From an uncultured Eubacteriales bacterium (GTDB lineage Bacteria > Bacillota > Clostridia > Oscillospirales > QAMX01): a DNA stretch of 64,000 nt. Position 1 is the stretch's first letter; each line of letters begins with the position of its first letter. The position numbers were made by a program, and so were the translations under genes. The notes under the pieces are model-generated. The model made no database searches. It was not told where the DNA came from and worked only from the letters and a program-made list of their open reading frames with translations. The stretch spans positions 205,332-269,331 of the forward strand of contig CAKTEH010000001.1 of the NCBI GenBank assembly GCA_934546935.1, in the 5' to 3' direction. Below, piece after piece: positions 1 through 64,000 of the stretch.

Positions 1-375
1 AAATATGAGGTGCAGCTTTACCGCGATGGTGGCGGCGCGCTGGGTGAATTGAGCGTGATCTATCGTACCCAATCGGCTGTATTGATTGAGACGCTTACGG
101 GTTTTTTCAAGATCTGGGCGCAGTTGGAACGCAGCTATCTGCCCTCGCGCGGTGTGGCGGTCCCACAGTATGCCCTGTATGATAACCGATTTACCCGGAG
201 CTTTTCGGTTCCTCATGATAAAAATTACAACATCGAGGACATTGCCGGGGCAATTTCGAATTATATTAAGCTTTTTGACAGCTGTATGAAGCTGACGGTC
301 GGCGGCGGCACTACGATGAAGGAGCTGGAGCGCCGTTATTTAAGTTATTTAAAAACAGAACCTATCATTCTCTGA
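1..375 (+). CDS. 3' end of a hypothetical protein (gene starts upstream of the window)
   Basis: Frame 1 is open from base 1 to the TGA at 373-375. No family recognised from the C-terminal ~124 residues. Confidence 0.4.
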   Translation, partial: KYEVQLYRDGGGALGELSVIYRTQSAVLIETLTGFFKIWAQLERSYLPSRGVAVPQYALYDNRFTRSFSVPHDKNYNIEDIAGAISNYIKLFDSCMKLTVGGGTTMKELERRYLSYLKTEPIIL

Positions 376-442
376 ACTTGCATTTCAAAAGTGAAGCTCC
401 ACGGCAGCTGCCGTGGATGCGGAGAAACGGGAGGGTGAAACT

Positions 443-3046
443 ATGAATGCACAGAAATTTACGCAGAAAGCGCTGGAAACCATTAACCAGGCGCAGAATA
501 TTGCCATAGAGAACCATAATCAGGCGGTTACGCCGGAGCATTTGCTGTACGCGCTGCTCGACGCCGATGGAGGATTGATCCCTTCTTTGCTGCGCAGGCA
601 GGGGCTCGATCCGGATATGCTCCTTGGCGAACTGGATACAATTATTACGCAGCTGCCACAGGTAACGGGCTCTGGTATTGAGCCGGGGAAGATTTATATT
701 TCCACGGAAACGGAACGTATTTTGGTAGCAGCAGAGAAACTGGCCGAACGTGGGAAGGACGATTATGTCTCTGTAGAACATATTATGTTGGCGATTTTTG
801 ACCATCCGACCCCGGCGCTGCGTGATTTGTTCCGCCGCCGCGGAATAAGCCGGGAAGGCTTTTCCGCCGAACTTGCAAAGGTAAAGACCAGCCGCGTTAC
901 CAGCGACAATCCTGAAGCAACCTATGAAGCCTTGGAAAAATACGGTACCGACCTTGTCGCCCGGGCCCGTGACGGGAAGCTTGACCCGGTAATCGGCCGC
1001 GATACGGAAATCCGCAACGTTGTCCGGATCCTTTCGCGTAAAACAAAAAATAATCCAGTGGTCATCGGAGAACCCGGCGTCGGAAAGACGGCAATTGCCG
1101 AGGGGCTTGCCCAGCGTATTGTGCGCGGTGATGTGCCGGAGGGGTTAAAGGATAAAACGATTTTTGCGCTGGATATGGGCGCGCTAATTGCCGGCGCAAA
1201 ATTCCGCGGTGAATTTGAAGAGCGGCTTAAGGCGGTGCTTGAGGAGATTAAACGCAGCGAAGGAAAGATTATCCTGTTTATCGATGAAATTCACAATATC
1301 GTTGGCGCGGGGCGTACGGAGGGCTCGATGGATGCAGGGAATCTGCTGAAACCGATGCTGGCACGCGGGGAGCTGCATTGTATCGGCGCTACTACGCTGG
1401 ATGAATACCGCAAATATATTGAAAAGGATGCAGCTCTGGAACGCCGTTTCCAGCCGGTTATGGTGGATGAGCCGACCGTGGAGGATACGATTTCAATCCT
1501 GCGCGGCCTGAAGGAACGTTATGAAGTTTTCCACGGCGTACGGATCCATGATAATGCCTTGGTTGCAGCGGCAACGCTATCCGACCGCTATATTTCCGAC
1601 CGTTTCCTGCCGGATAAGGCGATTGACCTGGTCGATGAAGCCTGTGCGACGGTGCGTACAGAAATTGATTCAATGCCGGAAGAACTGGATACGATCCGCC
1701 GCCGGATTATGCAGTTGGAAATTGAGGAAATGGCGCTGAAAAAAGAGTCTGATGCGCTGTCCAGCCAACGGCTTGAGGCGCTGCGCGGTGAGCTGTCCGG
1801 GCTGAAAGATGAATTCAATGCTATGAAGAGCCGGTGGGAGGCGGAAAAGGCAGAGGTCGAAGAGGTCGGCCATATCAAAGAGGAAATTGAGCATACAAAT
1901 GCGGAAATTGAAGCAGCGCAGCGAAATTATGAATATGAAAAAGCCGCGAAGCTGAAATATTCCACGCTTCCGGAGCTGGAGAAACGTCTGGAGAAAGCGA
2001 CGGCCGAAAGTGAAGATAAGAAAAACAACAATACTCTGGTACACGATACGGTAACCGATACGGAAATTGCTGATATCGTCGCACGCTGGACAGGAATCCC
2101 GGTTTCAAAACTGATGGAAGGGGAGCGCGAGAAGATCCTGCATCTGGATGATGAAATCCATAAGCGTTTGATCGGGCAGGATGAGGCTGTACGGCTGGTC
2201 ACAGAAGCGATTATCCGTTCCCGGGCCGGCATTGCGGATCCCAAAAAGCCCATTGGCGCTTTCCTATTCCTTGGCCCTACTGGCGTTGGCAAGACGGAAC
2301 TTGCAAAAACGTTGGCTGCACAGCTTTTCGACGATGAGCACAATATGGTGCGTATCGATATGACCGAGTATATGGAAAAGTTCTCTGTATCCCGTCTTAT
2401 CGGCGCGCCTCCTGGATACGTCGGTTATGAAGAAGGCGGGCAGCTGACAGAAGCTGTACGCCGCAAACCATATTCCGTTGTGCTTTTCGACGAGATCGAA
2501 AAAGCCCATCCGGATGTGTTTAATATTTTGCTGCAGATCCTTGACGACGGCCGTGTGACAGACAGCCAGGGACGTACAGTCGATTTTAAAAACACCATTA
2601 TCATCCTAACTTCGAATCTCGGTTCACAGTATCTGCTTGATGGTATTACGGAATCCGGACAGGTTTCAGAACAAGCAAAAGCGGCGATTCATGCGCAGCT
2701 GCGAGAGGCGTTCCGTCCTGAATTTTTGAACCGCCTTGATGAGATTATTTTCTTTAATCCGTTGACCAAAGCCGATATTACCAAGATTATCGACATTCAG
2801 ATTGAAAACCTTTCCAAGCGGCTTGCTGACAAAATGGTAAAGCTGCATTTTACGGATGCGGCAAAGGAGCATATTATTGAAAATGGCTATGACCCGGTTT
2901 ATGGCGCGCGTCCGTTAAAGCGTTACCTGCAGGCAAAGGCGGAAACGCTCATTGCTAAAACGCTGCTTGGCGGCGAGCTGCATGCAGGAGCCACTATTGT
3001 TGTCGACAGTGGGGCCGACGGCCTGTTCTGCCGGGTAGAAGGGTAG
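443..3046 (+). CDS. clpB: ATP-dependent chaperone ClpB (two AAA+ modules with a coiled-coil middle domain)
   Basis: Clp N-domain ([16 protein letters not shown]). Walker A motifs GEPGVGKT and GPTGVGKT. Long coiled-coil insert between them. ATG at 443 follows RBS GGGAGGGTG; the ATG at 413 has no RBS. Confidence 0.95.
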
Positions 3047-3123
3047 TAGGTGAATCCGGATTTCAAGCGGTGTGTACATCCCCGGTACACACCGCTTTTT
3101 AAAAACGCTTTCCGAATTAATCC

Positions 3124-3152
3124 TTGACTTCCCACTGGAAATTGAGTATAAT
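3124..3152 (+). promoter_or_regulatory. sigma-A type promoter TTGACT-17-TATAAT upstream of tRNA-Ser
   Basis: TTGACT at 3124-3129, a 17-nt spacer, TATAAT at 3147-3152, about 37 nt before the tRNA 5' end. Confidence 0.45.
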
Positions 3153-3188
3153 AAACAATGTTTCTCGGTGTCGGGTGTCTGTTGATAT

Positions 3189-3277
3189 GGAGAGGTATCG
3201 AAGTGGTCATAACGGGGCTGACTCGAAATCAGTTTGCGCGCAAGCGCACATGGGTTCGAATCCCATCCTCTCCGCCA
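3189..3277 (+). tRNA. tRNA-Ser (anticodon CGA), class II with long variable arm, CCA encoded
   Basis: Acceptor stem GGAGAGG/CCTCTCC. Anticodon arm GCTGA-CTCGAAA-TCAGT. Long variable arm TTGCGCGCAAGCGCACA. T-arm GGGTTCGAATCCC. Ends in CCA. Confidence 0.9.
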
Positions 3278-3285
3278 AATGAAAA

Positions 3286-3317
3286 ACCCAGCTTCCATCT
3301 AGGAAGCTGGGTTTTTT
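3286..3317 (+). terminator. intrinsic terminator after tRNA-Ser
   Basis: Stem ACCCAGCTTCC / GGAAGCTGGGT with a 4-nt loop, followed by a T6 run. Confidence 0.7.
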
Positions 3318-3720
3318 GTGCTTGTAGCTGTATTTTTTGGTTTTCGGATTTGATTTTGCAGTATCAGATTTGAAAGCCGAAATGCACGATTGAAAACAAA
3401 AACGTAAATGAAAATCAGCTCTCAGGCTGATCCTGCTTATCTGAATTTACGTAGAAATTTTTCATAGCTGTTTCTGTTTTATATGGGCTTTTACGTCACA
3501 AATGCAGAGGCAATCTTAAATTGTGGGTATTCGTTGATTTTTATGGGCATTTGTTGGGCTGTTGGGTTTGATAGTTTGCTTTACTTGCCCATACTTGGGT
3601 ATAGGCAAATGCGGCTATCCATCTTCATATAAGCTTAAGACAATGCAGTTATTCGCAGGGAGGGGTGCACTATTTTTGCTTACTTGCGCCCTTTAAATGG
3701 ATGCCGGCGCGAATGACGAT

Positions 3721-4017
3721 TTATCTGATTTCACTTTTAAGAATTTTTTTACTGCCTAAATCAATTCCAAGCGCGCCAAGCGGGGCGGTTATCAAAATCC
3801 CGAGCATAGTAACCGAAAGGACGATATTTCCGCAGGAAAGCCCCATGGATAGAGGCACAGAACCGATAGCTGCCTGCACAGTTGCTTTCGGCAAATAAGC
3901 AATAATGCAAAAAAGCCGCTCTTTGGATGTAAGCGGCGTTGCGATAAGACAAATTGCAACGCCGGCAGCACGGAACGCCGGGGCAATAAATACCATTAAA
4001 GTCGGGACGATTGCCAT
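3721..4017 (-). pseudogene. C-terminal remnant (98 aa) of a CPA1-type cation:proton antiporter
   Basis: Only about the last three TM helices are present (..AYLPKATVQAAIGSVPLSMGL..ITAPLGALGID..). Full-length family members are about 400 aa. No RBS. The upstream part is replaced by an oppositely oriented terminator. Confidence 0.5.
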
Positions 4018-4020
4018 ATC

Positions 4021-4055
4021 GGGGTAAGCAAGGTACTGCTTGCCCCGGTTTTTTT
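4021..4055 (+). terminator. orphan plus-strand intrinsic terminator (no plus-strand gene upstream)
   Basis: GGGGTAAGCA-AGGTAC-TGCTTGCCCC (10 bp including one G-U pair that forms only in the plus-strand RNA), then GG and a T7 run. Confidence 0.55.
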
Positions 4056-4150
4056 GTGCGGACAGGCGTTTGGCTGGCGGTATGGGAGGTTTGTGTTCCT
4101 TGGAAAGCCGTGCTATACTGAAAACAATCTGAAAAACAGGAGTGTGTGGT

Positions 4151-5728
4151 ATGGTAAATCAAAGGGGACCGGCAGGCGTGCCGGTGGCAAACACTACGCA
4201 CGGGAAAGTAAGCGGGGAATATATTGGAGGCGCATCGGTTTTCCGTGGAATCCCTTATGGCGCGAGCTGCGCGGGTGCGGGCCGATTTATGCCGCCGAGG
4301 CCTGCCCCGGACTGGGAGGGTGTGCGTGCGTGTATCCACAATCCGCCGCTTTGCTGGCAGCCCGGCGCAAGCGTTGGCAATATTCCCGGCACACCGGGGG
4401 ATTATAATTGCGGCGGACGGCGCAGAATTTTCCATTTTACGATGCCGGAATATATGGATGAAGACTGCCTGACGGTGAATATCAATACTCCGGCGGTGGA
4501 TGGGAACCGCCGTCCAGTGCTTGTTTATATCCATGGCGGCGGTTTCAGCGACGGGTCCGGCATGATTGTGATCGGCGCAGACCGTTTTACGCTGGAAAAC
4601 GATCTGGTTGTTGTTGGCGTCAACCACCGGCTTAATGCATTCGGTTATTTGTATCTTGGAGCGCTGGATCCGGCATACGCGTCTTCTGGGACTGCCGGTA
4701 TGTTGGATCTTGTATTGGCGCTTACCTGGGTGCGGGATAATATTGCGGCTTTTGGCGGCGATCCGGGGAATGTCACGATTATGGGTGAGTCCGGGGGCGG
4801 TATGAAGATCAGCACGCTGCTTGCCATGCCGCAGGCACAGGGCCTGTTCCAGAAGGCAATTGTGGAAAGTGGTTCCGGCCCGGCTGGTACGGTTTCTACC
4901 CAAACAGCAGCTGAGCAGACGCTTGCCCTTCTCAGCGCGATGGGTATTGAGCAGGAAAACTGGAGGGATATCCTTAACTGCGCACCGTATTCAATCATTA
5001 AGGCGCTGAAGGCAAATCCGATCCGGCTCCAGCCGGTCGGCGATGATATCAACCTGCCGTTTAATCCAACGGGCGGATTCCGCAGCCCGCCTACTGCGCG
5101 TGATGTGGCCATTGTTATAGGCAGCAGCGAGGATGAATGGGCGAATATGTACAGCCGCTGGCCGGATCATGAGACGTTTTCCATGACGCGCCAGACCCTG
5201 CGCGATTATCTGTTGACCTGGCCCATGGAACGCATGGCCAACGGCGCCAAGACCGTCTGTACGCCGGAGAATGTTGACGCGGTGATTCAAGCGCTATATG
5301 ATACCGGCACACCCGGCTTGGATCCGGTGGATCAGTATTTCCGCGCTTTTGTCATGATGCGTATGGGCGGCGACGCTTTCCATGAAGCGATGGCTTATGC
5401 CTGCGATATGCTGCGGACGAAACCGGTATACCATTATCTTAATACTTATGATGCAACGTATCCGCGCATGCCTCAGCGTAAAGGCGCTTGGCACACGGCA
5501 GATCTTCCGCTGCAGTTCCGGCTGGTATATTATCCCTATATGGAGGAGATGTCAAAACGCTTTGCCGGCGCACTGGCGGCTTTTGTGCGCACAGGCAACC
5601 CTGCATTTGATGGGCTGCCCTGGCCGGAATACAGGCCGGATACCCGCCTGACCTTTATTTTTGATGAACGCTGCCACGTGGAAGCAGATCCGCGCCGGAA
5701 ACTGCGCGAGGCTTTGGAAAGCAAATAA
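4151..5728 (+). CDS. type-B carboxylesterase (para-nitrobenzyl esterase-like alpha/beta hydrolase)
   Basis: Oxyanion motif VYIHGGGF. Nucleophile elbow GESGGG. N-terminal pattern G.PYG. ATG at 4151 is preceded by AGGAG. Confidence 0.85.
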   Translation: MVNQRGPAGVPVANTTHGKVSGEYIGGASVFRGIPYGASCAGAGRFMPPRPAPDWEGVRACIHNPPLCWQPGASVGNIPGTPGDYNCGGRRRIFHFTMPEYMDEDCLTVNINTPAVDGNRRPVLVYIHGGGFSDGSGMIVIGADRFTLENDLVVVGVNHRLNAFGYLYLGALDPAYASSGTAGMLDLVLALTWVRDNIAAFGGDPGNVTIMGESGGGMKISTLLAMPQAQGLFQKAIVESGSGPAGTVSTQTAAEQTLALLSAMGIEQENWRDILNCAPYSIIKALKANPIRLQPVGDDINLPFNPTGGFRSPPTARDVAIVIGSSEDEWANMYSRWPDHETFSMTRQTLRDYLLTWPMERMANGAKTVCTPENVDAVIQALYDTGTPGLDPVDQYFRAFVMMRMGGDAFHEAMAYACDMLRTKPVYHYLNTYDATYPRMPQRKGAWHTADLPLQFRLVYYPYMEEMSKRFAGALAAFVRTGNPAFDGLPWPEYRPDTRLTFIFDERCHVEADPRRKLREALESK

Positions 5729-5767
5729 AAAATCTGCCAGGGACTTTGAGCCCTGGCAGATTTTTTT
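5726..5767. terminator. bidirectional terminator between the esterase and the P-type ATPase
   Basis: TCTGCCAGGG / CCCTGGCAGA stem flanked by an A-run and a T-run. Confidence 0.7.
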
Positions 5768-8195
5768 AAACATGACGGCGATGGTGAAGATGTCCTGAAA
5801 AGAACCTGCGCAATGCGTCGAACCAGACGGTGAACCGGTCCATAGCCGGATAAGCCAGCAACGCAAGAACGACTAAAACCAGCGTATCGCTCCAATGCAG
5901 TACCGACAGGGTAAAAAAGTCTTTCAGGAAGAAAAAGGAGACAGCGAATGCGGTGCTTACACCGGCTACCATGATCCGACGCAGCGTGTTGTAAGGGAGA
6001 CTCGTACGGTGTACCATTAAAAGGCCGACAATTCCGATCATAGCGGTGCAGATCGTCGATAACGCCCCTTCCTCAAGCTGAAAAGCAAGATAGAACAACA
6101 AAGCGCTGGTAATCAATACAAGGTCCGTAAATGCTGCTGGTAAGGCGCGGTAGAGAACGTTGGAGAGAAAGCGCCCTTCGACCCGGTTCTTGTTTGGCTC
6201 CATCGCCAGTACAAACGAAGGCAGGCCAATGGTCAGCGCGCTGACCAGGCTCAGCTGGGCAGGCGTAAAAGGGTAGGGAAGCGAGGCAAATAATGTGATA
6301 AATGCCAGGATAAAGGAAAAGATATTTTTAACCAGGTACAGCGACGCCGAACGTTCGATATTATTGATGACACGCCGGCCTTCTTCCACAACCGAAGGCA
6401 TAGAGGAAAAGTCGGAATTCAACAGGACGATGTGTGAAACCTGGCAGGCGACATCGCTGCCCGACGCCATAGCAATGGAGCAATTGGCGGCTTTGAGGGC
6501 GAGGACGTCATTGACGCCGTCACCAGTCATGGCGACCGTGTGCCCGGCTTCACGCATGGCGCTGACAAGCTCGCGTTTCTGTTCTGGCGTAACCCGTCCG
6601 AAAACGGTATATTGGCATGCCGCTTCACGTATTGCCTGCGTTGAGGTCAGTGTGCGCGCGTCAATCGCTTTGTCTGCATTGGGGATGCCGGCACGGCGCG
6701 CCACTTCACCAACAGTCGTCGGATTGTCGCCGGAGATAACTTTGACACATACGCCCTGCCCGGCAAAATAGGCAAAAGTCGCAGGAGCCTGCGGGCGCAC
6801 TTTGTTGTTCAGAAGGATCAGCGCAAGAGGCAGAAGCTGTGCATCTGGTTTCTCATCAGCCAGCGTACCGCTGTAGAGCGCAAGCAGAAGAACCCGGCAG
6901 CCCTTATGCGCATATTCGTCGATCTGGGAGGCGTAGGTTTCATAAACCGTGCCCAGCAGGATTTCTGGTGCGCCAAGCAGATAGGTTTCTTCGGGATCGA
7001 ACGAGACGCCTCCGTATTTCCTCGCGGAAGTAAATGGAAGCGTTTCAATCGCTTTCTGGTGCACAGTACCGGTGAAATAGCGGCGCAGCGCCGCCATTGT
7101 GTCGTTATCATCCTGCATGGCATAGACATAATCGGCCATAATCATACGGATATCCGAATCAATATAACGATCCTTACACAGCGGGATGACGTCCTCAACC
7201 ACCATTTTGCTTTCTGTGATCGTACCTGTCTTGTCTACGCATAGGGTATCTACCCGCGCTAACGTTTCAATACAGGCCAGGTCATGTACCAATGTTTTCT
7301 TCCTGGCCAAGCGCATTACGCCTGTCGCCAACGCAAGGCTTGTCAGCAGATAAAGGCCTTCCGGAATCATCCCGATGAGCGCTGCGACGGTGGAGGTCAC
7401 ACCGGTGGCGATATCCCGGTCAAGCCACACGATTTCCTTGACCGTCAGGATGATGCCAAAGGGGATTACAATTACGCCGATCCATTTGACAAGGCGGCTT
7501 AAAGCCTTCATCATTTCCGACTGCTGCGGCTTTTTAATGCTTTTGGCTTCCATTGTCAGCCGGGAAACGTAGGAATCGCGCCCGACAGCGGTAAGCTGTG
7601 CCCGGCAGGAACCGGAGACGACGAAACTTCCGGAAAGCAGCGGATCTCCCGGATTTTTCTGGATTTCATCGCTTTCCCCGGTAATCAGCGATTCATTGAC
7701 CTGGCAGCTGCCCTGCATGACAACTGCATCGGCGTAGATCTGGTTCCCTGCTGTGAAAATGACAATATCGTCGCGCACAGTTTTGGAAGCGTCAATCTGC
7801 AATTCCACACCGTCACGGATTACGGCCGCTTTGGGGGAAGAAAGGATGCTGAGTTTTGAAAGCGTTTTTTTCGCCCGAAGCTCCTGAAAGATTCCGATGC
7901 CGATATTGGCCAATACGATGGCCATGAAGGTCAGATTGCGCCAGGAACCGACTGCGATGAGCGCAGCGGCAAGAATGAAAAAAACGAGGTTGAAGTAAGT
8001 GAAGATATTGGAAACAAGAATCTGCCGGAAGGTTTTTACAGGCGGCTCGACCGTTTCATTCAGGCAACCGCCGCGCATGCGTTCCATTACCTGCTGCGCT
8101 GAAAGCCCCTCGTTGGGATCTGCTACAACAGGCGCAGGGCCGGAGTGTACAGGTTCTTCCGCTGCATGGACTGGATGCTTCTGCTTCATAAACAT
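5766..8195 (-). CDS. cation-translocating P-type ATPase (HAD superfamily, Ca2+/Mg2+-type)
   Basis: Motifs TGESDEI, DKTGTITE (phosphorylated Asp) and TGDGVNDVLALKAAN. Multiple TM helices at both ends. Confidence 0.9.
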   Translation of the reverse strand: MFMKQKHPVHAAEEPVHSGPAPVVADPNEGLSAQQVMERMRGGCLNETVEPPVKTFRQILVSNIFTYFNLVFFILAAALIAVGSWRNLTFMAIVLANIGIGIFQELRAKKTLSKLSILSSPKAAVIRDGVELQIDASKTVRDDIVIFTAGNQIYADAVVMQGSCQVNESLITGESDEIQKNPGDPLLSGSFVVSGSCRAQLTAVGRDSYVSRLTMEAKSIKKPQQSEMMKALSRLVKWIGVIVIPFGIILTVKEIVWLDRDIATGVTSTVAALIGMIPEGLYLLTSLALATGVMRLARKKTLVHDLACIETLARVDTLCVDKTGTITESKMVVEDVIPLCKDRYIDSDIRMIMADYVYAMQDDNDTMAALRRYFTGTVHQKAIETLPFTSARKYGGVSFDPEETYLLGAPEILLGTVYETYASQIDEYAHKGCRVLLLALYSGTLADEKPDAQLLPLALILLNNKVRPQAPATFAYFAGQGVCVKVISGDNPTTVGEVARRAGIPNADKAIDARTLTSTQAIREAACQYTVFGRVTPEQKRELVSAMREAGHTVAMTGDGVNDVLALKAANCSIAMASGSDVACQVSHIVLLNSDFSSMPSVVEEGRRVINNIERSASLYLVKNIFSFILAFITLFASLPYPFTPAQLSLVSALTIGLPSFVLAMEPNKNRVEGRFLSNVLYRALPAAFTDLVLITSALLFYLAFQLEEGALSTICTAMIGIVGLLMVHRTSLPYNTLRRIMVAGVSTAFAVSFFFLKDFFTLSVLHWSDTLVLVVLALLAYPAMDRFTVWFDALRRFFSGHLHHRRHV

Positions 8196-8267
8196 ATCGC
8201 TCCCTGTTTCAGAAATTCATAAATACATTTCCGGATTTAGAAGCTGTACTTTGCCTTTGTGGGAAGG

Positions 8268-11200
8268 TTAAAGCATAGCAGCGGGGATAGAACTGGAAAT
8301 GCGGTTTTCCGCTGGGTTTTGCCCGGAAGGGGCGTCTTGCGGGCAGGCGTTTTTTATGTTTTTGTCCGCGGCGACAGAGAAGAGGCTGCGCAGGCGGATC
8401 TTTACGGCGCCCATGTTGGAAATCTCATCGATTTTGATCTGGGTATAGATTTTGCCTGCATTTTCCAGAATAGACCGGGTTTCATCCGACGTGATTGCGT
8501 CGAGCCCGCAGCCAAAGGAAACAAGCTGGACAAGATTGACGTCCGGGCCCTGCTGGGCGACGAATTTCGCCGCGGCATAAAGCCTGGCGTGATATGTCCA
8601 TTGGTTACGCACGGATACGGGGAATTTCTCTACCTGTGCGCTGACGCTGTCTTCACTGACAACGACGGCGCCAAGCTGGCAGAGCAGTTCGTCAATGCCA
8701 TGGTTAACCTCGGGATCCAAATGATAGGGCCGTCCGGCCAGAACGATAACGGGAAGCTGCTTTTTGCGAGCGGCTGAAAGGTACTGCGCGCCTGTACGGC
8801 GTATGTCATCCAGATATGCGTCGTAAGCTGCATAAGCTGCTTTGGCGGCATTTTGGATTTCCTTGAGCGGCCGCGCAGGGAAATATTGATCCAGAATCTG
8901 TTTACAGCGCGCAGGGAAACGGCGGCGGGCATGCAGGCTGATGAAATCACAGATAAAGACAGTTTCCTTCAACGCACGCATATTCGCGCGAATCACCTGC
9001 GGGTAATAGGCAACGACTGGGCAGTTGAAATGCTGGTCCCCGAGATGCTCGTCGATATTATAACTCATATCCGGGTAAAAGATCGCATCGACGTTTTCGT
9101 TAAGCAACGCCTGGATATGCCCGTGCATGAGCTTGGCCGGGTAGCAGACCGTATCCGAGGGGATGGTGGCCTGGCCCGCCAGGTAGAGCTGGCGGCTGGA
9201 AACCGGGGAGACTGCGACATTAAACCCAAGGGCGTCAAAAAAGGTATACCAGAAGGGCAGGAGCTCATAAAAGTTCAACCCCATTGGCAGGCCGATGGTC
9301 AGCCTGCCTGGGATATGCTTGTTCTCTTTATATTTTGCCAATAATGCGTTTTTATAAGCAAAAAGATTAAAGTGTTCCCGGGCCTGCGGCAGCTTCAGGG
9401 GTTTATCACAGCGGTTTCCCGCTATATAGCGGTCTTTTCCGCCAAAGGTGTTGAGTGTCAGGCGGCAGTGGTTGCTGCATCCGGAACAGGTAAATGCGTG
9501 TGTTTCGTGCCGGAAGCTGTGCAAAGCTTGTGCGTCCAGCAGGGTACTGCGGCTATGCGAGGCACTGTGTTCCAGCGCATAAAGCGCTGCGCCGTATGCG
9601 CCCATCAAAGCTGCATAGCGCGGCCGGATAACCTCGCGGCCGGTTTCCTGCTCGAATGCACGCAGGACCGCGTCATTTAAAAATGTGCCGCCCTGGACGA
9701 CGATATGCTCCCCAAGCGCCGAGGTGTCTGCACAGCGGATGACCTTGTACAGCGCGTTTTTGACAACGCTGATGGACAGCCCCGCAGAGATACAGCCGAC
9801 GCTTGCGCCGTCTTTCTGGGCCTGTTTGACGGAACTGTTCATAAATACCGTGCAGCGTGAACCTAGGTCCACAGGCTTTTCAGCAAATAAACCAAGCTTT
9901 GAGAACGAGTCAATGTCATAGCCCAACGCAGCGGCAAAGGTCTGCAAAAAGGACCCGCAGCCGGAAGAACAGGCTTCATTGAGGAAAATGTTGTCAATTG
10001 CGCCGTTTTTTATCTGGAAGCACTTGATATCCTGTCCGCCGATGTCAAGGATGAAATCCACATCCGGCCGGAATTTCTTTGCAGCGGTATAATGCGCGAT
10101 GGTCTCAACGATGCCGAAATCCGCATGGAAGGCACAGCGTATGATATCCTCGCCGTAACCGGTTACCGCGCATGCACGGATATGGATATCCGGAAAATCC
10201 CGGTAAAGCTTTTCCAGATAATCCCGGACAAGCGGGACGGGGTTTGCATGGTTCGAGCTGTAAAAAGGCCGGAAAATATTACCGTCCCGGTCACAAAGCA
10301 GGAGCTTGACGGTTGTTGAACCTGCATCGATGCCGAGGAACATTTCCCCGTGCGGGATGTCGATTTCGCGGATTCCTGCGGAGGCCTGTTCGTGCCTTTT
10401 GCAGAAGGCTGCATATTGTGCTTCATCGGTAAACAGCCGTGTGCACCCTGCGTAGCTTTCATGCGGTGTGTAGCCGAGAATCTGTCCGGCAAGCGTCTCC
10501 AGATCAACCCCTGCGCCCTGCGCACTGGCGGCATAGGCTGCGCCCAGGGCGACAAAGTACAGGGAGTTTTCCGGGCAGATGCCCTGCGTACCCAGCGCAT
10601 CGTCAAAACTCGCACGCAGCTGCGGCAGGAAGGTCAGCGGCCCGCCGAGATACAGGATCCGTCCGGCAACTTCCCGTCCCTGTGCAAGGCCGGAAATGGT
10701 TTGGTTGACAACTGCATAGAAAATACTCGCGGCGACGTCCTCGCGACGTGCGCCCTGGTTCAAAAGGGGCTGCACGTCTGATTTTGCAAATACCCCGCAG
10801 CGCGACGCGATGGTATAGATTTTCTCATGCCCTGAGGCAAGCGCATCCATTGCATCGGGCGTGACATCCATCAAAGATGCCATCTGATCGATAAATGCAC
10901 CCGTGCCTCCGGCACAGGTGCCATTCATCCGCACCTCGAGACCGCCGCTCAAAAACAGGATTTTTGCATCTTCTCCGCCAAGTTCGATTACCACGTCGGT
11001 CTGCGGCGCAAGATATCCGACGGCGAGACGCGTAGCATAAACCTCCTGGACAAATGGGATGGAGAATTCACTGGCCATGCCCATCCCGGCAGATCCGGCG
11101 ACAGATACCGCCATCGGTTCGCCGGGGAAGCGCGCGGCAACATCGCGCAGCAGCTGCGCTGTCTGCACGAGGATTTTTGATAAGTGCCGTGCATAGCTTG

Positions 11201-11279
11201 TGTAAAGAATGGTATTGTTTTCATCGAGTACGACGCATTTGAGTGTCGTGGAGCCAACGTCAAGCCCGAGTTTTTTCAT
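8268..11279 (-). CDS. fusion of two HgdC/BcrAD/BadFG-type ATPase (activase) modules with a C-terminal DUF2229/HGD-D-like domain
   Basis: Two ASKHA phosphate-1 motifs (LGLDVGSTTLK, LGIDAGSTTVK). Two cluster-ligand motifs (SRCGVFAKSD, GSRCTVFMNSS). A Cys-rich linker (FTCSGCSNHC). About 400 aa of C-terminal domain. Confidence 0.85.
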   Translation of the reverse strand: MKKLGLDVGSTTLKCVVLDENNTILYTSYARHLSKILVQTAQLLRDVAARFPGEPMAVSVAGSAGMGMASEFSIPFVQEVYATRLAVGYLAPQTDVVIELGGEDAKILFLSGGLEVRMNGTCAGGTGAFIDQMASLMDVTPDAMDALASGHEKIYTIASRCGVFAKSDVQPLLNQGARREDVAASIFYAVVNQTISGLAQGREVAGRILYLGGPLTFLPQLRASFDDALGTQGICPENSLYFVALGAAYAASAQGAGVDLETLAGQILGYTPHESYAGCTRLFTDEAQYAAFCKRHEQASAGIREIDIPHGEMFLGIDAGSTTVKLLLCDRDGNIFRPFYSSNHANPVPLVRDYLEKLYRDFPDIHIRACAVTGYGEDIIRCAFHADFGIVETIAHYTAAKKFRPDVDFILDIGGQDIKCFQIKNGAIDNIFLNEACSSGCGSFLQTFAAALGYDIDSFSKLGLFAEKPVDLGSRCTVFMNSSVKQAQKDGASVGCISAGLSISVVKNALYKVIRCADTSALGEHIVVQGGTFLNDAVLRAFEQETGREVIRPRYAALMGAYGAALYALEHSASHSRSTLLDAQALHSFRHETHAFTCSGCSNHCRLTLNTFGGKDRYIAGNRCDKPLKLPQAREHFNLFAYKNALLAKYKENKHIPGRLTIGLPMGLNFYELLPFWYTFFDALGFNVAVSPVSSRQLYLAGQATIPSDTVCYPAKLMHGHIQALLNENVDAIFYPDMSYNIDEHLGDQHFNCPVVAYYPQVIRANMRALKETVFICDFISLHARRRFPARCKQILDQYFPARPLKEIQNAAKAAYAAYDAYLDDIRRTGAQYLSAARKKQLPVIVLAGRPYHLDPEVNHGIDELLCQLGAVVVSEDSVSAQVEKFPVSVRNQWTYHARLYAAAKFVAQQGPDVNLVQLVSFGCGLDAITSDETRSILENAGKIYTQIKIDEISNMGAVKIRLRSLFSVAADKNIKNACPQDAPSGQNPAENRISSSIPAAML

Positions 11280-12519
11280 GGTTCGCCTGTTCCTCCTTTG
11301 CGATGGCCAGCATCAGCTTAATCCGGTTTTCCTGGTTGACGCGCGAAGCCCCCGGGTCATAGTCAATCGGGAAAATGTTGGCCTGTGGATAGCGCAACCG
11401 GAGGGTACGGATAACGCCCTTTCCGACAATATGGTTTGGCAGGCAACCAAAAGGCTGCGCGCAAATGATGTTGGTATACCCTTTTTCAATCAATTCGGCT
11501 GTTTCGCCGGGAAGGAGCCAACCCTCTCCCATTTTTACGCCGCGGTCAATGACGGCGTCTGAAAGCGATTTGAGCTTTTCAAACGGGGCAGGCGCTGCAA
11601 ATTCCGGGTAAGGCGCCAGCGCATCAAGCATCGCCCTTTCCAGCCTGCGTGCCATTGCCTCGGCGATATGGCCCGCCCTGCGCACAATGCGGCTGCCGCC
11701 ATAGTAGCGGTAATCCGTGTCCATATTGGCAAAACAGTATTGTAAAAATCCCAATACGCCGGGGATCATATATTCGCAACCTTGGGAAGCAAGGAATTTT
11801 TCCAGTCCGTTGTTGCCAAAAGAAGAATATTTGACATAAATTTCGCCGACAATGCCGACTTTTACAAGGCTGCGGGCAACTTTTGGGATCTCATGGAAAT
11901 CCCGCACCATCGCCTGGAGGTTTTTGCGCATGCTCGCGTTCGTCAAGCCGCGATGATGGTGGAACTGTTCGGTCAGCTGTCGCGTCCATTTCTGCACCAG
12001 CGCCTGCGTCTGCCCTTGCTCCTTTTCATAGGGCATGCATTGATTTTTTAAAAGCAAAAGCATGTCGCCGTATACCAGCGCGCGTATGCCCATTAAAAGC
12101 ATAACCGGCGTTAAATGGAAACCGGAGTAATGCTCGAGCCCTGAGAAGCTTATGGAAATCACAGGGACGAAACCAAGTCCCATGTTCTTCAGCGCGCGGC
12201 GCAGAAGCCAGATATAATTGGAAGCCCGGCATCCGCCGCCGGTCTGGAACATGATGAGCGCGACCTTATGTACATCATAATCCCCGCATTGCAGCGCATA
12301 AAGCTGCTGGCCCAGGGAACAGATGGCCGGATAACATATATCATTGTGGAGATATTTCAGACCCGTATCGATTACCTGTTTGCCTTCATAATGCAGTACC
12401 TCGAAATGGTAGCCGTACATTTCAAAGATTCCGCGCAAAAGCTCCATGTGCGTGGGAAAAATATCGGGGCAAAGGATCGTATAGTCTTTTTTTATTTTCT
12501 TTGTAAAATCTTGCGGCAT
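11260..12519 (-). CDS. 2-hydroxyacyl-CoA dehydratase D-component-like / activase-related protein
   Basis: Motifs MFQTGGGCRASNY and AQPFGCLPNH are typical of this family. ATG at 12519 follows AAGGAAA. The stop overlaps the start of the activase fusion by 20 nt. Confidence 0.7.
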   Translation of the reverse strand: MPQDFTKKIKKDYTILCPDIFPTHMELLRGIFEMYGYHFEVLHYEGKQVIDTGLKYLHNDICYPAICSLGQQLYALQCGDYDVHKVALIMFQTGGGCRASNYIWLLRRALKNMGLGFVPVISISFSGLEHYSGFHLTPVMLLMGIRALVYGDMLLLLKNQCMPYEKEQGQTQALVQKWTRQLTEQFHHHRGLTNASMRKNLQAMVRDFHEIPKVARSLVKVGIVGEIYVKYSSFGNNGLEKFLASQGCEYMIPGVLGFLQYCFANMDTDYRYYGGSRIVRRAGHIAEAMARRLERAMLDALAPYPEFAAPAPFEKLKSLSDAVIDRGVKMGEGWLLPGETAELIEKGYTNIICAQPFGCLPNHIVGKGVIRTLRLRYPQANIFPIDYDPGASRVNQENRIKLMLAIAKEEQANHEKTRA

Positions 12520-13033
12520 GGGCAGTTTTCCTTTAAGATCAGATTTCAGTTGGCGGGTATCTGCTGGTAGGGGCTGTGCGGGGCAGCTGGGAGTGCATGA
12601 AGTGTTGGGATCCTGTTTGCTTTTTGCTTTATTTCCATATGTAAACCTGTTTTTCCCGATAGAGCGGCATTGTGTGAAACGCAATCCCGTGTTTGCAAAT
12701 GCTTCCAGGGAAAAACCCCTGATGCATTATTCATAGCTTTTGTATAGTTATATTATAACACAAAATCGTAAAAAAGTCGAATCCTGTCGAATCGTGGGTT
12801 TTGATTTTCTTTTCATAGAAAAATGGATTTTCTGGTGGATGACGCAGGAAATTCAGTTTTAAATCCGTTTATGATTGGGTTTTCTTCTCGAATCCGGAGG
12901 GACGCTAAGATTACGTAAAATATATTTGAGAATGGATTCATATAAATTTAACATATCTTTTCCGCAGGGTGCAGAGGAAAAAATTTCGTATAAAATCCCA
13001 GGCGTTCAGCAAAATAAGCGCGAGGTGATCAGA

Positions 13034-13210
13034 ATGCGGGCAAACGCAGATATCCCGCTTGGTTTTGCAGCGGCGCTTTCGCAGGATACGGCTGCAGCGC
13101 AGGCGTTTTATGCGCTGCCAGAGGCACAGCGTATGCAGATTCTGAAGCGTGCGCGCAGTGCGGCGTCCAAATCGCAGATGCGCGCGCTGGTGCGGGAATT
13201 GTCCGATTGA
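13034..13210 (+). CDS. small protein (58 aa), YdeI/OmpD-associated (OmdA)-like C-terminal motif
   Basis: ATG at 13034 follows GAGGTGA. The pattern IP..F..AL......AF..L.....ILKRARSA resembles the OmdA family. This is a weak call. Confidence 0.35.
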   Translation: MRANADIPLGFAAALSQDTAAAQAFYALPEAQRMQILKRARSAASKSQMRALVRELSD

Positions 13211-13226
13211 TTTTATGAAGGACAAA

Positions 13227-13255
13227 GGCGGCGGTATGCATTGCATACCGCCGCC
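13227..13255. terminator. bidirectional terminator between the small ORF and fhs
   Basis: GGCGGCGGTATGCA / TGCATACCGCCGCC, an almost loop-less 14-bp stem. Confidence 0.7.
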
Positions 13256-13274
13256 GGAACATAAAAAATCAGGT

Positions 13275-14939
13275 TTAGAACAGCCCATGGATTACGCCGT
13301 TTTCATCGACGTCAATATTTTCGGCAGCTGGGGTTTTTGGCAGGCCCGGCATCGTCATGATATCACCGGTCAGGGCAACAATGAAACCGGCGCCGGCGCT
13401 TAAACGCAGGCTGCGCACGGTAACAGTGAAGCCTTCCGGCGCGCCGAGAAGGCGGGGATTGTCAGAAAAACTGTATTGGGTCTTTGCCACGCAGACTGGC
13501 AGGCCGCCGTAGCCCAGTTCGGTCAGCCGTCTTGCTTCACGGCGTGCCTGCGGCGTTAAGACGGCGGTCTTTCCATGATAGATGCGCTGGACGATCGTTT
13601 TCAGCTTTTCCGGGATTGGAATCTCAAGAGGATAAGAGAAAGAAAAATGGTTTTCGGTTTCGCACAGGCGGATAACCTCCTGTGCAAGCGCAATGCCGCC
13701 TTCGCCGCCTTTTGCCCAAACCTCGCTGCATTCTACAGCAGTTCCGAAACGTGCACAGGCGCTGCGGACGCATTCCAGTTCCGCTTGCGTATCATCCGGG
13801 AAACGGTTGATAGCGACGACACAGGGCAGGCCGTAAACGGTAGTAATATTTTCCACATGACGCAGCAAATTGGGCATGCCTGCCTCCAGCGCAGACAGGT
13901 TTTCCTCTCTGAGCGCGTCTTTTTTTACGCCGCCATGCATTTTCAGCGCTCGGATTGTCGCTACGACAACGACAGCAGACGGGCGAAGGCCCGCTGTACG
14001 GCATTTTATGTCCAGGAATTTTTCTGCGCCCAGATCGGCGCCGAAGCCCGCCTCCGTAACTGCATAATCACCCAGACGCAGTGCAAGGCGCGTCGCAATA
14101 AGAGAATTGCAGCCGTGGGCGATATTGGCAAACGGCCCGCCGTGGACAAACGCCGGAGTATGTTCGAGCGTTTGGACAAGGTTTGGGCGGATCGCATCTT
14201 TTAAAAGCGCGGTCATTGCGCCGTTTGCGTTTAAGTCTGCGGCGGTAACAGGGCGGCCATCGTAGGTATATGCCACAATAATCCGGCCAAGCCGCTGTTT
14301 TAAGTCGGCAATTCCTTCTGCAAGGCACAATACCGCCATAACTTCTGAAGCGACCGTTATATCAAAGCCATCTTCACGGGGTGCGCCGTTTGCCCGTCCG
14401 CCAAGCCCGTCCACTATATTGCGCAGTTGCCGGTCATTCATATCTACGCAGCGGCGCCAGGTTACGCTGCGTGGATCAATTCCCAGCGCATTGCCCTGGT
14501 GGATATGGTTATCAAGCATTGCGGCGAGCAGGTTGTTTGCTGTACCGATTGCATGGAAATCTCCTGTAAAATGGAGATTGATGTCCTCCATTGGCACGAC
14601 CTGTGCATATCCCCCGCCGGCTGCACCGCCTTTTACGCCGAATACCGGTCCTAAAGACGGTTCGCGCAGGGCGACAACAACACGTTTGCCCAACCGCTTC
14701 ATTGCGTCGGCAAGGCCAATCGTCGTCGTGGTTTTCCCCTCGCCGGCCGGTGTAGGCGTTATTGCGGTAACAAGGATGAGCTTGCCGTCAGGACGGCCGG
14801 CACCCGCGGCCGCAGGATCCACCTTTGCTTTATAACGGCCGTAGCATTCCAGGTTGTCTTCGCAGATGCCCAGTTTTTCTGCAACCTGATGGATTGGCAG
14901 CATTGTATTGCGCTGTGCGATTTCAAGATCGGTAAGCAT
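13275..14939 (-). CDS. fhs: formate--tetrahydrofolate ligase
   Basis: Full-length match to the FTHFS pattern (MLTDLEIAQ.., [34 protein letters not shown]). ATG at 14939 follows GAGGTG. Confidence 0.95.
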
Positions 14940-15169
14940 ATACACACCTCAGATCATATTTTTTAGCTTGCAGATATGTCTGTTTCTATTATACGAAATT
15001 GCCGCGCTTTTTCAAGCTTTTTGTCGGAAGTGCTTTTCAGGACGGCCCAGACAGGGGCGGACATAAAGGGCGCATATGTACTACATCCCCGGCATGCGCA
15101 CTGTGAAATTGGCATTTCTCATCCAATATTATGTGCACATTCAGGCCCATCCGGCTAAATTTGTATACG

Positions 15170-15192
15170 TATATTTGGCATTGCCAAATATA
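15170..15192. promoter_or_regulatory. perfect 11-1-11 palindrome TATATTTGGCA-T-TGCCAAATATA, candidate operator
   Basis: Read directly from the sequence. It lies 43 nt upstream of the GTG start of the XRE regulator. Confidence 0.45.
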
Positions 15193-15234
15193 AAAAGCAA
15201 GCTTCTCCATACAATACAATGGGGAGGGACTGCT

Positions 15235-15477
15235 GTGAATATTAGAAAGCTTGCGCTGGGCGACCGGAATCTTGTCGGCGCCCGGGTGACACAGTTACGG
15301 GCAGCGCAGGGGATGAAACAGGTGGAGCTGCTTGCAAAGCTCCAGGTTGCCGGGATTGATATTGGTACGTCTGCTTTGTCCCTGCTGGAAGGGCAGAGAC
15401 GTCCGGTCACAGATAAAGAACTGAAAGCGTTGACAGATATTTTCGATGTTTCTGCGGACTGGCTATTGGGCCGATAA
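15235..15477 (+). CDS. XRE-family helix-turn-helix transcriptional regulator (80 aa)
   Basis: HTH_3 pattern LVGARVTQLRAAQGMKQVELLAKLQVAG. GTG at 15235 follows GGGGAGGG. Confidence 0.75.
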   Translation: MNIRKLALGDRNLVGARVTQLRAAQGMKQVELLAKLQVAGIDIGTSALSLLEGQRRPVTDKELKALTDIFDVSADWLLGR

Positions 15478-15523
15478 GGCGCACCTATGCCATTGGGGCC
15501 TTTCAATTGTGGATTTTATGTTT

Positions 15524-15573
15524 GCAGCAAAAAATGCATCCGGTTATTTTGGGCCGGTTGCATTTTTTGCTGC
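15524..15573. terminator. bidirectional terminator between the XRE gene and vanT
   Basis: 15-bp perfect stem GCAGCAAAAAATGCA / TGCATTTTTTGCTGC. Confidence 0.65.
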
Positions 15574-15614
15574 GGTATTGTTTTTTATGCTGAAGCTGGA
15601 AACCGGCGAAGAAC

Positions 15615-17729
15615 TCACCGGCATATACGCGCACAGCGCGCGCCGATCCGGCTGAGCAGTTCATTGGGGATGCTTGCGCACTGCGATGCCATTGTATAGG
15701 CGCAGATTTCCCGTCCTCCGCTGCGTCCGATCACAACGGCTTCTGAACCGACGGAAACGGATGGGATATCGCTTATGTCCACAATGGTCTGATCCATGCA
15801 TATCCAGCCCAGAATAGGCGCTTTTTCCCCGTCGAGCAGAACATAGCCTTTCCCGTTGGATAACTCGCGCGGCAGCCCGTCGGCATATCCGATAGAAAGG
15901 ACGGCGATGCGGGTTTGCCGCACGGCGGTGAAACGCCGGCCATAACCCGCGCTTTCCCCCGGCTGCAGGGTTTTGAGCGCAGCTACCCGCGCTTTCCAGC
16001 ATAATACCGGCATAAGCCCTGCTGCTCGTGCCTCGCTGCAGGCGCCATACAGCGCGAGGCCGGGGCGCACAGCGTCGCCATAAAATTCGGATCCGCTGAG
16101 GATTCCTGTGCTGGCCAGCAGATGGGATTTCGGCACAGGGATGCCATGCTGTGCAAGCAATTCCCGTACCGAGCGGAATGCCTGCTGTTGGGTTTGACAG
16201 TATGTTTTTCCCATAGGCGTGGAGGAATCGGTGCATAGATGGGAGTAGACGCCGGTTATGCGCAGATTGCGGAGCGTGAAAAGCTCCAGAATGCTTTCGG
16301 AATCTTCAGCGGGAAGCCCTATGCGGTGCATGCCTGTGTCAATTGCAATATGGACACGCAGGCGATGGCCGTAAGCCTGAAGTGCATGTGCATAATCCCG
16401 GTCAAGCACTGTCTGCGTCAGCCTCCAGCGCCGCAGCAAAGGGAAGTCAGACGGATTCGTATATCCAAGAATGAGGATTTCACCGCCTATGCCGCGGCGG
16501 CGCAGCTCGACGCCTTCGCTGAGGCAGGCAACACAAAAGCTGTCTATGCCGCAGCCGCGCAGGATATGCGCGCACAGTACAGCCCCGTGCCCATACGCGT
16601 CGGCCTTTAAAACCGGCATCAGCGCGCAGCGATCCGGAAGCTGTGCCCGCAGGCATTGTATGTTATGCCGCAGGGCCTGCGCGTCGATTTCTACCCAAGC
16701 GCGTCCTTCTGCATCCGGTTTTTTCCGTATCCGGGCTTCTGTTCTTGAGAATATCCAGGCAGCGGCGAGTGATCCGATAAAAATGCAGCAAAAATAAATC
16801 AGACTGTTGTCCGGCAGCAACGCCTGTGCGTGCAGCAGTTTCGCTGCGGCACGCAGGACGACAATGCCAAGCGGATGCAGAATGTATATCCAGGCGCTGA
16901 TCCGCCGTAACTTGGGAGCGGGCTGTACAGGCAGGCAAAGCAGCATACGCATCAGAAAAAAGGATGCTGCCGGCAGCAGCAGATACATGCTGTCATGCCG
17001 CGGCCAGCCCAGCGCGCGCAGCACCAGCGCTTCTGCCGCCATACCGGCCAGGCAGGCGAGAAATGCGGCCAGATTGGCCGTATGCGTCCATTTATGTTTA
17101 AAGCGGGGCAGGCAAGCCCCAAGGGCCAGCAACAGCGGCGTAAAAAACAGGCCGTTTCGCGTATAGGAAAAAATCCGGAACATCCCATTGTAAATGCTTT
17201 CCAAGGCCGGCGCTTTTGCCAGCAGCCCGTAATAGCTGTCGCCGCCCAGCCCGGCCATATATAGCAGCGCACATATTGCCAGCAGCGCCGGTGGGCGCAG
17301 GACCCGGGCAAGCGCGCAGACCAGCGATGCTCCCAGCATCAGCGCCGGGAAATACCACAGATGGTAATAGGTGCCGTCGAAGGCCAGAAACCTGAATGCA
17401 TCCAGCGCGGAGAGGTTTTCATAGTGCCCTGCATATATGGATACAGGCAGATATATGAATGCAGCGGCAAGATATAGCACCGCGGAGCTTTTCAGCAGCC
17501 GGTAAAGCCCCTGCTGATCCGGGTCATGGCCGTTCAGGATCGGAGAAAGGGAAAAATAGCCGGTGACCATTAAAAAGAAAGGTACGGCCAAACGGGCCAG
17601 TACACTTGTTAGCAGAAAATCTGCATCTGCGCTGAAGCTGGACAGCGGGCCTGTATGAATGGCTACAACCAAAGCCGCCGCTACAGGCCTTGCCCAGTCC
17701 AGCGCGCCAGTCTGCTGCCGCCCGTTCAT
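15615..17729 (-). CDS. vanT: membrane-bound serine/alanine racemase VanT (acyltransferase-3 membrane domain fused to a PLP racemase)
   Basis: About 330 N-terminal residues with 10-11 TM helices (ALVVAIHTGP..), then an alanine-racemase fold with the PLP lysine motif VLKADAYGHG. ATG at 17729 follows GGGGAG and overlaps the vanXY stop (ATGA). Confidence 0.85.
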   Translation of the reverse strand: MNGRQQTGALDWARPVAAALVVAIHTGPLSSFSADADFLLTSVLARLAVPFFLMVTGYFSLSPILNGHDPDQQGLYRLLKSSAVLYLAAAFIYLPVSIYAGHYENLSALDAFRFLAFDGTYYHLWYFPALMLGASLVCALARVLRPPALLAICALLYMAGLGGDSYYGLLAKAPALESIYNGMFRIFSYTRNGLFFTPLLLALGACLPRFKHKWTHTANLAAFLACLAGMAAEALVLRALGWPRHDSMYLLLPAASFFLMRMLLCLPVQPAPKLRRISAWIYILHPLGIVVLRAAAKLLHAQALLPDNSLIYFCCIFIGSLAAAWIFSRTEARIRKKPDAEGRAWVEIDAQALRHNIQCLRAQLPDRCALMPVLKADAYGHGAVLCAHILRGCGIDSFCVACLSEGVELRRRGIGGEILILGYTNPSDFPLLRRWRLTQTVLDRDYAHALQAYGHRLRVHIAIDTGMHRIGLPAEDSESILELFTLRNLRITGVYSHLCTDSSTPMGKTYCQTQQQAFRSVRELLAQHGIPVPKSHLLASTGILSGSEFYGDAVRPGLALYGACSEARAAGLMPVLCWKARVAALKTLQPGESAGYGRRFTAVRQTRIAVLSIGYADGLPRELSNGKGYVLLDGEKAPILGWICMDQTIVDISDIPSVSVGSEAVVIGRSGGREICAYTMASQCASIPNELLSRIGARCARICR

Positions 17730-18478
17730 ATGGACGCTCCCCATTGTGTGACGATAAAGCCGCCGCAGTTGTCTCCGGAAATGGTATAGGTAAGGGTATT
17801 GTAGATTTGCAGGGGCATGTCCTCCTGCGCCGGAAGGTAAAACAGCCCCAGATCCCTGCCGGCGGTAAAGTGATGATAGGGGTGGACAGGCGTATAGTTC
17901 CGGATAAAACGGACATATTCTTCCAGCGTCATTTCAAGCTCAGTCATAATCTGGGCATGCGGCATGCCGACAAAGCGGAAATGCCAGGGTTCATGCGCAA
18001 TTCCGGTAATGGCTTCCTTCCCCTCGGGATAACGTTCGATAAAGCCGTAACGCGCGGCATGCCTGCGGAATTGACCGCAGATGCCGGTATAGGGGAATTC
18101 CGGCCGGATAAAGTCGATATGTTCACAATTAAGCCCCAGATCGATGGCAAGCCCCGTCTGATGTTCGCTGCAGCCGGGTTTTGCGACGTACTGTACAGTG
18201 AAATCCGGCCCGTTTTCCGTCATGGATTTCTCCCAGATCGCTTCCTGTTCCCGCAGGCTTCTCCAGGCGCTGACAGGGACAATTTCTCCCCACCCGCCGA
18301 TTTTATCCATCAGCGCGTCAAGCAGCACCAGGGCTGTGCGCTGCAAAAGCATATCCGTTTGTCCGCATAGGGGAGAAAGCGGCGCGCGCGGCTGAAGCTG
18401 AAGCGGGTGATGTGGATTAACAAGGATCAGGTTCCCTTCATAAACTGCGCTTTTGGACAGGTTCAAGCTGTGCATCAT
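17726..18478 (-). CDS. vanXY: D,D-dipeptidase/D,D-carboxypeptidase VanXY (M15 family)
   Basis: Zn-ligand and catalytic motifs SEHQTGLAIDL and EPWHFRF. The start overlaps the ligase stop (ATGA). Confidence 0.85.
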   Translation of the reverse strand: MMHSLNLSKSAVYEGNLILVNPHHPLQLQPRAPLSPLCGQTDMLLQRTALVLLDALMDKIGGWGEIVPVSAWRSLREQEAIWEKSMTENGPDFTVQYVAKPGCSEHQTGLAIDLGLNCEHIDFIRPEFPYTGICGQFRRHAARYGFIERYPEGKEAITGIAHEPWHFRFVGMPHAQIMTELEMTLEEYVRFIRNYTPVHPYHHFTAGRDLGLFYLPAQEDMPLQIYNTLTYTISGDNCGGFIVTQWGASI

Positions 18479-19524
18479 GTGCGCACCGCCAGTTCAATTA
18501 CAAACCGGACGATCTGTGGGAAGGAAAACCCAGCCGCTTTCAGCATCGCGGGGAAGCGGCTGTGCGCAGTGAAGCCGGGGATCGTGTTGACCTCGTTAAA
18601 CAGAATCTGCCCGTCCGGTGTCAGGAACATGTCCACACGGGCGAAACCGCGGCATCCCAGTGCACGGTAAACCGTTTCGGCAGTTTCTTTAATACGTTCG
18701 GCTGTTTTGGCGTCAATGCGGGCAGGAACATGGATTTTAGAACTTTTGAGCGTGTATTTTTCCGAAAAATCAAAAAAACCCTGAGAAAGCTCAATTTCGT
18801 CAACTTCCCCAATATACAGCTGCTCGTTTCCCATCACCGCACAACCGACTTCAAATCCCGCAACCGCCTGTTCTAAGATCAGTACATCGTCATATTGCCG
18901 GGCAAGTACTGCGGCGCTGTCGAGCTGGGTGCGTTGTGTAACCCGTGTAATGCCAAAGGAGGAGCCGGCTTTTAAAGGCTTGACAAACAGCGGATATCCA
19001 AGCTTGTGTGCCTGTGCATGCAAAAATTCAGCGCTCGCGCCAGCCGGGACGATGCTGCCGGCAGGGGAAGGAATGCCTGCCTGTGCGGCAAGACGGTGGG
19101 CGCGGTCTTTATCCATACATAATGCTGAAGCCAGTGTCCCGCAGCCGACCAGCGGGATCCCCGCCAGCTCGCACAACCCCTGTACGCTTCCATCCTCACC
19201 GTTTTGCCCATGAAGTACGGGAAAGACCGCATCAATATAAATGCGCTGGATTTCCTGTCCCTGGAAGCAGAGCAGTGCCCGTTCCCCCCGGTTTACGGAA
19301 AGCATGGCAGGAACACAGTCTCCCGATTCCCGCCATGTATCGGTGCCGATAGCGGAAAATGCACCGCGGTAAAAGTACCACTGCCCGTCCGGCGTTATGC
19401 CGACAGGGACAGGCGTAAAGCGTTGCGGATCCATCGCCTCCAATACGGCCTGGGCCGAGCGGAGGGAAACCGGGTATTCCGGAGATGCACCGCCAAAGAG
19501 GACAACAATTTTTAAATTCGCCAT
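18475..19524 (-). CDS. vanG: D-alanine--D-serine ligase (VanG/VanC-class ATP-grasp ligase)
   Basis: MANLKIVVLFGGASPEY.. N-terminus. ATP-grasp core. FFDFSEKY..VPA and NEVNTIPGFT motifs. Genetically linked to vanXY and vanT. ATG at 19524 follows GGGAG. The 120-codon upstream extension of the ORF overlaps vanS and is not coding. Confidence 0.8.
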   Translation of the reverse strand: MANLKIVVLFGGASPEYPVSLRSAQAVLEAMDPQRFTPVPVGITPDGQWYFYRGAFSAIGTDTWRESGDCVPAMLSVNRGERALLCFQGQEIQRIYIDAVFPVLHGQNGEDGSVQGLCELAGIPLVGCGTLASALCMDKDRAHRLAAQAGIPSPAGSIVPAGASAEFLHAQAHKLGYPLFVKPLKAGSSFGITRVTQRTQLDSAAVLARQYDDVLILEQAVAGFEVGCAVMGNEQLYIGEVDEIELSQGFFDFSEKYTLKSSKIHVPARIDAKTAERIKETAETVYRALGCRGFARVDMFLTPDGQILFNEVNTIPGFTAHSRFPAMLKAAGFSFPQIVRFVIELAVRT

Positions 19525-19565
19525 AAAACAAGAACTCCCGATTTTTAAAGTATGACCGGACACGG

Positions 19566-19605
19566 AAAAACCCCGCCCGGCTATATCAGCATAGCATGGG
19601 CGGGG
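19566..19605 (-). terminator. strong intrinsic terminator between vanS and the ligase gene
   Basis: Minus-strand RNA CCCCGCCC-AT-GCTAT-GCTG-ATAGC-C-GGGCGGGG followed by UUUUU. Confidence 0.7.
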
Positions 19606-19657
19606 ACGGTATGTTTGCGTTCTTTCTTGTAAAAAACCTGTTTTTTCCTGCGTAAAA

Positions 19658-20764
19658 TCATACGAATTTCTTACGGAGAAGCGGGAACCGGACTGTGAAG
19701 GCAATGGTATCGTCCTCGCTTTCCGCGTAGATACTGCCGCCGTGGAGCTCAAGGATCTGCCGTGCGATGGCAAGCCCAAGCCCTGCGCCGCCTGTGCGGG
19801 TCGAGCGGGAAGCGTCCAGGCGGTAAAACTGCTCGAAAATGCGTGAAAGCTTTTCTTTTGGGATCGTGTTTCCATGATTGACAAAGCGGATCACGGCAAA
19901 ATCCTTTCCAAGGGTCTGCTCGGTTTTCCCGGAAATGGAAATGCAGCAGCCTGGGAAGCTGTAACTGACAGCATTGCGCAGAAGATTGTCAAACACGCGT
20001 TCGAGTTTGTCCGCGTCGCATTCCGCCTCCAGCACAGGCGGAAGGTCAATCCGGCAGGACAGCTCCTTTTCCGCAAGCATGGGTTGGAATTCAAAGCATA
20101 ACTGCTCTAAAAGACGGGTCAGGTTGATTTTGCTGTATTCAAGCACAATATGGGAAAGGTTGAATCGGGTAATTTCGAAGAACTCGTCGATCAGATCATT
20201 CAGACGCTCCGCGTTCTTCAGCGTGACGTCGAGATAACGGGCCTGCTGGGCTGCCGGGATTTCCGGTTCGTCGCGCAGCAGGGTCAGATATCCGGTAATG
20301 GACGCAATCGGCGTTTTCAAATCGTGTGCCAGGTAAACGACAAGATCATTTTTTCGCTGCTCAGCTTCCCGGGCCGCTGCTTCGTTGGCCCGGATGCGCG
20401 TATCCGCCTGCTGAAGCATGAACTGGGTTTCCTGTATAAGGGAGGGAAGGCGAAGCTCGGCGGGCTGGGATGATCCGATTTGTGCGCATGCGTCTGAAAC
20501 TGCTGCCAGCGCGCAGATCAGCTGCCACCATAAAGCGATAACAATAACAAGCACGCCGGCAGCAAAGCAGATCAGGACCAAAAGGATGATATAATCGCCC
20601 ATCCAACGCAGCGCCGCGTTGTTGCGCAGGGTAGGGAATGCTGAGCAGATAAAAAAGCAGATGACTGCGCTGACGATCAAAAACCCAAGCCAACATAATG
20701 CAGAAATAAAAAACCGGACAAGAACGCGACGGAGGAGCCGCATACGGAATTCCCGCTTATTCAA
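19658..20764 (-). CDS. vanS: sensor histidine kinase VanS
   Basis: Two N-terminal TM segments. H-box LAHDLKTPIASITGY. N, G1 and G2 boxes (NLLRNAVSY, GGAGLGLAIA). Overlaps vanR by 8 nt. Confidence 0.85.
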   Translation of the reverse strand: MNKREFRMRLLRRVLVRFFISALCWLGFLIVSAVICFFICSAFPTLRNNAALRWMGDYIILLVLICFAAGVLVIVIALWWQLICALAAVSDACAQIGSSQPAELRLPSLIQETQFMLQQADTRIRANEAAAREAEQRKNDLVVYLAHDLKTPIASITGYLTLLRDEPEIPAAQQARYLDVTLKNAERLNDLIDEFFEITRFNLSHIVLEYSKINLTRLLEQLCFEFQPMLAEKELSCRIDLPPVLEAECDADKLERVFDNLLRNAVSYSFPGCCISISGKTEQTLGKDFAVIRFVNHGNTIPKEKLSRIFEQFYRLDASRSTRTGGAGLGLAIARQILELHGGSIYAESEDDTIAFTVRFPLLRKKFV

Positions 20765-21470
20765 CTTTATAGCCTACCCCCCAAACCGTTTTTATAAATC
20801 TCGGCCTGCGCGGCGGCTCATGCAGCTTTTCGCGGAGCCGGCCGATATGCGCCATGACGGTATTGTTATTGTCTAAGAATTTTTCTCCCCAAACGGCTTC
20901 GAAAAGCGCTTCGGAAGAGACGACCTTTCCCTGATGCAGGCAAAGGTACCACAAGATGGAAAACTCAATCGGCGTCAGGGGAATACTTTCTCCAAACAGG
21001 ACGCAGGTATGCATATCCCGGTTGATGGTCAGGCCCCGGATATCCAGCTCGTCCGGCTCTTGCGCTGTGGCCGGGGGGACGGGACATTGTGTGTGTTTGT
21101 TATAGCGTATATAGCGGCGCAGCTGGGTGCGTACGCGCGCAACCACCTCGAGTGGATTAAAAGGCTTGGTAATATAATCATCTGCGCCAATGGTCAGCCC
21201 CGCGATTTTATCGCCGTCCCCGACCCGGGCGGTGAGCATGATTACCGGGTAAAAATGCTGCTCGCGGATTTTTGCGCACAGTGCAAAACCATCGATATCC
21301 GGCAGCATTACGTCCAGAATGGCCAGATCCAGCGGCGTATTCTGGATACAGCGCAGGGCCTCGGCGCCGGTATAAAATTTGTAAACACAAAAACCGTCGT
21401 TTTTCAGGTAAACCTCCAAAAGGTCGGCAATATCCTGTTCATCGTCGACGATCAATATCTTTTCATTCAT
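20757..21470 (-). CDS. vanR: OmpR-family response regulator VanR
   Basis: Receiver domain (KILIVDDEQDIADLL.. DLAILDVMLPDIDG) plus a winged-helix C-terminus (IKTVWGVGYKVE). ATG at 21470 follows AAAGGA. Confidence 0.9.
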   Translation of the reverse strand: MNEKILIVDDEQDIADLLEVYLKNDGFCVYKFYTGAEALRCIQNTPLDLAILDVMLPDIDGFALCAKIREQHFYPVIMLTARVGDGDKIAGLTIGADDYITKPFNPLEVVARVRTQLRRYIRYNKHTQCPVPPATAQEPDELDIRGLTINRDMHTCVLFGESIPLTPIEFSILWYLCLHQGKVVSSEALFEAVWGEKFLDNNNTVMAHIGRLREKLHEPPRRPRFIKTVWGVGYKVE

Positions 21471-21552
21471 CCGGGTATCCTTTACTGTCAATTATTGGGT
21501 ACGGCATATCAGGAGGCTGCGGCAGGGCGGGCGGCACACGATATGCGTTTTT

Positions 21553-21561
21553 ATTATAGCA
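21553..21561 (-). promoter_or_regulatory. extended -10 element TGCTATAAT, candidate vanRS promoter
   Basis: The minus strand reads TGCTATAAT about 85 nt upstream of the vanR ATG. The -35 (TTTCCT) is weak. Confidence 0.35.
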
Positions 21562-21620
21562 TAAGCCAGGCAAAAAGGAAACGGCTGCAAGCCGGCCTTT
21601 TCAGCAGAATACTTCGCCGC

Positions 21621-22028
21621 TTAAGCTTGTTTCCACTCTTTTTCCATAATATAATTTGCAAGCAGAACGCTATACCGTTCCACCTGCTGCTGTCGGAGGA
21701 GGCGATAACCTCTTTTTTCAAAAAAGCTTCGCTGTAATGGAAACATGGCTGAAAATCCGGCCCTGCATGGCCTGCTCAAGCCGGCTGCAGATGGCGGTGG
21801 CAGCGCGCTTTTCCTCTGATAATCCCGATGGACATATAGACGGCGTAACCATTTGCGTCAATGTCCCCCGAAGCCGGCAATTCTGCTTTTCAAGGTCAAT
21901 CCGTCCGGCGTCCCACGCACCCAATTGTGCCTGCGTATAATCTTTGCATTGACTGTGTAGACGGTATCATCATAGAACAACTGCGCCATTTTCGCACAGA
22001 AAGACGGCTGATAGACCCGGATGGTCAT
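21621..22028 (-). pseudogene. GNAT-family N-acetyltransferase pseudogene (at least three frame changes)
   Basis: GNAT pieces lie in three different frames: MTIRVYQPSFCAKMAQLFYDDTVYTVNAK, DYTQAQLGAWDAGRIDLE, IAGFG, LRRLYVHRDYQRK, AATAICSRLEQAMQGR..SITAK, FFEKRGYRLLRQQQVERYSVLLANYIMEK. Confidence 0.55.
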
Positions 22029-22259
22029 ATTGCCCTCCTGCTGCTTTTGTAATTTTCTATTCTCATGTTATCACAGGCTGGCCTTTCCTGCAACAAGAGG
22101 CGTGGAAGATTGCCCAAGCCGCCGGAGCGGGGAAGGCCGGCTGGCATAGGAGGGGCCCGCCAAGGCCGCTTTTGCAGCCGGGCGCTTTCCTGTGCGGAAA
22201 ACCTGTACTGCTTTTCCTCTGCGCCGGGTATAATAAGGCAGAAAAGAAAGGAGGAGGCC

Positions 22260-23108
22260 ATGCGTCGGAAGGAATTTGCCAGGGATCTTATATGGGAGCT
22301 TGCCGGAAGCACGCTTATTGCCGCCGCTATGTACAATTTTGCACTGCATGCCGCATTCCCTATGACCGGTTTTACAGGGATTTCCATGATTTTATACCGG
22401 CTTTTTGGCCTGCCGATCGGACTGACGACTATTGTTATGAATATTCCGCTTGCTTTCATATGTTACAGGCTGATTGGACGGACATTTTTGTTGAAGTCTT
22501 TGCGCTGCATGTTGATTTCCAGCCTGATGATTGATTACCTGGCGCCGCTTTTTCCTGTTTACAACGGAGAACGGATGTTGGCTGCGCTGGCGACAGGCGT
22601 GCTTGGAGGGACCGGATATGCGTTGATTTATATGCGCCAGTCCTCTACAGGGGGATCTGATTTTGTTATTATGGCTGTACGCGCCGTTTATCCGCATCTG
22701 AAGCTGAGCGTTCTTGCCTTTGCCAATGAAATCGTGGTTATCCTGGCAGGAGGGATTATCTTCCGGGATATGGATGGGATTTTATATGGGCTGATTATCA
22801 ACTTCCTGTTTGCCGCGATGATAGACAGGGTGATGTGCGGCGCCAATGCAGGAAAAGTCGGACTTGTTGTGACGCGCAAGGCCCCTGAGGTCTGTGCAGA
22901 AATTGACCGGCAAACCGGGCGGGGTTCGACAATTTTGTATGGCGAGGGCGCTTACAGCAGGCAGGAGAAGGCAGTCGTTTTGGTGGCGTGCAGCAGCCGC
23001 GAGATGTACCGGATCGAGAAAGCGGTTAAAAAGGAGGATCCGGAAAGCTTTATGATCGTTATGAATTCCAGCGAGGTGCATGGCGAAGGGTTTCGCGTTG
23101 TGCGCTGA
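22260..23108 (+). CDS. YitT-family membrane protein (DUF161 repeats plus C-terminal DUF2179)
   Basis: The N-terminal pattern ..GSTLIAAAMYNFALHAAFPMTGFTGISMILYRLFGLPIG is typical of YitT. ATG at 22260 follows AAAGGAGGAGG. TATAAT at 22229-22234. Confidence 0.8.
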   Translation: MRRKEFARDLIWELAGSTLIAAAMYNFALHAAFPMTGFTGISMILYRLFGLPIGLTTIVMNIPLAFICYRLIGRTFLLKSLRCMLISSLMIDYLAPLFPVYNGERMLAALATGVLGGTGYALIYMRQSSTGGSDFVIMAVRAVYPHLKLSVLAFANEIVVILAGGIIFRDMDGILYGLIINFLFAAMIDRVMCGANAGKVGLVVTRKAPEVCAEIDRQTGRGSTILYGEGAYSRQEKAVVLVACSSREMYRIEKAVKKEDPESFMIVMNSSEVHGEGFRVVR

Positions 23109-23160
23109 AACGCGAAACAGCCGGGGCGCTGCATGGCGCTCCGGCTGTTAAAAAATGGGT

Positions 23161-23742
23161 TTATAGCTGCCCTCTCCGTCTTTTCCACATTGTCTGCGCG
23201 GTTTCACGGAACTGCATGTCATTTTCTTCCTGTATGCCGGACAATTCGTCCAGAAAAGTAACGACCTGTGCAAGGCTTCCTTCGATGAGGTTATTCCCGG
23301 CAGCCCTGTTGGGAAGCTGTGTTTTTGCATCGATATGGAAGGCGTGGATCAGCGTATCGATCGCTATGATCTGTTCCTGCGGCGTTTTTAGCGCAAGGTA
23401 GCGCCGGTAAAAGTCTGAAAAACAGGCTGCCGCATTGCCCGGTCGGAGATCCTGATGCCGCCAGCTTTGGTGAAACTCTTTGTACAGCAGCGAAAAGCCA
23501 CAGGCCGGACAGGAAACGGTGCTGTCATCTCTGGCGGCAGATGTAAAAGCAAGCTTCATCCGGCAGACGGGACAGTAGAATTCTCCCCGGCTGACCATCA
23601 GGATCGCTTCGCAGCGCAGCCATAAGGCGGCTCCTGTTTCCTGAAGCGCATCAATATCCAGCATGCCTGCCGCAGATGAATCATACAGGCGGCGAAGCAG
23701 GCTGGGCTGAAGCTTTGGAGGCCACTTAAGCTTATTCGCCAT
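23161..23742 (-). CDS. hypothetical protein with a CxxC...CxxC zinc ribbon (193 aa)
   Basis: ATG at 23742 follows AAGGAAG. CPVC(16)CPAC motif. No family recognised. Confidence 0.5.
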   Translation of the reverse strand: MANKLKWPPKLQPSLLRRLYDSSAAGMLDIDALQETGAALWLRCEAILMVSRGEFYCPVCRMKLAFTSAARDDSTVSCPACGFSLLYKEFHQSWRHQDLRPGNAAACFSDFYRRYLALKTPQEQIIAIDTLIHAFHIDAKTQLPNRAAGNNLIEGSLAQVVTFLDELSGIQEENDMQFRETAQTMWKRRRGQL

Positions 23743-23759
23743 GTAAACCGTCTTCCTTT

Positions 23760-24227
23760 CTATGCATTCTGTATGCTTTTGATGGCTATCGGGAGCAGGA
23801 TATCCGCGCGGCAGAGATCTTTTTCCGTATCCCAAAGAATATAGCGCTCAATTGCCGGGGCACATTTGCAGTATTTGCTTTGTGGAAGGAACTCGGTGTT
23901 GATGTATTTCCAGGTTTCCCCTAACACGTTTTTTGAGATCTTCCCGTATGCCTGGAATTCAAGCCAGGTGTGCGGCGCATAGGTATAGCTGTCAAGTCCC
24001 GGGATATCCTCGCCCTCATATTCCACGGCGCACATGTAGTCATTGCTTCCATTTTCCAAAAAGCCGAAACACAGCCCAAGGTCGTAAACCCTGCCGCTGA
24101 TGGATTCAATCTGCCGCAAATATTGTGGGTTGGATTTAACAATAGCCCAGGTCCCGCCGCCATATGGTGTGGTACGCCGGATACCGATAACTTTAAACGC
24201 CCCTTTTTCTGTGATCTTATACTCCAT
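23760..24227 (-). CDS. GyrI-like small-molecule-binding domain protein (stand-alone effector-binding domain)
   Basis: Pattern ...FKVIGIRRTT......W..........G..YGLC....... and a C-terminal ERY....D.....DI.IPI, as in the Rob/BmrR/SbmC ligand domain. ATG at 24227 follows AAAGGAG. Confidence 0.65.
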   Translation of the reverse strand: MEYKITEKGAFKVIGIRRTTPYGGGTWAIVKSNPQYLRQIESISGRVYDLGLCFGFLENGSNDYMCAVEYEGEDIPGLDSYTYAPHTWLEFQAYGKISKNVLGETWKYINTEFLPQSKYCKCAPAIERYILWDTEKDLCRADILLPIAIKSIQNA

Positions 24228-24679
24228 ACGGCCTGCTCCTTTTATGTTAAGTAGAAATTGATGGCAACAGTAAACGGCCATCGCAGTATCTTCAGCCCGC
24301 ATTGCCATAATAGTGGGAGCATGTCAATGGCTTCTGCAAGACGATCTTTGCTATAGCGGGTTGCCAAGCTGATCCATCCCATCCAAGGACTTACAGGCCT
24401 TTCCGTCTGCTTCTCCATATAGACATGGCAGTACCTTGCTGCTCTTCCTCCGCTTTTTTCGCGCCAGGCGCCGCCATTTTGATAATTGGAAACAGAAATT
24501 TTGAAAAATCCTGGCCGGGTGCTGGAACCTTGTATAAAGATATGTTTATTTTAGCACAGAATATTGGCTTTTTCCATAAAATTAGTTGCAAAATTTTTTA
24601 TAGCTTGTATAATCTTTATTAGACTAGCCCTGTTTCCATTTATAGTAGAAAAGAGAAAAAGAGAAAGGCGGAAATAACA

Positions 24680-25759
24680 ATGAGTGTCTACAAAGATCTT
24701 GCCATGCTGCGGCTTCCCGAGGCGGTTTCCGCAGACCCGCAGGAATTTGAAAACCGGCGCAGGGAGATCCTTGCACTGCTTGCCCAGAAGGAATACGGTG
24801 TTTTGCCTGGCCCTGCCGAGCGTGTGGAATACGAGGTGATCCCCGGCGAGCGGATGTTTGGCGGCGGGACGGCGGAAGCCTATAAAGTAATCATTACCGT
24901 TTACCTCAACGGCGCGAGCCATAGCTTCCCCCTTTACTGCATGATCCCGACAGCAAAGCGGCCCTGCCCGGCCTTTCTGCTGGTAAACTTCCGGCCCGGC
25001 ATACCGGACGCCTATCTGCCGGCTGAGGAAATTGCAGATAATGGTTTTGCGGTTTTTTCCCTGTGTTATAACGATGTAACAAAAGATAATGATGATTTCA
25101 ACGACGGCCTTGCCGGTTTGATTTACCAGGGACGGGCGCGCGGGGATTGCGGGCCTGGCAAGATTTCCATGTGGGCATGGGCGGCCATGCGTGCGATGGA
25201 CTACATCCAAAGCCTTGTGTGCATCGATACGCGGAATATCGGTATCGTTGGCCATTCGCGTCTTGGCAAGACTGCCTTGTGGGCGGCGGCAAATGATCCG
25301 CGCTTCTCCTTTATCTTTGCCAATGAGTCCGGCTGCGGCGGCTCGTCGCTTGCGCGTGGTACCGCAGAGGATGCAGAGCATGTTTCCCAAATCTGCAACG
25401 CTTTTTCCTATTGGTTCTGTGAGGCATATCAGGCCTATGCTGGGCATGAGGAAGAAATGCCTTTTGACCAACATTTCCTGCTGTCTGTGCTGGCGCCGCG
25501 CCGGCTGTATGTGGCGCTGGCCCAGGGCGATTACTGGACGGATCCAAAGTCGAGTTATCGCGCCTGCTTTGCAGCGGCCAAAGCCTATGAGGTCCTCGGC
25601 GCTGTGCCGGCCTTTACAGGCCGGGATGCATATCCTGAAACCGGTGATGTCTATCATGACGGGTATATTGGCTTCCATATGCGGGCGGGAGATCATTTCC
25701 TCAGCCGCCGCGACTGGTTGGGCTTTATGGCTTACTTTAAGCGTTACCTGCGCGTTTAA
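24680..25759 (+). CDS. alpha/beta hydrolase, CE15 glucuronoyl-esterase-like
   Basis: Nucleophile motif VGHSRLGKTALWAAA. No signal peptide. Confidence 0.6.
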   Translation: MSVYKDLAMLRLPEAVSADPQEFENRRREILALLAQKEYGVLPGPAERVEYEVIPGERMFGGGTAEAYKVIITVYLNGASHSFPLYCMIPTAKRPCPAFLLVNFRPGIPDAYLPAEEIADNGFAVFSLCYNDVTKDNDDFNDGLAGLIYQGRARGDCGPGKISMWAWAAMRAMDYIQSLVCIDTRNIGIVGHSRLGKTALWAAANDPRFSFIFANESGCGGSSLARGTAEDAEHVSQICNAFSYWFCEAYQAYAGHEEEMPFDQHFLLSVLAPRRLYVALAQGDYWTDPKSSYRACFAAAKAYEVLGAVPAFTGRDAYPETGDVYHDGYIGFHMRAGDHFLSRRDWLGFMAYFKRYLRV

Positions 25760-25772
25760 ACCGCGCTGTTAA

Positions 25773-25813
25773 AGAAGGCCCGGGATTCCGTTTTTCGGAA
25801 TCCCGGGCCTTCT
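25773..25813. terminator. bidirectional terminator
   Basis: 18-bp stem AGAAGGCCCGGGATTCCG / CGGAATCCCGGGCCTTCT with a TTTTT loop. Confidence 0.7.
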
Positions 25814-25828
25814 CATGTAAAAAATGGT

Positions 25829-26458
25829 TTATTCCATTGCGGAAAGGTATACGGCGACGTCAAGTTTCAGGTTTTCCCATTCCTCCGGATTGTTTACATA
25901 ATAAACCGGGCAGGCCTTTCCGCTTACGTCGTAGTGGCGGATTAATGCGTCCGCGTCCAGCCCGCAATTCTGGCAGAGCCAGGCGCACAGGCGTACCAGC
26001 GACTGATAACCTTCCTCAGTAAACCGGCCGTCTTCTTCCGGATGGCAGACCTCGATGGAAAAGCTGTCGGCATTTGCCTGATTGGAGGCGACGGCCCGTT
26101 CTGCAAGCGGCACGCATTGGATGATCTCGCCGTCGAGGCCGACGATGAAGTGTGCGCTGACTTTTGTATCGGGATTGTTAAAATAATTGCGGTTCTGCTG
26201 GGCTGTTGTGCCGGGATTGCCGACATAGTGGATGACGATATGATGTAGCGCGCTAAGCTTCCTGCCGGGTCTTGCGTCGCCGCCTGGCGTGATAAGCTGC
26301 ACATCTATCCAGCTGGGAACTTCCAGCGAGTCGAGGAACTGCAAATCCCTTTCCGGTGCGGCGCATGCATGGATCAAATAAAGGCACGCCGTACAGACCA
26401 GGGCAGAAAGCAGCAGGATCAGCATAAAGCGGCGTCTGCGCCGCGCAACGGTAATCAT
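25829..26458 (-). CDS. membrane-anchored N-acetylmuramoyl-L-alanine amidase (amidase_2/PGRP fold)
   Basis: N-terminal TM helix. HIVIHYVGNPG, SAHFIVGLDGEIIQ and HYDVSGKACP motifs. The start overlaps the upstream stop (ATGA). Confidence 0.85.
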   Translation of the reverse strand: MITVARRRRRFMLILLLSALVCTACLYLIHACAAPERDLQFLDSLEVPSWIDVQLITPGGDARPGRKLSALHHIVIHYVGNPGTTAQQNRNYFNNPDTKVSAHFIVGLDGEIIQCVPLAERAVASNQANADSFSIEVCHPEEDGRFTEEGYQSLVRLCAWLCQNCGLDADALIRHYDVSGKACPVYYVNNPEEWENLKLDVAVYLSAME

Positions 26459-27771
26459 ACAGGTTCCTTTTTATTTACGGGCTTTTCCAGAAGGTTTTCT
26501 GCAAAGCGCGCATGGGTACTCCATAACCCGAGTGCAGGATTGGAAATAAAATAGACATCTTCTCCACAGACTGTGTGCATCCCATCCGGAAAGCGGGCGA
26601 AATCAAAACGGGAAGCGGCCTGCGCAAAAGGGAGATAGCGGTAGCCCGCGTTTTCTACTTCCTCCCGGCCCAGAAGGCGGGTGCAGTAGGTGATGGAGAA
26701 GCGTCCATCGCTGCTGCCGTGGATCAGGTGGGCGGCTGCAGAAAGGTTTTCCTGCAGCGCGGATTCCTGCCGGCATAGGCGCAGGATTTCCTCCCGTCCA
26801 CGGTAGCCATAACGCCGGATCAACGCATCCATTGCCGCATCTTCTCCGAAACGCCGCACGCCTGGAGCAAGGATAAACAATTCACCGCCATCGGCCATCG
26901 CCATGCGGGTACGGTAAATTGCCTTATTGCCAAGCCAGGTGCTGGTAAATTCTTCGCTATCGAGATAAACTACCGCTTTTTTCAGTGGATGCTCAACAAA
27001 AATCAGGTTCCGGCTCTGTGCTTGTGCGACGGCCTGTTCAAAAACCTGGCGGCTGCGGCCTATGTACAGCCCATGCATGGCGCTTCCTTTGCCAGATGCA
27101 GCCGTCACCGTCAGGACGTAACACACTGGCAGGCCGGAAAGGAAATGCGCCTGCGCGTAATCAAACATCCGCCGGACAGGAGAAAAATCGCGGCCCATAA
27201 CGCGCTCCAGGCCGTAAACGGCCCCGAGCATATGCGAGGCATGGATCATCTGCGCGCCGCCGCAGCCGACAAAAAGATTCTTGCTCTGGTTGGACATGCC
27301 GACTACTTCATGTGGGACAACCTGTCCGATGGAGAGGATCAACCCATAGTCCGGCTGGAAAAGCCGGCGGTTCAACTCTACGGGGACGGACGTCTCAAGC
27401 GCGCCTTCGGAAAGCTCTGCAATAAAGGCTGCGGGGATATGTCCGATGCATACTGTATCCCGGCGCCAGTCATGCGCAAGGAAGCGGGAAAATGGGATAT
27501 CGCCGTACATGGCCGCGCACTGCGCCTGTGTCATGGGCGCGTGCGTACCGAGCGCCTCAAGCAGGTCGACATGGATACCGGAATCTTCCAAAAGATGATA
27601 ATACTGATTTGCAATCCATCCGGCGTTGGAGTGCACGCGGGTGTAGTCCGGAACGATAAGCAGCGCTGCGCGCTTACCCTGGAATGTTTCGCCGGAAAGG
27701 GAGCTGCGTATGGCCTGCGCAGCGGCCTGCACAGACAAAGCGCCATCCGTTTCCAATAGAATCTGCTGCAT
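26455..27771 (-). CDS. LarA-superfamily (lactate racemase N-terminal/DUF2088) protein
   Basis: LIVPDYTRV, ALGTHAPMT and VVPHEVVGMSNQSK match the conserved LarA blocks (PD.TR, GTHR, H..G.SGG.K). Confidence 0.6.
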   Translation of the reverse strand: MQQILLETDGALSVQAAAQAIRSSLSGETFQGKRAALLIVPDYTRVHSNAGWIANQYYHLLEDSGIHVDLLEALGTHAPMTQAQCAAMYGDIPFSRFLAHDWRRDTVCIGHIPAAFIAELSEGALETSVPVELNRRLFQPDYGLILSIGQVVPHEVVGMSNQSKNLFVGCGGAQMIHASHMLGAVYGLERVMGRDFSPVRRMFDYAQAHFLSGLPVCYVLTVTAASGKGSAMHGLYIGRSRQVFEQAVAQAQSRNLIFVEHPLKKAVVYLDSEEFTSTWLGNKAIYRTRMAMADGGELFILAPGVRRFGEDAAMDALIRRYGYRGREEILRLCRQESALQENLSAAAHLIHGSSDGRFSITYCTRLLGREEVENAGYRYLPFAQAASRFDFARFPDGMHTVCGEDVYFISNPALGLWSTHARFAENLLEKPVNKKEPV

Positions 27772-27783
27772 TATGTCCCCTCC

Positions 27784-27826
27784 AAAAAATCACGGCATGC
27801 AAACGTCAGACAGCGTCTGCATGCCG
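27784..27826 (-). terminator. hairpin + U-run immediately upstream of the LarA-like RBS (partial terminator or processing site)
   Basis: Minus-strand RNA CGGCAUGCAGACG...CGUUUGCAUGCCG then UGAUUUUUU, running directly into GGAGGGG-N6-AUG. Confidence 0.45.
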
Positions 27827-27891
27827 CGCGTATATATGGTTTATTTTAAACGTGCGCACGCACGAATGCAAGCCCCTTTTGGAAGACGGCT

Positions 27892-28734
27892 TTATGCAGC
27901 GCGAATGATTCCCATCGGCGTGCTTTGGCGGCCCTGTCCCAGCGGATTGTCACGCAGGATCTCCCGCAGCAGAGATAGGTCCATTCGTACGTCGGAAACG
28001 CCCAGGATTTCTGCGCCAAGATCGTTAATGTCGACAATTGCGACAGGGAAACCAAATTTTTCAGCAAGTATTTGCGCCGTTTTATCCGGGTTTTCCGGCC
28101 CAAGCACGACATAATGGTTGTACGGAGGGATGGTGCAGTCACATGGACCGTCGATGGAAGATGCGCGGGAACCGGCAATTTTATAAAACCATCCATGCTT
28201 GCCAATGATCTTTCCAAAGGCGGAGATCAGCGCGGCAAACAGGATCCGCAGAATGCCGCATTCCTGCAGCGCCATTTCCATGGTTTCCGGGATCCCCAGG
28301 CCGATGCCAAAAGGCGTTTTATGCACAAAACGGCAAAGAAACCGGGCGAGCGGGCGGGGATGGATCTGCTCCATCGGGATTGCGCGGTTCTGCGTACAGG
28401 CGACGGCCTTTTCCGAGATAAAAAGGATATCGCCCGGTACGAGAAATGGTACGGCATAACGTTCGACCGCCTCGGGCAAACTGTCGTCGTGAGTCAGCAC
28501 GTGGGTACGCAACGCCAGCCGCTGCCAGCGCCGGCCACAGGCGGTGCGGTATTCCTCTTTGCCTGGATTGACTGTGCAGCACGGCTTGCAGGCTGCATGG
28601 TGGAATTCCGGCTGTACGGCCGGGGCAGTTGCGGCTTCCGGCTGCTTTTGCGCGGATGGGCGGCTGTGCAGCGTTTCCGTCTGTATGGGGAGAAGGGACG
28701 ATTCTCTATTCGAAAGCCGTAATGTATAGTTCAT
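27892..28734 (-). CDS. CofE-like (F420-0:gamma-glutamyl ligase family) protein with a ~70-aa Cys-containing N-terminal extension
   Basis: GDILFISEKAVACTQNRA, GIGLGIPETM, IDGPCDCTIPPYN and DNPLGQGRQSTP match the CofE-fold family. ATG at 28734 follows AAGGAGA. Confidence 0.6.
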   Translation of the reverse strand: MNYTLRLSNRESSLLPIQTETLHSRPSAQKQPEAATAPAVQPEFHHAACKPCCTVNPGKEEYRTACGRRWQRLALRTHVLTHDDSLPEAVERYAVPFLVPGDILFISEKAVACTQNRAIPMEQIHPRPLARFLCRFVHKTPFGIGLGIPETMEMALQECGILRILFAALISAFGKIIGKHGWFYKIAGSRASSIDGPCDCTIPPYNHYVVLGPENPDKTAQILAEKFGFPVAIVDINDLGAEILGVSDVRMDLSLLREILRDNPLGQGRQSTPMGIIRAA

Positions 28735-29000
28735 ATTGCTTCTCCTTTCGGCTTTACATCTTGTATTCATATATTTGACGAAATGATGGAAAAATATGTA
28801 ACATTTCTGAAAAAATATTTCTTTTCTAATCCTAAATTATTTCCTCCGGGGATTTTATATGTTTTGCAGGATTGACTGCTTGCTTTTTCCCGTTTTTTTT
28901 GCTAGGCTGTATTTAAAACAGGTCAGGTATGAGAAGATGCGTTTCAATGGCGCTGCGTATTGCTTATACCGGATGGAGCCTGAAAAAGGAGGGGTCTTGG

Positions 29001-30083
29001 GTGCCTGAACGGCTTAATTATCATTTTGAGCCGGCGCGTGGTTGGATGAATGATCCAAACGGCCTGATTTATTTTAAGGGACAGTATCATGCATTTTTTC
29101 AGCATAATCCCCATAAACCGGTATGGGGTCCAATGCATTGGGGACATGCGGTAAGCGATGACCTGCTGGTGTGGAAGGAGCTTCCCATTGCCCTGTATCC
29201 GGATCAGCCTTATGAAAACAGCGGTGGATGTTTTTCTGGCAGTGCCGTAGAGAAAGACGGCCTTTTGTATTTATTTTATACTTCTGTTTCCCATGAGCTT
29301 GGGCAGACGCAGTCTCTGGCGGTAAGTGTGGATGGCGTCCATTTTGAAAAATATGCGGATAATCCGATTCTGCGCTGTCCGGTTGCGGATACGCCGGATT
29401 TCCGTGACCCGAAGGTGACAGAGTTCCCAGATGGTTACCGTATGGTTTGCGGCAGCGGGAGCGGCGGCACGGGCCGGGTCTTGCTGTTTGCCTCGCAGGA
29501 TCTTATTCACTGGGAATATCAGGGCGTGCTGTTTGAAAGCCGGGATTACGGCGCGGTAATGGAATGCCCGGATTTCTTTATGCTTGATGGCCGGTATGTG
29601 CTGATGTTTTCTAAAATCGGTGCGCTTGAGTATGCGGTGCAGTTTATTTCCGGAGATTTTGATGGGTCGCATTTTATGCCGGAACAATACAGCGCGCCCG
29701 AGGCCGGGCCGCAGTTTTATGCGCCGCAGACTTTTTCTGACGCCGGAGGCCGCCGGGTGATGATCGGATGGCTGTACAGCTGGGGAAAACCGCTGGATGC
29801 CGGCGCGCAATATGCCGGTGCGCTTTCTGTCCCACGAGTATTGTCACTTCAGGATGGACGGGTCTGCAATTACCCGGTTGCGGCGGCGCAGCCGCTGTTG
29901 AATCCGGCGGATGCGCTGCTGGAAACCCGGAAGGATTATGTCGGTGTGCGTGGTATGCCTGTGGGGGTTCATCTGGATCCTGGGGATTCGCTTTGCAGCC
30001 TTGCAGTGCTGCGCGATACAAAGACGATTGAAGTTTTTGTCAATTCCGGCCGTTATTCCTTTTCTTATTGGTTTGGACGCTGA
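29001..30083 (+). CDS. GH32 beta-fructofuranosidase / sucrose-6-phosphate hydrolase-like (short, 360 aa)
   Basis: Catalytic motifs WMNDPNG, FRDPKV and MECPDFF. GTG at 29001 lies 8 nt after AGGAGG. No signal peptide. Confidence 0.8.
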   Translation: MPERLNYHFEPARGWMNDPNGLIYFKGQYHAFFQHNPHKPVWGPMHWGHAVSDDLLVWKELPIALYPDQPYENSGGCFSGSAVEKDGLLYLFYTSVSHELGQTQSLAVSVDGVHFEKYADNPILRCPVADTPDFRDPKVTEFPDGYRMVCGSGSGGTGRVLLFASQDLIHWEYQGVLFESRDYGAVMECPDFFMLDGRYVLMFSKIGALEYAVQFISGDFDGSHFMPEQYSAPEAGPQFYAPQTFSDAGGRRVMIGWLYSWGKPLDAGAQYAGALSVPRVLSLQDGRVCNYPVAAAQPLLNPADALLETRKDYVGVRGMPVGVHLDPGDSLCSLAVLRDTKTIEVFVNSGRYSFSYWFGR

Positions 30084-30236
30084 CGGGTACACAATAACGT
30101 ATAGGTGCATCTTTCCGGCACCGGTTTTGCGTCAGAAGGGAAAAATATGGCGTTTTGCGGCTGCGTAGCTTGCACGTATTCGGATGGAATGTGCGCAGGC
30201 AGCCGTTTTGGGTGGGCGCCGCTATGCATAAGGAAA

Positions 30237-30276
30237 GAAGCCCTCAAATCCTGATCGATCAGGACCTGAGGGCTTC
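30237..30276. terminator. 40-nt near-perfect palindrome, bidirectional terminator between GH32 and aqpZ
   Basis: GAAGCCCTCAAATCCTGATC|GATCAGGACCTGAGGGCTTC. Confidence 0.55.
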
Positions 30277-30320
30277 TTCTATTGTATCGCGGAAGTGGGT
30301 TTACGGCCTTTGTGTAAGTT

Positions 30321-30980
30321 TTATGCTTTTTCCCCTCCGAGGAAACGCCATACAAGTGCGGCAAGCGCGCCTCCGGCCAATGGGGCAACGATAAACACCC
30401 AAACACACGAAAGCGCATCTCCTCCGGCCAGCAGTGCCGGACCGAAAGAACGGGCGGGGTTGACGGAGGTTCCGGTGAAGTGGATGCCAAAGATGTGGAC
30501 GAGCGTTAGGGTAAGCCCGATGACGATCCCGCTGACGCGGTTGTTTTCTGTTTTGGAGGTTACGCCTAGGATAGCCAGGACAAAAACAAAAGTTAGGACG
30601 GTTTCAATCAACAGGGACTTGAGGACGCTGCCTTCAAACAGCCCGTTGGCCCCGAGGGAAGTGCCCTCCCCAACAAAGGCCAGCAAAAGCGCTGCGCCGG
30701 CGATCGCGCCTAAAAATTGCGCTGCGATATAGCCGGCGAAATCCCGAATCGACATTTTTCTGCTGATCAGCATGGCCAGGGATACAGCCGGGTTGATATG
30801 GCAGCCGGAAATGTTGCCGATGGAATAAGCCATTGCTACGATTACCAGGCCGAAAGCAAGCGCTGTGGCCAGATAGGCAATATCCGGAGATGCGGTGCTG
30901 CAGCCAAGCACAGTTGCCGTCCCGCAGGCAAAGAGGACCAGAACCAGCGTTCCGATAAATTCTGCGAGGTACTTTTTCAT
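30321..30980 (-). CDS. aqpZ: aquaporin (MIP family)
   Basis: Two NPA boxes (HINPAVSLA and SVNPARSFG) and six TM helices. Confidence 0.9.
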   Translation of the reverse strand: MKKYLAEFIGTLVLVLFACGTATVLGCSTASPDIAYLATALAFGLVIVAMAYSIGNISGCHINPAVSLAMLISRKMSIRDFAGYIAAQFLGAIAGAALLLAFVGEGTSLGANGLFEGSVLKSLLIETVLTFVFVLAILGVTSKTENNRVSGIVIGLTLTLVHIFGIHFTGTSVNPARSFGPALLAGGDALSCVWVFIVAPLAGGALAALVWRFLGGEKA

Positions 30981-31530
30981 GTGTTGTCAACCCTTTCTTT
31001 TTATTTTTCAGCTGGACTTACGCATCGGTTTTAGTATAACATATTTTTCCAGGGTAAGGAAGGGGGAATTCCTTTTGAATTTTGTCCTTCCGCTGGGGAA
31101 AGGGGAACAATTCAAAGGCTCGGGTATTGCGTCGGGGGACTTGGTTGAGCAGGCTGGGAAGGGTACGGCGCCGGCCCGCTTTGTTTCGCTGCCCTTTTTT
31201 GAATAGCGGCATCCCTGCAAAGACAAGGATACGCTTTACAGTTGGTTGGACGTGTGAATAAAGCGTGCCGTTTGCGCAGGAGCCTGCAACAATATATGAA
31301 AAATATCCGGCAGAAATGTATTCCAGACAGAAACACATTTCCGGCAGGTCGGCATGTTTTTTGCTCTCTTTTCACCGGTAGGGGAAATGGTAGTTATACC
31401 AGAGCAGGGCCTGTATATAGTTTTTATTGTAACGTTGCTGAAATATGTTTTGAAGGGCCATTGAGAACCCCCCCGGTTTTGCCGTACGATGGGTAAGCGC
31501 TACTTTCATGGAATCTTTCAGACGATGCAG

Positions 31531-31564
31531 AAAACAGGGGCCGATCCATAAGGATCAGCCCCTG
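31531..31564 (-). terminator. intrinsic terminator of the decarboxylase operon
   Basis: CAGGGGC(U)GAUCC / GGAUC(G)GCCCCUG followed by UUUU on the minus strand. Confidence 0.65.
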
Positions 31565-31664
31565 TAGTTTCTGTAAATATGCAGCTTTACAGCTTTCTAC
31601 ACCGCGATTGCAGTCTTAAAAATACTGGTTTTACGACGGCGTCTCAATTCCTTTTCGTATAAGA

Positions 31665-32849
31665 TCAACCGAATAGGGCGAGCAGGAAACCAGCGGCTAC
31701 AGCGGAGCCAATAACCCCGGCAACGTTCGGGCCCATAGCATGCATGAGCAGGAAGTTGGAGGGATTCGCCTTTTGCCCAACGGTCTGTGAAACACGTGCG
31801 GCCATCGGGACAGCAGAAACGCCAGCTGAACCGATCAGCGGATTGATCTTGCCGCCGGTGACTTTGTACAGCAGCTTGCCGAGCAGCAGCCCGCCGACAG
31901 TAGAGAAACAGAATGCCAACAGTCCCAACCCAACGATTTTAATCGTGCTGAGCGTCAGAAAACGTGCGCCGACAGTTGTTGCGCCAACGCTGGTGGACAA
32001 AAATACCGTAACGATGTTCATCAGTGCGTTCTGTGCAGTATCAGAAAGACGATCAGTTACGCCGCATTCCTTAAGCAGATTGCCCAGCATCAGACATCCG
32101 ATCAGCGGAGCCGTGGAGGGGAGCAAAAGGATAACGAAAATGGAAACTACAACCGGGAAGACAATTTTTTCCGTCTTGGAAACCGGACGCAGCTGCTCCA
32201 TTTTGGTTTCGCGTTCTTTCTGTGTGGTCAGCGCCCGCATGATCGGCGGCTGAATTAACGGGATCAGTGCCATATAGGAATATGCCGCAATGGCGATTGC
32301 GCCGAGCAGATGCGGCGCAAGCTTGGAGGTCAGGAAGATTGCGGTCGGGCCATCGGCGCCGCCGATGATACCGATAGAGGCGGCTTCCGGACCGGTAAAA
32401 CCGAGCAGGATCGCCAGGATGAATGCGCAGTAAACGCCAAGCTGCGCGGCGGAACCAAGCAGAAGGCTCTTAGGATTGGCCAGAAGCGGACCAAAATCTG
32501 TCATTGCGCCGACGCCGAGGAAAATCAAAGAGGGATAAAGCCCCGATTTAACGCCAATGTAAAGAATATCAAGCAGCCCGCCGCTATGGAGGATTTCACC
32601 ATATCCGATTTCACCTGCAATAAAGGCGTCCCACAGTTCAGGGTGATAAAGGCCTGCGCCGGGAAGGTTTGTCAGGATGGTGCCGAAAGCGATACCAACC
32701 AGAAGAAGCGGCTCGAATTTTTTGACAATGCCCAGATACAGGAGCACACATCCGACAATAATCATGACCAAGCTGCGCCAGTCGCTGAAAAGCAGCGAAA
32801 AGCCGGAATCATTCCACAAATTTGCGAGGATATCTACAACAGAAGACAT
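31665..32849 (-). CDS. oadB: Na+-translocating decarboxylase beta subunit
   Basis: Full-length OadB/GcdB/MmdB-type polytopic membrane protein (..GIAFGTILTNLPG.., ..GGADGPTAIF.., ..GSAGVSAVPMAARV..). Confidence 0.9.
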   Translation of the reverse strand: MSSVVDILANLWNDSGFSLLFSDWRSLVMIIVGCVLLYLGIVKKFEPLLLVGIAFGTILTNLPGAGLYHPELWDAFIAGEIGYGEILHSGGLLDILYIGVKSGLYPSLIFLGVGAMTDFGPLLANPKSLLLGSAAQLGVYCAFILAILLGFTGPEAASIGIIGGADGPTAIFLTSKLAPHLLGAIAIAAYSYMALIPLIQPPIMRALTTQKERETKMEQLRPVSKTEKIVFPVVVSIFVILLLPSTAPLIGCLMLGNLLKECGVTDRLSDTAQNALMNIVTVFLSTSVGATTVGARFLTLSTIKIVGLGLLAFCFSTVGGLLLGKLLYKVTGGKINPLIGSAGVSAVPMAARVSQTVGQKANPSNFLLMHAMGPNVAGVIGSAVAAGFLLALFG

Positions 32850-32861
32850 AGATAAACCTCC

Positions 32862-33278
32862 TTAGCTAAGTACGACCAACGCTGTACCGGTATCAACACT
32901 CGTTCCCTTTGTAACCAAAACTTGAGCTACAGTACCGTCACGCGGTGCGACGATCTCGTTTTCCATTTTCATAGCCTCGAGGATAACCAGTATATCGCCG
33001 CTCTTAACTGTTTGTCCTGCGGCAACGCGGACGTCAATAATGGAGCCGGGCATCGGGCTTGCAACGGTTTCTCCTGCGGCTGTGGGGGCGGCGGCCGGCG
33101 CTGCGGCGGGAGCGGCGGCAGGTGCGGCTGCCGGAGCTGCCGGCGCGCTGGGTGCTGCGGCAGCAGGCGCTGCGGAGGGGACGGGGGCAACAGCGTCGTA
33201 TTCAGCTTTCAGTATTGCTTCTCCGGCCTCGACTTCAACTTCATAGGTTTTGCCATTGAGCGTGATCTTATAAACCAT
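32862..33278 (-). CDS. biotin carboxyl carrier subunit with an Ala/Pro-rich linker
   Basis: Biotinyl-lysine motif EAMKMENEI. (AAPAAAP)n linker. ATG at 33278 follows AAGGAGG. Confidence 0.85.
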   Translation of the reverse strand: MVYKITLNGKTYEVEVEAGEAILKAEYDAVAPVPSAAPAAAAPSAPAAPAAAPAAAPAAAPAAAPTAAGETVASPMPGSIIDVRVAAGQTVKSGDILVILEAMKMENEIVAPRDGTVAQVLVTKGTSVDTGTALVVLS

Positions 33279-33279
33279 T

Positions 33280-33648
33280 TTATTTAACCTCCTTGATGGA
33301 AATGAAGCGCAGTTCATTTAAGGGACGGCCAATTTTATTGGCAACGATTGCCATCAGAATTGCAGCGGTTTTCTCTGGTACGTTGTGAATCATGAGATCA
33401 CCGGCACTGCCCGGTGCTTTCGGGCCTGCAGGCGTAGCGGCAGCGGCCGGCGCCGGCGTGGATGCTGCTTGCGTTGCCGTGGGCTTTTCATTGCGGTTTC
33501 TGAACTTTTTAAAGATGGATGCCATAATATTGATAATCCCCCACAGAACCATAAGGGCCGCGAACACGATTGCAATCCCAAGCAGGGAATACGCGAGTGC
33601 GGAGCCTACGGAAATTTTCTCCAGTGATGCGGACATAAGAACAGACAT
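33280..33648 (-). CDS. OadG-family small membrane subunit (gamma/delta)
   Basis: Single N-terminal TM helix (GIAIVFAALMVLWGIINIM), Ala/Pro linker and a conserved C-terminal block. Confidence 0.6.
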   Translation of the reverse strand: MSVLMSASLEKISVGSALAYSLLGIAIVFAALMVLWGIINIMASIFKKFRNRNEKPTATQAASTPAPAAAATPAGPKAPGSAGDLMIHNVPEKTAAILMAIVANKIGRPLNELRFISIKEVK

Positions 33649-33660
33649 AAAAGAACCTCC

Positions 33661-35040
33661 TTATGCCTCTACAATAGAATATTTGACGTGGTTTTCTTCT
33701 CTGGCCTTACGTTTCTCAAAGAATTTTTCCGCGACCTGCGGGAATGCGATATAGGACAAAACATCTTCGTCGCAGCGGGCGATGTCGCCAAGCTGGGCTT
33801 TAATCTTATCAAATTCCGGCTCAAGAAGGTCGGCCGGGCGGCAGGTAATGGGCTGTTCATCACCGAGGACTTTTTTCTGCAGCTCCTCGTTGACTTTTCC
33901 AGGCGCCTTGCCGTATTCGCCGCGCAGGTAAGCCTTGACTTCTTTGGAAACGTTTTTATAACGTTCGCCGACAAGCACGTTGGTTGCAGCCTGTACGCCA
34001 ACCATCTGACTCATCGGGGTAACCAGCGGGGGATAGCCGAGGTCTTCGCGTACTTTCGGGGTTTCGACCAGCGCTTCGTCAAGACGGTCGAGCGCATGCA
34101 TGGACTCAAGCTGTGCCATGAGGTTGGAAAGCATGCCGCCGGGCACTTTATAGGTCAGCGCGTCGGTGTCGGTTGCCATCGCTTTGGGTTTCAGCAGCCC
34201 GGATGCAAGATATTCGTCGCGGATAGGCTTGAAGAAATCGTTGACTTCCTTCAGAAGCTTGCGGTCAAGCTGCATTTCAAAGCCCATCTGGGTCAACGCG
34301 TCGTAAACTGTTTCGGTTGCGGGCTGGGAAGTACCGCCGGAGAAACAGGAGGTTGCGGTGTCGATTACATCGCAGCCGGCTTCCACGGCCTTGATGACGC
34401 TCATAAACGCCATACCCGTAGTACAGTGGGTATGCAGGATCAGAGGCATGTCCGGAAGCGCATTTTTAATAGCGCTTACAAGGTCATACGTTTCCTTCGG
34501 GGTAATGACGCCGGCCATATCCTTAATGCAGATTGTCTGGCATCCCATTTCCTTCATTTCTTTGCACAGCTTGACATAATTTTCCAGCGTATGCACAGGG
34601 CTCGTCGTATAGGAGATGGCGCCGGATGCAATTGCGCCGGATTTCAGGGTCTGGTCGACGGCTACACGGATGTTGCGCAGGTCGTTGAGCGCGTCGAAAA
34701 TTCGGATGATATCAATGCCGTTTTTTACAGAAAGCTCGACAAACTTGCGCACGACGTCGTCAGAATAGTGCTTATAGCCAAGCAGGTTCTGACCGCGCAG
34801 AAGCATCTGCAGCTTGGTGTTTGGACAGGCTGCGCGGATGGTGCGCAGGCGCTCCCACGGATCCTCATCAAGGTAGCGCAGGCAGGAATCGAAGGTGGCG
34901 CCGCCCCAGCACTCCAAAGAATAATAGCCGACTTTATCAAGCGTCGTCAAAATATCCTTGAAGCGGTCAATCGGCATTCTGGTAGCGATCAGGGACTGGT
35001 TGGCGTCACGCAAAACGGTTTCGGTGATACCGACTTTCAT
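33661..35040 (-). CDS. oadA: oxaloacetate decarboxylase alpha subunit / 5S-type carboxyltransferase, without a biotinyl domain
   Basis: HMGL-like TIM barrel start (ITETVLRDANQSL), HTHCTTGMA motif, C-terminal PYC_OADA domain. No biotin domain. Confidence 0.9.
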   Translation of the reverse strand: MKVGITETVLRDANQSLIATRMPIDRFKDILTTLDKVGYYSLECWGGATFDSCLRYLDEDPWERLRTIRAACPNTKLQMLLRGQNLLGYKHYSDDVVRKFVELSVKNGIDIIRIFDALNDLRNIRVAVDQTLKSGAIASGAISYTTSPVHTLENYVKLCKEMKEMGCQTICIKDMAGVITPKETYDLVSAIKNALPDMPLILHTHCTTGMAFMSVIKAVEAGCDVIDTATSCFSGGTSQPATETVYDALTQMGFEMQLDRKLLKEVNDFFKPIRDEYLASGLLKPKAMATDTDALTYKVPGGMLSNLMAQLESMHALDRLDEALVETPKVREDLGYPPLVTPMSQMVGVQAATNVLVGERYKNVSKEVKAYLRGEYGKAPGKVNEELQKKVLGDEQPITCRPADLLEPEFDKIKAQLGDIARCDEDVLSYIAFPQVAEKFFEKRKAREENHVKYSIVEA

Positions 35041-35241
35041 GAATATTTACCTCCTCATACAGGGCGTGCAGGGCGTATGCCCATCCTCACCCACAATATC
35101 ATATTCTTAAGTTTATTATACTGGATGAATTTTGGTTTGCCTAGAGGGAAATTATGAAATTTTCCAATTTTTCGAAAACTTCTTTGCACATTTCAGACAA
35201 AATCCTGAAATTTATGACAGCTATAAGTTTACATAATCCAG

Positions 35242-35273
35242 AAAAATCTGCGCAGAAAACATTTCCTGCGCAG
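35242..35273 (-). terminator. intrinsic terminator after the CPBP gene
   Basis: The self-complementary octamer CTGCGCAG occurs twice, 10 nt apart, followed by a U-run on the minus strand. Confidence 0.5.
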
Positions 35274-35289
35274 TCCGGTTTTTGAAAAC

Positions 35290-36486
35290 CTATTTTTTCA
35301 GATAATCCTCAGGCGCCTGGTACTTGGGTGCGATGGGCGCGCGGGTTTCTTCCTCTTCCCAGTTTTCTTCCGCGCCGGCAGCGCCCGCATCATTCTGTTC
35401 AGAAAGCGCCGGGGATTCATCTGACGCAGACGCGGCAAGGTTGGAGGCTTTTGTACCAGGGCTGCTTTCCGGCTGTGTGGGGGCTGCGGGCGCCGAATCT
35501 ACATGACGGAAATAAGACGGTTGCTGCGTTTGCCCTCTCTTCCCGCCGCGTACAGGAAGGAAGACGGCCAGTGCCAGTGCAAGTGTCAGCATGACAAACA
35601 TACCGAAGCCTGTGTCCACGCCGGGAATAACGTCGGTAGTAAACCAGATGGAGACGGTCGTATATTTGGATGCAAAAATGCTGTGGGCATAGGAATAATT
35701 GGAAAAGGGAATGCCCAGAAGGAGCTGGGAAAGGAAAACCAGGGCGGTCCGTGCGCCGACGGCAGTAATCAGGTTGCCGGTACGGTATACCAGTATACCC
35801 AGCAGGCAGCCTAAAAGGATGTGGTTTGTGATCAGGAGCAGGTTCGGTTCCCGAATATTATTGAAGTAAAAATAATTGCATATGGAGGAGAGCACGGCGG
35901 CAGCGAAAATTGCGATGAGAGGATGGTTGCGCGCGCCGAAAGAGGAGAGCACCATGCCGCGAAAGAAATACTCTTCCGAAAAGCACATAATCAGAATGCA
36001 CAATATGCCGAGCAGGAAGGAAAGCCAGTGAAAATCCCCGGCTCCGGAAATGCTGAAAATTCGGAAAATGGAAAGAAAACCTAAGACTGCTGCCAGTACT
36101 GCGGCCCCGGCGAGGAAACCGGACAGGAAACGGCGGAAGAAACGCTCTTTGTGAAGTGCGAAACTCCGGCAGCTGCGCCCTTCCACCAGCTTCGCATACA
36201 GAATTCCCAGAGGAATAAGCAGGATAAAAGTAAAGGAATAAGCAATGACATTAAAATCGTCATAAATTGCATATTCCAGATTTTCTATGGCGCCGCTTTC
36301 GATCAGACTGGTAAGGATGGCGCTTACGCCGCCGAAAACCAGTTCCCGCAGTCCGTATGCGGCGTACATATAACCCCAGAACAATACAAAACACAGCAGC
36401 ATGGTAATCAGGATCGGCGGGTTCTTTCGGGCACTGCGCGCATGAATCCAGGGATTGTCCTGCATTTTCCAGAAAAACATATCCAA
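35290..36486 (-). CDS. CPBP-family intramembrane glutamic endopeptidase (CAAX protease-like) with an acidic low-complexity tail
   Basis: Motif 1 SEEYFFRG within a polytopic membrane protein. Confidence 0.75.
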   Translation of the reverse strand: MDMFFWKMQDNPWIHARSARKNPPILITMLLCFVLFWGYMYAAYGLRELVFGGVSAILTSLIESGAIENLEYAIYDDFNVIAYSFTFILLIPLGILYAKLVEGRSCRSFALHKERFFRRFLSGFLAGAAVLAAVLGFLSIFRIFSISGAGDFHWLSFLLGILCILIMCFSEEYFFRGMVLSSFGARNHPLIAIFAAAVLSSICNYFYFNNIREPNLLLITNHILLGCLLGILVYRTGNLITAVGARTALVFLSQLLLGIPFSNYSYAHSIFASKYTTVSIWFTTDVIPGVDTGFGMFVMLTLALALAVFLPVRGGKRGQTQQPSYFRHVDSAPAAPTQPESSPGTKASNLAASASDESPALSEQNDAGAAGAEENWEEEETRAPIAPKYQAPEDYLKK

Positions 36487-36681
36487 AAACTCCTTTTACG
36501 AATGTGAAATTACTGAGAATACCGGTAGTATAGCAGATCCTGCGTATTGTTTCAATTGGCACGGAAATTGTTTATTTTTCCTTAACATTTTCTGCGCGGC
36601 TTGCAAAAATACCGGACTTCAAGTATAATTGCCCTGCGGTATGGAAAAATATGTCAGGCCGTGCAGATTGGAAGTTTTGCC

Positions 36682-37425
36682 ATGATACAGAAATTAATGT
36701 CGCAGATGCGCCGCTGCTGCGAAGATTATGCGATGATTCACGATGGGGACCGCATTGCGGTGGGTTTAAGCGGAGGTAAGGATTCCCTTGTGATGCTTGC
36801 CGGGCTTGCCGGGATGCGCCGTTTCTATCCTGTGGAGTATACCCTGGAAGCCGTAACGGTAAGCCTTGGCATAGAAGGCGTGGACTACAGCGGGCTGCGG
36901 GCTTATTGCGCTAGCCTTGGAATTCGGCATACCCTGGTTGAAACGCGTTTAAACGAGTTGATTTTCGAGGTGCGCAAAGAATCGAACCCCTGCTCCCTTT
37001 GCTCCAAAATGCGCAAAGGTGCGTTGAATGACGCGGCGCTTGCGCTGGGATGCAACAAGGTTGCGTTGGGGCACAACCGCGATGATGCTGTGGAAACTTT
37101 TGTGATGAACCAGGTTTATGGCGGGCGTATCGGGTGTTTTTTGCCGGTGACATATTTAAGCCGGAAAGAGATTACGGTCATCCGTCCGATTTTGTATGTG
37201 CCGGAAAAGATGGCGCGGCGCACGGCGGCTGGGCTGGAGCTTCCGGTAGTGCATAACCCCTGCCCGGCGAATGGGGCAAGTTCCCGGACGGAGGTCAAGG
37301 CGCTTGTCCGGCGTTTGAACAGCGAATACCCGGGCTATTCGAACCGGGTTTTCGGCGCGATGCAGCGTCTTCCGCTGGAAGGCTGGGGTAAGCGGCGCGG
37401 GCCGGAAAAAGAGGAAGAGATATGA
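36682..37425 (+). CDS. ttcA: PP-loop ATPase, TtcA-family tRNA thiolation enzyme
   Basis: PP-loop VGLSGGKDS and Cys motif CSLCSKMRKG. Confidence 0.7.
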   Translation: MIQKLMSQMRRCCEDYAMIHDGDRIAVGLSGGKDSLVMLAGLAGMRRFYPVEYTLEAVTVSLGIEGVDYSGLRAYCASLGIRHTLVETRLNELIFEVRKESNPCSLCSKMRKGALNDAALALGCNKVALGHNRDDAVETFVMNQVYGGRIGCFLPVTYLSRKEITVIRPILYVPEKMARRTAAGLELPVVHNPCPANGASSRTEVKALVRRLNSEYPGYSNRVFGAMQRLPLEGWGKRRGPEKEEEI

Positions 37426-38516
37426 ATATTTTACATCTGATGAATTTTGCGGGATCCAGCGGAAGCGAAAAGTACGTGCGTACCTTACTGACGCGGCAGA
37501 TTGCGCAGGGGCATACGGTGACGCTGGCGTACAATATACATGGCCCGCTTGCCGATGAAGCGGCCGCCGCAGGGGCTGAAACTGTGCAGCTGCCAATGCG
37601 CTGTGTGCTTGACCTGCGCGCTGCACGACGGCTTGCGGAAATTTGCCGTCAGCGGCATATTGAGGTCGTGCATACGCATTTCCCACGGGAAAACTGTATT
37701 GCCATTCTGGCAAAGCACAGGTATCCGCAGATACGGGTTGTCAATACTTCGCATCTGGTATTTTCCACGGGGTTTGCCTGGCGGGTGCTTAACCGGTATT
37801 TTTCTGCGGACAATGCGGCTGTATTGTGCGTATGTTCTGAACAGCTGCATACCCTTTCTGCAAATGGCGTCCGCCCGGAACGGCTGCGGGTCGTGCATAA
37901 CGGCATCCCGCCTGTCAACGCACAGCAGCTGCGTGACCGGTACCGAGCGTCCGTGCGGGCGGAGTTTGGGATTACGGATACGGCGCCGCTTGCGGTGACG
38001 CTGGCGCGCTTTACGCAGTCCAAAGGATTGGACGTCCTGATTCGCGCTATGGCTGTGCTGCATGATGCTGTGCCGGAAGCCCGCCTGATCCTGGCGGGAG
38101 AGGGCGAGGATTTTGAAAAAATCCGTGCGCAGATTCATGCGGCCGGGCTTAGTGCGGCGGTGTTTACCCCGGGCTTTCGGAAGGACTCGCAGGCGCTGCT
38201 TGCGGCGGGGGACATTTACGTTAATGCTTCCCGTTCTGGAGAAGCGCTCAGTTTTGCCATTATTGAGGCAATGGCGATGGGTCTTGCGCCGGTGATCAGC
38301 GATGCGGGAGGGAATCCGGATATCGTCGATGCGCACAGCGACTGGGGTGTGCAGTTTGCTTCCGGTGACGCGGATGCGCTTGCAAAGATCCTGATCCGGC
38401 TGACGCGGGACATGCCGGCCTGTCAGGCAATGGGCCTGCGGGCAAAAGCGCGCGCGGAAGCGGAGTTCTCTGAAGATAAAATGTATGAAGAAACCATGAA
38501 AGCTTATCAGGCATAA
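37422..38516 (+). CDS. GT4-family glycosyltransferase
   Basis: GT-B fold with the E..G....EAMA.G.PV motif (GEALSFAIIEAMAMGLAPV). ATGA overlap with the preceding gene. Confidence 0.8.
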   Translation: MNILHLMNFAGSSGSEKYVRTLLTRQIAQGHTVTLAYNIHGPLADEAAAAGAETVQLPMRCVLDLRAARRLAEICRQRHIEVVHTHFPRENCIAILAKHRYPQIRVVNTSHLVFSTGFAWRVLNRYFSADNAAVLCVCSEQLHTLSANGVRPERLRVVHNGIPPVNAQQLRDRYRASVRAEFGITDTAPLAVTLARFTQSKGLDVLIRAMAVLHDAVPEARLILAGEGEDFEKIRAQIHAAGLSAAVFTPGFRKDSQALLAAGDIYVNASRSGEALSFAIIEAMAMGLAPVISDAGGNPDIVDAHSDWGVQFASGDADALAKILIRLTRDMPACQAMGLRAKARAEAEFSEDKMYEETMKAYQA

Positions 38517-38532
38517 AGCGGAGGATAAAAAA

Positions 38533-39048
38533 ATGGACAACAAAAAAACACAGAAACGCAGATTTAACCTGCTTGACGCGGTAATTCTTCTCGTCGTGCT
38601 CGCAGTAGTTGCCTTTGCGGTATACAAGCTGCTTCCGGCCGAAAATAAGGCGGCGGTTGAAATGGCACAGATGTCATTTACCGCAGAAGAAGTGCCCGAA
38701 TACGTCGCGGATGAACTGTACATCGGCGCGCCGGTAATGGACGCCGACCGCAGCATTTATCTGGGCGAAGTCGTTGATATCATTATCGAGGATTTCGTAC
38801 TTTACGGGGCTGATGAACAGGGCGTTATGCATCCTACAGCAAAGCCTGGTTATAAAAATGTCACGGTTGTAACCTCGTTGGCCGTTAACCCCAGCGCATA
38901 TGGGGCAAGCCTTTCGGGCGTGATTTATTCGGTCGGGCATACGGCTGCAATCCGCGCCGGATTTGCGAAAATGAATTGCGTTGTCAGCGGCGTTGCGTAT
39001 GAAAACCCGGATGTAGCGCGCGCTTTGGCAGATGCGATTGTGGGATAA
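38533..39048 (+). CDS. membrane-anchored protein, DUF4330-like
   Basis: The N-terminus RRFNLLDAVILLVVLAVVAF resembles that family. This is a weak call. Confidence 0.45.
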   Translation: MDNKKTQKRRFNLLDAVILLVVLAVVAFAVYKLLPAENKAAVEMAQMSFTAEEVPEYVADELYIGAPVMDADRSIYLGEVVDIIIEDFVLYGADEQGVMHPTAKPGYKNVTVVTSLAVNPSAYGASLSGVIYSVGHTAAIRAGFAKMNCVVSGVAYENPDVARALADAIVG

Positions 39049-39054
39049 GGCGCT

Positions 39055-40563
39055 ATGATCGCACAATTCATTCAAAACCAAATTGCCGGAAGCGAGATCA
39101 TCGGCGGTATCCTTGCGGGAGAGCGCGCCGCCGGGCGGGCCTTTGCCCGCGCCGGACGCGGCAGCGCTATTGTCCGCAGGCTTGGCCCGCTGTTTTCCCG
39201 GTTTGACTTGTTCCGCCTGCAAAGGGAGGAAAGTGCAGTCTGCGCCTTTTTTTCCTGGCTGTTTGCACTTTTGCTGCGGGCTGTGTATGCAGTATATCAT
39301 GCATTTTCCCGGATCCCGGGGCTGCGTTTGCTGCCGGGTTTTGCTGATGCAGTTTTAAAGCTGCATTTTTGCGATGTCTGCGCGCTGGCGGCGTCGGTGA
39401 TGCTTTGCATATATCATGACAATTGGAATAATGGTTACATGCTTATTATGGCCGTGGTGCTTTCGGCGCTGTATCTGATCCGGCTGACAAGGCTTGAACG
39501 CCGGCCTTCCAGACTTCCGGTATCTCTTTATTTGTTTATCCTTGCCAGTGCGGCGATTATCCCGCTTGCGGGAGGAATCGGGGCAAACCTGCGGATTTAT
39601 ACTTATTTTATCAGCGCGTTTGCCTTTTTCTTCTGCATGGCCGGTTCAATCGAGGATCTTGAAGATTTGCGCCGGGTGTTCATGATCTTGTATGTGGCTG
39701 TACTGTATAATGCGCTTTTATCTGTTATTCAGGCGTACTATGGGGTTCCGGTCAACCTTTCGTATACGGATGTTGCGACCAATCCGGATACGCCGGGGCG
39801 CGTTTATGCCAGCTTTTATAATCCAAATAACTTTGCAGAGATCCTTTGCCTTCTAATTCCGGGTTGCTTTGCGGCATTCATGACCTCACAGCGGATGACA
39901 AAGGCTGCAAAAGCGTTTATGGGATTGAGCTTTGTATTCCCGCTTCTTGCGCTGGTGCTGACGTATTCCCGTTCGGCATGGATTTCTTTTGCCCTAACGG
40001 TATGCGCTTCTATTGGGCTTTTGAATCTGGCCCTGATTCCTGTGGCGTTGGTGCTGGTGATTGTGGCAATCCCGTTTTTGCCGTACAGCGTGAAAAACCG
40101 CATTATGTCCCTGTTTTCCGGTACGGATTCTTCCGTCGGATACCGGATCTATATTTGGCAGGGCTGTTATGGTACAATGGCCAATGAACCGCTTGGCGGG
40201 TTTGGCTTGGGCCCGGATCACTTCTTCCTGGCATACAGCCGCTTTATGAATGAAAACGCCATGAAAGCGCCGCACAGCCATAACCTCTTTCTGGAGATAT
40301 GGATGGAAACCGGCGCGGTTGGGATTTTGAGCTATCTTGCTTTTTTCATTACGACTATGAAAGGCGCGCTTGTGCATGCGCTGCGCAAAGGCTCGCGGTA
40401 CCGGTATTTTTCCATAGCGCTGTTTTCTGCGATGTTTGGCCTGATTTTTATGTCAATGGTGGAATATATCTGGTTTTATCCGCGGACAATGCTGTGCTTT
40501 TTCCTTGTTTTGGGAATGATCTGGGCGCTTTTGCGCTTGGCGGCGGATGAAACGAAAACTTGA
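39055..40563 (+). CDS. O-antigen ligase/polymerase-like (Wzy_C) membrane protein
   Basis: At least 10 TM helices with the SRSAW...(loop)...HSHN pattern of the Wzy_C family. Confidence 0.7.
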   Translation: MIAQFIQNQIAGSEIIGGILAGERAAGRAFARAGRGSAIVRRLGPLFSRFDLFRLQREESAVCAFFSWLFALLLRAVYAVYHAFSRIPGLRLLPGFADAVLKLHFCDVCALAASVMLCIYHDNWNNGYMLIMAVVLSALYLIRLTRLERRPSRLPVSLYLFILASAAIIPLAGGIGANLRIYTYFISAFAFFFCMAGSIEDLEDLRRVFMILYVAVLYNALLSVIQAYYGVPVNLSYTDVATNPDTPGRVYASFYNPNNFAEILCLLIPGCFAAFMTSQRMTKAAKAFMGLSFVFPLLALVLTYSRSAWISFALTVCASIGLLNLALIPVALVLVIVAIPFLPYSVKNRIMSLFSGTDSSVGYRIYIWQGCYGTMANEPLGGFGLGPDHFFLAYSRFMNENAMKAPHSHNLFLEIWMETGAVGILSYLAFFITTMKGALVHALRKGSRYRYFSIALFSAMFGLIFMSMVEYIWFYPRTMLCFFLVLGMIWALLRLAADETKT

Positions 40564-40740
40564 ACCTTTTCTTGTTTCCCGGCGGGGTACTCCGCCGGGA
40601 AGTTTTTATATTTTGCCATATGCTGCGTACGATTCCTATATGTCAGAGGATGTGCGAGGGCAAACGGCGGAAAAACGCAAAATATTAGAGGCCCATCAAA
40701 CGGATGGGCCTCGGATTATATTGGACTGAAAATTATATAA

Positions 40741-42654
40741 CTATAAAGCCTCCAACTCCTGCTGCCAGAGCGTATAGCTTGCGTCCGACGGCATCCGCCA
40801 ATCCCCGCGCGGGGAAAGCGTAACCGAGCCGACTTTCGGGCCGTCCGGCAGGCAGCTGCGCTTAAACTGCTGCGCAAAGAAGCGGCGGTAAAAGATGCGC
40901 AGCCATTTGAGCATTGTTTCGCGGTCATATTCGCCGCCGAGCGCATATTCGGCAAGGCGCAGGATCTTGCACGGGGGGAAAGCCCAGCGGATCATATAGT
41001 ACAGGTAAAAATCATGCAGCTCATAAGGCCCGACAAGATCCTCTGTTTTTTGACTGATTTCCCCTTCGACGGCAGGGAGGAGTTCGGGTGAAACCGGTGT
41101 GGCGAGGATATCGTCCAAAACTGCGGACAGACCCGGTTCAGTGCTGCGGCGTGCGCCGGCAACATAGTTGACCAGGTGGCGTACCAGCGTTTTCGGGATA
41201 GAGGCATTAACGCCGTACATAGACATATGATCGCCGTTATAGGTGGCCCAGCCCAGGGCAAGTTCCGACAGGTCGCCAGTGCCGATTACCAGCCCGCCAG
41301 TCTGGTTGGCAATGTCCATCAGCACCTGTGTACGTTCGCGCGCCTGACTGTTTTCAAAGGTGACGTCATGGCAGGTTTCCTCCTGCCCGATATCGCGGAA
41401 ATGTGCGCGTACGCTTTCCGTAATATCCACGGTACGCAGCTGTGCGCCGACATGTTCCGCAAGGATGACGGCGTTGGAACGGGTCCGCCGCGTCGTTCCG
41501 AAGCAAGGCATGGTTACCGCAAGAATATCTGTCGTAGGCCGGCGGAGCATATGCATGGCCTCGGCCGTAATCAGCAGTGCAAGCGTGGAATCCAGCCCGC
41601 CGGACAGTCCGATGACTGCCGTTTTTGCCCGTGTATGCTCCAGGCGTTTGCATAATCCCAGCGCTGACAGGCGCAGAATCTCTTCACAGCGTGCATGCCG
41701 GTCAGAAAGGTTCTCCGGAACAAAGGGGTGTGCGGAGATAGGACGGGTCAATACCGTCTGCACGGGCGAAAGGGTAAAGGGTACATTGAAAAATGCGGGC
41801 GTATTGTCTGTTTTATAAGAAGTTGTGCGCATACGTTCATGCGACAGACGGCCCAGGTCAAGTTGCGTTTTTATAATGCCGCACGCAAAGCGGCTTTCCT
41901 GAAGCAACGCGCCGTTTTCCGCGATGAGGTTATGCGCGCCAAATACCAGATCGGTGGAGCTCTCTCCTGCGCCGCAGGAAGCGTAGATATAGCCGCACAT
42001 CAGCCGGCCGCTCTGGCCGCAGACCAGACTGCGGCGGTATGCGTCTTTCCCAACCATTTCATCGCTGGCTGACGGGTTGAGGATTACGGTGGCGCCGGCG
42101 GGAGCCAGGGAATTGGACGGCGGGTTGGCAGCCCAAAGATCCTCACAGATTTCTACCCCGACGCTGAGGCCGGGGACATTTTCACAGGAGAACACAAGCC
42201 CTGTGCCGAACAGCGTATCCTGTCCGGCAAATCGGAGGCTTTCTACCCCGGGCTCGCCGGGCGCAAACCAGCGCAGTTCATAAAACTCACCGTAATTGGG
42301 CAGATATTGTTTTGGGACAAGCCCTAGAAGCCGGCCTTTGTGTACAACAGCGGCACAGTTGTAAAGCTTGGCATTTTTCCGGACAGGAAGCCCTAAAACA
42401 TACAGCATGTCCATACCGGAGGTCTGCGACAGAAGGAATTTCAGCGTATCTTCTGCGGCTGAAAGGAGCGTTGGCTGCAGGAATAAGTCGCCGCAGGTAT
42501 AGGCGCTGATACACAGCTCCGGCAGGCAGAGGATGCGCACGCCTTGCTCCCATGCCTGTTGGATGCAGGCCAAAATCTGAGAACCGTTATATATGCAGTC
42601 GGCAACGCGGACTTCGGGGGTCGCGGCCGCTACGGTAAGAAAGCCGTCTTTCAT
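40741..42654 (-). CDS. nadE: glutamine-dependent NAD+ synthetase (CN-hydrolase + NAD synthase domains)
   Basis: N-terminal nitrilase-type domain (LCLPELCISAYTCGDLF). PP-loop IGLSGGLDS. ATG at 42654. Confidence 0.9.
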   Translation of the reverse strand: MKDGFLTVAAATPEVRVADCIYNGSQILACIQQAWEQGVRILCLPELCISAYTCGDLFLQPTLLSAAEDTLKFLLSQTSGMDMLYVLGLPVRKNAKLYNCAAVVHKGRLLGLVPKQYLPNYGEFYELRWFAPGEPGVESLRFAGQDTLFGTGLVFSCENVPGLSVGVEICEDLWAANPPSNSLAPAGATVILNPSASDEMVGKDAYRRSLVCGQSGRLMCGYIYASCGAGESSTDLVFGAHNLIAENGALLQESRFACGIIKTQLDLGRLSHERMRTTSYKTDNTPAFFNVPFTLSPVQTVLTRPISAHPFVPENLSDRHARCEEILRLSALGLCKRLEHTRAKTAVIGLSGGLDSTLALLITAEAMHMLRRPTTDILAVTMPCFGTTRRTRSNAVILAEHVGAQLRTVDITESVRAHFRDIGQEETCHDVTFENSQARERTQVLMDIANQTGGLVIGTGDLSELALGWATYNGDHMSMYGVNASIPKTLVRHLVNYVAGARRSTEPGLSAVLDDILATPVSPELLPAVEGEISQKTEDLVGPYELHDFYLYYMIRWAFPPCKILRLAEYALGGEYDRETMLKWLRIFYRRFFAQQFKRSCLPDGPKVGSVTLSPRGDWRMPSDASYTLWQQELEAL

Positions 42655-42915
42655 GGCACAGATTCCTTTCCAGATTACAGTCGGATACCGACCGGGATTT
42701 CTATTCGATATTGTAAACGAAGCGGGCAGAAAAAGCAAGCGTGGGCAAAAAATCTCTCTTTTCCATTTGCGTTGATGCGGAGGCCTGCCGGGCAGGCCGT
42801 CCGCTTGGCTATATTTGTAATACCTGCAAGCATATGCTGTAATAAACAACTGCTTTTGCCAGATAATGATCCGGAATGGGAGGCGGTCCGGGTAGAACTG
42901 CTTTTAAAACAATGC

Positions 42916-43451
42916 ATGAACAAAGATGTTAAGGTTCCTCGTGAACTGTTGATAAAGACCTATTTTAAAACTTTTGCTGTTATGAACACGGCTGAAAATA
43001 TGGAAGCCTACTTGGATCAGGCGTTTAATATAGACAAGTTTCGCGCCGAGCTGGCGGATGCGGATTCGTCCTTCTATTTTTTGTATTCCGGAGAAGAATT
43101 GGCCGGCTATTTAAAACTTAATGAAGCTTCTGCGCAAAGCGATATAAATGATAGGATTATAGGATTCATTGGAGATTGAGAGGATCTATGTTTCGCGGGA
43201 GCTCCAGGGTAAGTGTCTGGGTAATTATTTAATGGATCGGGCGATTGTTATGGCGGCCGGACGGAAGAAACAATATGTTTGGCTCGGCGTTTGGGAGAAA
43301 ACTGAAAAGGCCCTTTTTTTATAAGAAGCATGGTTTTTGTAAAACCGGCACGCATGTGTTTTTGATGGACGGCAATGCGCAGACAGATTATATAATGCGC
43401 AGGGATTTGGTTTTGAATCCCGTATGCAGGGCCTTGTACGTCGGTTTTTAA
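42916..43451 (+). pseudogene. PaiA-like GNAT acetyltransferase pseudogene (two frame changes)
   Basis: Frame a: ..TFAVMNTAENMEAYLDQAF...FYFLYSGEELAGYLKLNEASAQSDIND. Frame b: LEIERIYVSRELQGKCLGNYLMDRAIVMAAGRKKQYVWLGVWEKTEKAL. Frame c: FFYKKHGFCKTGTHVFLMDGNAQTDYIMRRDL. Confidence 0.55.
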
Positions 43452-43623
43452 ACCGACCTCCGCCGGACAACGGAGGGCGGTTTGTTGTATGCGCGGCCGG
43501 GAAAAAAAGAAAAAGGCAAAAAATCCACAGGAAGTTGACGCAGAGTTGATTTATATGGCCTAAAATAAGGAGAGGGTTTGGCCGGTCAGGCCAGCCGGAA
43601 GATTTTATAGTGAGGATACGCGT

Positions 43624-44400
43624 ATGCTTAGAATTTATGAACGCCGGCAGCTGCTCCATGCGGCATATTCCAATACGCAGATGCGGCTGGATGCGTATGG
43701 CGCGATGCGCCTGTTTCAAAATATAACCGGAGAGCACTCTATCGACCTGGGTGTGGATAATGATTCGATGCTTTGCAAAAGCAATGCATTTTGGGTCGTA
43801 ACGAAAATGAAAATGCGTTTTGTACAAACGCCGCGCATGTTTGAACAGGCATGGCTCCGGACCTGGCCGCTTGCCGCCAGGCACGGCGTATGTGAGCGCT
43901 GCTATACGCTTGAAACGCCGGAAGGCGGGGCACTCTGCGCACGCAGTGAATGGGCGCTGCTTGACGCCGGCACCCATAAGCTCCGTCGGCCGGAAAGCAC
44001 ATGTTATCCGGTGGATTTCGATTTTTGCACCGAACGTGTACTGGAAGAGCCGTTCCAGCGCCTGCGTCCGGATTTTACTGGCCTGCAGCCCTGCATGTAC
44101 AGGCGGATCCTGCCAACGGATATTGATATGTCGCGCCACACCAACAACACACAGTATGCACGGTTTGTTTTGGACTGTTTCCCAGTGGCCTTCTTTGATG
44201 AGCATGAGCTTGCGGAACTGGAAATCCATTTCCTAAAAGAGAGCCGGGAGGGGGAAGAACTGGCTGTTTATAAAGAACAAACATCTTCCGGAGTATACCT
44301 TCTTGCCGGGGTCAACGGAGCGGGCCAACGTGTTTTTGCCGCCTGTATGAAGGTTCGCAGGGCGGACTGGATGCAGCGTGAGGATATTGCTGCGGATTGA
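43624..44400 (+). CDS. acyl-ACP thioesterase
   Basis: Double hot-dog acyl-ACP thioesterase pattern (..AFWVVTKMKMRF.., ..DIDMSRHTNNTQY..). Confidence 0.8.
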   Translation: MLRIYERRQLLHAAYSNTQMRLDAYGAMRLFQNITGEHSIDLGVDNDSMLCKSNAFWVVTKMKMRFVQTPRMFEQAWLRTWPLAARHGVCERCYTLETPEGGALCARSEWALLDAGTHKLRRPESTCYPVDFDFCTERVLEEPFQRLRPDFTGLQPCMYRRILPTDIDMSRHTNNTQYARFVLDCFPVAFFDEHELAELEIHFLKESREGEELAVYKEQTSSGVYLLAGVNGAGQRVFAACMKVRRADWMQREDIAAD

Positions 44401-44414
44401 AGCGGCGGGGCAGC

Positions 44415-44462
44415 AGAACAAATTGCCTGCGCGTCTTATAAGACGCGCAGGCAATTTGTTCT
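44415..44462. terminator. 48-nt perfect palindrome, bidirectional terminator
   Basis: AGAACAAATTGCCTGCGCGTCTTA|TAAGACGCGCAGGCAATTTGTTCT. Confidence 0.7.
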
Positions 44463-44488
44463 GTCCGGTTTCCAGGTACAGGCTGCTT

Positions 44489-45436
44489 TTATTCTTCAGC
44501 ACTCCCAAGGGCCTGTTCCAGGGCCCGTGCATTTTCATACATCAGGGAGAGGTAACTGGCTCCGCTGTCAAAATCCTCTTGGGAGACGTTGTGGCAGGAG
44601 TGCATGCGCATTTTTTCGGCGCCGGTAGCCTCACAGATCGTATCGGCCATTTTCTGATTGGAAAATTCAGTGTAGAATACTACAGGAATGCCTTCGCTGT
44701 TTACTTTGTCAATCAGGAAAGTGACGACGGCTGCACTGGGCTCTGTGTTGGATGCGCAGCCGGGGAAAGCGGCAAAATAGCGCAGTCCGTAGTGCTGGGT
44801 AAAGTAGCGCATTGGGAAACGGTCGGCAAAAATTAGCGTGCTGAGCTGTGCGTTGGCGACAATGCCGGCAATATGGTTATCCAGTGTATCCAGTTCCCCC
44901 GTATAAGTCTCTACGCGTGCAGCAATGGCTTCCGCCTGTTCAGGCAGGAGTTGGCATAAGATTTCGCCGATGGCACGGGTAATCTGCGCGGCGTTGTCCG
45001 GAGAGGTCCATACGTGCTCGTCCGGCTCCGCGTCTTCGTGGCTGTGCGGGTCTTCCTGCGTTTCCATGCCTTCCACATGTTCTTCCTCAAGCAGCGCGAC
45101 GCAGTCAGTCAGCCGCAGGGTACGCACACCTTCGAGAGAGGAGAGCAGCTCGCCAACCCAGGCGTCGCTTTCTCCGCCGACATAGATAAACAGGTCGCAC
45201 TCCTGAATGGCGATGATGTCCTGCGGCGTCGGTTCATAGGTATGAATGTCTGCGCCTGGCGTCAGCAGCATGCTGACGGTGCATTCTTCGCCGCAGATGC
45301 TGCGCGCGAAGTCATAAGGCGCGAAAATGGTACTGATGATATGCAGCTTTCCATCATCCTCCGGCGCTTCGGCACAGCCGGAGAGGGACAGGGAAAGCAG
45401 CAAAAAAAGGCAAAAAAATACAGCGGCTTTTTTCAT
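44489..45436 (-). CDS. ZnuA/TroA-family metal-binding lipoprotein with a His/Asp/Glu-rich loop
   Basis: Lipobox LSLSGC. Acidic His-rich insert HVEGMETQEDPHSHEDAEPDEHVW, typical of zinc-specific cluster A-1 binding proteins. Confidence 0.8.
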   Translation of the reverse strand: MKKAAVFFCLFLLLSLSLSGCAEAPEDDGKLHIISTIFAPYDFARSICGEECTVSMLLTPGADIHTYEPTPQDIIAIQECDLFIYVGGESDAWVGELLSSLEGVRTLRLTDCVALLEEEHVEGMETQEDPHSHEDAEPDEHVWTSPDNAAQITRAIGEILCQLLPEQAEAIAARVETYTGELDTLDNHIAGIVANAQLSTLIFADRFPMRYFTQHYGLRYFAAFPGCASNTEPSAAVVTFLIDKVNSEGIPVVFYTEFSNQKMADTICEATGAEKMRMHSCHNVSQEDFDSGASYLSLMYENARALEQALGSAEE

Positions 45437-45451
45437 AGCATGCCTCTTTCC

Positions 45452-46258
45452 TTATGCAAGGCCCTTGCGGATAAAATCGAGATAGCGGTTAAGTTCTTCA
45501 ACGCCTACGCGGTCAGCATACATGGCAGGAGACTCCAGCGTCACGGTACCGTCATAACCGTGCGCCCGCACGGCGGCGAAAAAGGCGGGAAAATCCACAT
45601 CTCCTGTACCTGGCGCGAGAATCGGATACATGGCGTCCCATTGCTTGTAGCCGCCGTGCATATCGCTGACGTGGATATGGCGGATATTGTTCCACAATGC
45701 GCTGCAGGCGCTGATAGCCTCCAGCTCGCGGTGGAATTGTGCGGCGCGCGTATCAATGATTACGCCGAAGCCGGAATCAAGGCCTATATAATCCAGCAGA
45801 TGCGCCATAGGCGAACCGTGGATGCAGGCGTTGTTTTCGCTCAGCAGGTCGACGCCGTAGCCGTGCGAAATTTCCCTAAGTTTTTCAACCCGCGCAAAGA
45901 TGCGTTTCGGGTCTGCGTCGGAGTCGGGACGCCCCCAGATATGGCAGACCGCCTTCTTCGCGCCGAGCGCGGCCGCGATTTCCATGTTGCGCCGCCAAAG
46001 ATCGAAAAGCTGCGTAAGCTGCCCATCCGGAAGCGAGGAAATCAGGTCCCCGCTTTTTTTGTCTGCATGAAGGACGGGAAAGTCAAGCCCACAGCCTTCC
46101 AGATCGCGTAAAATCTGGCCGATTTTCTCATACCAGTCGTCGTTCATCATGAACTCAAATCCATCACAGCGGATCTGTGGGCCATAATCAAGGATAAAGC
46201 GGTGGTTCCGTCCGTTAATGCGTCCGATAAAGGTACCGGTGGAGCAATAATATTTCAT
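45452..46258 (-). CDS. sugar phosphate isomerase/epimerase (xylose-isomerase-like TIM barrel)
   Basis: AP_endonuc_2-type pattern. ATG at 46258 follows AGGAAG. Confidence 0.6.
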   Translation of the reverse strand: MKYYCSTGTFIGRINGRNHRFILDYGPQIRCDGFEFMMNDDWYEKIGQILRDLEGCGLDFPVLHADKKSGDLISSLPDGQLTQLFDLWRRNMEIAAALGAKKAVCHIWGRPDSDADPKRIFARVEKLREISHGYGVDLLSENNACIHGSPMAHLLDYIGLDSGFGVIIDTRAAQFHRELEAISACSALWNNIRHIHVSDMHGGYKQWDAMYPILAPGTGDVDFPAFFAAVRAHGYDGTVTLESPAMYADRVGVEELNRYLDFIRKGLA

Positions 46259-46437
46259 ACGTGCACTTCCTGACCCGGCATTGGATATGCCGGATATTAC
46301 GGCTTTAATTTCTGAAAATGGGAAAAAAGCTGTGTTCCCACATTTGAAAACATGTCGCAAATTCATCATAGCAAGAAACATGGATATTGTCAATAAAACA
46401 TTGCCGCCGCGGAAGGGCAGTTTTAGAACAAAAGGCA

Positions 46438-46466
46438 TTGACGAAAGAAAAAAGAATCAATATAAT
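46438..46466 (+). promoter_or_regulatory. sigma-A promoter TTGACG-17-TATAAT for glyA
   Basis: Hexamers at 46438-46443 and 46461-46466 with an exact 17-nt spacer. Confidence 0.5.
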
Positions 46467-46504
46467 ACAATTATCGACATAATGTTGCAGGGTAGGAGGA
46501 TTTT

Positions 46505-47746
46505 ATGTTTTTCTTTGACAAGCTTGCGCAGTTTGACCCGGAGGTTTTTTCTGCGTGCGATCTGGAATTGAAGCGGCAGCAGCACAATATTGAGCTGATT
46601 GCTTCGGAAAATATCGTTTCCGAAGCGGTTCTTCTGGCCGCGGGCAGTGTGCTGACGAATAAATATGCCGAAGGTTATCCTGGAAAGCGCTATTACGGCG
46701 GATGTGCAGACGTGGACATCGTGGAAAATATTGCGCGTGAGCGCGCCTGTAAGCTTTTTGGCGCAGATCATGCCAATGTCCAGCCACACAGCGGCGCCAG
46801 CGCCAATTTGGCGGTTTTCTTTGCCCTCCTGGAGCCGGGCGATACGGTGATGGGAATGAATTTGAGCCAAGGCGGCCACCTTTCCCATGGTTCCCCGGTG
46901 AATATTTCGGGTAAATACTTCAACATTGTGCCTTATGGTGTAAATGATGAAACGCAGTATATTGATTATGACGAAATGCGCCGCATCGCACTGGAATCGA
47001 AGCCGAAAATGATTATTGCCGGCGCCAGCGCCTATCCCCGTGTTATCGATTTTGCACGCTGCCGTGAAATTGCCGATGAGGTCGGGGCATATTTGATGGT
47101 GGATATGGCGCATATTGCAGGCCTGGTTGCCGCGGGGCTGCATCCCAACCCGGTGCCTTATGCTGACGTCGTCACCTCCACTACGCATAAAACCCTGCGC
47201 GGCCCGCGCGGCGGCCTGATTCTGTGCAAAAAGAAATATGCGAAAGCCATCGACAAAGCGGTTTTCCCCGGCACGCAGGGCGGCCCGCTGATGCATATTA
47301 TTGCGGCCAAGGCTGTTGCATTTGGCGAGGCGCTGAAAGATGAATTTAAAGTTTACCAGGGCCAGATTGTCAAAAATGCGGCTGCGCTTGCCGAAAGCCT
47401 GATGGACAACGGATTCCGGCTCGTTTCCGGCGGTACGGACAACCACCTGATGCTGCTTGACCTGCGCAACAAGGACATTACCGGTAAAGAACTTGAGCGC
47501 CGTCTTGACGAGGTGCATATCACTGCCAATAAAAACACCATTCCCAATGATCCGCAGAGCCCCTTCGTCACCAGCGGTCTGCGAATTGGTACGCCGGCGG
47601 TTACGACTCGCGGCTTCTGCGAAGCAGAAATGAAGGCGATTGCCGCCTGGATCCGGGATGTCTGTGAAGATTTTGAAGGAAACCGCGCGCGTATCACTGA
47701 CGAAGTGGTCGAGCTGTGCTCCCGCTACCCGATTTACCAGCTCTAA
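46505..47746 (+). CDS. glyA: serine hydroxymethyltransferase
   Basis: Full-length SHMT (..[10 protein letters not shown].., PLP lysine motif [12 protein letters not shown]). Confidence 0.95.
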
Positions 47747-47787
47747 GCGAAGGCTGTTTCGTAAACCCCTTCAGTTTCATTCAAAAA

Positions 47788-47816
47788 ACAGCATGGGAAA
47801 ATCCCATGCTGTTTTG
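47788..47816 (+). terminator. intrinsic terminator of glyA
   Basis: ACAGCATGGGA-AAA-TCCCATGCTGT followed by TTTT. Confidence 0.7.
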
Positions 47817-47895
47817 TTGATTTTTATATTTTTGTGTGATAAAATAGCAAAATGCTGCGAATATATGGAATAAAGACAGAGAAAGGTTTGATGCT

Positions 47896-49272
47896 ATGAC
47901 GTTAAAGCAAATGTTTGCGCCCTCAGACATGACCACAGGAAAGCCCTGGGAAAAGATCGTGATTTTTATGATTCCTATGCTATTGGGTAATATTGCCCAG
48001 CAGCTGTATAATACTGTCGACAGTATTGTGGTAGGCAAATATGTCGGAGATAATGCGCTGGCGGCTGTTGGCAGCGCCAGCCCGATTCTGAATCTTCTTC
48101 TTGTGCTGTTTATTGGAATCTCCGTAGGCGCCGGCGTTATGGTTTCACAGTATTTTGGCGCCAAAAAGCGTGAGGAATTATCTAAATCTATTGGCAATTC
48201 CATCACGCTGACGATTATTGCCACTGTGATTATCATGGTGGCGGGCTCTCTTTTGGCCCGTCCGATCCTTAAGCTGTTAAATACCCCGGAGAGCATACTC
48301 GACTGGAGCGCTTCTTACCTGATTATCCTTTTCCTTGGAATGGCAGGCTGCGCGTTTTATAATATTCTTTGCGGAATCCTGCGCGGGCTGGGTGATTCGG
48401 TTTCTGCGTTGGTGTATCTGCTTGTTGCAACTGTGCTGAATATCATACTGGATATTTGGTTTGTTGCGAGTTTTAAAATGGGCGTCGCGGGCGTAGCGCT
48501 TGCCACGGTCATCGCCCAGGCGGTTTCTGCGCTGTTGTGCCTGCTGAAGCTTCGCCGGATGACGGACGTTTTTGATTTGAAGCTGTCCTATCTGAAAATG
48601 GAAAAGCGCCATAGCCTGGATATCATCCGCCTTGGCCTGCCCTCCGGCGTAACGCAGGCAATTTTTTCCATGGCGATGGTCCTTGTCCAGTCGCTGACCA
48701 ATTCTTTCGGCGAACTGGTTATCGCGGCCAATGTAATTATCATGCGTGTCGACGGGTTTGCAATGATGCCCAACTTTTCCTTTGGTACGGCGATGACGAC
48801 TTATGCCGGGCAGAATGTCGGCGCCGGCCGTTATGACCGCGTTGAACAGGGCGCAAAACAAGGGACGCTGATTGCGGTGGGGACTTCGGCGGTTATTACT
48901 GGGCTTATTGTTCTGTTCGGCCGCCATTTGATGGCAATTTTTACCGATACACCGGAACTGGTTGTAATGAGCGCCAATATGATGAACATTCTGGCTGTTG
49001 GGTATATTGCAATGGCGGTAACACAGAGCTTGTCTGGCGTGATGCGCGGCGCAGGGGATACAATGACGCCGATGTGGATTTCCCTGGTTACCACCGTTAT
49101 TATTCGTGTCCCAGTGGCTTATGGCCTGGTGTATCTGAGCCGTACGGCTGAGCTGCCGGCGGGCCGCTATGAGGGTATTTTCATTTCACTGCTGGCGTCC
49201 TGGGTACTTGGCGCGGTATTGACCTTTATTTTCTACGCCAGGGGAAAGTGGAAAACGAAGGGGTTGAAATGA
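47896..49272 (+). CDS. MATE-family efflux transporter
   Basis: 12-TM MatE repeat architecture. N-terminus ..PMLLGNIAQQLYNTVDSIVVG. Confidence 0.85.
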   Translation: MTLKQMFAPSDMTTGKPWEKIVIFMIPMLLGNIAQQLYNTVDSIVVGKYVGDNALAAVGSASPILNLLLVLFIGISVGAGVMVSQYFGAKKREELSKSIGNSITLTIIATVIIMVAGSLLARPILKLLNTPESILDWSASYLIILFLGMAGCAFYNILCGILRGLGDSVSALVYLLVATVLNIILDIWFVASFKMGVAGVALATVIAQAVSALLCLLKLRRMTDVFDLKLSYLKMEKRHSLDIIRLGLPSGVTQAIFSMAMVLVQSLTNSFGELVIAANVIIMRVDGFAMMPNFSFGTAMTTYAGQNVGAGRYDRVEQGAKQGTLIAVGTSAVITGLIVLFGRHLMAIFTDTPELVVMSANMMNILAVGYIAMAVTQSLSGVMRGAGDTMTPMWISLVTTVIIRVPVAYGLVYLSRTAELPAGRYEGIFISLLASWVLGAVLTFIFYARGKWKTKGLK

Positions 49273-49285
49273 ATAAAGAGTTTTG

Positions 49286-49318
49286 CCGCCCGGCCTATTT
49301 TGCCGGGCGGTTCTTTTG
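49286..49318 (+). terminator. intrinsic terminator
   Basis: CCGCCCGGC / GCCGGGCGG followed by TTCTTTT. Confidence 0.7.
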
Positions 49319-49403
49319 CTGGATTTGGGATTTTCTACAAAAAGACAAGAACCGAAAACATAAAATCTTGTCTGGAAAACGGAAGAATGGTATAATATAT
49401 GGG

Positions 49404-49432
49404 TTGACAGCCTGTATGATGTAAGGTAAAAT
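49404..49432 (+). promoter_or_regulatory. sigma-A promoter TTGACA-17-TAAAAT for uvrBA
   Basis: Consensus -35 at 49404-49409, a 17-nt spacer, TAAAAT at 49427-49432. Confidence 0.5.
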
Positions 49433-49439
49433 AGATGCA

Positions 49440-49453
49440 GAACATTTGTTTGA
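49440..49453 (+). promoter_or_regulatory. candidate LexA (Cheo-type) box GAACATTTGTTT
   Basis: aGAAC-ATTT-GTTtg matches the GAAC-N4-GTTC core of Firmicutes SOS boxes. It sits at the predicted transcription start. Confidence 0.4.
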
Positions 49454-49499
49454 AATTGCCGCTTTAAACTTAAGAATACTGGTGAAAGTGGAGACAGGG

Positions 49500-51500
49500 A
49501 TGAGCGAAGAAAAAAGATTTAAGGTAGTCAGCCCATTCAGCCCGTCCGGCGATCAGCCGGAAGCGATTGACGCGTTGGCTACCGGTGTGGAAATGGGGCT
49601 GAAAGAACAGACGCTGCTGGGCGTGACTGGTTCGGGGAAAACCTATACGGTAGCCAAGTTGATTGAGCGGGTACAACGCCCAACACTGGTGTTGGCGCAT
49701 AATAAAACGCTTGCAGCGCAGCTTTGCAGTGAGCTGCGCGAGTTTTTTCCGGAAAATGCGGTTGAGTACTTTGTTTCCTATTATGATTATTATCAGCCCG
49801 AGGCTTATATCCCGTCGACAGATACCTATATTGAGAAGGATTCCGCGATCAATGACGAGATCGACCGACTGCGCCATTCTGCAACCAGCGCGCTGTTTGA
49901 GCGCCGTGATGTAATCATTGTCGCTTCCGTTTCCTGTATCTACTCGCTTGGCGACCCGATCGACTATAAAAACCTCGTCGTATCGCTGCGTCCGGATGTG
50001 GAATATGGGCGGGAGCATTTGCTGAAGAAGCTGACGGAGATTCAGTATGAGCGCAATGATATGAACTTCATCCGCAATACCTTCCGTGTGCGCGGGGATA
50101 CGGTGGAGATTTTCCCTTCTTACTCCAATAATATGGCAATCCGTGTAGAGTTTTTTGGCGATACTATCGATCGGATCAGTGAGATTCATGCCCTGACCGG
50201 GCATGTCGAGCGCCGGCTCGGACATGCGGCGATCTATCCGGCGTCGCACTATGTCTCCTCGCCTGAAAAGATGCAGGGCGCAATCCAGGAAATCCTGCGG
50301 GAATGTGACGAGCGGGAGGCCTGGTTTAAAGCGAATGATAAGCTGATAGAAGCGCAGCGCATCCGGCAACGCACGATGTATGACTGCGAAATGCTGGCGG
50401 AAATCGGGTTCTGTTCCGGGATTGAGAATTATTCCCGCGTAATTTCCGGAAGGGAACCGGGCAGCGCGCCGTTTACGCTGATCGATTATTTCCCAAGAGA
50501 TTTCCTGTTGGTAGTGGATGAGTCGCATGTTACGCTGCCGCAGGTACGCGGAATGTATGCCGGCGACCGTTCGCGCAAGGAATCGCTGGTCAATTATGGC
50601 TTCCGCCTGCCCAGCGCGTTTGACAATCGCCCGCTTAATTTTCATGAATTTGAAGAAAAACTAAATCAAATTGTTTATGTCAGTGCGACGCCGGGCGATT
50701 ATGAACTGGAGCGTTCAGACCAGATTGTCGAACAGCTGATCCGGCCAACCGGCCTGCTTGATCCGCAAATCGAGGTGCGTCCGGTGGAAAACCAGGTGGA
50801 TGACCTGATCGGAGAGCTCAACCGTGTCATCAGCCGTGGGGAACGTGCACTTGTAACAACGCTGACGGTGAAGATGGCGGAGGATCTGACCGCCTATTTA
50901 TCCAACGTCGGCATCCGGGTAAAATATATCCACCATACGATTGAAACGATTGAGCGGATGAAGCTGATCCGCGAGCTGCGCCTCGGCGAGGTCGATGCGC
51001 TGGTTGGCATCAATCTGCTGCGCGAGGGCCTGGATATGCCGGAGGTCAGCTTAGTGGCGATTCTCGACGCCGACCGCGAAGGTTTTCTGCGTTCAGGCCG
51101 TTCGCTGATCCAGATTACCGGCCGCGCCGCGCGTAATGTTAACGGCCGCGTGATTATGTATGCCGACCGGATTACTGATTCGATGCGTTATGCGATTGAC
51201 GAGACAAACCGGCGCCGCGGCCTTCAGCAGAAATTCAATGAAGAACACGGTATTGTCCCTAAAACGATACAGAAAGATGTTCATGAGATTATCGAGATTT
51301 CCGTACCGGAGAAACGCGGCAAGGATGTCCGGCAGATGACAAAGCACGAGCGGCTGCAGTTGATTGATAAGCTGCGGCGCAGTATGAAGAATGCGGCGAA
51401 AATGCTTGAATTCGAATATGCTGCACAGCTTCGCGACCAGATTGCAGAGCTGGAGCAGGAAGATGCAAAACTGAAAAGTACGAAACATAATGGGGCATAG
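49500..51500 (+). CDS. uvrB: excinuclease ABC subunit B
   Basis: Full-length UvrB ([12 protein letters not shown] box, C-terminal UVR domain). ATG at 49500. Confidence 0.95.
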
Positions 51501-51508
51501 AGGGGAAC

Positions 51509-54337
51509 ATGGCGGAAAAAATTGTAGTTCGCGGTGCGCGGGAGCATAATTTAAAAAATGTGGATTTGGAGATTCCGCGCGATAAACTTGTGGTTTTTAC
51601 CGGTATTTCGGGTTCGGGAAAATCCAGCCTTGCGTTTGATACGATTTATGCAGAGGGGCAGCGCCGGTATATCGAATCGCTGTCCTCTTATGCGCGGCAG
51701 TTCCTGGGGCAGATGGAAAAGCCGGATGTGGATTATATTGAGGGTCTGTCCCCGGCAATTTCTATCGACCAGAAAACCACTTCCAAAAACCCGCGCTCAA
51801 CGGTTGGGACAGTAACGGAGATTTATGATTACCTGAGGCTTTTGTGGGCACGCATCGGGGTTCCGCACTGCCCAAAGTGTGGAAAGGAGATCCGCCGTCA
51901 GTCGATTGACCAGATCATTGACCAACTTCTTTCCAATCCGGAGGGGACGCGCGCGTCGGTTATGGCGCCGGTGGTTCGTGCGCGCAAGGGGGAACATGCC
52001 AAGGTTTTTGATGACGCCCGCGCGGCCGGTTATGTCCGCGCCCGGGTAGATGGGGAAGTGCTTGACCTTTCTGAGGAAATCAAGCTTGCAAAAACGAAAA
52101 AGCATTCGATCGAAATCGTAATTGACCGTATTGTTCTGAAAGAAGAAGCGCGTACGCGTCTGACAGATTCTGTGGAAACTGCGGCCAAGCTTTCCGGCGG
52201 TCTGATTATGGTGGATCTTGCCGGGGAGGACGTTCTGTTTTCCCAAAATTATGCCTGCCCGGACTGCGGGATCTCGATTGAAGAGCTTACACCGCGAATG
52301 TTTTCTTTCAATAATCCATATGGCGCCTGCCCAACCTGCACAGGACTGGGCGTTCAGATGATGATCGATCCGGATCTGATTATCTCGCGTCCGGAAGCTT
52401 CGATTATGGGCGGAGCAATCCGTGCATGTGGCTGGGATCCGGCAAATCCCGACGGCGTTGCCGGTGTGATGCTGCGTGCATTGTCTGCACATTATGGCTT
52501 TTCTCTGGAAACGCCGGTGAAGGAACTGCCGAAAGATATGGTGGATATAATCCTGTACGGTACAAAAAACGAAAAGATCGAAGTGAAATACCCGCATCTG
52601 CGCAAACCGATTTCACAGGCGTTTGAAGGGATTATCTCAAACCTGAACCGCCGCTATAAATATACGGAAAGTGAAGGCGCGAAGGCAGAGATCGAAGAAT
52701 ATATGAGCCCGGTTCCCTGTCCGTCCTGCGGCGGGAAGCGCCTTAAAGAAGAGGTGCTTGCTGTTACTGTCGGCGGTATCAATATTTATGAATACTGCGA
52801 AAAAACCATCCATGAGGCAATGGAATTTATCAATACCTTGCAGCTGAGTGAACGTGAGGAAATGATCGCGCACAGTATTTTAAAAGAGATCCGCGCCCGG
52901 CTTGGCTTCCTGGATAGCGTGGGCCTGGAATATCTGACGCTTTCGCGGGCGTCCGGGACACTTTCCGGTGGAGAAAGCCAGCGTATCCGCCTGGCCACGC
53001 AGATCGGTTCTTCTCTTATGGGTGTGCTTTATGTCCTCGACGAGCCCTCTATCGGCCTGCACCAGCGCGACAATGAAAAGCTTTTGGCGACTCTGCGTAC
53101 CTTGCGCGATCTTGGCAATACGCTGATTGTGGTCGAGCACGACGAGGATACGATGTATGCGGCAGATTATATTGTCGACGTCGGACCTGGCGCAGGGATC
53201 CATGGCGGTGAAATTGTCTGTGCAGGTACGGTTGAACAGGTTAAAGCCTGCCCGGCTTCTGTTACCGGTCAATATCTGAGCGGGAAACGTTATGTCCCTG
53301 TCCCGGCAAAACACCGCGAGGGCACAGGAAAAAGCCTCCGGATTTTGGGCGCGAGAGAGAATAATCTGAAAAATATCGATGTGGAGATCCCGCTTGGGAA
53401 GTTCACCTGTGTTACCGGCGTTTCCGGTTCCGGGAAAAGCTCGCTGATTAATGAAATCCTATATAAGCGCCTTGCCGGCGACCTCAATGGCGCGCGCAAG
53501 CGCCCGGGCGCGCACTGCGGGATTGAGGGCGAGGAGTACTTGGATAAGATCATTAATATAGATCAGTCCCCGATCGGACGCACGCCGCGTTCCAACCCTG
53601 CTACCTATACAGGTGTGTTCAATGATATCCGCGAGCTGTTTGCAGCAACGCAGGACGCCAAAATGCGTGGATATGGCCCAGGGCGCTTTTCCTTTAATAT
53701 CAAAGGCGGCCGCTGCGAATCCTGTTCCGGCGACGGCCTGCTCAAAATCGAGATGCATTTCCTGCCCGATATTTATGTACCCTGCGAGGTCTGTCATGGC
53801 CAGCGTTATAACCGGGAGACGCTTGAGGTGCGTTATAAGGGCAAAAATATTTATGAAGTGCTGGATATGACCGTTGAGGAGGCGGTAGCGTTCTTTGAAA
53901 ATGTCCCGAAGATCCATCGGAAGATTTCTACGCTTCTGGATGTCGGGCTGGGTTACGTCAAGCTTGGCCAGCCATCTACAACGCTTTCCGGCGGGGAAGC
54001 GCAGCGTGTCAAGCTGGCGACAGAGCTTTCCCGCCGTGCAACCGGAAGAACGATCTATGTCCTCGACGAGCCGACGACCGGCCTGCATATTGCGGATGTG
54101 CACAAGCTGATAGAGGTGTTGTCCGCGCTTGTGGATGCGGGGAATACCGTGGTAGTGATCGAACACAATATGGACGTGATTAAATCGGCAGACTATATTA
54201 TTGATCTGGGGCCGGAAGGAGGGAACCGCGGCGGTGAAATTGTAGCCGTGGGCACTCCGGAAGAAATTGCCGGATGCGCTGCTTCTTATACCGGAAAATA
54301 TTTGAAAGATTTTCTTGAAAAGGGTGTTCGGGAATGA
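51509..54337 (+). CDS. uvrA: excinuclease ABC subunit A
   Basis: Two ABC ATPase modules ([18 protein letters not shown]) and zinc-finger Cys clusters. Confidence 0.95.
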
Positions 54338-54891
54338 TACGGGATTATTTCACTTTATTTGGCGTGTTTGCCAAAGTCGGTGTGATGACTTTTGGCGGTG
54401 GATATGCGATGCTGCCTATTCTGCAGCGGGAGCTTGCGGAAAAGCGGGACTGGACAACCCAGGAGGAGCTTTCCGATTATTACGCGATCGGCCAGTGCAC
54501 TCCCGGTGTTATTGCGGTGAATACGGCGACCTTTGTCGGCAGCAAGCGTCTTGGGGTTTGCGGCGGTATTGTAGCGACTCTCGGCGTAATTTTTCCCTCA
54601 ATTGTTATAATCATGGCAATTGCTGCTTTTTTACAGAATTTTGCTGATTTGCAGATTGTAAAAGATGCTTTTGCCGGTATCCGCGTATGTGTCTGCGCAT
54701 TGGTACTCAACGCGATTTTAAAGCTTTGGAAAAAATCACTGCCTGATTATTTTGCATTGGGGATTTTTCTGGTATTGCTTGCCATATCGGTTTTCACGGA
54801 TATTTCCCCGGTTTGGCTGGTGCTGGCCGGCGGATTAAGTGGCGTCTTGATTCAAACGGCCAGGATCAAAAGCGGGAAGGTGGGGAAATAA
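54334..54891 (+). CDS. chrA: chromate transporter (CHR) half-size subunit 1
   Basis: [20 protein letters not shown] motif. ATGA overlap with the uvrA stop. Confidence 0.8.
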
Positions 54892-55461
54892 GTGATTTAT
54901 TTTCGCCTGTTCTGTGAGTTCTTTAAAGCCGGGCTGTTTTCTGTCGGCGGCGGATTGGCAACCCTTCCCTTTCTATATGATATTTCTGACCGGCTAGGAT
55001 GGTTTACCCATGCCGACATTGCAGATATGCTGGCAATATCTGAGTCAACTCCGGGTCCGATCGGCGTCAATATGGCGACTTATGCAGGTTTTGAAGTCGC
55101 GGGGGTCTTTGGCGGCGTCATTGCCACGCTTGGCCTCGTTACACCTTCGATTATTGTGATTCTGATTATTGCAATGTTCCTGCGCAGATTTCAGGACAAT
55201 GTTTATGTAAAGCGCGCGTTTTATGGCCTGCGTCCTGCATCGCTTGCTATGATTTCGGCGGCATTTCTTTCCATCGTGCGCATTGCAATTGTGAATTTCC
55301 CATTATTTCGGGAAACCGGCGCTGTTTTCGATCTTGTCAGCCTTCCTGCCTTGGCCTTGGCGGCAGCGGTATTCATTTTAAACAGGAAAACAAAATTGCA
55401 TCCGATCTGGTTTATCTTGGCTTCGGCCGTGCTTGGCGTACTGTTTCATTTTGCGGGCTGA
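54892..55461 (+). CDS. chrA: chromate transporter (CHR) half-size subunit 2
   Basis: FKAGLFSVGGGLATLP motif. The GTG start directly follows the stop of subunit 1. Confidence 0.8.
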   Translation: MIYFRLFCEFFKAGLFSVGGGLATLPFLYDISDRLGWFTHADIADMLAISESTPGPIGVNMATYAGFEVAGVFGGVIATLGLVTPSIIVILIIAMFLRRFQDNVYVKRAFYGLRPASLAMISAAFLSIVRIAIVNFPLFRETGAVFDLVSLPALALAAAVFILNRKTKLHPIWFILASAVLGVLFHFAG

Positions 55462-55607
55462 ATGGAACGCCCTCTACATAATGGTTTTTGAAATTTGGCA
55501 GATTTTGTGCGATTGAGCCAAAATTCAGTTGACAAACGCGTAGATGCTTGTTACAATTATATTGGTATATTTAATATTGAACGCTTCTACAGGAAAGAGG
55601 GCATTTT

Positions 55608-56621
55608 ATGAGCGGTATTACATCTTTGTGCAGCGCGTATGCGAAATATTTTGACATCGGCGCGGCTGTCAATACGATGACGATTGCGTCTCATGCTGCA
55701 TTGCTTAAGCAGCATTTCAACAGCTTAACCTGTGAGAATGAGATGAAGTATGAGCGCATCCAGCCGGAGGAAGGAAAATTCTGCTTTGAACCAGCAGATA
55801 AAATTGTCGCCTTTGCTCGGGAAAATGGAATGCGTATGCGTGCACATGCACCTGTATGGCATGCCCAGACCCCAGACTGGTTTTTTAAACAGGGCGACCG
55901 TCCTGCACCGCGCGAGCTGGTATATGAGCGTATGGAACAGCACATCAAGGCCGTTGCGGAGCGTTATAACGATGCGGTTTATTGCTGGGATGTTGTAAAC
56001 GAAGCGACGAATGACGCTCTGGATCCGGCTTATATGGCCCGCTTTGGAAACGAACCATACCGTCAGTCCAAATATCTGACGTTGTGCGGGATTGAGTACC
56101 TGGAAAAAGCTTATCATCTTATGCGTAAATATTCCCCGACCGCACAGCTTTTTTATAATGATTATAATGAATGTGATCCGCTTAAGCGCGAACGTATTTA
56201 TGCATTGATGAAAAACCTGCTCGATCGGGGAGCACCGTTGCAGGGCTTTGGTTTGCAGACGCATTATAACATTTACGGCCCGGATATGGATGAGGTTAAG
56301 CGTTCCATAGAAACCTATGCAGGCCTTGGACTGCGTCTGCATATTACGGAGATGGATATTTCTTTTTATAAGGATATGCATTCGGATCCCCAGATTGAAC
56401 CGTCACAGGAACAGGTTGAACGTCAGGCCAAGATTTACGAAAGCTTGTTTGCACTGTACCGCAGTTACAGCGACGTGATCGACTCGGTCACCTTGTGGGG
56501 TGTGGCAGATGACAGAAGCTGGCTTTCCAATCCGAGACGGAAAAATTGGCCGCTGCCTTTTGACGAAAAACATGTGCCGAAGCCGTTTGTAGCGAAGCTG
56601 ATCGAAGCGGCCGAATCATGA
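55608..56621 (+). CDS. GH10 endo-1,4-beta-xylanase, no signal peptide
   Basis: Acid/base motif WDVVNEA and nucleophile motif ITEMDI. Confidence 0.85.
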   Translation: MSGITSLCSAYAKYFDIGAAVNTMTIASHAALLKQHFNSLTCENEMKYERIQPEEGKFCFEPADKIVAFARENGMRMRAHAPVWHAQTPDWFFKQGDRPAPRELVYERMEQHIKAVAERYNDAVYCWDVVNEATNDALDPAYMARFGNEPYRQSKYLTLCGIEYLEKAYHLMRKYSPTAQLFYNDYNECDPLKRERIYALMKNLLDRGAPLQGFGLQTHYNIYGPDMDEVKRSIETYAGLGLRLHITEMDISFYKDMHSDPQIEPSQEQVERQAKIYESLFALYRSYSDVIDSVTLWGVADDRSWLSNPRRKNWPLPFDEKHVPKPFVAKLIEAAES

Positions 56622-56627
56622 GATAAA

Positions 56628-56669
56628 AATACACCCATTTCTCTTTATTTTGTGAAATGGGTGTATTTT
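56628..56669 (+). terminator. intrinsic terminator of the xylanase gene
   Basis: AATACACCCATTTC / GAAATGGGTGTATT followed by TT. Confidence 0.65.
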
Positions 56670-56880
56670 CATGATATTTTTTGTTTTCCTGTTTGCTGGG
56701 ACAGGAACCAAGTGTGTTTGTTCTGCTGAAATAAAGCTGCGGTCGCTTTTGCGTCTGTTGAGCCAGAAAGAAATTAAGTTATTGAAATAGAAGAATTAGA
56801 GCACTATTTTCAGAAAAGGCGGCCTGCAACTTTGAAAATCTGATAGAGGTAATAAAGAACGGATTTTCCGTTCGTTATGA

Positions 56881-56914
56881 AAAAACACCCTGCAAGCTGA
56901 AACTTACAGGGTGT
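56881..56914 (-). terminator. terminator directly after the erm stop codon
   Basis: ACACCCTG / CAGGGTGT stem flanked by A5 and T7 runs. Confidence 0.6.
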
Positions 56915-56918
56915 TTTT

Positions 56919-57700
56919 TTAGGAATGGGCGGCCGTCTGCCGCCAGTATTGAAAAAAGCAGAGCCATTGAATATAAAGGATATCGCCAAATGACGATATG
57001 GGTGTCAGTTTGGCGCGCCGTAGTGCAGTTGCCACCTGTCTTTTTGTAAGGAGAGCACGGCTTCCTGAGAAGCCATAATGCAGGGAATGCTCCAAAAAAT
57101 ACTGGTATAATGCTCTCTGCGGCAGTGGAATGTCTGGTACGGGTTTTCTATGCAGATGCAGCATCACGCTGTCTGCGTGCGGCGCGGGATGGAAATCCTC
57201 ACGCTTGAAAAAGTATACGATTTTTACGTCGAAAAACGGTTTTAATAGAAGGGAACGCAGGTTTTCGTGCGGTTTTCCGCAAAAACGCTTTGCAGCACCT
57301 TTCTCGAGCACGAGCCATGTCTCCCTAGGCGGGTTCGCGGTTTCCGTCAGCCGGCGAAGGATATCCGTCGTACGGGAAAAGGGAATATTGGCGAATACTT
57401 ATAAGCTCCGGTGGGCAATGGAAGTCGAAAAAAGTTCCCATATGTCAGGCGCAGATTCGGCTGCCCGTTAAAAAGTATGGTCAACCGGTCATAAAGCGCC
57501 CGCTCAAGTTCTATCGCCTGGCTGCGGCAGCTGCAATCCAACAGTGCGCGCGTGATATGACCACGTCCTGCGCCGATCTCCAACACAATATCAGCACTTG
57601 TGATGTTCGTTAAACGTAACAGCCGGTTAATCGTGGAGCGGCTTGTTGGGAAATTTTGAGAGACAGAAAGGGGATGGCTAAATTTCGATATGGAATTCAA
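56919..57700 (-). pseudogene. erm: Erm-type 23S rRNA (adenine-N6)-methyltransferase, split by a single -1 frameshift near 57392-57400
   Basis: ORF a: ..SQNFPTSRSTINRLL..DIVLEIGAGRGHIT..AIE..GAYK. ORF b frame, open from the same spot: VFANIPFSRTTDILRRL..VWLVLEKGAAKRF..REDFHPAPHADS..LTKRQVATALRRAKL. TTG start at 57700 lies 6 nt after GAGGTG. Confidence 0.7.
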
Positions 57701-57837
57701 AATATACACCTCATTCGTTCGTTTTTGACAAATAAGGCACAACAAAAACACCATTATGTTACAGACGGCCAGTTTTTTGTTATGCCTGATCAGCGAATAC
57801 GAATGATGGTGAATATAAAAAGTTTCAACAACTCCTC
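57701..57837 (-). promoter_or_regulatory. erm-type translational attenuator: leader ORF plus nested stems that sequester the erm SD
   Basis: Leader codons CACCAUCAUUCGUAUUCG (57794-57811) pair with CGAACGAAUGAGGUG (57707-57721, containing the SD GAGGUG). An inner 13-14 bp stem forms between GGCAUAACAAAAA and UUUUUGUUGUGCC. Confidence 0.5.
57790..57828 (-). CDS. candidate 12-aa erm leader peptide M-KLFIFTIIRIR (TTG start)
   Basis: GAGGAG SD at 57832-57837, then TTG TTG AAA CTT TTT ATA TTC ACC ATC ATT CGT ATT CGC TGA. Confidence 0.4.
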   Translation of the reverse strand: MKLFIFTIIRIR

Positions 57838-57992
57838 AAAATTTAGATTTTACAAAACGGTGATATTCTGTCTTACTCAAAAATAGTAAAACTTCTGCAA
57901 TGCTTTGCACTAAACGGGTTATTTACAATAAGAGAAAAACCCGATTTCAGATCAGCTGGGTACATCCTGTGTGAGCGGATATTTGTAAAATC

Positions 57993-59390
57993 TTATTGCC
58001 GCATGGATGCCAATTTTTTTCGCCAGCTGCCTTTTGCGTACCAAAGCAGCAGGCAGGCAAAGCGCGTTAAGTTATCGGCAACCATGCAGATCCATACAGA
58101 TGCAAGATGAAGATGGAAGACGCAGACGCACAGCCAAGAAAAGACGATGCGCACACCCCACATCGCTGCGATTGAAATAAAGAAGGGGATTTTTGTTTCT
58201 CCGATCCCGTTAAAGGTGCCTTCAAGAATGATGACAACTGCGAAAAACGGCTCGGAGACGGCCACAATGCGCAGTACCTGCGCGCCCAAAGCGATAACAT
58301 CCGGATCCGGCGTAAACAGGCGCATCATGAATGCGGGAAAGCAGAATAAAAGTATAGCAAGCGTACCCATGAGGGTGACTGCAATGGCGGTGATGGTTGA
58401 GGAATACTGGATCAGCTTGTGTTCGTCCCGTGCACCGGCGCTATGACCGGAAAGGGTTGCCGCTGCGGCCTGCATGCCGTATCCCGGGATATAAAAGGCT
58501 TGCTCCGCAGTGATGGCAATGGAATGGGCGGCAACGGAAATTGTACCAAGCCGGGCAATGAGGGAGGTAAAAACTACCTGGCCAAGACAGGCCCCAACCC
58601 GTTCAGCGGCAATTGGCATGCCAATACGCACGCATTGCCGGAGGATTTCCCGATCGTGACGCAGCTTCTGACCGCGCAACCCAAGCTCCCGGCTGCGGTA
58701 AGCTGCACAGGCCATCATAATACCGCCGGCTACATAGGCAGTGGCTGTAGCAATTGCTGCGCCAGTTACACCCAGCCCGGCGCCCCATACAGGCACAGAA
58801 AGTCCAAAAATACGGAGTGTACGTGGAACATTGATGAAAAGGAAGTTGAGGGTAATGTTGATGGCGTTCATGCAGGTGTTGATTAGCATGGGCGTCTTTG
58901 CATTTCCGGTGGCGCGGAGTACGGAACCGAAAATTATGCTGGATGCGCGAAAGAGCATGGGAGAGCAGACGATAGCAAAATAAACGCCGGCGTCATGGCG
59001 GATCTCCGGATCGGCGCCAAGCCATCCGGGCAGGAAAGGGCTGATGGAAAGTGTGAGCACACCCAATCCGCAGCCAAGGATCAAAATGAGCAGTACAGAC
59101 TGCATTGCGGCGCGATGCGCGCGGGCTTCGTCCGCCGCACCGCGCGCACGGGAGATACAGGAAAGTATACCCATTGCCATGGCAAACATCGGCGCATTGA
59201 TCAGCCACGTCATGGTGGTGGTCAGCCCGACAGCCGCCGATGCGTGCGCGCCGATAGCGCCCACCTGAGCAGTATCGGCATAGGATACAACGGTTTGCAG
59301 CGCCTGCTCCATAATCGTCGGCCAGGCTAGGGAAAAAATTGCGCGCATCATATTGCGGTCGTGCAGCGTAGAGCGAATGGAATTGAACAT
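57993..59390 (-). CDS. MATE-family efflux transporter
   Basis: 12-TM MatE repeat architecture. N-terminus ..WPTIMEQALQTVVSYADTAQVG. Confidence 0.85.
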   Translation of the reverse strand: MFNSIRSTLHDRNMMRAIFSLAWPTIMEQALQTVVSYADTAQVGAIGAHASAAVGLTTTMTWLINAPMFAMAMGILSCISRARGAADEARAHRAAMQSVLLILILGCGLGVLTLSISPFLPGWLGADPEIRHDAGVYFAIVCSPMLFRASSIIFGSVLRATGNAKTPMLINTCMNAINITLNFLFINVPRTLRIFGLSVPVWGAGLGVTGAAIATATAYVAGGIMMACAAYRSRELGLRGQKLRHDREILRQCVRIGMPIAAERVGACLGQVVFTSLIARLGTISVAAHSIAITAEQAFYIPGYGMQAAAATLSGHSAGARDEHKLIQYSSTITAIAVTLMGTLAILLFCFPAFMMRLFTPDPDVIALGAQVLRIVAVSEPFFAVVIILEGTFNGIGETKIPFFISIAAMWGVRIVFSWLCVCVFHLHLASVWICMVADNLTRFACLLLWYAKGSWRKKLASMRQ

Positions 59391-59557
59391 AAATCCTCAC
59401 AACAATTTTAAATTACTCTCTTTTTATCCTAGCTGGAAGCGCAGTGTTTTGTCAAGCGGTGGTTATGCCGGTTCTATAAAGAAATACTTTTTCAAAAAGA
59501 AAAACCCCCGATTTCAGAAACCAGGGGATTTTTATATGGATCAAAGAGGAACAGAGC

Positions 59558-60901
59558 CTATTTTCCGGCTTTTTCTTTACGGTTAAGCATCAGGTTAACT
59601 AAGATGCCAAGGATCAGGGCAGTGGCAATAGAGGTGATTTGGAGCTTTCCAAAATCGAGCACCAAACCGCCGATACCAATAATCAGAATTGTGGAAACAA
59701 CAAACAGGTTATGATTGTCGCCAAGATCCAGTTCTTTAAACATCTTCAGACCGGATACGGCAATGAAACCATAAAGCGCCACGCAGACGCCGCCCATTAC
59801 GCAGCTTGGGATCGTATTGACAAACGCAACAAAGGGGCTAAAGAAGGCAAGAATGATACAGCCGACGGCAGAAGCTGCAATTGTTGCGACAGAAGCGTTA
59901 CCGGTAATGGCAACACAGGCAACGGACTCGCCATAGGTGGTGTTTGGGCAGCTGCCAAAAAACGCGCCAACCATGGAACCAACGCCATCGCCGAGGAGGG
60001 TACGGGAGAGTCCCGGGTTTTCCAGAAGATCCTGGCCGATGATGGAGCTAAGATTCTTGTGGTCAGCAATATGTTCTGCGAAAACAACAAATGCGACCGG
60101 CATATAAAGAAGCGCGATGCTGCCGAGAACTGTCCAGTCGAAACCGTTGAGTTCACCAATGGCCTGGACAAACGCAAACTTTGGAACATGAATAAAGCTG
60201 CCGATGTTAATCGTTGCAAAATTTTCAGTCAAAGCAGAGAAATTGATAACTTTGAGGGCATCAATACCGGCTGCATTGCCGATAAAAGTAAAGATTGCGG
60301 CAACAACATAGCCTGCGCAGATACCAATGATGAACGGGATCAGTTTGGCCATCTTCTTGCCGTACGTGGAGGCGAGCATAACGGTTGCAAGGGTGACAAG
60401 GCCGCAGAGAATGGCAATAAGGGTGTGACCGCCTGCCGGAGCGGTCTGGAGATCTCCAACAGCATTGCCGGCAAGGGAAAGACCGATGATGGTAACAGTC
60501 GGTCCGATAACAACCGGCGGCATGAGCTTGGAAATCCACTTAACACCTGCAAATTTAATAATCAAAGCGATGATAACATAAACGAGACCGGCGAGAATGG
60601 CGCCGAGGATGATGCCGAAGTAACCGAAGGCCGTTGCAGCGCTCATTGCAGAAAGAAATGCGAAGGAGCTGCCGAGGAAGACCGGGCTGTTGCCCTTAGT
60701 GAACAGGATGTAGGTGAGGGTACCGAAGCCTGCGCCGAGAAGAGCGGCCGCCGGGTCCATCTCAAGATTGACTGCGCCGGAACTGTTAACGATTACCGGT
60801 ACCACCAACGTTGCCGCCATAATGGCGAGCATCTGCTGGAAAGCAAAGACGATCAGCTGGGAAAACTTGGGCTTGTCCTTGATGCCATAGATAAGGTTCA
60901 T
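59558..60901 (-). CDS. pyrP: uracil/xanthine permease (NCS2 family)
   Basis: NCS2 pattern (..FQQMLAIMAATLVVP.., ..NTTYGESVAC..). Located immediately downstream of pyrR. Confidence 0.85.
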   Translation of the reverse strand: MNLIYGIKDKPKFSQLIVFAFQQMLAIMAATLVVPVIVNSSGAVNLEMDPAAALLGAGFGTLTYILFTKGNSPVFLGSSFAFLSAMSAATAFGYFGIILGAILAGLVYVIIALIIKFAGVKWISKLMPPVVIGPTVTIIGLSLAGNAVGDLQTAPAGGHTLIAILCGLVTLATVMLASTYGKKMAKLIPFIIGICAGYVVAAIFTFIGNAAGIDALKVINFSALTENFATINIGSFIHVPKFAFVQAIGELNGFDWTVLGSIALLYMPVAFVVFAEHIADHKNLSSIIGQDLLENPGLSRTLLGDGVGSMVGAFFGSCPNTTYGESVACVAITGNASVATIAASAVGCIILAFFSPFVAFVNTIPSCVMGGVCVALYGFIAVSGLKMFKELDLGDNHNLFVVSTILIIGIGGLVLDFGKLQITSIATALILGILVNLMLNRKEKAGK

Positions 60902-60943
60902 GTGTTTGTTCCTCCTGATAATTTATCCATTAAATCTTTCGAT

Positions 60944-61605
<662 letters not shown>

Positions 61606-61626
61606 AGAAATCTGAATCTGCCCATA

Positions 61627-61655
61627 ATCATAGCATCAGGCGCGAAAAATGTCAA
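61627..61655 (-). promoter_or_regulatory. sigma-A promoter TTGACA-17-TATGAT for pyrR-pyrP
   Basis: Minus-strand hexamers at 61655-61650 and 61632-61627 with an exact 17-nt spacer. Confidence 0.5.
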
Positions 61656-61757
61656 ATCTTATTTAAAAATTTTTTCATAAAATTTTCCGTTTGAAACGGG
61701 AAGAATTTTCAAAGGCGCGGTTGTCTCCCAATTCGCCTATAGGAACAAATGCGCGCG

Positions 61758-61786
61758 AAAAAAAGCGCCGCCATCCGGATGGCGGC
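61758..61786 (-). terminator. intrinsic terminator of queA
   Basis: GCCGCCAUCCGGAUGGCGGC hairpin followed by U7 on the minus strand. Confidence 0.7.
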
Positions 61787-61793
61787 GGCAGGT

Positions 61794-62813
61794 TTATAAA
61801 ATCAGCATACTATCTCCAAAAGAGAAGAAACGATACTGCTGTTCCACAGCGGCACGGTATGCAGCCATTGTCTGTTCATAGCCGGCAAATGCGGAAACCA
61901 ACATAATCAGTGTGCTTTCCGGCAAATGGAAATTGGTAATCAGCCCGTCCATCGTCTTAAAACGGTATCCGGGATAGATAAAGATATTTGTCCATCCACA
62001 GCACGGCTCGAGCGTGCCATCTTCCTTTGCAGCGGATTCTACTGTCCGTGTGGAAGTGGTGCCGACACAGATGACGCGGCCGCCCTGTGCCCGGGTCTGG
62101 TTGACGGCCTGCGCTGCGTCTGCGGGGATTTCGTAATATTCCGAGTGCATCACATGTTCCGTGATTTCCTCAGCTTTGACCGGACGGAAGGTGCCGAGGC
62201 CGACGTGCAGCGTTATGCGTGCAATGCGCACCCCCATCGCTTCGATTTGCGCCAGAAGCTCCTTGGTAAAGTGGAAACCGGCCGTCGGAGCGGCGGCAGA
62301 ACCGGGGTTTTTGCTGTAAACGGTCTGGTATCGCTCCGGGTCTTCCAGCTTTTCCGTGATATAAGGCGGCAGCGGCATTTGTCCGAGCCGCTCGAGGATT
62401 TCCATAAAGATACCGTTGTAAGAAAAGCGCACCATGCGGTTTCCGGATTCGGTCACCTGTGTGACCTCACAGGTGAGCTCCTCGCCGAAACGGATGCGCG
62501 CGCCTTCGCGCGTACGTTTCCCCGGACGTGTAATGCACTCCCAGACATCGCCATGCTGGGTCAGCAGAAGCACTTCAACCGGCGAACCTGTTTTTTCGGA
62601 AACGCCGATAAGGCGCGCTGGGATTACCCGGGATTCATTGATAACCAGACAGTCGCCTTTACGAAGGTATTCCGGGAGATTGTAGAAATGGCGGTGTTCG
62701 ACCGAACCGTTTTGCCGGTCCAGATGAAGCATCCGGGAGCTTGTGCGTTCGGCAAGCGGCGTCTGTGCAATCAGTTCCTGAGGCAGGTCATAAAAAAAGT
62801 CAGAACGTTTCAT
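61794..62813 (-). CDS. queA: S-adenosylmethionine:tRNA ribosyltransferase-isomerase
   Basis: Full-length QueA (MKRSDFFYDLPQELIAQTPL.., ..FHFT.., ..RFFSFGDSMLI). Confidence 0.95.
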   Translation of the reverse strand: MKRSDFFYDLPQELIAQTPLAERTSSRMLHLDRQNGSVEHRHFYNLPEYLRKGDCLVINESRVIPARLIGVSEKTGSPVEVLLLTQHGDVWECITRPGKRTREGARIRFGEELTCEVTQVTESGNRMVRFSYNGIFMEILERLGQMPLPPYITEKLEDPERYQTVYSKNPGSAAAPTAGFHFTKELLAQIEAMGVRIARITLHVGLGTFRPVKAEEITEHVMHSEYYEIPADAAQAVNQTRAQGGRVICVGTTSTRTVESAAKEDGTLEPCCGWTNIFIYPGYRFKTMDGLITNFHLPESTLIMLVSAFAGYEQTMAAYRAAVEQQYRFFSFGDSMLIL

Positions 62814-62860
62814 GGCAGTATAAGCGCCCGCATATCCGCGGGCGCTCCCTTTCCTTTTTG

Positions 62861-64000
62861 TTAGTATGCATATGCAATGGAGACGTCTGTATAATAATAA
62901 TGGATGATATCCTGTGCGCCGTATCCCTGCTCCGCCATGGCGCGGGCTCCGTATTGGCTCATGCCGAGATTATGCCCCCACCCGGAACCGGAAATCATGA
63001 ACGTACCGGAACTGGAAACGGGAACAGGCAGGCCGGCTGCGGATATACTGCCGGAGCTGGAACCCGGCGTGAAAATGCCGGAGCCGGAAGTCGTATAAAA
63101 TCCTACTGCTTCATCAATGCCAGAGGAGGAAAGGATCGGCACGCCGGAACCGTAAAACCCGGCTGTGGAATAGATCCCTTCTGCAGTCAGCACCGAAGCG
63201 GAAGATGCCTCACCGGTACTGGAGGAAACCCCTGACCCGGCTGCGGAAATATTGGTGATTTGTGCGTTGGAGGTAATACGCGGGGCAGCGGCATCTTCAA
63301 AAATATAGCGCTGGCTATAAATGCGGATGCTGGAGTTTGCGGTATTGAACAGCGTACGGCAGCTTTCGCCCCGGTAAATGATTTCATGACCGGCGGAATC
63401 TATAAAATGGAGCCGGGCAATATTGCCTGCTTCCGTGTATTCCGCGTAAGCGTGGACGATAGAACCGCTTATATCGTTTCCGCGCTCACGGAGGATAGAC
63501 GTGATTTCAGAAAGCGTAATGGTATAGCTCCAGGCGCTGTAGCCGGTGTTGACGTATTGCTCAAAATCGTCACGAACCGCACGCAGATAGCCCAACGGCT
63601 GCGTCCAGATATTTTCGCAGTTTTCTGTTGCGCCGCCATTGGAAGAACAGTAAACAGCATTGATCGGTTCGCCGTCATATGTAATATACATCCCTGCAGT
63701 TTCGTCTACGGCAGAGTCTGTCCGGGCGTTGGCGCTTCCGGTTCCGCGGTAGGCTTGGCAGCAGGTTGAGGCACATAGGTCAAAGCCGTTTCCAGCATGT
63801 TTTCCAAGGTTTGCGATGGCATAAGTCCGTGCGCACATGGCCTGTGCTTTCAGTGCTTCCAGCGGCCAGGAATTGCTCATTTCATAAGGGATAACGCCTT
63901 TAATATAATCGTTCATGCTGACGATGTTGACGGTGTTGACCAGCGTCCCCGTCAGGGAATACTCAAAAATACCGCGGTACTGGTTGGCTTTATGCCAGGT
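62861..64000 (-). CDS. spoIID: SpoIID/LytB-domain lytic transglycosylase, 5' end beyond the window, with a Ser/Gly-rich insertion
   Basis: Motifs YIKGVIPYEM, ALKAQAMCARTYA, YCSSNGGATE and GSGWGHNLGMSQYGA. The frame stays open from 63917 to the window edge. Confidence 0.8.
   Translation of the reverse strand, partial: TWHKANQYRGIFEYSLTGTLVNTVNIVSMNDYIKGVIPYEMSNSWPLEALKAQAMCARTYAIANLGKHAGNGFDLCASTCCQAYRGTGSANARTDSAVDETAGMYITYDGEPINAVYCSSNGGATENCENIWTQPLGYLRAVRDDFEQYVNTGYSAWSYTITLSEITSILRERGNDISGSIVHAYAEYTEAGNIARLHFIDSAGHEIIYRGESCRTLFNTANSSIRIYSQRYIFEDAAAPRITSNAQITNISAAGSGVSSSTGEASSASVLTAEGIYSTAGFYGSGVPILSSSGIDEAVGFYTTSGSGIFTPGSSSGSISAAGLPVPVSSSGTFMISGSGWGHNLGMSQYGARAMAEQGYGAQDIIHYYYTDVSIAYAY

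Follow-up and report, generated by a model that had tools for sequence, protein, structure and literature searches.

An intact chromosomal vanG-type operon from an uncultured member of the Clostridia

The window (the whole stretch of 64,000 nucleotides that was analysed) comes from an uncultured member of the Clostridia and carries, on its minus strand at 15615-21470, an intact, chromosomal vanG-type operon. Its five same-direction ORFs encode VanR, VanS, a VanG-clade D-Ala-D-Ser ligase, VanXY and a VanT in which a membrane domain is fused to a PLP racemase, the gene set that an earlier note, made from the letters alone, had proposed for these positions. Taking the evidence together, this is very probably a functional, vertically inherited, chromosomal operon of a spore-forming bacterium. 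The genes are:

20757..21470, minus strand: vanR, OmpR-family response regulator, 237 aa
19658..20743, minus strand: vanS, two-TM HisKA sensor kinase, ATG start, 361 aa
18475..19524, minus strand: vanG-type D-alanine--D-serine ligase, 349 aa, beginning MANLKIV
17726..18478, minus strand: vanXY, cytoplasmic M15 D,D-dipeptidase/carboxypeptidase, 250 aa
15615..17729, minus strand: vanT, Acyl_transf_3 membrane domain fused to a PLP serine/alanine racemase, 704 aa

None of the five ORFs is truncated, and the motifs quoted in the earlier note (LAHDLKTPIASITGY, FFDFSEKY, NEVNTIPGFT, SEHQTGLAIDL, EPWHFRF and VLKADAYGHG) are all found in their translations. The domain content that it had read is likewise recovered by Pfam in every protein (Response_reg and Trans_reg_C; HisKA and HATPase_c; Dala_Dala_lig_N/C; VanY of the M15 family; Acyl_transf_3 and Ala_racemase_N/C), and the van-specific models give E-values of 1e-73 to 1e-168 across the cluster, so chance matches are of no concern. 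Ligase, vanXY and vanT are linked via ATGA overlaps: the first codon of vanXY shares 4 bp with the end of the ligase gene, and the vanT ATG, with the ribosome-binding site GGGGAG, overlaps the vanXY stop. VanR exceeds the NCBIfam model NF033117 (VanR-ABDEGLN; 379 bits, cut-off 350) and is 88% identical to its homologue in a related Clostridia MAG, L001. The best NCBIfam match of VanS is HK_VanS_ACDEFG (342 bits, under the cut-off of 400); an alternative TTG start at 20764 would give a 368-aa form (19658-20764), and the metagenome copies of vanS are called as the 361-aa form.

Control of the operon and its expected phenotype

The control elements are the following:

21553..21561, minus strand: predicted constitutive vanRS promoter, extended -10 TGCTATAAT (hexamer 21558-21553), read from the sequence
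19642..19676, minus strand: three VanR boxes, 11-bp phased, overlapping the last vanS codons and stop
19588..19616, minus strand: predicted VanR-dependent resistance promoter, weak -35-like AAACAT and extended -10 TGCTATGCT
19566..19605, minus strand: terminator-like hairpin enclosing the -10 (arms and inner stem, then TTTTT 19570-19566)
15524..15573, no strand assigned: long palindrome bearing T-runs on either strand, onto which vanT and a small HTH ORF converge, also read from the sequence

The regulatory genes appear to have their own promoter, whose ATGCTATAAT is kept in L001 and upstream of which no VanR box with at most 2 mismatches was found. Enterococcus faecalis is alike in this respect, VanR_G being reported to leave the promoter of its own regulatory genes unbound (PMC4405338). 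The three boxes lie elsewhere, at the vanS/vanG junction: CCGTAAGAAATT fits exactly the consensus (T/C)CGTANGAAA(T/A)T obtained by VanR_G footprinting in E. faecalis (PMC4405338), and is the single exact occurrence in the 64 kb, both strands included, while TCGTATGATTTT and ACGCAGGAAAAA deviate by 2 and 3 mismatches. The geometry is fixed, since the 83 bp between box 1 and the extended -10 are common to 20 distinct related loci, and a 72-bp spacing to TGnTAnnnT is found again in 13 distinct loci. The predicted promoter, with a predicted start site, consists of AAACAT (19616-19611), a 17-bp spacer and a weak -10 hexamer, TATGCT (19593-19588); across a 23-locus alignment, no locus departs from TGnTAnnnT at its T, G, T, A and T. 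This predicted layout resembles that of the published P_YG promoter, which has a poor -35 (AAAACA), a -10 TACAAT and VanR_G protection from -100 to -56 (PMC4405338), the direct repeats of the window lying about 95 to 62 bp before the predicted start.

The same -10 is enclosed by a hairpin with arms CCCCGCCC (19605-19598) and GGGCGGGG (19578-19571), whose RNA fold reaches -24.9 kcal/mol (z = -3.1) and which recurs in every one of the 24 promoter-anchored sequences (the window and 23 related loci). Its pairing covaries: 81% of cells are paired, against 35-51% with the partners slid, and 10 of the 15 pairs have changes on both sides. A hairpin enclosing TGnTAnnnT occurs in 22 of the 29 loci where vanS adjoins vanG, versus 1 of 290 control segments. 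A resistance promoter whose predicted -10 is nested in the vanS terminator hairpin, with the nesting conserved and covarying, is a modestly new observation. At the other end of the operon, the palindrome is a probable bidirectional terminator, its inner hairpin (15540-15557) being flagged in a terminator scan.

In the mechanism that we propose, the constitutive promoter would drive vanR and vanS, with the transcript stopping at the strong hairpin and T-run right after vanS. A glycopeptide, or cell-wall stress from it, would be sensed by VanS, leading to phosphorylation of VanR, and VanR~P, on the three direct-repeat boxes across the vanS stop codon, would activate the weak -35 / extended -10 promoter. 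With the -10 of the latter inside the same hairpin, transcripts would begin without the 5' hairpin arm and would therefore read through into ligase, vanXY and vanT, whose translation would be coupled through the ATGA overlaps. VanT would convert L-Ser to D-Ser at the membrane, the ligase would produce D-Ala-D-Ser, and VanXY would remove D-Ala-D-Ala and possibly also the terminal D-Ala of pentapeptide precursors, a step that, as vanY is absent, would depend on the putative carboxypeptidase activity of VanXY. [quoted passage not shown] As the cluster lacks VanU, the graded 'rheostat' control reported for E. faecalis (PMC4405338) is not expected here.

What, then, would the operon do for its host? 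By analogy with other D-Ala-D-Ser systems, a low-level MIC shift is expected at most, and without de-repression there may be none at all, which is the case for wild-type Clostridioides difficile. The vanG_Cd cluster of this species (vanR-vanS-vanG-vanXY-vanT) is chromosomal and holds the same five genes without vanU, vanY or vanW, a likeness that rests on published gene content and concerns a host of another lineage. There, vanRS is transcribed apart from vanG-vanXY-vanT, and the latter three answer to vancomycin and to vanS mutations (PMC11326576). A real but tentative possibility is that the operon of the window is intact and inducible and yet silent for vancomycin MIC, as in wild-type C. 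difficile, being kept by selection for something else: a graded envelope-stress response to natural gut lipid II binders, or tolerance rather than resistance. The C. difficile cluster is described as 'functional ... does not confer vancomycin resistance' (PMC8868222) and as 'cryptic' except where mutations in vanS or vanR render it constitutive (PMC8868222; PMC11326576), and after duplication of vanS, vanG expression rose 10- to 136-fold and the MIC only 2-fold (PMC11326576). The absence of vanY and the wide spread of the cluster among commensal Clostridia that were never clinically selected point in the same direction. Nonetheless, purifying selection on all comparable van genes speaks for some benefit, with resistance and tolerance inseparable by sequence, and this alternative concerns the phenotype only, every molecular step being common to it and to the functional, inducible operon proposed above. 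The silent-unless-de-repressed phenotype may or may not apply to the window.

Inheritance and selection

Scanning of ORFs of at least 150 aa across the 64-kb window revealed no integrase, transposase or relaxase, and the GC content of the cluster (0.53-0.57) is in line with its surroundings. The housekeeping flanks (FTHFS, BcrAD/DUF2229, GCE and amidase) are the same around the cluster of L001 (76% ligase identity), and FTHFS likewise follows it in a second relative, L098 (91% ligase identity), so the earlier view that the cluster is chromosomal and not part of a transposon is borne out by its neighbours and by synteny with two related lineages. The immediate borders are occupied by a decayed GNAT pseudogene and lineage-specific small genes (HTH, YitT, GyrI-like). 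Several independent metagenome samples carry an identical ligase protein, with neighbouring genes of equal length wherever these are covered.

With a 91%-identical relative as reference, dN/dS comes to 0.056 for vanS, 0.059 for the ligase, 0.21 for vanXY and 0.18 for vanT, while FTHFS in the flank has 0.046; vanXY and vanT hence evolve faster than the flanking genes, and dS is similar (0.5-0.9) in the van genes and FTHFS. These ratios (0.06-0.21) mark a cluster that is old, chromosomal and under selection, and neither mobile nor decaying. The earlier description of the operon as 'possibly cryptic' is not to be taken to mean decay, given the purifying selection on its genes.

A recently acquired mobile element (a transposon or ICE remnant) is very improbable: enterococcal and streptococcal vanG is reported to lie on integrative elements (PMC4120198), and the border genes just described could be taken as traces of an insertion, but the gene scan, the matching GC, the flanks shared with L001 (and, for FTHFS, with L098) and the FTHFS-like dS contradict it, as do searches of 72,556 plasmids, without a near match to the cluster, and of phage records, with none above 39% protein identity. 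Even less credible is a decaying, non-functional relic, for which the adjoining GNAT pseudogene and the faster vanXY and vanT might be invoked, against the full-length ORFs, coupled starts, intact catalytic residues, low dN/dS and the copies preserved across metagenome samples.

The enzymes and their relatives

The NCBIfam VanG model matches the ligase with 520.4 bits (cut-off 495), versus 359 bits for the best Ddl model, and its closest PDB match is VanG, 4FU0 (E = 1e-122). Identity falls from 54% with E. faecalis VanG through 44-47% with VanA/B/M/C1 to 34-37% with Ddl. A neighbour-joining tree places it inside the VanG clade, with Ddl split off at 88-100% bootstrap, and its loop (GFFDFSEKY and HSR) is of the same type as in VanG and VanC1, unlike the VanA-type (RIHQE) and Ddl-type (FYDY..KY, S-L/M) loops, the Tyr of Ddl being replaced by Phe and its Leu or Met by Arg. 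Asp243, Phe252 and Arg324 are reportedly the D-Ser-selectivity residues of VanG. Phylogeny and specificity loop thus place the ligase with VanG and not with housekeeping Ddl, and the D-Ala-D-Ser class proposed in the earlier note is supported by model, tree and loop, the last being of the D-Ser type.

VanT matches the NCBIfam vanT-G-Cterm model (467.7 bits, cut-off 460) and, across its full length, the VanT-CELN model (559 bits); its closest PDB match is 4ECL (VanT_G). It keeps the catalytic pair K380 and Y601 and, at N694 (709-aa ORF numbering in all cases), the counterpart of Asn696, the key determinant of serine specificity according to the VanT_G paper, so that model, Lys/Tyr pair and Asn uphold the fused racemase as a VanT. 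Two of the four residues in the Asn696 hydrogen-bond network differ (Tyr543 to Thr, Thr695 to Pro, the latter rare, in 3 of 76 loci), positions that alone do not set specificity (VanT_G paper). VanXY has 4F78 (VanXY_G) as its closest PDB match over its full length (E = 2e-72) and keeps the zinc/catalytic motifs SxHxxGxAxD (SEHQTGLAID) and ExxH (EPWH) known for this family (PMC3610138), with NCBIfam VanXY scores under the curated cut-offs (203 bits, cut-off 250; 246 bits, cut-off 500).

Could the ligase and racemase instead be paralogues of the housekeeping enzymes, a D-Ala-D-Ala ligase and an alanine racemase that lie by chance beside a two-component system? The ligase also passes the loose, broad Ddl subfamily cut-offs (262, for its 359 bits), the generic alr model also detects VanT (297 bits), and VanT enzymes retain alanine racemase activity (VanT_G paper). 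However, the far higher VanG score, the tree, the Phe and Arg of the loop, the Asn replacing a Tyr conserved in alanine racemases, the membrane-domain fusion and the VanR box upstream of the ligase make this explanation hardly believable.

Among named systems, the vanG operon of E. faecalis BM4518 (vanU-R-S / vanY-W-G-XY-T) provides the closest solved structures for the ligase, VanXY and the VanT catalytic domain, and its ligase has a loop of that same D-Ser type; unlike it, the present cluster has a ligase only 54% identical, lacks vanU, vanY and vanW, and is not on an integrative element. The vanC operon of Enterococcus gallinarum (vanC1-vanXY_C-vanT_C-vanR_C-vanS_C), a chromosomal intrinsic cluster, shares the chemistry (D-Ala-D-Ser ligase, VanXY and fused membrane VanT) and the ligase loop motif, but its order is reversed, with the regulators last, VanXY_C is shorter, and VanC1 (45% identical to the ligase) falls outside the clade of VanG and the VanA-type.

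Further comparisons are the vanG-like clusters of gut Clostridia (for instance L001, Flintibacter muris, Papillibacter cinnamivorans, Fumia xinanensis and Subdoligranulum variabile), many of them already labelled 'D-alanine--D-serine ligase VanG' by NCBI, which have in common with the window the module of VanR box, -10 and hairpin. L001 is the closest species representative for the ligase, all others being at most 62% identical, and the Thr and Pro at the two VanT network positions set the lineage of the window apart. The order R-S-G-XY-T, which the earlier note had rightly recognized, without vanU, vanY or vanW, as that of clostridial vanG-like clusters, recurs in 42 of the 80 related loci, which belong to Oscillospiraceae, Lachnospiraceae and other Clostridia, 22 loci being as compact as the present one. 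Five-gene vanG-type operons are, in short, common in Clostridia, and this one is a sound but ordinary member.

Gene content and class of the operon

The earlier note had read a complete five-gene D-Ala-D-Ser set at 15615-21470, and this is borne out by five uninterrupted open reading frames, all on the minus strand and reading in the same direction:

20757-21470, minus strand: vanR, 237 aa
19658-20743, minus strand: vanS, 361 aa (368 aa if the start is the TTG at 20764)
18475-19524, minus strand: ligase gene, 349 aa
17726-18478, minus strand: vanXY, 250 aa
15615-17729, minus strand: vanT, 704 aa

The start of vanXY overlaps the ligase stop by 4 bp, and the start of vanT overlaps the vanXY stop in an ATGA, with a GGGGAG ribosome-binding site preceding the 704-aa start. 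In independent metagenome copies, the gene-caller lengths (237, 361, 349, 250 and 704 aa) are those of the window. The Pfam architectures of all five proteins (Response_reg and Trans_reg_C; HisKA and HATPase_c; Dala_Dala_lig_N/C; VanY/M15; Acyl_transf_3 with Ala_racemase_N/C) match the domains described from the sequence alone, and every peptide motif named there is present in the translations.

The ligase passes the NCBIfam VanG model NF000091 (520.4 bits, cut-off 495). The generic D-Ala-D-Ser model gives 368 bits (cut-off 520), the D-Ala-D-Lac model 352 (cut-off 550), the best Ddl model 359 (cut-off 262), and the VanC, E, L and N models fall far short (278-323 bits against cut-offs of 650-750). 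The nearest solved structure is VanG 4FU0 (E = 1e-122), and identity is 54% to VanG, 44-47% to VanA, VanB, VanM, the VanI-like ligase and VanC1, and 34-37% to Ddl. The earlier note had proposed a ligase phylogeny and an inspection of the omega loop, and both point the same way. A bootstrapped neighbour-joining tree was built with reference ligases taken from annotated plasmid or misfiled bacterial records and from the 4FU0 alignment, comprising VanA, VanB, VanM, VanI-like, VanC1 and two VanG-like resistance ligases together with the housekeeping Ddl of S. aureus, E. faecalis and Listeria and the DdlB of Salmonella. In it, the ligase pairs with that of L001, an uncultured Clostridia MAG (100% support), and shares a clade with E. 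faecalis VanG (65%); the VanG clade is sister to the D-Lac ligases, the joint clade, which leaves out VanC1, has 99% support, and the housekeeping Ddl stand well apart. In the omega-loop columns of the alignment, the ligase reads GFFDFSEKY with HSR downstream, a D-Ser-type loop like those of VanG (GFFDYTEKY and HSR) and VanC1 (GFFDFEEKY and HSR), whereas VanA, VanB and VanM have G-I-F-R-I-H-Q-E with YSR and Ddl has F-Y-D-Y-x-x-K-Y with S-L/M. There is thus a Phe where Ddl has Tyr, an Arg in HSR, and no VanA-type His; Asp243, Phe252 and Arg324 of VanG are presumably the positions that govern D-Ser selectivity. A VanC/E/L/N-type cluster was rejected on the model scores, on 45% identity to VanC1 and on a ligase lying outside the VanC1 branch; the vanC reference locus also carries its regulators last (ligase-XY-T-R-S), whereas here they come first. 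Housekeeping Ddl identity was discarded on the tree position and the absence of the Ddl-type omega-loop Tyr.

The racemase, a fusion of an Acyl_transf_3 membrane domain to a PLP racemase according to Pfam, passes the vanT-G-Cterm model (467.7 bits, cut-off 460), aligns end to end with the fused VanT-CELN model (559 bits, cut-off 900) and is closest among solved structures to VanT_G 4ECL (E = 7e-96). In VanT_G, Lys376 and Tyr603 form the catalytic pair, Asn696 replaces Tyr354 of alanine racemase as the key serine determinant, and Tyr543, Ser567 and Thr695 form a supporting network whose members have individually no effect on specificity (mBio 2015). The catalytic Lys and Tyr and the Asn are kept as K380, Y601 and N694 (numbering of a 709-aa ORF), as is the network Ser, with a Thr at the Tyr543 position and a Pro at the Thr695 position, a residue that just 3 of 76 related loci share there. 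A soluble alanine racemase with Tyr354 was rejected, given the Asn at that position and the Acyl_transf_3 fusion.

VanR scores 379 bits against its NCBIfam family model (cut-off 350). VanS (342 bits, cut-off 400) and VanXY (203 bits against the equivalog, cut-off 250, and 246 against VanXY-G, cut-off 500) stay under theirs, in spite of which a van model is the top match of each by a wide margin; they fall short because they have diverged from the clinical alleles on which the cut-offs were based. The nearest solved structure to VanXY is VanXY_G 4F78 (E = 2e-72, full length), so that 4FU0, 4F78 and 4ECL are exactly the three enterococcal VanG-operon enzymes. VanXY, a predicted cytoplasmic M15 D,D-peptidase, contains SEHQTGLAID and EPWH, corresponding to SxHxxGxAxD and ExxH, the motifs cited for VanXY-type enzymes (PMC3610138), and no N-terminal transmembrane segment was found in it.

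Neither vanU, vanY nor vanW was found between or beside the five genes, although vanW is present in some related loci (e.g., L003, a relative from the genome collection). The enterococcal vanG subtype, consisting of vanURS and vanYWG-XY-T on an integrative element, was therefore rejected, as these three genes are missing and the window holds no integrase. Without vanY, removal of D-Ala from the pentapeptide depends on the predicted activity of VanXY, and without vanU the graded VanU-dependent control of E. faecalis is not expected (PMC4405338). The same five genes make up the vanG cluster of C. difficile (PMC11326576), in which a vanS duplication raises vanG expression 10- to 136-fold and the MIC only 2-fold (PMC11326576); another report describes that cluster as functional without conferring resistance, and cryptic unless mutations in vanS or vanR make it constitutive (PMC8868222).

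Relatives are abundant. A genome scan confirmed at least 553 among species representatives; 80 of these loci were kept, 42 of which have the order R-S-G-XY-T and 22 of which are as compact as the window, and a protein search returned thousands more, many named "D-alanine--D-serine ligase VanG" by NCBI, from Lachnospiraceae and Oscillospiraceae MAGs. In one Oscillospiraceae MAG (L012, 10001-10500), the ligase frame ends after 166 codons, with no vanR or vanS seen nearby, which may point to a pseudogene or to misassembly. The locus is, then, a clostridial five-gene vanG-type operon, of a well-known and very common kind. VanG-type systems are characterized by precursors ending in D-Ala-D-Ser and by inducible low-level vancomycin resistance with teicoplanin susceptibility.

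Chromosomal setting and selection

The claim that no recombinase or transposase lies nearby and that the cluster is chromosomal held up on the scanned ORFs, the GC content and the shared flanks. The 64 kb carry ordinary chromosomal genes (ClpB, a P-type ATPase, a CoA-enzyme activase, formate-tetrahydrofolate ligase (FTHFS), oxaloacetate decarboxylase, NAD synthase, UvrAB, QueA and SpoIID, among others), no integrase, transposase or relaxase was found among their scanned ORFs, and the GC of the cluster (0.53-0.57) matches that of its neighbourhood. Plasmid or phage origin was rejected: 72,556 plasmids gave no nucleotide match, the top plasmid protein matches reach 56% identity (a Subdoligranulum replicon), and no protein match in phage records exceeds 39%. 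Some phage matches (H33-H40, e.g., OR845010, OR846667 and OR847094) bear Staphylococcus, Enterococcus or Listeria "phage" labels with the tag UNVERIFIED_ORG and contain housekeeping ddl; these records appear to be chromosomal contigs of bacteria catalogued as phages.

Several metagenome samples contain an identical ligase, flanked by the same genes on contigs that reach 234 kb. L001, the nearest species representative among the matches listed (76% ligase identity), shares the amidase, glucuronyl-esterase-like and hypothetical genes on one side and the FTHFS and activase genes on the other, and L098, a 91%-identical relative, has FTHFS immediately downstream of the cluster. Against L098, dN/dS (Nei-Gojobori) is 0.056 for vanS, 0.059 for the ligase gene, 0.21 for vanXY and 0.18 for vanT, compared with 0.046 for the flanking FTHFS, with dS alike (0.5-0.9). 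From the shared flanks, the low dN/dS and the similar dS, these sequence comparisons indicate that the cluster has co-diverged with its flanks under purifying selection, and is neither a recent import nor a relic.

Several features of the flanks deserve description in their own right. Directly upstream of the vanR promoter (21636-22028, minus strand) lies the remnant of a GNAT acetyltransferase gene, which is interrupted by an in-frame stop, has lost about 15 codons and is garbled in its centre. Its orthologue is intact in L001 (7394-7858; 154 aa; Acetyltransf_10). Between the cluster and the glucuronyl-esterase-like gene (22065-24308) are genes for a YitT/DUF2179 membrane protein and a GyrI-like effector-binding protein; their absence from the syntenic L001 makes this flank variable between lineages. 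On the other side (8268-12684, minus strand), a gene for a 1003-aa BcrAD_BadFG and DUF2229 "CoA enzyme activase" precedes a 474-aa ORF that matches nothing in Pfam or NCBIfam, a pair kept in L001 at 86-89% identity. A small XRE-family HTH ORF (15076-15477, plus strand), convergent with vanT, has generic HTH matches only and is absent from L001, L098 and all 80 related loci (E < 1e-10); in L001 and L098, FTHFS comes directly after vanT. VanU of the enterococcal vanG operon is a small XRE protein too, and a role of this ORF as a VanU analogue was rejected as unsupported, given its generic matches and its absence beside the 80 clusters. Between the convergent vanT and HTH ORFs, a 50-bp palindrome (15524-15573; GCAGCAAAAAATGCA...TGCATTTTTTGCTGC) with an inner CCGG hairpin and T-runs on both strands is likely a bidirectional terminator.

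Predicted VanR boxes and a possible promoter within the vanS terminator

In E. faecalis, DNase footprints of VanR_G revealed three direct 12-bp repeats, with the consensus (T/C)CGTANGAAA(T/A)T and protection from -100 to -56, at a promoter with a poor -35 (AAAACA) and the -10 TACAAT (PMC4405338). Across both strands of the 64-kb window, this consensus has a single exact match, CCGTAAGAAATT at 19676-19665, where base-frequency arithmetic predicts about 0.1 by chance. This predicted VanR box overlaps the last codons of vanS, upstream of the 133-bp spacer between vanS and the ligase gene, the most telling of the non-coding parts, and is followed by two weaker boxes with 11-bp phasing and, 83 bp downstream of the first box, by the extended -10 TGCTATGCT. 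In 20 distinct related loci from the genome collection, some of them with vanW between vanS and the ligase gene, TGnTAnnnT lies exactly 83 bp from the first box, and in 13 loci it lies 72 bp from the second; when 23 such promoters are aligned, the columns that never vary are exactly the T, G, T, A and T of this motif. With a start assumed about 7 nt past the -10, the boxes would lie at roughly -95 to -62, in agreement with the published footprint. vanR itself is preceded by a good extended -10 (TGCTATAAT), kept in L001, but by no VanR box at up to two mismatches that would speak for autoregulation, which agrees with the report that VanR_G leaves its own regulatory promoter unbound (PMC4405338).

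The -10 upstream of the ligase gene is enclosed by a hairpin (CCCCGCCC, an inner stem and GGGCGGGG, then TTTTT) with a fold of -24.9 kcal/mol (z = -3.1). A hairpin enclosing the -10 is present in all 24 promoter-anchored sequences, with differing arm sequences. Of the aligned cells of a 15-pair helix, 81% are paired, compared with 35-51% once the partners are slid; 10 of its pairs have changed on both sides, and its covariation score exceeds all 500 shuffles. Where vanS directly precedes the ligase gene, a perfect-arm hairpin encloses TGnTAnnnT in 22 of 29 loci, compared with 1 of 290 segments drawn at random from these loci; several near-duplicates among the 29 make the count look more independent than it is. 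RNAalifold gave a weak consensus of 10 pairs at -5 kcal/mol, the sequences of the window and L001 being one column out of register; the explicit 15-pair structure tested better. The hairpin was found by reading and folding the sequence, as the generic promoter and terminator scan, whose 3-8 nt loop limit misses a long-loop hairpin, gave nothing useful at this junction. Rfam returned a single tRNA and no known RNA family in the cluster.

Tentatively, and with odds we would put somewhat below even, the vanS terminator and the VanR-dependent promoter may form one nested module in the compared clusters with enterococcal-type boxes. In such a module, the invariant extended -10, at a constant 83 bp from the first box, appears to sit towards the tip of a GC-rich hairpin with a T-run behind it. 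The hairpin would stop the constitutive vanRS transcript, while transcripts from the induced promoter would have their 5' ends in its 3' arm and thereby avoid termination.

Two groups of related loci show variants of this arrangement. In nine (L003, L005, L009, L011, L029, L040, L062, L066 and L069), a further gene, about 0.9 kb long, separates vanS from the ligase gene; it is vanW (PF04294; 9111-9992) in L003, the one locus in which its identity was checked. In these loci, the boxes, -10 and hairpin stand upstream of this additional gene, so that they mark where the resistance transcript begins, irrespective of which gene comes first in it. In a Flintibacter, Pseudoflavonifractor and Oscillospiraceae group, in which VanR is about 55% identical, repeated TTAGGAAA-type boxes replace CGTAAGAAA upstream of the ligase gene (L006, L007, L020, L023, L026, L028, L034, L035, L037 and L058), and the hairpin enclosing TG(C/A)TATGAT is retained; at the sequence level, this suggests a diverged VanR recognition sequence in the same promoter-in-terminator design. 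The VanR_G footprinting paper (PMC4405338) makes no mention of a hairpin at this promoter. Judged against that paper, the conserved nesting of a VanR-dependent promoter in the vanS terminator may be the sole new part of what is described here.

Significance of the operon

The overall interpretation of the earlier note is supported: the operon is of the common clostridial type, and here it is old, chromosomal and maintained by selection, not a mobile element. With it, the already large natural reservoir of vanG-type operons gains a further lineage of uncultured Clostridia, probably from the gut. This matters mainly for resistome surveys, where such a "vanG" match stands for an intrinsic commensal gene with little evident mobility. 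As for its regulation, the exact VanR box, the fixed 83-bp geometry and the nested promoter provide a concrete, testable model of how the operon may be silenced and switched on and, if the model is true, the nested module would be a compact insulator holding a costly pathway tightly off.

Follow-up and report, generated by a model that had tools for sequence, protein, structure and literature searches.

A probable relic of an Arg-X-Arg leader-peptide attenuator upstream of a broken Erm-like gene in an uncultured Eubacteriales bacterium

A broken Erm-like gene

The window analysed here is a stretch of 64,000 nucleotides from an uncultured Eubacteriales bacterium (contig CAKTEH010000001.1, positions 205,332 to 269,331), and all features described below lie on its minus strand. 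An Erm-like gene is spread there over two reading frames. The N-terminal fragment (57398..57700, 101 codons) opens with a TTG start at 57700 and matches NF000499 (Erm23S_rRNA_broad, 66.1 bits) as well as PF00398, while the C-terminal fragment (56919..57398, 159 codons plus stop) lies in the -1 frame and matches NF000499 with 75.1 bits. The preliminary description of this locus took the gene to be broken, and this is the case: it is split at about 57398-57400, where one base is missing in comparison with intact relatives (L099 has one more A at this point). The C-terminal fragment is 82% identical to the intact 260-aa protein P0002. Just 3' of the erm stop, a hairpin with a T-run (56880..56914) is, on a reading of the sequence only, likely to be the intrinsic terminator of the cassette; a simple terminator scan did not list it.

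Taken apart, the two fragments of the window gene stay below the NF000499 cut-off, which is 212 bits for a full-length protein, whereas intact relatives pass it (219.9, 213.2, 228.5, and 234.3 bits). None of the intact relatives reaches a named Erm class, as the NCBIfam models of the named classes yield 80-160 bits against cut-offs of 320-800. We regard these relatives as an unnamed clade of putative Erm-family 23S rRNA methyltransferases, which was found at 328 places among 185,579 species, each represented by one genome.

The frameshift is not restricted to the window, as it also occurs in an independent contig (L087) from a second strain that differs by SNPs. In addition, four of the 47 invariant Erm columns are changed in the window, which is more than in any of 37 intact relatives. 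A DNA-level search for the locus in the genomes of 60 relatives and in a plasmid collection returned nothing useful, its single match being 48 nt long (in G027). In another genome of the same genus (G001), inspected for an empty site, the contig ends about 180 nt past the MATE gene.

The leader ORF and its surroundings

Upstream of the broken gene, an SD-like GAGGAG (57832..57837), which aligns with the AGGAG or GGAG of homologous loci, precedes a leader ORF (57790..57831) that reads (M)(L)KLFIFTIIRIR-stop, with in-frame TTG codons at 57831 and 57828 and a TGA stop at 57792-57790. Both had been noticed in the preliminary description and are present as reported: the ORF has 12-13 codons and its C-terminal end is IIRIR-TGA. 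It has the same orientation as erm and ends 89 nt 5' of the erm TTG at 57700, so that leader and gene presumably lie on one transcript.

The last eight leader codons align codon for codon with leaders that read MCTIIRIR, MHTIIRIR, or MGIVIRIR before their stop in homologous loci. At the position of the homologues' leader start, which is ATG in L003, L004, and L005 and TTG in L099, the window has ATA (57814..57816; alignments A4 and A6), the ancestral ATG having been lost. Its KLFIF N-terminus is encoded 5' of this position, is peculiar to the window and is absent from every homologue compared. As the SD-like core directly adjoins both TTG codons (spacings of 0 and 3 nt for 57831 and 57828, respectively), its use for these starts is doubtful and, the two TTG codons being the sole starts available, translation of the window leader is uncertain. 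The codons CGT-ATT-CGC (Arg-Ile-Arg, 57793..57801) form a candidate arrest motif. By analogy with ErmDL, the P-site codon is predicted to be ATT (57798-57796) and the A-site codon CGC (57795-57793), and this is where a ribosome would be expected to arrest.

Further upstream, a weak promoter-like sequence, AAGACA-16-TAAAAT (57847..57874, 9/12 matches), is not above chance, since three such sites were found against 2.1 expected. The promoter of the homologues (TTGCAA/TATAAT) is not recognisable in the window, where it aligns, weakly, to CAGCTG/CTTATT.

The preliminary description saw in this arrangement an intact regulator in front of a recently inactivated gene. The leader ATA, the unrecognisable promoter, the frameshift common to two strains, and the changed invariant residues speak against this view. 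The window locus is a relic, and its switch no longer serves a working gene.

Nested helices at the locus

The MFE fold of the leader region has -42.8 kcal/mol and is more stable than all of 200 shuffled sequences (mean -28.7, sd 3.5, z -4.07; none as stable). Its helices are nested (1:4 with 2:3). In the outer helix, CACC 57811-57808 pairs with GGUG 57710-57707, UCAUUCGU 57806-57799 with ACGAAUGA 57718-57711, and UCG 57796-57794 with CGA 57721-57719, which adds up to 15 bp and leaves two bulges; the helix continues in UGAU/GUCA (57792-57789 / 57729-57726) and UAU/AUA. The 5' arm (UAU, CACC, UCAUUCGU, UCG, and UGAU; 57789..57815) includes the anti-SD, namely the CACC at 57811-57808, and the 3' arm (57703..57729) holds the erm SD GAGGUG (57712-57707), which lies 6 nt 5' of TTG 57700 and has all six bases paired. 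The MFE fold thus contains the 15-bp helix over the whole erm SD that had been drawn in the preliminary description. As an isolated duplex, both outer arms give -18.1 kcal/mol.

The inner hairpin (57735..57787, -19.0 kcal/mol) consists of a basal stem of 14 bp with one U-G wobble (57787-57774 / 57748-57735), close to the stem of about 13 bp with one G-U pair proposed earlier, and of an apical stem of 5 bp (57769-57765 / 57754-57750). Its first G-C pair lies 6 nt 3' of the A-site codon. It is followed by a U-rich, terminator-like tail, UUAUUUGUC (57727..57735, 6 U in 8). Together with GCC 57738-57736, this tail is an alternative partner of the erm RBS, in a hairpin (57738-57728 / 57718-57708) of -12.0 kcal/mol. 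Matches to Rfam families were at chance level only (E 4 to 9).

Conservation and covariation in homologous loci

Short ORFs ending in R-x-R, zero to two further residues, and a stop are present in 62 of the 84 loci with related Erm-like genes, while shuffled sequences yield 10.4 on average and 18 at most. Leader and nested hairpins are the same in the closest intact relatives (82%, 74%, and 68% identity), and metagenome loci add leaders such as MNIIIRIR-stop and MHTIIRIR-stop. Most often (31 of 63 loci) the leader has eight codons, and starts are ATG (52), GTG (6), or TTG (5). An SD-like core is found 12-14 nt from the leader start codon in most loci. Likewise in most loci, both the leader's own start codon and its SD are inside the outer helix. 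In the set of 84 distinct leaders, each of the six Arg codons (CGN and AGR) is used at both Arg positions, the X residue of R-X-R is Ile in 58, and all three stop codons occur. That Arg is kept across CGN and AGR codons, and Ile in most leaders, while the stop codon varies, shows that selection acts on the leader peptide.

In the MFE folds of 64 of the 67 distinct loci, at least five of the six bases of the erm SD are paired with the leader region. Because the outer arms differ in length and register, we relied on per-sequence folds and on the comparison of own-locus with cross-locus arms. Arms of the same locus pair better than arms of different loci (-25.6 vs -19.6 kcal/mol). For 30 of the 44 loci, the 3' arm of the locus itself is among the five best of all 44. 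In the first Arg codon, the synonymous third position is paired as U:A in 21 cases, C:G in 16, and G:C in 11. At the base of the inner hairpin, changes on both sides are seen in seven of eight pairs (alignment A3) and six of seven pairs (A8). The covariation looked for in homologous loci is thus found in the inner stem and in both outer arms. The SD:anti-SD pairs themselves are without covariation, because the SD is constrained. MAFFT with RNAalifold recovered the inner stem base alone and, in A8, also the SD:anti-SD helix. Applied to a mixed set of window-type and termite-type loci, RNAalifold gave spurious or alternative pairing, and this result was discarded.

To judge from these sequences, compensatory base changes have kept the switch in dozens of uncultured gut Clostridia, where it lies 5' of an intact relative of the gene. 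Anatomy and homologous loci together support the earlier proposal of a leader-peptide attenuator 5' of an erm-family gene, and we consider its anatomy, its conservation, its covariation, and the peptide-level selection on its leader to be established.

Relationship to known attenuators

Motifs of the +X+ type are common in erm, mef, and msr leaders (PMC8298421; PMC12583479). ErmDL arrests at R-L-R, with Leu7 in the P-site and Arg8 in the A-site, and responds to ketolides as well as macrolides (PMC8298421). The preliminary description had likened the window peptide to ErmC-type leaders on account of its I/F-rich part. The comparison with known leaders leads elsewhere: this part is absent from the homologues, and the R-I-R followed by TGA places the window leader in the +X+ (RLR) class, together with ErmDL, ErmKL, Mef(E)L, and Msr(A)L. 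The element is a real finding of a familiar kind, the known Arg-X-Arg macrolide-arrest class.

Mef(E)L and Mef(A)L (MTASMRLR) and Msr(A)L (MTASMRLK) resemble the present leaders in having eight codons and Arg/Lys-X-Arg/Lys directly 5' of the stop. They are also alike in their macrolide resistance gene downstream, in the terminator-like hairpin after the leader, and in ribosome-mediated attenuation (PMC4335068; PMC10314930), which for the eight-codon Mef(E)L is transcription attenuation (PMC4335068); similarly, the MsrDL-stalled ribosome obstructs a terminator (PMC10314930). In contrast to these leaders, X is Ile here, the preceding residues are hydrophobic (I/V/C) instead of TASM, and the 5' region is compact (80-100 nt with nested helices, against 327 nt and four stem-loops). 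The gene controlled here is an Erm methyltransferase, and the leader RNA pairs directly with the downstream SD; RNA sequence homology with these systems was not seen. ErmDL, ErmKL, and ErmJL (MTH(S/A)MRLRFPTLNQ) share with the present leaders an erm gene and an Arg-X-Arg arrest motif, X occupying the P-site and Arg the A-site (PMC8298421), as is also predicted here, but they continue for six codons past RLR, where the present leaders have a stop immediately or one codon later; moreover, the Erm proteins are distant and the hairpin arrangement differs. Transcriptional and translational attenuation are combined in ermK, according to work cited in PMC4335068.

With ermC, the likeness is one of general logic: a leader is translated, a drug-bound ribosome arrests, and an SD-sequestering structure is disturbed. 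ErmCL has 19 codons with an IFVI arrest site and four segments that form alternating hairpins, and the ermC SD is freed indirectly once segment 2 captures segment 3. Here, by contrast, there is direct pairing between leader and SD region, and what the models predict is a new pairing with the hairpin tail; a dedicated capture partner as in ermC was not found in the fold models of the window family. The chloramphenicol-inducible leaders of cat-86 and cmlA have a single direct helix between the 3' part of the leader ORF and the RBS of the resistance gene, which the arrested ribosome melts directly. This direct helix is shared with the present element, but drug and arrest motif differ, and cat-86 and cmlA are without a nested terminator-like hairpin. 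In the paper library searched, no experimental report on this Erm clade was found, and a search with the peptide motifs gave noise only.

Proposed mechanism

We consider it probable that the window carries a decayed copy of a macrolide/ketolide-sensing leader-peptide attenuator, which controls an unnamed Erm-family clade in Clostridia of the gut and in other anaerobic ones. Working copies have a very short leader, most often of eight codons, which ends in Ile-Arg-Ile-Arg and then a stop or one more Lys, Asn, or Gln codon. On this leader, a drug-bound ribosome would be expected to stall while the Ile codon occupies the P-site and the final Arg codon the A-site (+X+ arrest, as in ErmDL and Mef(E)L). 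The leader RNA forms the 5' arm of a long helix that has the erm Shine-Dalgarno in its 3' arm, and the arrested ribosome would keep the 5' arm single-stranded. A nested, GC-based hairpin begins 6-7 nt past the arrest codon, with a U-run after it in most loci. This hairpin adjoins the leading edge of the ribosome and resembles an intrinsic terminator, and arrest would probably also modulate premature termination, as in ermK, mef(E)/mel, and msrD. We infer the arrest, its drug specificity, the translational and transcriptional shares of control, and the exposed state of the SD.

The preliminary description supposed that a ribosome stalled in the leader melts the outer stem and exposes the SD. 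A ribosome arrested on the leader would indeed cover the 5' arm of the outer helix, the window anti-SD (CACC) being situated 10 to 13 nt upstream of the predicted P-site. In loci of the window type (the window, L003, L004, L005, and L099), the anti-SD is inside the footprint, so that arrest should release the erm ribosome-binding site. Yet once the footprint is modelled, the 3' arm, though freed, finds a new partner in the U-rich tail of the inner hairpin: with P-12 to P+14 masked, the SD remains mostly paired, its mean probability of being unpaired staying at 0.08 and going from 0.00 to 0.16 in the window. Opening the window RBS costs 10.8 kcal/mol in the free RNA, 10.4 kcal/mol with a stalled ribosome whose leading edge is at +14, and 3.7 kcal/mol with a leading edge at +11; averaged over the family, the cost drops from 12.9 to 7.6 when pairing is restricted to RNA 3' of the ribosome. 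The models thus do not support simple SD exposure on arrest, and favour it only on the condition of a leading edge at about +11.

Alternative explanations

It is possible, though we incline against it, that the element acts mainly by transcription termination. The inner hairpin and U-run would then be an intrinsic terminator, which the arrested ribosome, reaching the hairpin base with its leading edge, prevents or weakens. The outer helix would either be no more than a safeguard that keeps read-through transcripts silent, or hold translation at a low, constant rate. A U-rich tail (at least 5 U in 8) is indeed found in 32 of the 44 loci and a spacing of 6-7 nt between arrest codon and hairpin in 28 of them, and the homologous hairpin of L024 is called a terminator by the scan (1 found against 0.1 expected). 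The position of leader start and SD within the outer helix in most loci points the same way, since leader translation should then be possible during transcription alone. In 49 of the 67 loci, 15-27 nt separate the anti-SD from the predicted P-site downstream of it, which puts the anti-SD outside the footprint, and an arrested ribosome is not expected to melt SD:anti-SD directly there; in the footprint models, too, the SD stays paired. Finally, the closest known leaders, Mef(E)L and ErmKL, use transcription attenuation (PMC4335068), and MsrDL acts on a terminator (PMC10314930).

Against termination as the main mechanism, the hairpin starts at +12/+13 from the P-site, where structure may persist, so that terminator occlusion is not certain. 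In the window, the stem is rich in A-U pairs and the tail is broken up (UUAUUUGU), and with a loop of more than 8 nt the hairpin was not called by the simple scan; some loci, such as L008, are without a U-run. The strong covariation of the outer arms argues for selection on SD sequestration by the leader. Termination and the leader-peptide attenuator proposed above are not mutually exclusive.

An undescribed attenuator design, able to tell an arrested from a terminating ribosome by a single codon, can also be envisaged, but we think it unlikely. The terminator-like hairpin would start exactly at the leading edge (+12/+13) of the Ile-Arg-arrested ribosome, whereas a ribosome reaching the stop codon would open its GC base. 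The erm SD would then be sequestered instead by the freed 3' strand together with the U-tail (GCC-UUAUUUGU in the window). Normal leader translation would therefore never expose the SD, and drug arrest alone would do so. In most members, the closed state would also lock the leader's own SD and start, making the switch a strictly co-transcriptional one.

We hold it to be quite improbable that only the RNA structure matters, with an untranslated leader and helices that serve mRNA stability, the binding of a protein or small molecule, or constitutive repression of a costly gene. The 12-14 nt between SD-like core and leader start, the sequestration of this start in most loci, and the non-canonical start in the window would fit such a role. 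However, frame, length, and Arg-X-Arg end are kept through synonymous, CGN/AGR, and stop-codon changes, and RNA pairing alone is therefore insufficient; the motif is, moreover, exactly the known macrolide arrest motif, 5' of a gene of the macrolide-resistance type, and the structure matches no Rfam family.

An ErmC-type (IFVI-class) translational attenuator, with the hydrophobic I/F-rich peptide as its sensor, is very improbable. It would account for the FIFTI of the window ORF, which resembles the IFVI of ErmCL, but FIFTI is encoded 5' of the start codon of all close homologues (MCTIIRIR, MHTIIRIR, MGIVIRIR), the conserved core is IRIR-stop, and the helices are nested rather than alternating (1:2 / 3:4). 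A chance hairpin next to a chance short ORF in a decaying intergenic region can be practically dismissed: short ORFs are common (114 of at least 20 aa in 7 kb) and the gene is a pseudogene, but neither the z-score of the fold nor a conserved, covarying element across dozens of loci agrees with it. Arginine sensing by the two Arg codons was rejected as well, given that there is no regulatory codon run, that the downstream gene is unrelated to arginine, and that the motif matches that of macrolide arrest.

Implications for commensal resistance genes

Erm methyltransferases are the main cause of macrolide-lincosamide-streptogramin B resistance. The unnamed Erm clade appears to carry its own drug-sensing Arg-X-Arg leader, which is independent evidence that these commensal genes are inducible resistance genes and not housekeeping KsgA-like enzymes. 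In the present genome, by contrast, the gene is a dead copy and ought to be left out of any count of resistance determinants. With its compact nested architecture, the family also lends itself, as a convenient natural series, to work on the coupling between arrest position, terminator, and SD masking.

For annotation, a simple signature is a short ORF, most often of eight codons, that ends in IRIR and is followed by a nested hairpin and GAGGUGUAUUUUUU-AUG. The leader pattern ATYCGNATYCGNTRA has two further matches in the genome of the window, which are chance occurrences rather than further attenuators. Both are within coding regions, one antisense in a vanT-like ORF and the other at the C-terminus of an unrelated ORF.

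A leader ORF and nested hairpins upstream of the Erm-like gene

On the minus strand of the window, an SD-like GAGGAG (57837-57832) is directly followed by two in-frame TTG start candidates (57831 and 57828), which open a leader ORF encoding (M)(L)KLFIFTIIRIR (57831/57828-57790, TGA stop at 57792-57790). The Erm-like frame starts 89 bases beyond this ORF, at TTG 57700, and its own SD, GAGGUG (57712-57707), lies 6 nt before that start. The predicted RNA fold of 57845-57690 reaches -42.8 kcal/mol, compared to a mean of -28.7 for 200 dinucleotide shuffles of the same segment, none of which was as stable (z -4.07). The outer pairing of this fold consists of CACC/GGUG (57811-57808/57710-57707), UCAUUCGU/ACGAAUGA (57806-57799/57718-57711) and UCG/CGA (57796-57794/57721-57719). 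Inside it are UGAU/GUCA (57792-57789/57729-57726) and a 14-bp inner stem including one U-G pair (57787-57774/57748-57735), with a 5-bp apical stem on top. The anatomy proposed in the preliminary description (SD, leader ORF, outer and nested stems) is accurate, and the erm SD is indeed fully covered by the outer stem.

Conservation of the leader peptide and of the pairings

The three closest intact genes share this layout: an SD-like AGGAG, an 8-codon ORF (MCTIIRIR*, MHTIIRIR* and MGIVIRIR*), an outer pairing that targets GAGGUG or GGGGUG, and a nested hairpin whose sequence has changed while its pairing is kept. Many further leaders occur in metagenomes (for example MNIIIRIR*, MNVIIRIR*, MAICIRIR* and MRIRK*). 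Overall, a short ORF ends with R-x-R, 0-2 residues and a stop in 62 of 84 loci, whereas shuffled upstream regions averaged 10.4 and never exceeded 18. Among 84 distinct leader ends, the first Arg codon is CGC (30), CGT (27), CGG (15), AGA (6), AGG (4) or CGA (2), and the second is CGC (36), CGT (22), CGG (9), AGA (9), AGG (5) or CGA (3); the central residue is Ile in 58, and the stop is TAA (55), TGA (23) or TAG (6). Starts are ATG (52), GTG (6) or TTG (5), and leaders counted up to and including the second Arg are most often eight codons long (31 of 63). As switches between CGN and AGR codons preserve Arg, these sequences indicate that the leader is selected at the peptide level, and not as RNA alone.

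Covariation among homologous loci was found both at the base of the inner hairpin and in the outer arms. At the hairpin base, pair-keeping two-sided changes affect seven of eight predicted pairs in one alignment (23 sequences) and six of seven in another (32 sequences). The outer helix, too variable in length and register for column alignment, was evaluated locus by locus. In 64 of 67 distinct loci, at least five of the six SD bases are bound to the leader region in the minimum free energy structure. The duplex formed by a locus's own 5' and 3' arms has a mean energy of -25.6 kcal/mol, versus -19.6 for arms combined across loci, and for 30 of the 44 loci the own 3' arm is among the five best of 44 (expected rank without co-adaptation, about 22). 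At the first Arg codon, the third, synonymous position forms U:A (21), C:G (16) or G:C (11) pairs. The SD:anti-SD pairs are nearly invariant, as expected because the SD is fixed by 16S rRNA. By comparative criteria, the predicted element is a bona fide regulatory element.

Two architectures can be distinguished. In most loci, the anti-SD (ACAYCUC) lies immediately 5' of the leader start, and a helix of at least 30 bp has the entire leader ORF as its 5' arm; in many folds, there is additional pairing between the SD-like core of the leader and the first two erm codons. Both ribosome-binding sites would thereby be locked in the folded full-length RNA. This core lies at an unusual spacing of 12-14 nt from the start codon in 34 of 48 cases (63 distinct leaders). 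The erm anti-SD fills the gap between the two. In the second type, formed by the window, the three closest intact loci (L003, L004 and L005) and the nearest metagenome relative (L099), the anti-SD is provided by leader codons 2-3 (UGC ACC), with a 3' arm shortened to match and a leader start that falls outside the helix. That the SD is sequestered despite this change of partner is further evidence for selection on sequestration by the leader.

Another group of relatives (L041, L045, L056, L058-L061, L067, L068, L076 and L085), labelled mainly as Lachnospiraceae, among others, has a far longer 5' region (upstream 200-260 nt) with several hairpins. Its leaders, including MRIRK*, MWTFIRMR*, MWGCIRIR* and MSAAIRLR*, keep the Arg-X-Arg end, but both the RBS (AAGGAGG or GGAGGG) and the architecture differ.

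A predicted arrest-peptide attenuator of the +X+ class

The preliminary description likened the leader to those of the ErmC type. Comparison with known erm leader peptides places it instead in the +X+/RLR class. The KLFIF segment lies upstream of the position at which homologues start (ATG in L003, L004 and L005, TTG in L099; ATA at 57816-57814 in the window), so that the resemblance to ErmC is an accident of an N-terminal extension specific to the window. In ErmDL, the ribosome stalls at R6-L7-R8, where Leu7 occupies the P-site and Arg8 the A-site, and this motif is critical for arrest by telithromycin and contributory for erythromycin (PMC8298421); the minimal peptide MRLR is enough to cause arrest (PMC12583479). 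The closest formal analogues are the eight-codon Mef(E)L/Mef(A)L (MTASMRLR), in which RLR precedes the stop, and Msr(A)L (MTASMRLK) (PMC4335068). From its sequence, the element is assigned to the +X+/RLR class of the arrest-peptide attenuators that control macrolide resistance genes. Such an attenuator is of a known kind and would not surprise a specialist. Its family, which had no name before, has a compact nested layout and is tied to an unnamed Erm clade; no description was found in Rfam or in the literature searched, which does not in itself prove novelty. The family may serve resistome annotation and offers a natural series for mechanistic work.

Predicted translational and transcriptional consequences of arrest

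If a ribosome were arrested with its P-site on AUU 57798-57796, it would shield approximately 57810-57784, that is, the whole 5' arm including CACC (-13 to -10). Arrest and melting of the outer stem, as initially proposed, therefore fit the geometry of the window type, but the ensuing exposure of the SD is not guaranteed. When positions P-12 to P+14 are masked, the freed 3' arm pairs with GCC and the U-rich tail of the inner hairpin (57738-57728/57718-57708; 11 bp, -12.0 kcal/mol as an isolated hairpin), and the SD remains paired (unpaired probability 0.16). The modelled cost of opening the RBS is then unchanged (10.4 kcal/mol with the leading edge at +14, 10.8 with the ribosome absent). This cost depends sharply on the assumed leading edge: it is 3.7 kcal/mol at +11, where the hairpin base is intact, 6.1 at +12 and 8.7 at +13, and reaches 10.6 for a ribosome one codon onward, at the stop. 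The helicase site of the ribosome is reportedly located at about +11 (Takyar, Hickerson and Noller 2005). Family-wide, if pairing is restricted to RNA 3' of the ribosome, the cost falls from 12.9 to 5.3 (+11) or 7.6 (+14), rising with the advancing edge in 39 of 67 loci and decreasing in one; it is unchanged if pairing across the ribosome is permitted. For 49 of the 67 loci, the anti-SD maps 15-27 nt to the 5' side of the predicted P-site.

The inner hairpin starts 6-7 nt past the A-site codon in 28 of 44 loci, with or without an extra Lys, Asn or Gln codon before the stop, which argues that the arrest codon, rather than the stop codon, sets this spacing. At least five U are found among the eight nucleotides following the hairpin in 32 of 44 loci. 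In one homologous locus (L024), a scan tool called the hairpin a terminator (1 found versus 0.1 expected), as well as a promoter, TTGACA-17-TAAAAT, 36 nt upstream of the leader. Relatives in logic acting at transcription are known: ermK and mef(E)/mel are controlled by transcriptional attenuation (PMC4335068), and the MsrDL-stalled ribosome obstructs a terminator (PMC10314930). A transcriptional contribution, which is compatible with translational unmasking, has about an even chance of being real.

In the closest intact relatives, an inverted repeat, TTGACA-N13-TGTCAA, separates the promoter (TTGCAA-17-TATAAT with TG) from the leader (L003:124-148; L004 about 2293-2317, as TTGACA ... GTCA; L099:494-518). 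This repeat, which may act as an operator or form a 5' hairpin, is absent from the window.

A relic attached to a pseudogene

The two fragments of the Erm-like gene, 57700-57398 and, in the -1 frame, 57398-56919, score 66.1 and 75.1 bits, respectively, against NCBIfam NF000499, and both match Pfam PF00398. Protein searches recovered hundreds of intact relatives of about 260 aa in metagenome-assembled genomes of Oscillospiraceae and other Clostridia, the nearest being 82%, 74% and 68% identical to the C-terminal fragment. Four intact relatives exceed the curated Erm cut-off of 212 bits (219.9, 213.2, 228.5 and 234.3 bits for NF000499), and these four approach no named Erm class.

The break in frame is real and not very recent. 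It is identical in L087, a contig independently assembled from short reads of a Hadza gut metagenome, which shows three substitutions relative to the window in the shared region; L099 carries one extra A at the site. The fragments deviate at four of 47 columns invariant among 37 intact relatives (L18P, which falls in the SQNFL motif, D66E, D89N and L249F), whereas individual intact relatives break 0-3 such columns when left out in turn. Moreover, small frame-restoring indels have scrambled the first nine residues when compared with L003 and L099. The recent inactivation initially suggested is at odds with these observations.

The arrest codons, both helices and the spacing from arrest codons to hairpin are kept in the window. 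The ancestral leader start is lost, however, and the only in-frame starts are the TTGs, at spacings of 0 and 3 nt to GAGGAG. The window has no promoter that stands out, its single promoter-like match being at chance level; the TTGCAA/TATAAT of homologues lies opposite CAGCTG/CTTATT in a weak alignment. The attenuator, described as apparently intact, is so with respect to its RNA helices, but not to its start codon (ATA); its promoter is doubtful and the gene it controlled is a pseudogene. It is a relic in this genome.

The L099 gene (701-1530; 86% identity over the best segment) has frame breaks of its own, at sites differing from that of the window, with ORFs 701-1054 and 949-1530 in different frames and an altered C-terminus. 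Either this gene was pseudogenised independently of that in the window, or the long assembly contains indel errors.

Distribution and neighbouring genes

Relatives are encoded at 328 places in a collection of one genome for each of 185,579 species. As only one of 34 other genomes of the window's taxonomic family contains a match, and a partial one, the gene is sporadic in this family, and its acquisition was probably horizontal. In two of the closest intact loci, the erm-like gene is followed at a distance of 1-2 kb by serine recombinase (resolvase) genes (L004:4346-5674; L005:4423-5751), which adjoin feoA/feoB and an iron-dependent repressor. These neighbours, together with the sporadic distribution, hint at mobility.

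Immediately beyond the erm stop codon, a hairpin (ACACCCUG...CAGGGUGU; 56880-56914, minus strand) that is accompanied by a T-run and flanked 5' by A-runs looks like a cassette terminator. On the other side, a MATE family efflux transporter gene (TIGR00797, 265 bits; 57993-59390, minus strand) terminates about 150 nt ahead of the leader and shows 75% DNA identity to its counterpart in a genome of the same genus, the contig of which stops just beyond it. Finally, the window carries a vanG-type glycopeptide-resistance-like gene set (15615-19884, minus strand), comprising a D-Ala-D-Ser ligase (519 bits for VanG NF000091, cut-off 495), whose listed ORF is extended N-terminally by about 120 aa without any match, a membrane-bound serine racemase VanT (467.7 bits for the VanT-G C-terminal model, cut-off 460) and a VanXY-G (246 bits, under the cut-off of 500).
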